Assembly: GCA_029856045.1 (NCBI GenBank) | Contig: JAHQWG010000037.1 | Location: 1-24,450 of the forward strand | Length of the DNA: 24,450 bases | DNA from: Promethearchaeia archaeon | GTDB lineage: Archaea; Asgardarchaeota; Lokiarchaeia; Sigyniarchaeales; SOKP01 | Reading direction: 5' to 3' | Part shown: piece after piece, positions 1 through 24,450 of the stretch | How the letters are laid out: every line of letters begins with the position of its first letter | How positions within the stretch are numbered: the first letter of the stretch is position 1 | Program-made: the position numbers and the translations under genes | Notes under the pieces: model-generated | Told to the model about the DNA's origin: nothing | Database searches by the model: none | Seen by the model: only the letters and a program-made list of their open reading frames with translations

Positions 1-625
1 CACATTAACGGTTCCACCACATATTACAGCTTCTGCTGGCTTTGATACTTTTTGCCATTCATTTGAAAGTTATTTAAACATAAATGCATCATATTATATC
101 GATCTTATTGCGTTGGAATCAATAAAACTAGTAATCAAGCATCTTCCAATTGCTGTTGATGATGGGTCAAATAGGAAAGCAAGAGAAGCGCTTTCTCTAG
201 GTAGTACCCTTGGAGGTCTTTGTATTGCAAATGCAGGAACAACATTACCTCATGGAATAGGTATGGCTATTGGAGGGCATACAACAAATATAATGCATGG
301 AGAATCTCTTGCAATTATGTATCCTGAAATAAACCGATGGACTTGGAAGCATGCAATATCTAAATATGCAACGGTAGGAAGACTATTTAATCCTAAATTG
401 GAAGATGAATCTGATGAAGTTGCAGCGGAAGAAGCATGTAATGAAATGGATATATTTCTTAAAAAAATCGGTATGTGGATGGATTTTAAGGATAAAAAGG
501 TGTCTAAAAATATATTAAAAGCAATCGGTGATGATACAATTAAACTTCGGAACTACACACTTCATCCTAAAGTCGCTACTCTTGAAGAAATAAACAATTT
601 ACTTAAAAGAAGCTACAAGAGGTAG
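1..625 (+). CDS. Iron-containing alcohol dehydrogenase family protein (5'-truncated by window)
   Basis: The frame is open from base 2 (TLTVPPHITASAGFDTFCHSFESYL...). It contains the Fe-ADH G-x-D-x2-H-x2-E-S-Y motif and downstream metal ligands in LPHGIG and HGESLA. The ORF-track start at 113 is internal. Confidence 0.9.
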   Translation, partial: TLTVPPHITASAGFDTFCHSFESYLNINASYYIDLIALESIKLVIKHLPIAVDDGSNRKAREALSLGSTLGGLCIANAGTTLPHGIGMAIGGHTTNIMHGESLAIMYPEINRWTWKHAISKYATVGRLFNPKLEDESDEVAAEEACNEMDIFLKKIGMWMDFKDKKVSKNILKAIGDDTIKLRNYTLHPKVATLEEINNLLKRSYKR

Positions 626-638
626 GAATTTAATATTT

Positions 639-1109
639 TCAATCTATAAATGAAGCTTTTTTATTATTTTCCTTTACTTTTTTTGAATCTTTATAATAGA
701 GAGATAATGTATTCTCGATGGGATAACCTAGAATTTATCCTGTCTCCCATAGTTTTGCACCTAACTCTGTATCCCACGAATCTATATATTCATTTAATTT
801 TTTATCTTTTTTTAAATCAATATCTTTAACGATATCGTCAAAATCAACATAATCTTTTTTAAGTGATTCAAGATCAAACAAATCGTTTAAACTCCCCTTT
901 TGTTCAAGAATAACTTGGTAACCTTTTTCACTTTTTTGATATTGGCAAAATAATCCTTTTAATTTCGCAACTTTACAATATTGTTTTGCTTCTTCAATTG
1001 TATTTTGACATAAAACTCCAAAGGGTTTTTTGCGTTTTATAGTTCTCTGAAATTTATGTTTTTTTAACTCTTTCAATGAAGTCCTCGCGAACGGGGTAGA
1101 AAATATCAA
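639..1109 (-). pseudogene. Hypothetical gene with premature in-frame TAA (735-737), probably 5'-truncated
   Basis: Reading through the TAA gives ...KLWETG*ILGYPIENTLSLYY... for 31 more codons to TGA at 639-641. G-L-I-L-G-Y-P looks like an interrupted conserved motif (TTA->TAA). The 5' end overlaps the cupin gene in another frame. Confidence 0.55.
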
Positions 1110-1425
1110 GCATTATAAAGGGTTCATTACCAATGCAGGTATCGCTATGTGGAGTGTTTGGTGGTATACAATAGAAATCACCCTTTTGAACAACTCGTTC
1201 CTCGTCGCCAATACGTAGTTTCGCTTTACCAGAATATACCATGCCTATTTGCTCGTGTGGATGTGAATGAACAGGTACGGTGCTACCTACCTTTGTGGTA
1301 TTGAGTACCATCATCATCTTTTCACCGTGAAGACCAGTTAGAATAATAGTTTCAAGTTGAGGCATTTGTTTCAACTTAGGAGCATCTTTTGGATTTATAA
1401 AGTAAGAAATTTTACTTTTTTTCAT
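1054..1425 (-). CDS. Cupin domain protein (Cupin_2 type)
   Basis: Cupin motif 1 PVHSHPHEQIGMVYSG and motif 2 GDFYCIPPNTPH; C-terminal LDIFYPVREDF. Confidence 0.92.
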   Translation of the reverse strand: MKKSKISYFINPKDAPKLKQMPQLETIILTGLHGEKMMMVLNTTKVGSTVPVHSHPHEQIGMVYSGKAKLRIGDEERVVQKGDFYCIPPNTPHSDTCIGNEPFIMLDIFYPVREDFIERVKKT

Positions 1426-1597
1426 TTATTTAATCCTTTATTTTAAATTAATTAAATATTTATTGGTAAAACGGAGGAAAAAAATGAAACTATGTTTAAA
1501 ATTAAGAAGAAAGTAGGCCAAATTAATAAATACAATTAAATAATCTTAAGGCAAAAATCATTATTAATTGTATTTAAATAAAAAAGAAGAATTGAAG

Positions 1598-2995
1598 ATG
1601 GCTGAAAAACAAAAAATAAGATCATCTGAAGGCTTATCATCAAGAAAAGTTTTTGGGTATTTAATGGGGATACCACCATTAACTTTATTGATTGGGATTT
1701 TCGAATTATCCTATATAAATTTCTTTTACGATTATTTAAAGCTTAATGGAACCCTTTTCGTTATAGGATTAGTCATTTATGCATTTATTAATTCATTAAA
1801 TGACCCCTTGATTGGCCATTGGAGTGACAATGCAAACGTAGAGAAATGGGGAAGTAGAAGAATTATCTTTATTAAGTACTTCAGTCCTATTTTGGTAATT
1901 GCTTTTGCTTTCATGTGGTTTCCATGGAGCTATACTGATCAAATTATAATTTTTATTCACTTTATAATTAGCATTTGTACATTTGACACGTTATTAAACA
2001 TTGTAGTTATGACTTGGATGGCGTTGCTTCCTGATATGACCATGAACCTCGTGGAGCGTACGAAGGTTAACTTTATTGGTGCCATCATTGGACTATTCCT
2101 AGGTTTTTTTGTTTTGGTAATTCCATATATTATGGACAATCTACCGGTGTTTCAATTGGTTAATATCGTTGTTGCAGTTATTAGTTTTATATGTTATGCT
2201 CTTGTTATTAAATTTTCTAAAGAGAGACCCGAATTTCAAAGAGATAAAAGTCCACCGCTTTTGGGAGCCCTCAAACAGACAGTAAAATCAAGGTCATTCA
2301 TGATGTATATTGGATGGAATTTTATGAGAGGAATTAATGGTTCTATTGGGTTGGGTTATTTATTTGTTTATATACTGATACTCGGGGGGCAAAACATTGT
2401 TTGGTATTTTATAATAATTATAGTTATCGGCTACGGGTCTAACATTTTTTGCATGAAAATAAAGGATAAATATGGGATAAAAAAGCTCATGATAAGTTTT
2501 GGAATATTGAGAATCATCGGTGGATTTGTGACTTTCATTTTTATCCTTAATCCTGCGCTGGAAGGATTCATTTGGCTCGGATTAATTTGGACAACCTTCT
2601 TTGGAGGAACTGGAATATTCTTCACAATACTACAAACGGTACCTATTGATGAGGATGAAGTTAGATACGGTTCCCGGCGGGAGGGTATGTTTTATGGGAT
2701 TAATGCACTCTTTACAAAACCTGCTGCCAGCCTTGGTCCAATAATAGCCACTTTCATTTTGACCGCAACTTTTTATGTTACAGGCGGTTCGAGAGATGCC
2801 CAACCGGAATCTGCCATAATAGGGATTAAATGCCTTTTCTTTCTCGTTCCTCAAATATTTTCAATATTGGCACTTGTTTTTATTTATTTTTACCCAGTGG
2901 ATCGAGAAATATTAAAACAACTTGAAATAAATCTCGAAACGCTGCACCAGCAGAAAAGAGAACGCTTAGCAAATGAAAAGTTTAAAAAAATATAG
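1598..2995 (+). CDS. MFS transporter, GPH/MelB (glycoside-pentoside-hexuronide) family
   Basis: About 12 hydrophobic segments; motifs NDPLIGHWSD...WGSRR and DEDEVRYGSRREGMFYG. ATG at 1598 is preferred over TTG 1568. Confidence 0.88.
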   Translation: MAEKQKIRSSEGLSSRKVFGYLMGIPPLTLLIGIFELSYINFFYDYLKLNGTLFVIGLVIYAFINSLNDPLIGHWSDNANVEKWGSRRIIFIKYFSPILVIAFAFMWFPWSYTDQIIIFIHFIISICTFDTLLNIVVMTWMALLPDMTMNLVERTKVNFIGAIIGLFLGFFVLVIPYIMDNLPVFQLVNIVVAVISFICYALVIKFSKERPEFQRDKSPPLLGALKQTVKSRSFMMYIGWNFMRGINGSIGLGYLFVYILILGGQNIVWYFIIIIVIGYGSNIFCMKIKDKYGIKKLMISFGILRIIGGFVTFIFILNPALEGFIWLGLIWTTFFGGTGIFFTILQTVPIDEDEVRYGSRREGMFYGINALFTKPAASLGPIIATFILTATFYVTGGSRDAQPESAIIGIKCLFFLVPQIFSILALVFIYFYPVDREILKQLEINLETLHQQKRERLANEKFKKI

Positions 2996-3220
2996 AAGAA
3001 AAAAAATTTCAATTTTGATTAATTCTGATTTGCTTTATTTTAAGAAATTGTGAAGCGATATTTTTACATTTATGTAAGCGTTTACTTGTTTGTTGCAGTA
3101 AATCAAAATGGTAACTACAAAATACACCTTTAAATAATAATAACTGCTTTTGTAAACAGATAAAAAGTCTTATTTGGTATAAGATAATTTTTAAATATTT
3201 GATTTGAACCAAACAAAAAA

Positions 3221-3712
3221 TTGGGAGATTTAATTAATTTGAACCAACAAGATGCATTAAAGTTTTTTCATGCATATATTAGTGAAATGATAAATCTTGG
3301 TGGAGAGAACCTACCTAGGAGTATATCAACACGATTGGGAAGTAAATTGGCAAAAATTTATAAAGAGCGAGAAATAGAGTCTTTAGAGCAGGCTTTAACA
3401 TATTTATATGAAGTATTAGGAGCAGAAGTGAAAATAGAAAAAGTAAGTAAGAAAAAGTTTAATATAAGAATAAAACATCCTTATCAGTTTTGTCCAATTG
3501 GAGGCTCTTATAATCCTTCAAAAAGGGAAAAATTTTTGGAAATTATCTGTATTCCTTATACAATTGGATTTCTTAAAGAATTTAACCCCATTAATGGATA
3601 TCACATAGATTCAAAGAATTGTATCCTTCGGGATGGCGGTCACCTATGTGAATATGATTTAATTTTAAATCTAAAGGACCAACTGGGAGAAATACACAAG
3701 GCTATATTTTAA
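3221..3712 (+). CDS. Small V4R / methanogen-output-domain-like protein with four Cys
   Basis: Helical N-half with R-L-G-x-K-L-A, then FCPIGG, ICIPY..G, NCIL and LCEY, which matches the layout of the V4R/H-NOX-like fold. TTG start. Confidence 0.55.
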   Translation: MGDLINLNQQDALKFFHAYISEMINLGGENLPRSISTRLGSKLAKIYKEREIESLEQALTYLYEVLGAEVKIEKVSKKKFNIRIKHPYQFCPIGGSYNPSKREKFLEIICIPYTIGFLKEFNPINGYHIDSKNCILRDGGHLCEYDLILNLKDQLGEIHKAIF

Positions 3713-3768
3713 AAAGATTGAGAGAATTTTATTTAAAATAAAAAAGGAATAAAAAAAATTAATTTTTA

Positions 3769-5457
3769 TTAAAATATATTAAATGCCAACCAGAAAAGGA
3801 GTAATCCGATTCCGAAATAGATAATAGAGCTGAGATATGTTACGTGTTTTGAGTAATTTTTAAATTTCCTTCCACTTTCAGTTAGGATGTAATTCACTTG
3901 CACGTATGGCGTAGGAGCGCGTCTATACCAGCCATAAACTTGAACGTTTTGACCGATTAATTCATCAACTCGCATGATTGCCCAGAAGAAATCGACAATC
4001 CTCAGTCCAAATCTGTAATCCACAGTAATTAAGCCTGTCTCGTCTTGAACCACAAGGTCTTCTGAATACCACAATCCTGGAATCCCTCTTCCGATTATCT
4101 TTCCCTGAAGAACTGTAGCAACTGGACGTATCGGACTTACTTTCACGTTAGTAACTAATTCTGCAATTGTATAAGGCTGGAAACTTCCTCTGTATTTATA
4201 AAGAGTTCTAACGATAACGGCTAATCCCATAAGATAGAAACCGATTGCCCAAAAGAAAAGTATATTTATTCCGAGTAAAAATGTAGAATAATTGAAGATT
4301 AAGTTAATAATCCATAAAATTGTGAATCCAACACAAGAGATAAATACTAAGGAAGGAAGCCATAACCAGAATAAGTCAGCTAAGAATTGATCCCATAAAG
4401 ATTTTCCAGCTTGTTCTTCCGCTCTTTCCTTAGTTTTTGAGAGATCAATTTCAGGAATAACATTGAATTCAGCACATCGTTTATTTAGTGCTAAAATTCT
4501 TTTTGCAGGAAGGGGGTGTGTGCTAAACACTTGATAATATTTAGCCCAAGGATTATGTAAATCCCAAGCCGCTGCCGCCTCAATGTTCTCCTGGGAGAAT
4601 CCACCAGAGGAGCCTACGCTTGCTAATGCTAATTTTTTTGCATCTTTTTTATTATAAATACCTAGCGATCGTAATGTATGAACTTTCGATTTATACATTT
4701 CAGATGTCTTATCTTGAGCTTCAAGAAGTCCGTAGGCTATCTTGACTAATGCAGTAGATAAATAGTTAGGATTTTCCATCATTTCGGCACTATTTTCGTC
4801 AGCGTAGTATTCTCTGAATCTGGAGATAAGCAATGTTATCAAGTATCCAAAATAATATGCAAAGTAAGAAAGCACACCAATAACTAAAAGCGCTAAACCA
4901 AAATATCCACCCTTCTCACTCCTTCCACGTGTAGTAGAACGTCCAGCAAAAAAACACCATCTCGCTACTACATAAAGCAGAACTGGTATTGCACTTGCTA
5001 ATGTCATAACTATGAAGTCGCTATGTACTACATGACCCATTTCATGAGCAACGACCGATGCTTGTTCTTTTTTATTAAGATGCTTTAGAATTCCAGAGGT
5101 AATTACCACACGGGAATTATTCTTATGATGACCAAAAGTAAAGGCATTAGGGTTTCCATCATTAATTAAGCCCATTCGTGGTGTTCGGATGTGAAACTTT
5201 CTCATATGAGCTTCAACAACCTCGGCAAGATGGGGATATTGACTTTTATATTGGTCAAACGGAATCCAGTCAATCCGGTAAATCCAGCCGATGATATATG
5301 GTGAAATAAGGTATTGAAAGCCGATTATTCCGATGGTTAATATAAGCATGAACCATAAGCCCCAATTAAACCACCAACCAATCACATATATGATTGCAAA
5401 AAGCAGTGCAAATAGGAAAAATAACATGAAGCCGGACCGAATTTTATAGCCCATCAT
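3769..5457 (-). CDS. htpX: Zinc metalloprotease HtpX (M48), long form with C-terminal membrane/beta-rich extension
   Basis: PNAFTFG, HEMGH (HExxH), SRFREYYAD and FSTHP motifs; N-terminal TM helices; about 220 extra C-terminal residues. Confidence 0.9.
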   Translation of the reverse strand: MMGYKIRSGFMLFFLFALLFAIIYVIGWWFNWGLWFMLILTIGIIGFQYLISPYIIGWIYRIDWIPFDQYKSQYPHLAEVVEAHMRKFHIRTPRMGLINDGNPNAFTFGHHKNNSRVVITSGILKHLNKKEQASVVAHEMGHVVHSDFIVMTLASAIPVLLYVVARWCFFAGRSTTRGRSEKGGYFGLALLVIGVLSYFAYYFGYLITLLISRFREYYADENSAEMMENPNYLSTALVKIAYGLLEAQDKTSEMYKSKVHTLRSLGIYNKKDAKKLALASVGSSGGFSQENIEAAAAWDLHNPWAKYYQVFSTHPLPAKRILALNKRCAEFNVIPEIDLSKTKERAEEQAGKSLWDQFLADLFWLWLPSLVFISCVGFTILWIINLIFNYSTFLLGINILFFWAIGFYLMGLAVIVRTLYKYRGSFQPYTIAELVTNVKVSPIRPVATVLQGKIIGRGIPGLWYSEDLVVQDETGLITVDYRFGLRIVDFFWAIMRVDELIGQNVQVYGWYRRAPTPYVQVNYILTESGRKFKNYSKHVTYLSSIIYFGIGLLLFWLAFNIF

Positions 5458-5600
5458 TTATCACATATTTATATTTAGATTTTTTTTTATTTATTTAAAA
5501 TTTGAATTTTATTATAGAATTATGAACCCAGCTACACATATATTTTTTTTGTTTAACCCATGAAAACGGGTAATTTATTATATTTGTATTAGAAAACAAT

Positions 5601-5616
5601 AGAAAAGATTTATATT
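5601..5616 (+). promoter_or_regulatory. Candidate BRE/TATA upstream of the 848-aa gene
   Basis: AGAAAAGA-TTTATATT in the divergent intergenic region. The AT-rich background makes it uncertain. Confidence 0.35.
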
Positions 5617-5794
5617 AAACAAAACTATTATTCATTAAATTTTTTGAGAAAAATCAAGAATTTTTAATTGAAAAAAGATAATATTGCGAAAGTAGAAAGA
5701 AATAATTATAAATTAAATATTATTAATTATGTAAAATTAAATATTATTTAACAATAAACACAAATAAAGTAATCCTATAATAAGTGAGATTTTA

Positions 5795-8341
5795 ATGTCG
5801 CTAAAAGAATTTACAAAGGAAGTATTTACGGAATATGGTTTTACCGAAGATATGATTGGTGTTTATTTAACTTTTCTAAGGCTTCCACGCGCTACTATAA
5901 GTCAAGTTTATATGTATATAAATAAAGATAAAGATATCGCGTTTGAAAGTTTAGAAGCGGATCTTCAGAAAATCACAGAAATTACCTCCGATTTAGTAAG
6001 TAAAGGATTCTTAAAGAAGATTCCCGGTATTGTGGATCGTTATATTCCACTTGAACCATTTTTTGAATTAATTATAAGGCAATCTAAAGTTTTACGAGAT
6101 GAGATATCAAAGACTAAGGATGATGTTCTTGCTGATCAAAGTAATCGCTTTGAAACTTTAGAAGGTATTCAGGATAATACAATAAATGAAGTTACAAACG
6201 CTGTTGAGACTCAAGTTAATGATTTTTTTGTCGATTCTGATAAAAAGGAGACTTATAAGAAGGAAAAAATTGAAGCAGCAAACAAGAGGCTTACAGATAC
6301 ATTAAAGTCTGTTGAAAATGAGTTGCATGGAACAGTTGATAAAGATTATTCTGAGTTAAAGAGTGATATTGATGAATTGGATTATGAGGAAAATTCTGAA
6401 TTAGATAAAATCTCGGAAACCCATAATAAAGCAACGAAAACTCTGGAGTTTAATTTTCACAACATACTCAACACACTAAATGAAACTGTTAAAAATATCT
6501 CTAGTACTTTCGTTGATACTTCTGAGAATGGTACAACAACCGCAAAAAATGATATTAATTCAATCATAAAAGCCTTACTTGATGATTTTTTAAATAGAGT
6601 CTCAAACTTAGAGACCGAATTGAAAAAGGATTTAGATTCTCATGTTGATCATCATAAAGATGAGGCTGCAGATCTTAAACCAAAGATGGAGAAAATTTTA
6701 GAAAAATATATGGATCAAATGAATAAGGTCATTGTTGATTTGAAAGAGAGAATTGATACTTTGTTTAAGGAACATATATCCACATTAAATAAAACATCAA
6801 CACAACTTCAAGAAAGGGTTAAGGATCATGTAGAAAATCGTCATAAGACGCTAGAGAACCAAGTTACACAATTTAGAGATACTACTCTGACATTAATGGA
6901 CAATTTGGTAACCACTAGTGAAAAACTCACTGATCTATCGTCTGAATTAAAAAAGAGAGGTGCTGCTTTTAAAGCGCTTTTCGCTGGGAAACATAAAAAA
7001 TATAAAGCGATTTATAAAGAGATTCAAGTAAAGGTAGAAACAATTTCGGATAAATTAAAGCAAGAATTTTCACAATCAACTGAGTTATATATTGAAGATA
7101 CTTCTAAAACTACGAGAGATTTAAAAAATGATGTAACAACAACTATTTCTCTAGAAAATGAGGAATTTAACAAGCAAACAACGGATTTAAATTCAAGAGC
7201 GCAAAGTACAATTGATACAGATATGGGACCTCTTGCAAATGACCTTGTAGGTGAAGTGGAGTCCACAATAGATGAAGGTGTAAAACATTGTTCAGATACT
7301 TCTTTAAAATTAAAAGATTCCTTAGAAACTTCCCTAAATCAACATCATGATGATTATAATAAGGCGATCACACGGCACAATGATGTTACAATAAAACATT
7401 ATAATGATTCCGATGCTGATGTGAAGAGGTTAAATACGGATTTTGTTAAAGATATGGATATTAAATTTAATGCTGGAGTTTCTGATGTAACAAATGAAGT
7501 TAATATTCAAATAAAGGATATTGATACCCATCGTGATAATTATAGAATAAAACAAAGAGAAATGTTTGATGAGCGTCTTAGCAAAATTCGAGATGATTTC
7601 GACAGATCAAAGCAATCTACAACATCTAAAGTTGATGGAGAGATTAACTTCTTTAATAATGATTGCAGCGAATTAGATAAAAATTTGTATGATATGCTTG
7701 AAGATCATAAAAATAAATATAAAGAGAATGCGACTACTCTACAAAGTAGCCTTTCAAACACGGTTAAGGACACGATTCAAAACGTCAAGGATGCAATTGC
7801 TGATTTTACTCTAACATTTATGAACTCAATAGATGATTGCAATGAAACAGCCGAAAAAAATGAAGAGAAATTGAATGACATCGATCAAGCTTCAGGTGCA
7901 ATCCCAGAAATTAAGAAAGTCAACACTTGGCATACTATTGGCGTGGAAGCGTTAATAGCTGCGATTAAAGATACAATTCATAGAACCAAGAGCTCCATTA
8001 TTATCGTTACTCCAATTGTTATTCCAGAAATATTGCAATTAATCTCACAGGTTGCATTTCAAAAGAAAGCAGCTCGATTTCTATTGACTTCACACTGGAA
8101 TCTTGCTCAATATGGTGATATTATAACTAAAATGAAAACCTTGGGGAATATTCAATTTCGCCAGTTAAAATCCAAGGGAGACTTTTACGCAGTTACTAGG
8201 GATGCAGAAGAAGTACTGCTTGCTCCTGCATCAAAGAAGGATGAGGACATAGTAGCGGTTATTAGCGAAGAGGAAGGTTATGCAATACTCTATAGTCAAT
8301 TTATTGGCCCAATATTTCAAGCGAACTCGCGGCCAATCTAA
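5795..8341 (+). CDS. TrmB-like wHTH + ~610-aa coiled-coil rod + inactive PLD-like (TrmB C-terminal-type) domain
   Basis: N-terminus YGFTEDMIGVYLTFL...LVSKGFLKKIPG...YIPLEP resembles a TrmB wHTH. Residues ~89-700 are helical with only two Pro. C-terminus IHRTKSSIIIVTP...FYAVTRDAEEVLLAP is PLD-fold-like without HxK. Confidence 0.7.
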   Translation: MSLKEFTKEVFTEYGFTEDMIGVYLTFLRLPRATISQVYMYINKDKDIAFESLEADLQKITEITSDLVSKGFLKKIPGIVDRYIPLEPFFELIIRQSKVLRDEISKTKDDVLADQSNRFETLEGIQDNTINEVTNAVETQVNDFFVDSDKKETYKKEKIEAANKRLTDTLKSVENELHGTVDKDYSELKSDIDELDYEENSELDKISETHNKATKTLEFNFHNILNTLNETVKNISSTFVDTSENGTTTAKNDINSIIKALLDDFLNRVSNLETELKKDLDSHVDHHKDEAADLKPKMEKILEKYMDQMNKVIVDLKERIDTLFKEHISTLNKTSTQLQERVKDHVENRHKTLENQVTQFRDTTLTLMDNLVTTSEKLTDLSSELKKRGAAFKALFAGKHKKYKAIYKEIQVKVETISDKLKQEFSQSTELYIEDTSKTTRDLKNDVTTTISLENEEFNKQTTDLNSRAQSTIDTDMGPLANDLVGEVESTIDEGVKHCSDTSLKLKDSLETSLNQHHDDYNKAITRHNDVTIKHYNDSDADVKRLNTDFVKDMDIKFNAGVSDVTNEVNIQIKDIDTHRDNYRIKQREMFDERLSKIRDDFDRSKQSTTSKVDGEINFFNNDCSELDKNLYDMLEDHKNKYKENATTLQSSLSNTVKDTIQNVKDAIADFTLTFMNSIDDCNETAEKNEEKLNDIDQASGAIPEIKKVNTWHTIGVEALIAAIKDTIHRTKSSIIIVTPIVIPEILQLISQVAFQKKAARFLLTSHWNLAQYGDIITKMKTLGNIQFRQLKSKGDFYAVTRDAEEVLLAPASKKDEDIVAVISEEEGYAILYSQFIGPIFQANSRPI

Positions 8342-8536
8342 TCTAAATTTTTATTATTTTTGTTTTTTAATCAAAATAAGTAATTTTTTTACGAATAAGT
8401 GTCTGTAGATTCGATTTTTTTTTATTTGTTATTAATAATCTTTTAATTTACTTTTTGTTTAAGATTAGAAATATATCAAAAAAGAATAAAAAAACAATAA
8501 GAGAACATTGTTTTATTTTAATTTGTTTTTTAACAC

Positions 8537-9571
8537 TTAATTGATTAAGGTATTAGCACGTTTTAGGCATTTTTCAGCGTCTGAAACTATAGTATTGATT
8601 ATTTCCGATACGGTTTTAACGCTTTTTATAATTCCTATACTTTGACCTAAAAGCACGGCTCCATCATCCACTTTTCCATCATATATCATTTCATAATATT
8701 TTCCATCTTCTAGAACCTGTTGCAATGTTAAATTTTGTTCTTGGGCCATTTTTTCTTCTTTATCCGCCACGAGACTATGGTGTGCGGCATATTTATTTTT
8801 CCAGAGTCTAATTGGACCTAAGAAACCAGTTGTTAAAACAGTATCTACAGCTCTTGCTGGGGGAACAATAGCCTTGTAATCTGGGTGAAATTCACTTTCT
8901 TCTGAGGCTATAAATCTAGAGCCCATCGCAATTCCACCAGCACCCATAGATAAAGCGGCGGCAAGACCTTCACCAGTTGCAAAACCTCCACATGCAATTA
9001 TTGGCATATCAGGATATTTTTGTTTAACTTGCTGCAAAAGAACTAATGAGCTTATTTTCTCATAGGATTGATGACCACCACCTTCACCTCCTGTGATAAC
9101 CATGCCATCAACCCCTGTAGCAACACATTTATCAGCAAGCCATAAGGCTGGTGCCACATGGAAATGTTTTATATTTGAGCCGCTTTCTCTTAATCTTTGG
9201 AAAGCTTTAGTATATATCAGTTTTGAAGTACCAGCACTTGTAATCAAATAGATAAGCTGTTCTTTTATTTTTGGGTTGTTCATAATAAATTTTGGAACAT
9301 TTCTGCAAAGATGTTGAGCATCAAGTTGCATTCTTCCAGTTCTAATATTAAGTCCGAAAGGTTTATCGGTATGTTCTACAATATATGTCATGTCCTCTTT
9401 CATTTGTTTAAAACTATCTTTACCGTACATATTAGTATGGCTAATAACACCAAGCCCACCTGCTTCAGAAACTGCAACCGCTAATTTTGTTGTATAAAAT
9501 GGACCCATAGGCGCAGCAACAATGGGATGTTTAATCCCTAACATTTTGGTAATATTTGTTTCAAATACCAC
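8537..9571 (-). CDS. Nitronate monooxygenase / FabK-like FMN-dependent oxidoreductase
   Basis: LGIKHPIVAAPMG, AVSEAGGLGVI, GGEGGGH, IACGGFATG and MGSRF motifs; GTG start. Confidence 0.9.
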   Translation of the reverse strand: MVFETNITKMLGIKHPIVAAPMGPFYTTKLAVAVSEAGGLGVISHTNMYGKDSFKQMKEDMTYIVEHTDKPFGLNIRTGRMQLDAQHLCRNVPKFIMNNPKIKEQLIYLITSAGTSKLIYTKAFQRLRESGSNIKHFHVAPALWLADKCVATGVDGMVITGGEGGGHQSYEKISSLVLLQQVKQKYPDMPIIACGGFATGEGLAAALSMGAGGIAMGSRFIASEESEFHPDYKAIVPPARAVDTVLTTGFLGPIRLWKNKYAAHHSLVADKEEKMAQEQNLTLQQVLEDGKYYEMIYDGKVDDGAVLLGQSIGIIKSVKTVSEIINTIVSDAEKCLKRANTLIN

Positions 9572-9710
9572 TAATTATCACTTTTTATTCTTATACTATT
9601 TTTTTTGTTTTAGTTTGCTGATAGAATAAAATTATAAAGTCTTAAAAGTTTTATACTGCAAATCTATTTTATTTTTATTAAGAGATATAAAAAATCATCA
9701 TGAACATAAT

Positions 9711-10325
9711 ATGGATTTACATGTTGATTCTGAGGGTACAGCATTTTTAATTTTTGATAAGGGTTTCAGTCTTTTTACTATATCTAAACCGAGTTATTGG
9801 AAACACCAAGATAATAACGAATTAATTTCATATTCATGTGTAGGTGGTAAATTGGAAGAGGGAGAGAACCCCATAGAGGCTGGAAAAAGGGAAGTTTATG
9901 AAGAGATAGGCATAGATGTTCATATTTTTTCATCAAAAGTGACGCATCTAATAGATTTAAGATCAAATAAAAAAGTGATTGAATATAATCAAGCCATTAA
10001 GCCATTTGCAATTTATTATACCAAATTTTCAGAAAACCTGGAGGAGGATTCAGAAAATTCTACTCTTTTGGGGAGAGTATATGTTTATTTTGCAAACCTT
10101 TTGGGAGATCCTTCTCCATCATCAGAAATTCCTGCATTATTATGGCTAAAATGGGAAGATATGTTATTCAATATATCAAGTCCTATGCATTTTAATGAGA
10201 TACGTTCAAAGGGACGAATAATCGAAAAATTGGAAATCCCAAGAAATTCTTATTTTTCACCAGTAATGACTCCTGAGGTTATTGGTAAAGTATTTGGAGA
10301 TATAAAAAAGTGGATGAATCATTGA
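9711..10325 (+). CDS. Nudix hydrolase
   Basis: Nudix box GGKLEEGENPIEAGKREVYEEIG. Confidence 0.9.
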   Translation: MDLHVDSEGTAFLIFDKGFSLFTISKPSYWKHQDNNELISYSCVGGKLEEGENPIEAGKREVYEEIGIDVHIFSSKVTHLIDLRSNKKVIEYNQAIKPFAIYYTKFSENLEEDSENSTLLGRVYVYFANLLGDPSPSSEIPALLWLKWEDMLFNISSPMHFNEIRSKGRIIEKLEIPRNSYFSPVMTPEVIGKVFGDIKKWMNH

Positions 10326-10394
10326 TATTATTATCAAATTTTTATCATTTAACTGAAATTTTTTTTAAATAGTGGTTTATTCTCAATTGCAATC

Positions 10395-10409
10395 ACAAAA
10401 TTTTTATAA
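10395..10409 (+). promoter_or_regulatory. Candidate BRE/TATA; spacing implies a leaderless mRNA for the MBL gene
   Basis: CACAAAA-TTTTTATAA ends about 22 nt before ATG 10431; no Shine-Dalgarno is visible. Confidence 0.4.
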
Positions 10410-10430
10410 CTTTTTTCTATGTAAGTATTC

Positions 10431-11291
10431 ATGGTTGATATTAAGGAATGGTTTGAAATAATAAAGCATAAGGATTATCTATACGTTATTCGAGAAAAAC
10501 TTGATGAAGTTGATCCTCGTTTTAAAACAAATTATACTAATATTTTTCTGCTTCTTGGTTCTCACTCTGCCTTATTGATCGATACGGGATGTGGATTATT
10601 CCCACTAAAATCCATAGTTAATGAATTAATAGGAAATAGAAAGCTCCTGGTTTTCAATACTCACTCCCACTGGGATCATGTTGGTGGAAATGCAGAATTT
10701 GGTGAAATTTTTATTCACACAAAAGAATTATCAAAAGCTAGACGATCTAGAAATCTTTTTTTACTTAAAAGTTCTCCAAAAGAGATAGCTAAAAATTACA
10801 AGGAAATAAAATATAATCTCCCTCCAGCAGAAATCGTTAATCCCTTGAATGATGGAGATAAATTTGATTTAGGAGATCTTTCCGTTGAAATTATTCATAC
10901 TCCGGGTCATTCTAGTGGTTCGATTTCAATTCTTACAAACAGAGGAGAACTATTTACAGGCGATACTGCCCATTATGGGACTATGTATTTACCGTCTAAA
11001 CGACATTTTCCTGAATTCCTTAAAATTATCTCTAAATTAATGGAACCCTTCGAAACAAATCCAAACATTGAAATTTATCCGTCTCACGAAGATTATCCCG
11101 TTGGTAAAGAACTCTTACAGGATCTTTTTCAAGAGGTTAACAAGATCGATGATTTTTGGGAAAAGAAAAATTTCTACCCTTTTATTTTTTGTTGGTTTCT
11201 TGAAGGCGACTCTTTTAAATATATCATAAGGATGTTTATTCTTAAGGCAATTATGTTGAAATTGAAGTACATACTCGGGAAAAAGTTTTAA
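10431..11291 (+). CDS. Metallo-beta-lactamase fold hydrolase
   Basis: LIDTG, THSHWDHVGG (HxHxDH), HTPGHS, LFTGD and YPSH motifs. Confidence 0.92.
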   Translation: MVDIKEWFEIIKHKDYLYVIREKLDEVDPRFKTNYTNIFLLLGSHSALLIDTGCGLFPLKSIVNELIGNRKLLVFNTHSHWDHVGGNAEFGEIFIHTKELSKARRSRNLFLLKSSPKEIAKNYKEIKYNLPPAEIVNPLNDGDKFDLGDLSVEIIHTPGHSSGSISILTNRGELFTGDTAHYGTMYLPSKRHFPEFLKIISKLMEPFETNPNIEIYPSHEDYPVGKELLQDLFQEVNKIDDFWEKKNFYPFIFCWFLEGDSFKYIIRMFILKAIMLKLKYILGKKF

Positions 11292-11334
11292 TCCTTTGAG
11301 ATTACAAAAAAAAAGGAACTATTAATCATTTATT

Positions 11335-12591
11335 TTACTTATTAGCCTCATCGTCGTCCGTGTGGATTCTTTTAAGGTCTATTTCACTATATCCTGGCAA
11401 AACATTTATGAGGTTTCTCATAGATCGTTCAACATCCTTACTTGAGGCAATATATCTTCCAATAATTAATATATCTGCTCCCATTTTAATTGCATATTGA
11501 GCAGTCTCGGGTTCTATCCCTCCTGCAACAGCTACAAGCACTCTATCTCTCCCAGAAACAAGTTTTTTATCTTTATAAAACTCTTTAATTTTTGGAACCC
11601 ATGCCCATTTCTGATGTTGAAGATCGTTAGTTTCTACACTTTCGGTATCTATTCCTCTATGTAATATTACTACATCAGGAATTTCCTTTAGTTGGGATAA
11701 TTTTACTATAGGGTCATCAACTTCCATCATATCTATATACGCATAGATACCTACTCTATGGGCTTCAAATATAAATTTATCAAGCATGACCGGAGATGCA
11801 AGACCTGAAGCAACCACAGCATCTGCGGTGGCATCAAAAGCAAAATCTACTTCAAGTTTTCCAACATCTAAAGTTTTTAAATCAGCGACTAAAAATACAT
11901 CTGGCAATTCTTCTCTTAGTTTTACAACTGCATCCATTCCATATTTTTTTATCAAGGGAGTTCCAGCTTCAATAATTATTCTATCACTTCTTGGTAATTG
12001 CGAAACAACTTTCATTTGATGGTCTATTGAGGGATGATCCAATGCTACCTGAATATAAGGTGGCCTCCATAAACGTGGCATCTTGATTCCAGAGACTGGG
12101 TGTTTTGCTCTATCTTTATCATAAAATATTTTCTTAATTGTAGGATATTTTTCAATTGCTCTTTTGATTGCTAATTTTGTTGCACCATAATTATATTGGT
12201 AAATTCGTCTATAATCTAAAGCACCTGGGTGAATAAAACAGCTAACTACAATCACCCAATCGTCGGCTTTATTGATTGGGATCACCCCTTCTTCTAAAGA
12301 ATCTGCTACGGCTTTGGCGATTGCTGCCTGGGCTGGTCCAAAAATTTTACTTGCATCCTCTAGATTTCCAATAGTAACTTTTGGAATTATTAAGGTTTGG
12401 GGTTTTGGTGTTAAATTAGGTCGAATTACGGCTAATAAAGCGCCGTGACCGGCACTAGGTTGGGTCATTGCATTTGCAAAAGCTTGTCCAACAGGTCCGT
12501 TTTTAGATCCAATCATTAAGTCAATGTGAGCTAGGTTTTCTTTCTCACCAAGAAGCGCTTCACCTATTAAAAATTCATCTTTAGAGGGCAT
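11335..12591 (-). CDS. fae-hps: Bifunctional formaldehyde-activating enzyme / 3-hexulose-6-phosphate synthase
   Basis: N-terminal Fae (IGEAL, AHIDLMIG, FGPAQAAIAKAVAD, YNYGATKLAI). C-terminal HPS (QVALD, IEAGTPLIK, VADLKTLDVG, LHRGID, VAVAGGI). ATG at 12591 is preferred. Confidence 0.95.
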   Translation of the reverse strand: MPSKDEFLIGEALLGEKENLAHIDLMIGSKNGPVGQAFANAMTQPSAGHGALLAVIRPNLTPKPQTLIIPKVTIGNLEDASKIFGPAQAAIAKAVADSLEEGVIPINKADDWVIVVSCFIHPGALDYRRIYQYNYGATKLAIKRAIEKYPTIKKIFYDKDRAKHPVSGIKMPRLWRPPYIQVALDHPSIDHQMKVVSQLPRSDRIIIEAGTPLIKKYGMDAVVKLREELPDVFLVADLKTLDVGKLEVDFAFDATADAVVASGLASPVMLDKFIFEAHRVGIYAYIDMMEVDDPIVKLSQLKEIPDVVILHRGIDTESVETNDLQHQKWAWVPKIKEFYKDKKLVSGRDRVLVAVAGGIEPETAQYAIKMGADILIIGRYIASSKDVERSMRNLINVLPGYSEIDLKRIHTDDDEANK

Positions 12592-12723
12592 ATAAATCAA
12601 TTTTTTTTTTAATTATTTTAAAATATTATCCACTATGTAAAAAGAGATTGTCAATTTATTAAAATTTAAGTATTATGAGGGTATTAGTTTGAGGTAAATT
12701 TGAAAGGGATATTTTTTTTAAAC

Positions 12724-13584
12724 TTATTCTAAATCAATTTTATCTTTATCAACTTTATTAACATTTAGTTGTTCTTTTATTGGCTCATCTATTAAATTTT
12801 CAGGAATTTTCATTGAATTAAAAATAGAATTCATTTCTCCAGGTCGATTGAATTTTTCTTCCATAAAAATTGGGATCTTTAATTGTTCGCCCTTAACTTT
12901 TAAATCTTCTGGAATATAATATTCTATCGCCTGAACTTTACCATCTTTTATTATTAATCTTATAGAATACTCGTATGTATTATCAAAATAGAAGCCATTA
13001 GGAATTTGTCCCAATTTTTTTATTGTTTTTATTTCATCAATTTTAGTTATATATGAATTGAGTTCAGATTCATAGGAATAGAAATCCCCTCCTATAAGAA
13101 TAATTTTAGGATGGAAATCTTCTGGTTGAGGGATAGATTTAAGCAATTCTAATGCATCTTTTTTATTTATACCAGAATGTACACACATATCTGTTAATTT
13201 TGTAGCTTTTTCTCCTGGTATAGTAAAACTATCATAATCATCTCGTGTAATAACTCGAGCCCTACCAGGTCCAACTTGTTGTTCAAATATTTTTTGAATT
13301 ATTTTATCATCAAAAGAATATTCATTCATATTAGAAATTCTATAAAATAATCTAAGTTGGGCTCTAAATTTTCTTGCTAAGATTCCCCCAAACATTTGCA
13401 GTTTTAAGGAAGTTTTTGGTCCATAGTAAGTCCAAATTCTTTTTTCATTATGATCAATTAAAATTAATACTTTCTTATTATCAATTAGATCTTTAACGGT
13501 TTCTTTTTTAGATATATCTGTAAATATTTCTTTTGTTTCCATATATGGTGGTTCTTTAAGTTCAATAACTTCAAAAACTTGCAT
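12724..13584 (-). CDS. Divergent gelsolin-domain protein with C-terminal extra domain (Asgard 1DGelX-like)
   Basis: N-terminus LIDNKKVLILIDHNEKRIWTYYGPKTSLKLQMFGGILARKFR fits the gelsolin core (L..v.liD...iW..G..s...f.a...A). The C-terminal beta-rich domain is PQPEDFHPKIILIG...IPNGFYF...IRLIIKDGKVQAIEY. SD GAGGT lies upstream. Confidence 0.6.
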   Translation of the reverse strand: MQVFEVIELKEPPYMETKEIFTDISKKETVKDLIDNKKVLILIDHNEKRIWTYYGPKTSLKLQMFGGILARKFRAQLRLFYRISNMNEYSFDDKIIQKIFEQQVGPGRARVITRDDYDSFTIPGEKATKLTDMCVHSGINKKDALELLKSIPQPEDFHPKIILIGGDFYSYESELNSYITKIDEIKTIKKLGQIPNGFYFDNTYEYSIRLIIKDGKVQAIEYYIPEDLKVKGEQLKIPIFMEEKFNRPGEMNSIFNSMKIPENLIDEPIKEQLNVNKVDKDKIDLE

Positions 13585-13604
13585 GAGTTACCTCATCATC
13601 TTTT

Positions 13605-14963
13605 TTATTTAAGTGCTACTCTTCCAATAGCTCTAAAAGTTAATTTTTTATCAAATTCTTCAAAAGAAAAAATTCTTCTTCCGTCAATAACAAATGGATT
13701 TTTCATTAATCTTATGAACTTGCTAGGTTTCAGTGTTTTAAATTCATCCCAGTCTGTTATAATTATTGCACAATCAGCATCTTTTAATAATTCCTCAATA
13801 TTATTGGCATATTGAATTTTATTTCCCAATACTTCTCTTGCTGATTGTTTTGCTTTTGGATCATATCCAATAATATTAGAAGTATTTCTTCTATTTAATT
13901 CATTAATAATTCTTATACTTGGAGCCTGTCGCATATCATCGGTACCAGGCTTAAAGGCAAGCCCTAATAATGCAATTTTCTTATTTGAAAGATCATTTAA
14001 GGTGTTTTCTGCAAGATCTACAATGTGAATTGCTTGGTCATCGTTAATATCAATTATTGCATTTAATATTCGTGGATTATATCCTTTAGTTTGTGCAAAT
14101 GCTTTAATTGCATTAATATCTTTTGGAAAACAAGAACCTCCGAATCCAACTCCCGCCCCAAGAAATCTTTCACAAATCCTGTAGTCAAGACCGACACCCT
14201 TCATAACTTTAACTATATCAACTCCAGGAACAAGTTCTGCTAAATTAGCAAATTCATTAGCATAACTGATTTTTGTTGCTAATAAGCAATTATTCCCATA
14301 TTTAACTAACTCCGCACTCTCCAAATTCATTCTTAATATAGGTGCTTTTTTCAAGTGTTCTCCATAAAAAGACTCATATAATTCTTGTAAAGTATCACCA
14401 CTTTTTTTATCAAATTCTCCAATTACAATCCTGTCCGGGTAGAAAGTATCCTCAATAGAACGTCCCTCAGCTAAGAATTCAGGTTGCATACATAACCCAA
14501 AATCCTTCCCAGGTTCCTTTCCACTAATTTTTTGAATTGTGCTTCCAACAAGATTTCTTGTAGTTCCTGGAATAACTGTCGACCTAACAACTATTAGATG
14601 ATAATCGTCTTTTATTCTCAACACTTCGCCAATTTCTTTAGCAGCTTTTTCCATAAGAGTTAAATCTATTCTTTTATCTTCTCCCATCGGAGTTCCAACG
14701 ATAATCATTGAAATATCAGTATCTAGAATAGCTTGTTTTCTTCCTACTAAACACTTAAAATTTCCATCATTTCGATTTACTACCTCTTTCAATATCTCTT
14801 CTATCCCCACTTCATAAAAAGGAGCAACACCTTGATTAATTAAAGTAGCCTTCTTTTCATTATGAGTTGAAGCAATAACCTTTATTCCCCTATAAGCAAA
14901 GCAAACTGCACTACACAAGCCAACAAAGCCAGTTCCAAGGATTGAAACACTTAATTTCTTCAT
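13605..14963 (-). CDS. ugd: UDP-glucose/GDP-mannose dehydrogenase family (UDP-glucose 6-dehydrogenase, AglM-like)
   Basis: GTGFVG Rossmann motif, VGTP, RSTVIPGT, PEFLAEG, catalytic GFGGSCFPKD, GLAFKPGTDDMR, DGRR. Confidence 0.93.
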   Translation of the reverse strand: MKKLSVSILGTGFVGLCSAVCFAYRGIKVIASTHNEKKATLINQGVAPFYEVGIEEILKEVVNRNDGNFKCLVGRKQAILDTDISMIIVGTPMGEDKRIDLTLMEKAAKEIGEVLRIKDDYHLIVVRSTVIPGTTRNLVGSTIQKISGKEPGKDFGLCMQPEFLAEGRSIEDTFYPDRIVIGEFDKKSGDTLQELYESFYGEHLKKAPILRMNLESAELVKYGNNCLLATKISYANEFANLAELVPGVDIVKVMKGVGLDYRICERFLGAGVGFGGSCFPKDINAIKAFAQTKGYNPRILNAIIDINDDQAIHIVDLAENTLNDLSNKKIALLGLAFKPGTDDMRQAPSIRIINELNRRNTSNIIGYDPKAKQSAREVLGNKIQYANNIEELLKDADCAIIITDWDEFKTLKPSKFIRLMKNPFVIDGRRIFSFEEFDKKLTFRAIGRVALK

Positions 14964-15074
14964 AATAAATTAAAGAATTTGGTCTTTAAATTTTTTTATT
15001 TCTTTTATCTTTAGAAAATCTTTTAAGTTTTGGTTGTTTAATTTTTTTATAACCAATCTATCATAAGAAATAAT

Positions 15075-15500
15075 ATGTCTGAAAAGCCCTCTTATAAATT
15101 AAATATCTCTGGTGGTAACTCTGGTCCCGGCAAAGGAAAAACAAAATTAATTCAAGTAGATCAATCTAAAGTAGATCTGAAAGGTTTAAAAATCGGTGAT
15201 ACGATTAAGGGAGACCAAATTGGTCTTGTAGGATATGAGTTAGAAATCACAGGTGGATCCGATAGCAGTGGTTTTCCACTGAGAAAAGATATAGATGGGC
15301 CTTTAAAGAAAAAAATTCTCATTTCAAAAGGAATAGGTTATAAACCAAAGAGAAAAGGAGAACGAAGACGAAAAACTATGCGTGGGAATGAAATATCTTT
15401 TGATACAAGTTTAATTAATCTAAAGATTATAAAATACGGAAGTTCTAAATTTTTGGACAAAACAGAGAAGAAAGAACCTATAGAAAAAGAAAAAAAGTAA
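15075..15500 (+). CDS. rps6e: 30S ribosomal protein S6e (eS6)
   Basis: GLKIGDTI, LEITGGSDSSGFPLR, GERRRKTMRGNEI. Confidence 0.97.
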   Translation: MSEKPSYKLNISGGNSGPGKGKTKLIQVDQSKVDLKGLKIGDTIKGDQIGLVGYELEITGGSDSSGFPLRKDIDGPLKKKILISKGIGYKPKRKGERRRKTMRGNEISFDTSLINLKIIKYGSSKFLDKTEKKEPIEKEKK

Positions 15501-15541
15501 TACTTATTCATTAATACTTAAAAAAATTGGAGATAATAAAT

Positions 15542-15724
15542 ATGGTAAAAGTTCGAAATTGCTCATTCTGTGGTTATAATATTCCAGTTGGACGAGGAAT
15601 AATGTATATAAAAAATGACGGAATTATTCTCAACTTTTGCTCGAATAAATGCCGTAAAGCAATGCTTAAATATAAAAAGAATCCAAGGAAAACCCGTTGG
15701 ACTAAATTTTTTGGAAAACAATAA
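15542..15724 (+). CDS. rpl24e: 50S ribosomal protein L24e (eL24)
   Basis: CSFCG...PVGRG...FCSNKC...NPRKTRWT. ATG 15542 follows SD GGAG. Confidence 0.97.
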   Translation: MVKVRNCSFCGYNIPVGRGIMYIKNDGIILNFCSNKCRKAMLKYKKNPRKTRWTKFFGKQ

Positions 15725-15729
15725 TTTTT

Positions 15730-15933
15730 TTATTGTAAGCGCGGAAAATTTAATATTTCATCGATTAAATTTATATGACTAACGATCATACGCTTACAGC
15801 AAAATCTGGTAATATTTAATTTTTTAAAAGCATCTTCCGAGGGAATCCCTTTTTTTACTGTCATTTCAATATATGGTTCGTATAAATCCCCAATTAATTT
15901 TCCACAGCTAAAGCATCGGATTGGTATAATCAA
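15730..15933 (-). CDS. rpoN: DNA-directed RNA polymerase subunit N (Rpo10)
   Basis: MIIPIRCFSCGK...RFCCKRM; TTG start. Confidence 0.97.
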   Translation of the reverse strand: MIIPIRCFSCGKLIGDLYEPYIEMTVKKGIPSEDAFKKLNITRFCCKRMIVSHINLIDEILNFPRLQ

Positions 15934-16167
15934 TTAATTTTTTCAGCTTTTTCCTTTTTTTTTGTATATTTTTTAACTAATTTTTAGTTATTAACTAGCA
16001 ATAAATCCTTCCTAAAAAATTTTATTGATATATAGAATTTTCAATTTTTAAAAATACAATATTTTTTTAGAGATTATTGATTTTCCAAATAATTTTTATG
16101 TTTATATAACTTTTTTAATTTAATTTTATTGTATTAGATATTACTTTAAGTTATAAATAATTATAAA

Positions 16168-17658
16168 ATGTCTCAAAGTACAAGTAGATTCTTAAGGTTC
16201 TTCTCCCCATTTATCAGAGCAATGCCGGAAATAAGAACTCCAGATAGAGAAGTATCTTTTAAAGAAAAAATAATATGGACCGCATTAGCTTTAATTATTT
16301 ATTTAGTTATGAGTAATATCCCATTATATGGGGTTAGTATTCAACAAACTGAAGACTATTTCTATTGGTTGCGAGTTATTTTGGCCTCTCAGAGGGGGAC
16401 ATTAACGGAGCTGGGGATAGGTCCGATTGTAACCGCAGGTCTGATTATGCAGTTATTAATGGGTTCAGGTATTATAAAGATAAATATGGCAGATCCTTAT
16501 GATCGGAGTATGTTTACTGGAGCCCAAAAAATTTTAGCCATGTTTCTTACGGTATTTAACACTGTAGCATATTTATTTGGAGGTGCTTTTGGATCTCTTG
16601 AAGAAATTGGTCCTGCAGCTGTTATTTTCATATTTCTCCAACTGTTTTTTTCGGGAATGATTATAATTTTACTAGATGAAATGTTACAGAAAGGTTGGGG
16701 TATTGGCTCAGGCGTATCTCTTTTTATTGCAGCTGGAATTGCAGGACAAGTATTTTGGAATTGTTTTAGTTTCGTAGAAATGACTGGAGAAAATTATGAT
16801 AATATGCCCCGTGGTATAGTTATTGCGTTTTTCAAAGCGATTATTAATCCTGCTGATTCTGTTCCAATTGGGGATTTGTGGCTTCGTCCTTCCAATTTGC
16901 CTGGACTATTAAGTATCATAACAACAATAGGTATATTTATTATGGTTGTGTATTTTGAAAGTGTTAATATTGAGATTCCTCTGGCTTACAGTGGATATCG
17001 AGGGTTCCAGGGAAAGTACCCTATCAAATTGCTTTATGTATCAAATATTCCAGTTATTTTAGTATCAGCTCTATATGCAAATATACTGTTTTTAGGTCAA
17101 ATAATTGCAGGACCAAATTCAGCTCTCCGTGGAGTAATTCCTGATTTTTTGTTAAATGTAATTGCTTCTTATGCAGACGACCCAACAGCAACTGGTCCAG
17201 GTGGAAGTTATTTAAATCCAATTGGGGGTATTCTTTATTTAATGACGCCTCCGCAAGGGTTTGAATCAGTTCTTGGAGATCCTTTGCGAGCTCTTATTTA
17301 TTTGGGGATATTTATCGTATTCTGTGTAATATTCGGAAGGGTTTGGGTTGAAGTTTCTGGATTGGCTCCACGAGATATTGCAGGACAAATTATAGATAGT
17401 GGAATGGAAATTCCAGGATTTAGAAGATCTGAGAAGATTATTGAGCGAATCTTGGCCAGATATATACCCACATTGACAATATTATGCGGAATAATAGTAG
17501 GATTCCTTAGTTTCACCTCGGATGCGTTAGGAGCACTTTCTTCAGGAACAGGGTTATTAATCGCCATAGGAATTATTCATCAGTATGCCGAAACAATTTC
17601 AAAGGAAGCGGCTGCTGAACAATACCCAGCTCTTCGAGGATTTTTAGGATTAGATTAA
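16168..17658 (+). CDS. secY: Preprotein translocase subunit SecY/Sec61alpha
   Basis: GTLTELGIGPIVTAGLIMQLL, LDEMLQKGWGIGSGVSLFIA, YPIKLLYVSNIPVIL, IPGFR, SGTGLLIA. Confidence 0.98.
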   Translation: MSQSTSRFLRFFSPFIRAMPEIRTPDREVSFKEKIIWTALALIIYLVMSNIPLYGVSIQQTEDYFYWLRVILASQRGTLTELGIGPIVTAGLIMQLLMGSGIIKINMADPYDRSMFTGAQKILAMFLTVFNTVAYLFGGAFGSLEEIGPAAVIFIFLQLFFSGMIIILLDEMLQKGWGIGSGVSLFIAAGIAGQVFWNCFSFVEMTGENYDNMPRGIVIAFFKAIINPADSVPIGDLWLRPSNLPGLLSIITTIGIFIMVVYFESVNIEIPLAYSGYRGFQGKYPIKLLYVSNIPVILVSALYANILFLGQIIAGPNSALRGVIPDFLLNVIASYADDPTATGPGGSYLNPIGGILYLMTPPQGFESVLGDPLRALIYLGIFIVFCVIFGRVWVEVSGLAPRDIAGQIIDSGMEIPGFRRSEKIIERILARYIPTLTILCGIIVGFLSFTSDALGALSSGTGLLIAIGIIHQYAETISKEAAAEQYPALRGFLGLD

Positions 17659-17681
17659 AAAATATATAGGAGGTTAGAAAT

Positions 17682-18362
17682 TTGTTAATATTGATATTTC
17701 AGGAATCAAATAACTTTCTTGATTTTTTAATTTATCCTTTAGGATCAACAATTTTTGTTATGTTATTATCACTAACCATTGCACTTTTTTCTTCATTTTT
17801 AACAAAGAAATTAGTTGATACTGAAGAATTAGAGAGAAAACAGAAGCTTATTAAAAAACATAAAGAGGAAAAGAAAAAAATAATTGCACTCGCAGATACA
17901 AACCCAAAACAATATAGAAAGAAAGTAGTTAAGTGGAAAAGAAAGGAACAATTCATAAAAAACATCGAACAAGGGATGAGTTTACAGCGAATGAAACCTA
18001 TGTGTATCACTTTTTTACCGATGATGATAATGTTTGGAGTTATGAATCTTATTTTTGGTAGAAACCCCATTGCTTGTACACCCATGAATGCAAACGATGT
18101 CCCTTTAATTGGTGAATATATTTGGGCTGCAACAAATATCAATGAACTCCCGCCTGCATGGACTGCATTAGTTTGGGGGGAAGCACGTCATATTGGTCAA
18201 TTCGAAGGATGGATTGGTTTTACTGCGTGGTATTTCTTGAACTCCTTTTTTTTTAATACAATAATCAATCGATTATTAGGAATACAATCACAAACTACTG
18301 GTGGTATGGAAGGAATGTTTAAGGGAATGGGAGCAGAAGCACAAGACTTTCCTGATATATAA
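17682..18362 (+). CDS. EMC3/TMCO1 (DUF106, Oxa1-superfamily) membrane insertase-like protein
   Basis: TM1, basic coiled coil, MKPMCITFLP, then GFTAWYFLNS motif; lies directly after secY; SD AGGAGG before TTG. Confidence 0.9.
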   Translation: MLILIFQESNNFLDFLIYPLGSTIFVMLLSLTIALFSSFLTKKLVDTEELERKQKLIKKHKEEKKKIIALADTNPKQYRKKVVKWKRKEQFIKNIEQGMSLQRMKPMCITFLPMMIMFGVMNLIFGRNPIACTPMNANDVPLIGEYIWAATNINELPPAWTALVWGEARHIGQFEGWIGFTAWYFLNSFFFNTIINRLLGIQSQTTGGMEGMFKGMGAEAQDFPDI

Positions 18363-18403
18363 AGTTATTTTTTATTATTTAATATTTAATTAATATAGAA
18401 ATA

Positions 18404-18523
18404 TGGCGCAGATGGAGGGACTTGAACCCCCGAGCGCTTACGCGCACTGGCTTTACAGGTAAAATAATTTCTAACTATTTAATCGCTCCAAGCCAGCGTC
18501 TTACCAGTCTAGGCTACATCTGC
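18404..18523 (-). tRNA. tRNA-Ser(GGA) with 33-nt intron (18453-18485 if at 37/38), encoded CCA
   Basis: Acceptor GCAGATG/CATCTGC, G73 then CCA; anticodon stem CTGGC/GCCAG with loop TT-GGA-G|A; long variable arm GCGC-GTAA-GCGC; T arm GGGGG-TTCAAGT-CCCTC. Mature length 87 nt. Confidence 0.88.
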
Positions 18524-18555
18524 TTATTGTATAATTTTAATATTCTTTTTAATAA

Positions 18556-18569
18556 TTATTAAATTTTGG
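18556..18569 (-). promoter_or_regulatory. Candidate BRE/TATA for the tRNA gene
   Basis: CCAAAA-TTTAATAA on the minus strand, about 33 nt upstream of the mature tRNA 5' end. Confidence 0.45.
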
Positions 18570-18626
18570 ATAATTAGAAAATGAAAATTAAGCATTAATT
18601 AAAAAATGAGTGTGTTGAAATGGAAG

Positions 18627-18899
18627 TCATAATGTGATTTTTATTATTTCTTTCATTTTTTCTTCTATTTTTGCACTTTTAATTGCCTTTTCTATATCTT
18701 CATGTTTAGCTCCTTTAGAAATTTTGACTATTTCTTTTAATGGCTCTAAGTGTTTAAAATTAACTCTTCTTCTTTTAACTACAAGTCCATCAACAAGAAC
18801 GAAATTTTTATCAATAATTTCGACGATTATGCATTTTTTTCCAGCTTCTCTTCCAGTTGTCTTTACGCAGACTCTTCCTATTTCGTATATTGTGCTCAT
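18627..18899 (-). CDS. rpl14e: 50S ribosomal protein L14e (eL14)
   Basis: EIGRVCVKTTGREAGKKCIIVEIIDKNFVLVDG...KRRRVNFKHLEP. Confidence 0.97.
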   Translation of the reverse strand: MSTIYEIGRVCVKTTGREAGKKCIIVEIIDKNFVLVDGLVVKRRRVNFKHLEPLKEIVKISKGAKHEDIEKAIKSAKIEEKMKEIIKITL

Positions 18900-18995
18900 T
18901 TTTATGATTCACAACTTTTTTAATTTAATATTATCAATAATTTTTGAAATAATAATTTTTTTATTTTTGAGAGAAAAAAGTATTATTTTTAAAAT

Positions 18996-19529
18996 TTAAG
19001 ATTTTTTAATTTTAGCAACAATTTTTTCCACAGTTTCTTCAATTGATAATTTTTCTGTATCAATTATGATATTATATAATTCTCTTATTACTTTTTCATC
19101 TTGTAAATCGATATTATATAATTTTTTAAATCTTCTTGCTTCACTCAATTCTCTGCGTAATGTCTCATCAATTTTCTCTTTATAATTAGTTTCATCTCGG
19201 TTACTCATTCTTTTTACACGGGTCTCAAGAGGACAACGAAGTATTATTTTAAAATTTGCATTATCCTTAAGAATGTAAGCACTTAATTGGCTATCAATAA
19301 TGATATTCCCCATAATTGCGATATTATTTATCTTTTTATCCAGCATAATATCTATTTTTGGATTTTTTTCAGCAAATTCAGTAAATTCTTTAAGAGACAT
19401 ATTTTGTTCTTTTGCAAGTTCCCTGAAAGCATCACCTGTAGAATAATAACGTAAATTAAAAATTTCAGCGATTTTTTTACCTATTGTTGATTTCCCTGTT
19501 CCATGAAGTCCAGAGATAGTAATTATCAA
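18996..19529 (-). CDS. cmk: Archaeal cytidylate kinase
   Basis: IITISGLHGTGKST P-loop, STGDAFRELAKE, RELSEARRFKKLYNID; sits between eL34 and eL14 as is usual in archaea. Confidence 0.93.
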   Translation of the reverse strand: MIITISGLHGTGKSTIGKKIAEIFNLRYYSTGDAFRELAKEQNMSLKEFTEFAEKNPKIDIMLDKKINNIAIMGNIIIDSQLSAYILKDNANFKIILRCPLETRVKRMSNRDETNYKEKIDETLRRELSEARRFKKLYNIDLQDEKVIRELYNIIIDTEKLSIEETVEKIVAKIKKS

Positions 19530-19565
19530 AAAATCACTTAATAAATTATTGTTCCAATAAAATAA

Positions 19566-19841
19566 TTAAGATTCCTCAGCCCAAACTGATTCTTGAATCA
19601 ATTTTTGAAGGCAAGAAACACAAAATTTTCCACTATAGGGTCTTGTTGCCTTACGGGCAGTCTTAGGAATTTTTTTCATTTGCGAAGGTCTAACTCGTGG
19701 GATACCTTGCAGAGGGCGTTTGCAGAGCATACAATGAGCTTTTTTTGGTTTTCTCCGCGAATAATGAATAACATTCTTATTTCCGGGTGTTGTTCTCTTA
19801 ATGCGTGCTAAAGAATGACTTCGATATGCTGGTTTTACCAT
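19566..19841 (-). CDS. rpl34e: 50S ribosomal protein L34e (eL34)
   Basis: RTTPGN...HY...AHCMLCKRPLQGIP...RPYSGKFCVSC. Confidence 0.96.
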   Translation of the reverse strand: MVKPAYRSHSLARIKRTTPGNKNVIHYSRRKPKKAHCMLCKRPLQGIPRVRPSQMKKIPKTARKATRPYSGKFCVSCLQKLIQESVWAEES

Positions 19842-19973
19842 ATTTAAGCATAACTAATTTTTTAATATTTATTCGAATAATTATTTTTACTAAATATTAT
19901 CAATTTAATTAATTTTATCCTTTTCTAAATATTTAATTTAAAGCATTATATAATTGATTAAACAATACCGAAA

Positions 19974-20612
19974 TCAGAGATTTAATTTGTTTTTAAACTC
20001 TTTAAAAATTGAATAAATTTTTTCTGCCAAATTATCTTGTTCTTGAGGTGTTTGCATAATATCATCAGGTAATTTTTTAATTTTTGTATAAAATGAATCA
20101 ATTTTTTCTTTAATTGAATCAAGCCCAGGAAATTTTTCTAAAGAGATTAATAAATCAAGAAATAATTTTTTTAGTAATTTACCAGTTGCAACATCTCTTA
20201 ATTTCAATGCGTCCATCAAGGTAATAAAACTACTAGTAATTTCTGTTGAGATTCCTGGTAACTCTAAAACTGCTTGTTGAAGTTTAGGTCTTAGATTTTC
20301 ATCCGCTTTTTTATAATTTGTATCTACTTGGCTTGGATTAAATTTCAAGTTAGAAACATTGTTAATTATGTCAATAGCTTGATGATAATCTTCAGAGAAT
20401 CCCATTTTTTCTAAAAATATATTTAAATTTATCCCCTTATCTTGTAATGAGAAATTAAATTGAATTAATTCTTGGATTGTGGACTTTATTGATTTTAAGT
20501 AGAAATTTTCTTGAATTTCTCCTTTTGAATATTTATTATGAATATTTAAGATAGTTTTAACTAAGGCGAATAGTTCTGATTCAATTTCAAGGATTGATTT
20601 CTGGTTTTTCAT
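19974..20612 (-). CDS. vps28: ESCRT-I subunit Vps28 homolog (N-terminal core and C-terminal four-helix bundle)
   Basis: N-terminal SELFALVKTI...KYSKGEIQENFY resembles the Vps28 aELySii.tl..lEkaY.kd.I....Y pattern. C-terminal EITSSFITLMDALKL...LFLDLLISL matches the Vps28 FITxMDALKL signature. Confidence 0.88.
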   Translation of the reverse strand: MKNQKSILEIESELFALVKTILNIHNKYSKGEIQENFYLKSIKSTIQELIQFNFSLQDKGINLNIFLEKMGFSEDYHQAIDIINNVSNLKFNPSQVDTNYKKADENLRPKLQQAVLELPGISTEITSSFITLMDALKLRDVATGKLLKKLFLDLLISLEKFPGLDSIKEKIDSFYTKIKKLPDDIMQTPQEQDNLAEKIYSIFKEFKNKLNL

Positions 20613-20633
20613 ACAAATCTATTTTTAAATTTA

Positions 20634-21581
20634 TTATAAAGTTCCAAGAATCGTTGGTTTTAATAAGAAAAATATTATAGCGGTTATTATACCTATAGAA
20701 ACAGAGGACAAATATACTCGGTAAGTAGATGAATTGGCGAGTTCTCTGATTGCAATTGTCATATTCATTGGGATCCAAACAATTAACACAATGGCATCGA
20801 GAATATCTAACACCATCCAAGTTGGAGATTGAAAAAATGTGCTAAATACAGTGCTGTAAGAAGAAAAGTCAAAGGGGAGGGATATTTGTTGGTTAGGTAT
20901 TGCAATTAGGATAATTAAGACTTTTATAAATCCTGTAATTATAAGAGGCGTAAAAGCACAGAATAACATATTATATTTATTAGCTTCTTGTTTTTGAAGG
21001 AGAGTTCCTGATTTATATATGCTAAATACAGATGCTTCTTCTGCCAATTTTCCCTTTTCTTTCTTATCTTTGTCTTTTCTTTTCCCAAACCGATCCTCCA
21101 ATCTTTCAGTGAAACCTATAGAGTAATTTGCTCCTTTTATAAAAAAGTAGGATAAAACTATAAGAAGCAAAAAGTAATAAACAAAGCCAAAGGCAAGAAA
21201 TGCTATATAAACAGATAAAAAATAACCAAATAATATAGTTACATCATAAGGATTAACAGGAGTTCCATTTATATCAATAATTTGAAAATGTGAAAATAAT
21301 GCTAACCCAAAAAGGCCATAAATCAATGAATTAAAAAGAATGATAAAAATCCCGGGGGCGGAATCTCGCTTATGATTAATATCCCAGAATGCTTTCGCAG
21401 GATTGATGATTAAGAGATAGAATTTAGTCAGAAAACTCTCTGGATTGCTCCATTCTGCTTCATATCTCTTAAAAAAAAGAAATTTTTCAATGCGTTCTAC
21501 GCGCAATCTTTTACCACAGAAAGAGCAGACATAACTTCCAGAAGGGGGGCTATTCCCGCACCTTGGGCAACGAATCGACAA
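20634..21581 (-). CDS. Zinc-ribbon + Yip1-like multi-pass membrane protein
   Basis: CPRCG-x8-CSFCG zinc ribbon; Yip1-like LLIINPAKAFWDI opening; about 5 TM segments; TTG start. Confidence 0.65.
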   Translation of the reverse strand: MSIRCPRCGNSPPSGSYVCSFCGKRLRVERIEKFLFFKRYEAEWSNPESFLTKFYLLIINPAKAFWDINHKRDSAPGIFIILFNSLIYGLFGLALFSHFQIIDINGTPVNPYDVTILFGYFLSVYIAFLAFGFVYYFLLLIVLSYFFIKGANYSIGFTERLEDRFGKRKDKDKKEKGKLAEEASVFSIYKSGTLLQKQEANKYNMLFCAFTPLIITGFIKVLIILIAIPNQQISLPFDFSSYSTVFSTFFQSPTWMVLDILDAIVLIVWIPMNMTIAIRELANSSTYRVYLSSVSIGIITAIIFFLLKPTILGTL

Positions 21582-21785
21582 GAATGTTCTTCCTTTATTT
21601 TATAATTTTTGTTATATTATAGATATCGTATTTTTTATTTTTATTTTTATTTCATTATTATTTACCCAGAAAATTTCAACTTTAAATTTTTATTGTGAAT
21701 AAATAATTAAAGTGAAGAATTTCTGATGCTTTAAGAAAAAAAATAAAAAAAAGTATAGAAAATTAAATAGAAATTAGGTTTTATT

Positions 21786-22022
21786 TTACCTAGTAGCATT
21801 TCGAATATCTAAAGCAGTAATACGCTTCCTTTTTGCAGCTTTGGTTAATTTAATAGACTCTTTAGTAATATCAGCTGCCGCATTTTCTAAATATCCAATT
21901 AATTTATCAAGAGCTTCTGCTGCTACTAGACTAGCACCTTCTGCTTTCATTAAGCGTCTAATAGGTGCTTTTGCGATATAAGCTGCACTTTTTTTCTTTA
22001 CAGCTTCTTTCTTTTTTGCCAT
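21786..22022 (-). CDS. Archaeal histone with short Lys-rich N-terminal tail
   Basis: Histone fold IAKAPIRRLMKAEGASLVAAEA...AKRKRITALDI. ATG at 22022 follows SD GGAGG (22031-22035); tail MAKKKEAVKKKSAA. Confidence 0.93.
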   Translation of the reverse strand: MAKKKEAVKKKSAAYIAKAPIRRLMKAEGASLVAAEALDKLIGYLENAAADITKESIKLTKAAKRKRITALDIRNATR

Positions 22023-22101
22023 AATATATTCCTCCAATTTTTTTTTATTATAATACTATTTTTTGAAAAATTTTTTTCTAAATAAACCTATACCTTTCTA
22101 A

Positions 22102-22116
22102 TATATAAATTTCACG
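22102..22116 (-). promoter_or_regulatory. BRE/TATA promoter of the histone gene
   Basis: CGTGAAA-TTTATATA on the minus strand, about 80 nt upstream of the ATG; near-consensus archaeal promoter. Confidence 0.6.
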
Positions 22117-22280
22117 ATTCCCACAACAATAATCTTTAATTCTATTATATTTTTTTAATCAATTGCAAATAATTTCAATGTAAAAATACCGACAAAATAA
22201 AAAATCCATTTAAAAAAAAAAACATTAAATATAAATAATTGAATCAAGATTTATTAAAAGAAGAAATAATTTTCTTCACT

Positions 22281-23345
22281 TCAAATTGTTTTTTCTTTCA
22301 GATTTACAAGAATTCCATTATTCTCTTTTAAAATTTTATATTCTTTCAAATTAAATTTTTGGAGTAATTCTAAATTTGTCTTTAGATGACTTGTTATTTC
22401 AGAAACTCTTATTTGAGATTCTCCATTAGCAATTGTCATAATTGGAATCAACTGATCAGCTAGATAATTATCCACGGGTATTTTATTTTTAATATAGGAA
22501 ATAATTTCATTTGCAGCACGTTTTCCTACCTTTTCGGACGAAACACCTCTTTCTCCCAAGATTGTTCCTGAACTAATAATTGCATTTGCATCTGACTCAG
22601 CCCACAAACAAACACCTACTCCAGTACTATATGTTTTTACATATTTTGTAAAAATAAAAGATTCTAGATTTAATTTTTGTTTTAATTCAGTCTCTATAGT
22701 TTTTTTAATACGTTCTGCAACTTGTGGTTTCTTTAAAGATTCTGCGCATATAATTTGACCTTTTATTTGGCTAACTTTTCCTAAATCAACGATCTCTATC
22801 GGTTTTATTGGTTGTGCAGGACCATTTATTGTGAAATACAAGTGTGCACCACCTTTAGGATAAAATCCATGACGAAGTATTTTTAAATTGATTTTATAAC
22901 CCACTTGTTCATAAATCTTAAAAAGAACATTTGTTAAAAAAGAAGTTCCTGGTGCCCATTTTCCAAAGGTTCCGCCACCTTTTATTTCAATATCAATTTT
23001 TTTTCCAGAACCTAACCTGATACATGCAATTTGAACCGGTTGGAGCAATAAAGCAACATTTCCCGCTGTTTCAACATTTATAATTAAATTTTCCTTAAAC
23101 TCATCCCCAGGAGAAAATTCAATTTCTGTGGTCCCTACTGTAGATTTAGATAAATATCCACCAGTAAGTTTTTCCAATATTTGCAATCCGCGTAAGTGTT
23201 GTAATCGTAATCCCGGTTTTGGTCTGTTTGCCCTAATATTTTTAACTATTATTGGGATTTGTTTTAACACAGAAAAGCCTGATGATAACCGTAATATCGA
23301 TCCACCCCCCTCAAGAAGTGATCCATCAATAGCTAACGGTTCCAT
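22281..23345 (-). CDS. rtcA: RNA 3'-terminal phosphate cyclase
   Basis: IDGSLLEGGGSILR, RPKPGLRLQH, GFYPKGG, LADQLI and catalytic His in ITSHLKTN. Confidence 0.95.
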   Translation of the reverse strand: MEPLAIDGSLLEGGGSILRLSSGFSVLKQIPIIVKNIRANRPKPGLRLQHLRGLQILEKLTGGYLSKSTVGTTEIEFSPGDEFKENLIINVETAGNVALLLQPVQIACIRLGSGKKIDIEIKGGGTFGKWAPGTSFLTNVLFKIYEQVGYKINLKILRHGFYPKGGAHLYFTINGPAQPIKPIEIVDLGKVSQIKGQIICAESLKKPQVAERIKKTIETELKQKLNLESFIFTKYVKTYSTGVGVCLWAESDANAIISSGTILGERGVSSEKVGKRAANEIISYIKNKIPVDNYLADQLIPIMTIANGESQIRVSEITSHLKTNLELLQKFNLKEYKILKENNGILVNLKEKTI

Positions 23346-23350
23346 AGAAT

Positions 23351-24450
23351 TTAATTCCTATTCAATTTTTTAATTCTTTCAATTCCATCAATTTTTTCAA
23401 TTAATTTAATCACAGGCTTAGGAACTAATTCAGTCCATTTATTATCATTTTTTGAAATTAGTTCTCTAATATAAGCTCCATTAAATTCATCTTTATGATA
23501 GTATTTTGGTTTTACAATCTCGCACTTTTTTCCTAAAAAAAGATTTCTTATCCACTCATTGGGTGTATATATGATGTCAAAATCGCCGACAATCTTGAAG
23601 ATATTATCAACCCATTTTTTTGCATCATACATGTCCGGAATTTCATAGAAAGTAATTTTTTTAAAATCTATGCCGGTTTTTTTTAAGGATTCAGTAATAA
23701 AACTTTTTCGTTCTTTAAAATTAAAGGGATTCATTTTTGTATTATATTCTTGAGAACTCCCTATTCCGATTTTCAGTTGTTTATTTTCTTCTATTATTGT
23801 TTTAATAATATGTAAATGTCCATAATGAAATGGTTGGAATCTCCCAATAAATAATGCACATCGATTTTTTTTATCTAATTCAGGTTGTTCTTTAAAAAGG
23901 TTAATTATATCCATATTTATAAAAATGTTCCACAATTTTTTAGTTATCGAGATAAAATTTTTTGTTTTTAATAATTGACTCAGCTCATCTTTAGAGTAAA
24001 ATCGACTAGATTCAATATCAACTTCATTAGGATTTAAATGAATATTAGAGTCAATTAAGGCAATAAAGATATAACTTATCTCAAAAGACTCTTCAGGTTC
24101 TGGTTGCATGGAATAGAACTTAATTTTTTGCGGATATACTCCCATCTCTTCAAATAGTTCCCTCTCAGACTCTTGAATAATATCTTTAAAACTTAATTTT
24201 TTCTTGTAATTAATATGTCCAGAAGCTGAATCCGTATAAAAATTTGGATAAACCTTTTTATTTTTACTTCTTTTTTGGATTAAATATTTAACCTCTCCAT
24301 TCTTATCAATAAAAAACGCAAAAATCCGAACGATAAGATGGTATAGATTCTTTTCGTGAACAATTTTTCTTTTTTCCGGAAAGATATAAGGAGATATTTT
24401 ACCTGTATGTAGATATTTAATATCCTCTTTATTAATGCATGCTAAAAGTT
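23351..24450 (-). CDS. Nudix (IDI/YfcD-like) domain fused to NMN adenylyltransferase (NadM-type); 5'-truncated by window
   Basis: The frame is open from 24448 through the ORF-track ATG: ...VHEKNLYHLIVRIF...YLIQKRSKNKKVYPNFYTDSASGH...SERELFEEMG. The C-terminal domain has FIGRFQPFHYGH, IGIGSSQ, NPFNFKER and NGAYIRELI. Confidence 0.88.
   Translation of the reverse strand, partial: LLACINKEDIKYLHTGKISPYIFPEKRKIVHEKNLYHLIVRIFAFFIDKNGEVKYLIQKRSKNKKVYPNFYTDSASGHINYKKKLSFKDIIQESERELFEEMGVYPQKIKFYSMQPEPEESFEISYIFIALIDSNIHLNPNEVDIESSRFYSKDELSQLLKTKNFISITKKLWNIFINMDIINLFKEQPELDKKNRCALFIGRFQPFHYGHLHIIKTIIEENKQLKIGIGSSQEYNTKMNPFNFKERKSFITESLKKTGIDFKKITFYEIPDMYDAKKWVDNIFKIVGDFDIIYTPNEWIRNLFLGKKCEIVKPKYYHKDEFNGAYIRELISKNDNKWTELVPKPVIKLIEKIDGIERIKKLNRN

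Follow-up and report, generated by a model that had tools for sequence, protein, structure and literature searches.

How a scaffold of the TrmB family came to carry a rod of the length of an SMC arm, and what such a protein might do, is the question raised by a gene in an Asgard archaeon (Promethearchaeia archaeon, assembly GCA_029856045.1, contig JAHQWG010000037.1). We analysed this gene within a window of 24,450 nucleotides, the whole stretch of DNA under study; the coordinates of its features are given in Table 1. The gene is preceded by an AT-rich spacer of 337 bp, has an oligo-T tract immediately past its stop codon, and is flanked by genes that are divergent or convergent. It adjoins Fae-Hps and S6e in conserved housekeeping synteny, and beyond that synteny the neighbourhood search recovered neither a same-strand partner kept across genomes nor a conserved operon partner pointing to a pathway. 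The gene is present, at one locus per genome, in 138 of the 153 genomes of the source's order, and in 121 of 134 within its GTDB family, so that the rod protein is all but universal in this Asgard order, and it is strongly conserved there. The preliminary description of this DNA had not recognized the protein as characterised, and we found no account of a TrmB-headed rod protein in the full-text literature on Asgard TrmB and coiled-coil proteins or on hendecad proteins; one 2026 preprint tallies a "TrmBL" class in proteomes but gives no further detail. All ortholog statistics below (indels, invariance, recognition helix) refer to 120 orthologs.

Table 1. Features of the rod protein gene, with positions in the 24,450-nucleotide window.
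Feature	Position (nt)	Strand	Residues	Basis or remarks
Whole gene	5795..8341	+	848 aa + stop	Stand-alone transcription unit
TrmB-type winged helix-turn-helix	5795..6058	+	1-88	Family profile, AF2
N-arm, one continuous helix (~44 nm)	6059..6955	+	89-387	AF2 helix 89-387
N-arm half of paired 44-residue insertion	6326..6457	+	178-221	Relative to 751-aa form
N-arm half of mid-rod joint	6575..6754	+	261-320	H283, H287, P296 invariant
Basic-aromatic tip loop	6950..7006	+	386-404	Net +8; AF2 helix breaks, ortholog motif
C-arm helix, antiparallel to N-arm	7049..7897	+	419-701	AF2 helix 419-701; MI i+j=786
C-arm half of mid-rod joint	7190..7369	+	466-525	C499, T502, H517 invariant
C-arm half of paired 44-residue insertion	7487..7618	+	565-608	
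PLD-like domain, TrmB/TrmBL2 type, without HKD	7898..8338	+	702-848	VIA, Foldseek

Profile and structure comparisons of the two ends both led to TrmB and TrmBL2. The N-terminus, earlier called winged helix-turn-helix (wHTH)-like, is of the TrmB type: the top PDB matches of its family profile are T. litoralis TrmB (3qph_A, E 2.4e-7) and TrmBL2 (5bpd, 1.6e-4). Taken alone, the rod protein scores below the cut-off of the Pfam TrmB profile (PF01978; residues 13-88, 17.3 bits against 25.6), which the distant relatives P0150, P0153 and P0195 and an in-genome paralog exceed. The AlphaFold2 (AF2) model of this domain has helices at residues 18-29, 35-44 and 57-69 with wing strands at 73-76 and 82-85, and matches the wHTH domains of Fur and MecI with VIA Z scores of ~10.

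The C-terminal domain, modelled with a pLDDT of 84-91, has a PLD-like fold that is closest to TrmB and TrmBL2, superposing on residues 110-241 of TrmB (2f5t_X) with a VIA Z of 17.7 and an rmsd of 1.9 Å over 130 aa, and on 3qph_A with a Z of 17.3. Foldseek places TrmBL2 first (5bpd_C, 3.9e-8), with TrmB at 4e-7, followed by Nuc, NucT, Zucchini, FAM83 and F13; with VIA, the PLD fold is matched at Z 12-14.8 in NucT, Nuc, Zucchini, FAM83B and F13. The corresponding sequence signals are fainter, with 12-17% identity to the TrmB/TrmBL2 structures, a weak C-terminal profile that ranks 3qph_A first (residues 110-223), and a Pfam Regulator_TrmB (PF11495) match in 11 of 30 family members (best 3.2e-6; E 0.036 for the rod protein itself). 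The domain's invariant residues are K732, S733, N785, R789, R802, D803, E805 and E806, and a conserved GNIQFRQ stretch (N785, Q787, R789) aligns with its equivalent in TrmB. As had been stated, the domain is without HKD: no HxK(x)4D motif occurs in residues 702-848, and the sole pattern match in the protein, at residue 286, lies inside the rod. The sugar-binding second subdomain (the Gly320/Glu326 barrel) is absent, since the last residue of the rod protein aligns to TrmB 241; TrmBL2 is likewise reported to be without it (PMC4158304).

The preliminary description had further called the protein ATPase-free and devoid of transmembrane segments. The searches agree, in that the rod protein shows no Walker A pattern, the SMC, AAA and ABC families of Pfam and NCBIfam are unmatched, and the 19-mer of highest hydrophobicity belongs to the core of the PLD-like fold and not to a transmembrane segment.

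Some 610 helical residues separate the two end domains, and they are acidic, as first described, with a net charge of -39. Fourier analysis of hydrophobic residues over positions 96-700 yielded a single peak at 3.66 residues (power 8.6 versus a shuffle maximum of 2.6) and no heptad peak at 3.5, in keeping with the proposed 11-residue periodicity (3.67); the 11-residue rows listed earlier are exact from residue 272. In the N-arm the hendecad register is unbroken, with a family-averaged hydrophobic phase of 225-278 degrees across residues 89-374 and core slots at i mod 11 = 1, 5 and 8/9 (26% LIVMF). The C-arm has one phase shift only, around residues 470-500, and hydrophobic periodicity collapses over residues 364-418. 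Matches within the rod to NCBIfam ZorA and SpiroCoCo and to Pfam Exonuc_VII_L, WXG100 and tape-measure families fell far below their cut-offs and were dismissed as coiled-coil noise.

An 11/3 periodicity is also the hallmark of apolipoprotein, perilipin and LEA-type families, whose 11-residue amphipathic helices lie on lipid and are not paired with each other, and we considered whether the rod might wrap lipid in the same manner. Pfam Apolipoprotein A1/A4/E does match with an E of 4e-10, and ApoA-IV is the only full-length sequence match in the PDB; however, the 40 bits obtained for PF01442 are far under its cut-off of 90, the hydrophobic seam, with its three main slots in every 11 residues, is narrow, and the rod has a net negative charge and no regular proline punctuation. 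Moreover, the matched arm lengths, co-variation and invariant polar core residues described below imply a defined helix-helix interface, and we regard lipid wrapping as extremely improbable.

That the chain folds back at its middle, as an antiparallel hairpin of about 300 residues per arm and about 45 nm, was the central proposal of the preliminary description, and it is supported by three independent tests: indels in the arms, co-variation between them, and the match of the AF2 model to hairpin proteins. Relative to the 751-aa form, the differences in length of the N- and C-arms are (0,0), (11,11), (29,29), (40,40), (44,44), (62,62), (73,73) and (84,84), so that the arm changes are exactly equal in every length class (r=0.999, 120 orthologs). 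All classes are 11n or 11n+7, which preserves the helical phase. Along the rod, the neck is conserved and the shaft variable, with both strands of the shaft always gaining or losing equal numbers of residues. In the source protein, the two halves of the paired insertion are centred at 199.5 and 586.5, which sum to 786, and the insertion sites are thus mirror-symmetric about residue 393. Co-variation between the arms (MI) has its windowed maximum at the same register, i+j=786, with 24 of the top 100 pairs falling within 8 of this sum against 6.5 expected (p 2e-8).

Single-sequence AF2 of the rod protein was not usable (pLDDT 41.6); the alignment-based model (75 sequences, pLDDT 73.9) contains the two long helices, residues 89-387 and 419-701, and resembles hairpin proteins, superposing on chemoreceptor hairpins over residues 233-551 and 283-502 and aligning with a designed hairpin across residues 115..670 (rmsd 1.9). 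Folding back in this way brings the TrmB-type N- and C-domains to one end of the rod. The symmetry of the rod's only two prolines, P296 and P479, from which the fold-back had originally been argued, fared differently. Both are indeed the sole prolines of the rod, but whereas P296 is found in 120/120 orthologs, P479 is found in 7/120, confined to the source's clade, so that the symmetry is an accident of that clade, and the register centre lies at ~393, not 388.

Paired indels and co-variation fit an intramolecular hairpin and an extended antiparallel dimer alike. In such a homodimer, the rod would span ~90 nm, with a composite wHTH/PLD-like head at each end and the basic-aromatic motifs meeting mid-rod, and a precedent exists in the TrmB dimer, which is described as domain-swapped with antiparallel linker helices contacting through Phe81/Ile91' and Phe84/Leu88' (PMC4158304). 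What distinguishes the two is the centre itself, where two glycines that break the helix (G389, G398) and an aromatic loop of four residues are conserved exactly at the register centre, AF2 breaks the helix, and the hydrophobic periodicity is lost, in addition to the superposition of the model on true hairpins. We therefore consider the extended dimer distinctly unlikely.

Examination of the hairpin register revealed a conserved mid-rod joint, new here, in which, judging from the aligned sequences, the invariant H283 and H287 would face C499, the only conserved cysteine. H283, H287, P296, C499 and T502 are each present in 120/120 orthologs, conservation in the N-arm half of the joint is 0.74-0.85, and C499 is the sole column with a Cys frequency >0.3. 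The register pairs H287 with C499 (287+499=786), both histidines are in or beside core slots, and the C-arm's only register shift lies opposite P296. In one diverged lineage, P0122, Y283 and A499 co-occur. Further conserved rod histidines are found at positions 222, 327, 330, 350, 517, 518, 528, 535 and 638, making eleven in all. Prediction of the two joint halves as a complex with a zinc ion reached a score of 0.09, where the mark is 0.32, and so weighs neither for nor against their contact.

The His/His/Cys cluster and the eleven histidines invite the idea of a sensor-regulator, in which the rod would sense metal, redox or pH, or the tip would sense membrane state, and thereby switch a still-functional TrmB-type head. 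This idea draws on the invariance of H283, H287 and C499 in core slots, on the shape of the model, which resembles that of chemoreceptor signalling hairpins, and on the ancestry of the family among ligand-controlled regulators (PMC4158304). However, the Tyr that reads DNA has been lost, the protein, which ends with the PLD-like subdomain, has no counterpart of TrmB's sugar-binding effector subdomain, and no regulated target gene is linked to it in the neighbourhood; a length-matched rod of 45 nm, with lengths specific to lineages, would also be unneeded for sensing. We judge such a role quite improbable.

At the opposite end from the two domains, the turn falls at about residues 388-398, between G389 and G398 and around the register centre at 393 given by indels and MI, with AF2 helix breaks at 388-389, 396 and 416-418. 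All orthologs keep the motif G-(F/L)F-(W/F/T)-x-G-KKKK-Y here, and the tip carries a net charge of +8 in 19 residues versus -39 for the rod. The apex loop itself (~11 residues, 388-398) contains no Cys and no globular domain. From its composition, the tip may dock on a membrane. In distant long relatives from other Asgard lineages, the rod and head are kept with no obvious basic-aromatic midpoint, and the function of the tip may be specific to the source's ortholog group. On composition, nucleic acid is just as plausible a ligand for a basic-aromatic loop as the membrane, and so are contacts between one tip and another.

With respect to the head, the preliminary description had proposed that folding back re-forms a DNA-binding unit. 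The co-location of both TrmB-type domains at one end stands, but the DNA-binding part is at odds with the recognition helix. In TrmB, Tyr50, together with Asp51, of this helix serves DNA recognition (PMC4158304). The Tyr50-equivalent column (residue 61) is occupied by L in 55, E in 21, I in 14, V in 12 and T in 9 orthologs, plus a few others, and by Tyr in 0/120; an acidic residue (E or D) occupies the Asp51-equivalent in 113/120, the R48-equivalent is variable, and the exposed face of the helix is variable and often acidic. The wHTH domain has a net charge of -3 and adjoins a strongly acidic rod, and K74 and R82 of the wing scarcely vary. Structure comparison did not recover a TrmBL2-like mutual placement of the two head domains (rmsd 9.9), and since the wHTH, neck and PLD-like domain barely vary among orthologs, co-variation between them carries no information.

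These features bear directly on a possible chromosome organiser or DNA-to-membrane tether, in which a TrmBL2-like head would sit on DNA non-specifically and the tip on the membrane or a second DNA. The nearest solved relatives are TrmB and TrmBL2, the latter a chromatin protein that binds coding and intergenic DNA alike, and the TrmB-family protein MreA is described as a global regulator even though it has no such Tyr (PMC4158304); the conserved wing would fit the same picture. Nevertheless, the Tyr50-equivalent is never Tyr, the helix face is unconserved and often acidic, the domain and its surroundings are negatively charged, and the single-sequence Pfam TrmB score is under the cut-off. A DNA tether is therefore an unlikely reading, and the chromosome organiser or filament role suggested in the preliminary description is conjecture.

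Taken together, the protein is very probably derived from TrmB/TrmBL2 by replacement of the short linker helix with two antiparallel hendecad arms of ~300 residues each, forming an acidic ~45-nm rod with both domains at one end and a basic-aromatic loop at the other. The best overall explanation, to which we assign a probability of roughly 0.45, is that this TrmB-derived fold-back rod is a spacer. Its more specific form, an ATPase-free spacer of fixed length whose tip would rest on an anionic surface, most likely a membrane, and hold the head at a distance, is a tentative proposal that falls somewhat short of even odds. The protein would work without nucleotide hydrolysis, its basic-aromatic tip docking on the anionic surface, for which the cytoplasmic face of the membrane is the likeliest candidate; the acidic rod, being repelled by that surface, would stand off from it. 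The head would thereby be kept 38-50 nm away, where it would bind some partner, candidates being DNA, contacted via the conserved wing, a protein, or a ligand that carries phosphate and occupies the dead PLD pocket. Within the joint, H283, H287 and C499 may hold the two strands together, perhaps by way of a metal ion.

Among prokaryotes, the Asgard archaea are the nearest kin of eukaryotes, and it has yet to be established what gives order to their membrane and cell interior. The rod protein is long and length-controlled, is built on a regulator scaffold, and has ends that are clearly delimited. Should its tip prove to bind the membrane and its head to capture DNA or a protein, it would offer a simple, nucleotide-independent form of spacing over 40-50 nm within the cell, of a kind so far tied to eukaryotic tethers. 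By analogy, one might go further and imagine a class of ATPase-free rulers or tethers on a TrmB scaffold, present in Lokiarchaeia and, with rods of other lengths, in the wider Asgard group. Each would be a strut of 38-50 nm, anchored by its loop on the inner face of the membrane, that sets a lineage-specific distance for a capture head in the manner of golgins and EEA1, and a metal clamp at the His/His/Cys cluster could make it more flexible or more rigid; we consider this generalization speculative and, on balance, doubtful. Apart from function, the family shows very cleanly how the two arms of a natural antiparallel hendecad coiled coil co-evolve in length, an example of use to structure prediction and to the design of coiled coils.

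Among known systems, TrmBL2 (5bpd, 5bpi, 5box, 5bqt) and TrmB (3qph, 2f5t) share with the rod protein the wHTH, helix and PLD-like subdomain in the same order, as well as aligned GN..(F)RQ and D..E(V) motifs, and Thermococcales TrmBL2 likewise ends after the PLD-like subdomain, with no sugar-binding barrel. The rod protein differs in that a linker helix (alpha5) of ~30 residues has given way to an antiparallel hendecad rod of 2 x ~300 residues with a specialised tip, and in the absence of the recognition Tyr50. The arms of SMC, Rad50 and MukB, to which no homology was detected, are also intramolecular antiparallel coiled coils that unite N- and C-terminal parts in one head, with arm lengths matched in evolution and, some way along, a conserved break in the form of a joint or elbow. 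In contrast to these proteins, the rod protein has no ABC ATPase head, Walker motifs, hinge domain or CxxC zinc hook, and its N-arm keeps an unbroken 11/3 register where theirs have interrupted heptads. The best superpositions of the rod, over residues 233-551, are with the chemoreceptor (MCP) hairpins 2ch7, 3g67 and 3zx6, at Z scores (9.5-11.6) and rmsd values (9-11 Å) that lie within the tool's unspecific range for long helices; the MCP signal domain is unmatched, and the ends and periodicity differ. Golgins and EEA1, which likewise contain no ATPase, join a rod of tens of nanometres to a membrane-binding element and, at its far end, to a capture domain, and they do so as parallel dimers with GRIP, FYVE or transmembrane anchors. 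The rod protein, which has no sequence relationship to them, would instead arrive at a similar layout with a single chain that folds back, using the loop as anchor and a TrmB-derived domain for capture.

The 848-aa rod protein carries TrmB-type domains at its two termini, separated in sequence by a long helical rod. Compared alone with Pfam, it gave a weak TrmB match at residues 13–88 (17.3 bits; cut-off 25.6). A profile built from 20 family N-termini and searched against all PDB sequences placed T. litoralis TrmB (3qph_A) first (E 2.4e-7), ahead of MJ223 and TrmBL2, the latter at 1.6e-4. The C-terminal profile (30 C-domains) also placed 3qph_A (residues 110–223) on top, but weakly (E 0.12), and Pfam Regulator_TrmB matched 11 of the 30 members. 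The decisive evidence for a TrmB/TrmBL2-type C-domain is comparison of the predicted fold: in an AlphaFold2 model based on a 75-sequence alignment (mean pLDDT 73.9; C-domain 84–91), residues 710–848 superposed by VIA-align on TrmB 2f5t_X residues 110–241 (Z 17.7, rmsd 1.9 Å, 130 residues) and the C-domain on 3qph_A (Z 17.3), while Foldseek ranked TrmBL2 chains first (3.9e-8), then the PLD-fold proteins F13, FAM83, NucT, Nuc and Zucchini. The HxK(x)4D motif was absent from the PLD-like C-domain, so that the preliminary description of a TrmB-like wHTH N-terminus and a PLD-like C-terminus without HKD was borne out. Because the protein stops at the end of the first subdomain of the TrmB C-terminal region, the sugar-binding barrel is missing, as it is in TrmBL2 (PMC4158304).

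The 11-residue periodicity proposed for the rod (expected period, 3.67 residues) was recovered by Fourier analysis of hydrophobic residues over residues 96–700, which gave a single sharp peak at 3.66 residues (power 8.6; maximum among 200 shuffles, 2.6) and no signal at 3.5 residues. In the family-averaged profile, the N-arm holds a constant phase of 225–278 degrees over residues 89–374, about 26 unbroken hendecads, and the C-arm shows one phase shift of ~75 degrees near residues 470–500. The rod, with a net charge of -39, has just three main hydrophobic slots per 11 residues (26% LIVMF), a narrow seam like that of a two-stranded coil; apolipoprotein-like lipid wrapping is very improbable.

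Arm lengths were taken from 120 orthologs as the number of residues separating invariant anchors, and the variable regions of the N-arm (reference residues 174–261) and C-arm (544–635) were compared with the common 751-aa form. The (N-arm, C-arm) changes were (0, 0), (11, 11), (29, 29), (40, 40), (44, 44), (62, 62), (73, 73) and (84, 84), with the window protein at (44, 44); a lone (4, 0) row results from misalignment of one 751-aa sequence. The predicted paired indels are therefore present, the arms changing equally (r=0.999, 120 orthologs), and since every insert class is 11n or 11n+7, helical phase is preserved. The inserts of the window protein (residues 178–221 and 565–608) have centres adding up to 786, and windowed co-variation (APC-corrected mutual information) peaked at exactly this sum of paired residue numbers (i+j=786), with 24 of the top 100 N-arm × C-arm pairs within 8 of it (6.5 expected, p 2e-8). 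The register centre is thus residue 393, not ~388 as first placed. Of the two prolines thought to lie symmetrically about the midpoint, only P296 is invariant (120/120); P479 is shared by just 7/120 orthologs, so the symmetry is an accident of the window's clade rather than a family feature.

The AlphaFold2 model comprises helices at residues 89–387 and 419–701, with breaks restricted to 388–389, 396 and 416–418. Chemoreceptor 2ch7 aligns with it over residues 233–551 (308 aligned), 3g67 over 283–502 and the Maxi antifreeze protein over 292–492, and a designed hairpin covers residues 115..670 at rmsd 1.9 Å, again giving i+j ~785. Paired indels and co-variation fit an extended antiparallel dimer equally well, but three observations speak for the hairpin and make the dimer distinctly unlikely: a conserved loop flanked by Gly sits exactly at the centre, the periodicity breaks down at that point, and the AlphaFold2 model points the same way. 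With indels, co-variation, model and superpositions all in agreement, the fold-back rod architecture is secure and conforms to the original proposal of an antiparallel rod of ~300 residues per strand: 299 residues at ~0.15 nm per residue give ~45 nm, and orthologs range from ~38 to ~50 nm.

Conservation is highest in the first 20 residues, the neck (81–120 with 641–680), a mid-rod module (261–320 with 466–525, partners at i+j=786), the tip and the last eight residues; all paired indels are confined to the shaft between neck and mid-rod module. In this module, H283 and H287 lie opposite C499 and the likewise invariant T502 (283+499=782, 287+499=786). P296 also falls here, and opposite it the C-arm's only phase shift corresponds to a run of i-to-i+4 spacings (residues 480–504). 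Y283 and A499 co-occur in one diverged lineage (P0122). From these residue patterns we infer that the module is a candidate joint, conserved in the family, which a metal ion or hydrogen bonds may clamp. A sensor-regulator responding to metal, redox state or pH is improbable.

The tip (residues 386–404) has a net charge of +8 and exposes Phe/Leu/Phe in the stretch bounded by G389 and G398; the pattern Lys/Arg-Gly-(Phe/Leu)Phe-(Trp/Phe/Thr)-x-Gly-Lys4-Tyr is common to all orthologs. A lysine ring around a small aromatic loop, here at the tip of a rod that is otherwise acidic, resembles peripheral membrane anchors. By this analogy the tip is a putative membrane anchor, nucleic-acid or tip-to-tip contact being possible alternatives. 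Our leading, still tentative reading (probability roughly 0.4) is that the rod protein would be a nucleotide-independent spacer, whose tip would anchor it on an anionic surface, most probably membrane, and whose rod would hold the head 38–50 nm away to bind a partner.

The earlier suggestion that fold-back re-forms a DNA-binding TrmB head holds only in that both domains lie at the same end, since their arrangement in the model fails to superpose on TrmBL2 (rmsd 9.9). Tyr50 and, less so, Asp51 of the recognition helix are the TrmB-family DNA-recognition residues, conserved in TrmB, TrmBL1-3, VNG1451C and MalR (PMC4158304). When these columns were transferred through the N-terminal profile alignment to TrmB onto the 120 orthologs, the Tyr50 equivalent was never Tyr (0/120; L/E/I/V/T instead), the Arg48 column was variable and the Asp51 column was E or D in 113/120, while in the wing K74 and R82 hardly vary. 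TrmB-like sequence reading has therefore been lost; the head may bind DNA non-specifically via the wing. A DNA-to-membrane tether or chromosome organiser is an unlikely reading.

One rod locus was found per genome. At E<=1e-20 the gene occurs in 121/134 members of the GTDB family to which the window belongs and in 138/153 genomes of its order, with only weak matches elsewhere in the phylum. Searching 1.8 billion representatives exhaustively yielded 184 relatives in three groups: long proteins (700–1788 aa) that share the head and the 3.66–3.68 period, in which no obvious basic-aromatic midpoint was found; stand-alone C-domains (~190 aa); and C-domains fused to TPR arrays. We suggest that the TrmB-type PLD-like domain is a mobile binding module, not just a regulator part. 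Stand-alone or TPR-fused (plus HhH or zinc-ribbon) examples are P0146, P0142, P0173, P0163 and P0143/P0144/P0149. P0226, P0249, P0256 and P0261 (1300–1788 aa, other Asgard lineages) combine a TrmB head with a 3.67-residue period that is stronger still (power up to 24.8) and have no basic-aromatic patch at the midpoint. All named relatives examined come from Asgard MAGs (Hod-, Hel-, Baldr-, Frey- or Sigynarchaeota) and are annotated as hypothetical or "helix-turn-helix domain-containing". The 514-aa paralog has a TrmB wHTH above cut-off (28.5 bits), a C-domain of the same PLD-like type and no hendecad peak in its helical ~260-aa middle; it may form an operon with the two preceding ORFs, of 576 aa (hydrophobic N- and C-terminal segments, basic tail) and 375 aa.

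The window is AT-rich (~31% G+C). A 337-bp AT-rich spacer precedes the rod gene and an oligo-T tract immediately follows its stop; its neighbours encode a divergent M48 peptidase and a convergent nitronate monooxygenase. Genes typical of Asgard archaea include VPS28, SecY, EMC3/TMCO1-like, Fae-Hps and S6e, the clustered first three being eukaryote-signature genes. The order rod gene, convergent Fae-Hps, unknown ~275-aa protein, S6e recurs in ~50%-identity orthologs and reflects vertically inherited synteny of housekeeping genes rather than an operon. Counterparts of the 286-aa ORF (271–277 aa) keep this location, adjoining or close to Fae-Hps, in three further Lokiarchaeial loci (L003, L006, L008).

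Features of the window and of the paralog locus L005 (G000:C36)
Feature	Position	Strand	Remarks
Rod gene, 848 aa	5795-8341	+	stand-alone ORF
H283, H287	6641-6655		invariant His-x3-His, N-arm, in or beside core slots
C499	7289-7291		invariant, C-arm; sole conserved cysteine of rod protein
Fae-Hps fusion (formaldehyde-activating enzyme + HUMPS/OMPdecase-family domain)	11335-12600	-	convergent with rod gene region; syntenic across genera
286-aa ORF without Pfam family	12724-13584	-	conserved unknown
SecY	16168-17658		near VPS28
EMC3/TMCO1-like insertase	17682-18362		near VPS28
VPS28 (ESCRT-I) homolog and adjoining 315-aa ORF without Pfam match	19974-20612, 20634-21581	-	
Very distant paralog, 514 aa	L005:7293-8837	+	own genome, another contig
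Two same-strand ORFs upstream of paralog	L005:4481-6211, 6212-7339	+	no Pfam matches

A targeted literature search gave no description of the rod protein, in line with its initial assessment as uncharacterised. New here are the 11n/11n+7 insert-length rule, the register obtained from co-variation, the finding that P479 is not conserved, the candidate His/His/Cys joint in the middle of the rod together with its phase shift, and the per-family distribution. The rod protein represents a TrmB-family variant with a new architecture, in which the arm logic of SMC/Rad50 is copied but their ATPase is missing.

Follow-up and report, generated by a model that had tools for sequence, protein, structure and literature searches.

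A zinc-ribbon Yip1-family membrane protein adjoins Vps28 in a lokiarchaeial genome and has its gene linked to ubiquitin and ESCRT genes in many Asgard lineages

The DNA analysed here, a stretch of 24,450 nucleotides from a Promethearchaeia archaeon of the order Sigyniarchaeales (hereafter the window), carries on its minus strand two adjacent genes that had been paired in the initial annotation: ZnYip (20634-21581), an open reading frame for a zinc-ribbon Yip1-like membrane protein of 315 residues, and the gene for Vps28 (19974-20612), an ESCRT-I subunit of 212 residues. Both are indeed co-oriented and separated by the 21 nt that had been noted, an A/T-rich spacer (20613-20633, minus strand) without an oligo-T run. 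ZnYip opens with TTG, and the ATG two codons further in is its start among close relatives; Vps28 starts with ATG. Downstream on the same strand lie L34e (19566-19841), cytidylate kinase (cmk, 18996-19529) and L14e (18627-18899), all assigned from Pfam and synteny and members of a syntenic block, not parts of the system discussed here. Upstream, again on the minus strand, are a histone gene (21786-22037) with an oligo-T run after it, RNA 3'-phosphate cyclase (RTC, 22281-23345) and an NMNAT-like gene (23351-24145), the latter two syntenic across the order. By eye, neither the spacer from ZnYip to Vps28 nor that from Vps28 to L34e contains an oligo-T run, and the spacers around the pair are A/T-rich with TATA-like words throughout. 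Besides Vps28, the contig holds no gene of the ubiquitin/ESCRT cluster.

That the downstream partner is Vps28, as initially proposed, was borne out by several comparisons. It scores 47.3 bits against PF03997 (cut-off 24.5) over profile positions 2-188 of 188, a model without any match in 14 control genomes, and its profile (alignment A2) finds in the PDB the C-terminal domain of yeast Vps28 (E 3e-5) as well as the N-terminal part of the yeast protein in the ESCRT-I core (2f6m, 2f66, 2p22, 2caz; E 2e-4 to 1e-3). The layout comprises an N-terminal helical domain (residues about 7-91, with helices at 7-29 and 35-58 in the AF2 model), a disordered linker (91-115) and a C-terminal four-helix bundle (117-210), and the four top Foldseek matches of the model are Vps28 C-terminal domains (2j9w, 2g3k, 2j9v; probability 1.00, TM by target 0.76-0.84, rmsd about 2 Å). 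Judged by sequence and predicted fold, the window gene is a true two-domain Vps28, and it is the orthologue of the ESCRT-I subunit encoded in Asgard ubiquitin-ESCRT clusters (Hatano et al. 2022, PMC9192718; Makarova et al. 2024, PMC10936438). The Lokiarchaeial Vps28 of another strain is reported to have two-hybrid partners in a UEV-containing Vps23 homologue, in Vps22 and possibly in a steadiness-box protein (PMC9192718). As described for other Asgards (Makarova et al. 2024), the organism studied here also encodes a multidomain protein with a C-terminal domain of the Vps28 type; it is 788 residues long, has this domain at its end and is conserved throughout the order at a length of about 790 aa. 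This protein is separate from the window's Vps28, soluble, equipped with DDRGK-, UFL1-like and PCI-type regions and not linked to ZnYip.

The CxxC...CxxC ribbon reported for the upstream protein is present at the N-terminus of ZnYip (21516-21569, minus strand; residues 5-22) as C5-x2-C8-x10-C19-x2-C22, is predicted to be cytoplasmic and has all four cysteines invariant in alignments A1 and A4. Pfam zinc-ribbon matches to this N-terminus are weak, and the top PDB matches to the ribbon profile are generic ribbons (LysW, Rpo12, L32, Nop10 and also rubredoxin). After the ribbon follows a conserved linker (21441-21497, minus strand; residues 29-47) that represents a family-specific head motif, reading E-x2-E ... 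R ... W-x2-P here and E-x2-ER-x-LP-x-L-x-RP in other lineages; alignment A1 shows no variation at E29, E32 and R39 and hardly any at W44 and P47, and both E29 and E32 stay invariant in the phylum-wide alignment A4. The remainder (20637-21413, minus strand; residues 57-315) forms a Yip1-like membrane core, recognised from its helices, charge and conserved columns, with cytoplasmic-face motifs at 64-68 (A-F-W-D-I), R279 and T286. Its AF2 model (pLDDT 82, pTM 0.81) shows five long hydrophobic helices, in agreement with the roughly five transmembrane segments (TMs) counted before. Successive non-membrane segments contain 13 (N-terminus), 0, 14, 0, 1 and 1 Lys plus Arg residues, a distribution that predicts an N-in/C-out topology and hence places ribbon and charged loop in the cytoplasm. 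This loop, a Lys-rich insertion after TM2 (20949-21113, minus strand; residues 157-211) with a helical portion (193-210) and a disordered one (168-196, AF2 pLDDT below 50), lies within a segment (141-211) that holds the 14 Lys and Arg residues. So the charged stretch of about 55 residues is there as described, but it is a lineage-specific insertion that only part of one order has; families f3 and f4 lack it, as does every orthologue outside the order, and it sets the window's ZnYip apart from the Yip1 family at large.

Scanned directly against Pfam, ZnYip reaches 16.1 bits with the Yip1 model PF04893 (residues 57-142, E 0.011), which is below the cut-off of 28.6, so the Yip1-like opening that had been ascribed to it falls short in this comparison. 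The family homology nevertheless stands through the full-length profile: it aligns over its entire length with that of short orthologues (hhalign probability 100, E 1.5e-47), and these clear the Pfam Yip1 threshold at 37-74 bits and pass zinc-ribbon models, too. At the level of structure, the ZnYip model matches an archaeal cluster (TM 0.56 over 214 residues) of which 59% of the members carry PF04893; Foldseek and an exhaustive VIA search of the PDB gave no convincing solved relative (best Z 5.3), and no solved Yip1-like structure was found there. On the strength of its profiles, we take ZnYip to be a divergent member of the Yip1 family that is single-copy, being the sole one in its own genome and one per genome elsewhere, with a tree in line with taxonomy. 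It represents, in this order, a protein passed on vertically throughout the Asgards (asCOG cog.000454 / arCOG02054). In its wider sense, arCOG02054 extends to archaea that have neither ESCRT-I nor ubiquitin (PMC5898192), and Yip1, which occurs in all three domains, is already listed among the Asgard 'eukaryotic signature' families (PMC13734099). With eukaryotic Yip1/YIPF proteins and arCOG02054, ZnYip is predicted to have in common a cytoplasmic N-terminal head, the five-helix core and an outside C-terminus; its head, however, consists of the zinc ribbon and the E-x2-E(R) linker instead of a Rab-binding N-terminal domain. While the eukaryotic proteins partner with Rab GTPases in ER-Golgi traffic, the genomic partners of ZnYip are ubiquitin and ESCRT genes. 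Two loose hints at GTPases may be recorded here, namely a Ras-family gene 2 kb from ZnYip in one f4 genome and a RING-GTPase fusion carried by the ubiquitin operon of family f26.

Within the order, Vps28 directly follows ZnYip on the same strand at 35 of 49 loci from three families (f1-f3), the genes being 1-110 nt apart (median 61), and two further loci of these families have it within 1.7 kb. Conservation of the pair, which had been proposed as a check, thus holds for these families but does not reach the sister orders of the same class, where a canonical ESCRT cluster with Vps28 occurs and no ZnYip orthologue was found (five genomes searched), and elsewhere the usual neighbour is ubiquitin E1. 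Moreover, the pair is embedded in a block (NMNAT-RTC-ZnYip-Vps28-L34e-cmk-L14e) that is syntenic throughout the order. Since ZnYip and Vps28 sit in this frozen block together with RTC, NMNAT and ribosomal genes, their persistence may reflect inertia, and adjacency inside the order is, taken alone, weak evidence.

Outside the order, at least seven lineages of family rank (Hermod (f17), Odin-like, f19, f20, f26, f27 and f11) have the ZnYip orthologue at the edge of or inside a ubiquitin-ESCRT supercluster, mostly tail-to-tail with E1. The typical layout of this supercluster is ZnYip, then E1-E2-Ub-RING, UEV-Vps23-Vps28-Vps22, Vps25-Vps4 and Snf7. In Hermodarchaeota (f17) the tail-to-tail orientation with E1 is seen at 10 of 10 loci, with Vps28 about 4 kb off where the contig extends, and f20 and f26 have the same arrangement; ZnYip adjoins E1-Ub in f19 and Vps25-Vps4-Snf7 in f11, lies between UEV-Vps23 and E1 in f27 (where 16 of 19 genomes have Vps28 2.4-3.8 kb away on that contig) and occupies the edge of a complete cluster, 3.5 kb from Vps28, in a closed 1.4-Mb Odin-like genome. 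ZnYip and E1 are convergent and not co-transcribed. E1, not Vps28, is the oldest and most faithful neighbour of ZnYip, and together with the larger block around the pair this argues against the self-contained two-gene trafficking module that had been suggested. Among the genes tracked beside the ubiquitin-ESCRT machinery across distant lineages, ZnYip is the sole integral membrane protein. It lies away from the cluster in f12, f31, f13, f24, f10 and f30, for instance between an ECF-S-like gene and UbiA in f12. A conserved gene of 196 aa upstream of ZnYip in f12 and f31 was considered as a hidden Vps28 and dismissed (hhalign probability 0.2); it resembles the S component of ECF transporters. 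Because the A1 profile under-detects short ZnYip forms, with alignment A3 recovering copies in f27 and f10 that A1 had missed, family tallies based on A1 are lower bounds; and if the linkage goes back to one ancestral arrangement, the lineages do not count as independent observations.

Published traces of this linkage are limited to a supplementary table that has a Yip1-family gene beside E1 or Ub in Heimdall LC_2 and LC_3 (Makarova et al. 2024, Table S2, PMC10936438) and to one sentence of a 2023 preprint that mentions Yip1 in a Hodarchaeial UEV-Vps23/ubiquitin cluster (10.1101/2023.07.25.550441). The main texts searched on Asgard ubiquitin-ESCRT clusters do not treat a Yip1-family gene as a cluster component.

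Compared with these clusters, that of the window's order is dispersed, with Vps28 alone beside ZnYip amid RTC and ribosomal genes. In the same genome, Snf7, Vps4, Vps25 and Vps22 are on one other contig (C36) and E1 and E2 on another (C47), and closed genomes of relatives have the former four genes 0.4-0.5 Mb from ZnYip-Vps28; separate ubiquitin and ESCRT regions have been described for Lokiarchaeota (Hatano et al. 2022, PMC9192718). We envisage that the supercluster was broken up in this order and that Vps28 would have been kept with ZnYip, not with Vps22 or Vps23. If the ubiquitin block and Vps23 are taken out of the ancestral order, what is left is precisely the observed arrangement, ZnYip and then Vps28 on one strand; the pair in the window is probably a relic of ubiquitin-ESCRT linkage.

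Strict phylum-wide co-occurrence of ZnYip and Vps28 was considered and dropped, as it is broken in both directions. Four f1 genera (genomes 89-97% complete, ribbon intact) and family f4 keep ZnYip and lack a detectable full-length Vps28, a result that also holds with the lineage's own Vps28 profile, and f12 has ZnYip with a conserved ribbon and no Pfam-detectable Vps28; conversely, there are the sister orders with Vps28 and no ZnYip in the five genomes searched. The Odin-like orthologue, for its part, is without a ribbon though still in the cluster.

These findings bear on the mechanism put forward in the initial annotation, according to which the ribbon, possibly with the loop, docks on the C-terminal domain of Vps28 and makes the two genes an ESCRT-I membrane recruiter. 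The precedent comes from yeast, where the NZF-N zinc finger of Vps36 binds the Vps28 C-terminal domain (2j9u, 2j9w): both are small four-Cys fingers and the C-x2-C-x10-C-x2-C spacing of NZF/RanBP2 fingers is that of ZnYip, albeit common to many generic zinc ribbons, and the protein that bears it here spans the membrane instead of being an ESCRT-II subunit. The two genes lie close together, run in the same direction and are conserved as a pair; ribbon, loop and Vps28 are all predicted to be cytoplasmic, the C-terminal domain of Vps28 has a conserved structure, and many f1 relatives have an Asn four residues past the second Cys, as in the class signature W-x-C-x2-C-x3-N. The ZnYip of the window, however, lacks both the Trp that precedes the first Cys in this signature (Ile-Arg instead) and the Asn at +4 (Pro). 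Its ribbon profile resembles generic ribbons, with Nup153 (E 0.089) as the sole RanBP2-type match and no Vps36 or Npl4 finger among the PDB matches, and the Pfam scan of ZnYip gave no zf-RanBP match, so the profile comparison with Yip1 and NZF that had been advised came out for Yip1 (via the orthologues) and against an NZF reading of the ribbon. What is more, genomes that lost Vps28, and f12 as well, conserve the ribbon to the same degree, the Odin-like orthologue lacks it yet lies 3.5 kb from Vps28, and the charged loop is limited to part of one order. A complex prediction for full-length ZnYip (A1) and full-length Vps28 (A2) scored 0.00 in two runs without controls and is counted neither way. 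So to our minds, NZF-style docking of ZnYip on Vps28 is very unlikely.

A functional link of ZnYip to the ubiquitin-ESCRT system as its membrane-embedded partner is, by contrast, plausible, and from the gene neighbourhoods and sequences at hand we consider the chances evenly balanced. Through its cytoplasmic head (residues 1-76) and loops, ZnYip would direct a machinery that is otherwise soluble to the membrane, serving it as a platform for docking or as a receptor that is itself ubiquitylated and dedicated to this pathway, and its candidate soluble contacts may be Vps28, UEV-Vps23, E1/E2/E3 or ubiquitin. This needs to be weighed against a scenario in which gene order has merely been inherited and ZnYip is a general housekeeping membrane protein left in a slowly decaying ancestral arrangement without functional meaning. 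Such a view would sit well with the syntenic block of the order, most of whose genes are functionally unrelated, with ZnYip being unchanged where Vps28 was lost, with sister orders that have ESCRT-I without ZnYip, with f12, with the convergent orientation of ZnYip and E1 and with Yip1-family proteins in archaea and bacteria without ESCRT. Yet the linkage to ubiquitin and ESCRT genes survives class-level distances as well as rearrangements that changed the position of ZnYip, which is found at the edge (Hermod, Odin-like), in the interval between ESCRT-I and E1 (f27), by Vps25 (f11) or by Vps28 (here), and when the cluster broke up in the order, it was with ZnYip that Vps28 stayed, not with Vps22 or Vps23. 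We place inheritance of gene order alone on the unlikely side. ZnYip may also be thought of as a dedicated substrate whose Lys-rich cytoplasmic parts are ubiquitylated by the co-encoded E1/E2/RING cascade and whose ubiquitin is read by the UEV-Vps23 of ESCRT-I, so that ESCRT would nucleate on the membrane, a part that in eukaryotes is played by ubiquitylated cargo and ESCRT-0. In line with this, the closest conserved neighbour of ZnYip is the E1 and ubiquitin operon, not an ESCRT gene, the two charged cytoplasmic segments count 13 and 14 Lys/Arg residues, ubiquitylated transmembrane proteins recruit ESCRT in eukaryotes (PMC9192718), and Asgards are without detected Vps27 or Bro1/Alix orthologues (PMC10936438). 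The substrate scheme is reasoned rather than observed, orthologues outside the order do not share the Lys-rich loop, and the ubiquitin genes are no longer near ZnYip in the window's order; we regard this scheme as quite improbable.

As for the functional link to ubiquitin and ESCRT, it bears on how the machinery finds a membrane in Asgard cells. To our knowledge, every component so far recognised in the ubiquitin-ESCRT system of Asgards is soluble. Moreover, neither ESCRT-0 nor Bro1/Alix orthologues were found in Asgards (PMC10936438). In its boldest form, ZnYip would be the missing membrane receptor, similar to ESCRT-0 or a cargo receptor and present since the Asgard ancestor, with the pair in the window reflecting direct contact to ESCRT-I; this we regard as unlikely. 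If it were true, a protein of the Yip1 family, which in eukaryotes works in vesicle traffic, would have been tied to ESCRT recruitment before eukaryotes arose. Should gene order merely have been inherited, the locus would be an ordinary remnant of a dispersed cluster. If, on the other hand, ZnYip is the membrane partner of the ubiquitin-ESCRT machinery, models of the pre-eukaryotic sorting pathway would gain a membrane component.

The gene for the zinc-ribbon Yip1-like membrane protein (ZnYip; 20634-21581, minus strand, 315 aa, TTG start) is followed after 21 nt by that of the ESCRT-I subunit Vps28 (19974-20612, minus strand, 212 aa), and the description given by the initial annotation was right: we found the same strand and gap, a ribbon (C5-x2-C8-x10-C19-x2-C22), five long hydrophobic helices in the AF2 model and a charged loop, here a Lys-rich insertion after TM2 with residues 168-196 at pLDDT <50. 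Linker residues E29, E32, R39, W44 and P47 are conserved in the family alignment. The Lys+Arg counts of successive non-membrane segments (13, 0, 14, 0, 1, 1) lead to a predicted N-in/C-out topology, with ribbon, insertion and a conserved R279...T286 motif all predicted on the cytoplasmic side. At 21570-21581 the apparent TTG start is preceded by a purine-rich aaggaag, and the window reads ATT where close relatives have their ZnYip ATG. The gene is single-copy in its own genome and its tree agrees with taxonomy.

Although the direct match to Pfam Yip1 is sub-threshold (16.1 vs 28.6 bits), the resemblance to Yip1 that had been claimed is borne out by remoter comparison. With E up to 1e-3 allowed, the ZnYip family profile retrieved just 139 proteins from 1.84 billion representatives. 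The remoter and shorter of these (250-280 aa) scored 37-74 bits, enough to pass Pfam Yip1, and have zinc ribbons recognised by Pfam; hhalign of the family against short-form orthologues gave a full-length match (probability 100, E 1.5e-47), the insertion after TM2 being the sole large difference. Together, these matches support ZnYip as a Yip1 family member, and its published orthologous group (cog.000454/arCOG02054) is named 'Yip1 family membrane protein'. Its top structural neighbour outside its own cluster is an archaeal cluster (59% of members with PF04893, TM 0.56), while Foldseek against the PDB and an exhaustive structure search found no similar solved structure.

The window's Vps28 is full-length (PF03997 at 47.3 bits vs a cut-off of 24.5, profile positions 2-188 of 188). 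A profile of Vps28 and relatives matches the yeast Vps28 C-terminal domain (2j9u, 2j9v, 2g3k; E 3e-5) and, in entries for the ESCRT-I core (2f6m, 2f66, 2p22, 2caz; E 2e-4 to 1e-3), its N-terminal portion, and the best four Foldseek matches of the AF2 model (pLDDT 79.5) are solved Vps28 C-terminal domains (TM by target 0.76-0.84). A long oligo-T run resembling an archaeal terminator lies directly 3' of the histone gene (21733-21752, minus strand); within the window no comparable run occurs between ZnYip, Vps28 and L34e.

ZnYip is present in 55/61 related genomes, and we inspected 49 loci drawn from the four families f1-f4 of the window's order; contig ends cut off two of these loci. The adjacency held on checking and so passed the refuting test set for it: in 35 of the 49 (24 f1, 10 f2, 1 f3; gaps of 1-110 nt, median 61) the next gene downstream is a co-oriented Vps28, and in two more Vps28 is 0.7 and 1.7 kb away. 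Since the entire block NMNAT-RTC-ZnYip-Vps28-L34e-cmk-L14e is syntenic across the order, this conservation may largely be inertia. In six f1 loci from five genera (L008, L009, L012, L013, L022, L032) ZnYip is directly followed by L34e, with Vps28 cleanly absent. Five of these genomes, which represent four genera and are 89-97% complete, gave no full-length Vps28 even when searched throughout with an own-lineage profile, so that Vps28 seems dispensable in several f1 genera; a Pfam search of the sixth (61% complete) found none either. The tree places at least two or three such losses in f1. In f4, ZnYip is of the short form in a different gene context and no Vps28 was detectable; at L035 and L041 it adjoins the gene for a protein of ~740-790 aa that combines AAA+ (Mg-chelatase-like) and VWA parts, and L035 also has a gene for a Ras-family small GTPase at a distance of 2 kb.

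Elsewhere in the window's own genome the ubiquitin and ESCRT genes are dispersed. Contig C36 carries Snf7, Vps4-Vps25 and Vps22 at its extreme start (142-3781, L108), with a NIP7-like PUA gene where the sister order has Vps28 and UEV-Vps23; C15 carries a second Snf7; and E1 and E2 sit on C47 amid unrelated genes, an IS605-type TnpB gene (OrfB, Cas12f-like TNB domain; L118:7199-8500, plus strand) adjoining E2. Where genomes of the order are closed, 0.4-0.5 Mb separates the pair from Vps22, and Hatano et al. (PMC9192718) reported separate ubiquitin and ESCRT regions in Lokiarchaeota. C36 also encodes a 788-aa protein (L107:2402-4768, minus strand) with DDRGK-like, PCI/winged-helix and UFL1-like regions (UFL1 being an E3 UFM1 ligase), which closes with a C-terminal domain of the Vps28 type (24.7 bits to PF03997 positions 88-180). 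It is conserved throughout the order with a length near 790 aa and matches the 'Vps28-C multidomain proteins' class of Makarova et al. 2024 (PMC10936438).

In a sister order belonging to the window's class, Vps28 is part of a canonical Snf7/Vps4-Vps25/Vps22-Vps28-UEV-Vps23 cluster; five genomes of the sister orders yielded no ZnYip orthologue. Outside the class, ZnYip lies tail-to-tail with E1 in 10/10 loci of f17 (Hermodarchaeota), at the edge of E1-E2-Ub-RING/UEV-Vps23-Vps28-Vps22/Vps25-Vps4, and likewise in f20 and f26. It adjoins Vps25-Vps4-Snf7 in f11 and E1-Ub in f19. In f27 it lies 2.4-3.8 kb from Vps28 in 16/19 genomes with both genes, and between UEV-Vps23 and E1 at three loci examined in detail. 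A closed 1.4-Mb Odin-like genome has it (L110:10633-11340, plus strand) on the border of a complete cluster, with Vps28 3.5 kb away; this orthologue lacks the ribbon, its open frame beginning at the conserved linker. ESCRT linkage is absent from f13, f24, f10 and f30, and from f12 and f31, where ZnYip lies between a co-oriented upstream ECF-transporter S-component-like gene (L053:5327-5917, plus strand) and a convergent UbiA prenyltransferase gene, an arrangement kept throughout f12 (about 20 loci). Because the ZnYip family profile under-detects short forms, per-family tallies based on it are lower bounds, and lineages sharing an ancestral arrangement are non-independent observations. The f26 ubiquitin operon beside ZnYip also encodes a 214-aa protein in which a RING finger is fused to a small Arf/Ras-type GTPase (L056:4400-5044, minus strand; L066). 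For Heimdall LC_2 and LC_3, a supplementary table of Makarova et al. 2024 (PMC10936438) has the Yip1-family gene next to E1 or Ub, which the authors do not discuss, and a 2023 preprint (10.1101/2023.07.25.550441) mentions one in a Hodarchaeial cluster in one sentence.

If the widespread arrangement, ZnYip(+), ubiquitin block(-), UEV-Vps23 Vps28 Vps22(+), is taken as the start, loss of the ubiquitin block and Vps23 would leave precisely ZnYip followed by Vps28, both on one strand. On this gene-order reasoning we infer that the pair is a relic of an ancient linkage of ZnYip to the ubiquitin-ESCRT supercluster. In the docking proposed earlier, a candidate mechanism and special case of a functional link, the ribbon would bind Vps28 as the Vps36 NZF-N does. 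The ribbon's spacing is that of NZF/RanBP2 fingers, but the class signature is missing from the window's ZnYip, Pfam and PDB profile searches gave generic ribbons only, ribbon and loop stay unaltered in f1 genomes without Vps28, the Odin-like orthologue, though ribbonless, has stayed with the cluster, and the charged loop is an insertion limited to part of the window's order. To our minds, such docking is improbable.

Inherited gene order alone could also explain the linkage, and this neutral view stays serious, if somewhat unlikely, because ZnYip and Vps28 co-occur loosely in both directions. Of the genes tracked, ZnYip alone encodes an integral membrane protein that has remained with the otherwise soluble ubiquitin-ESCRT machinery over class-level distances and several rearrangements, which makes a putative functional tie plausible, with about equal reason to accept or to doubt it. 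ZnYip would then likely serve as a membrane platform for this machinery or as its dedicated ubiquitylated receptor.
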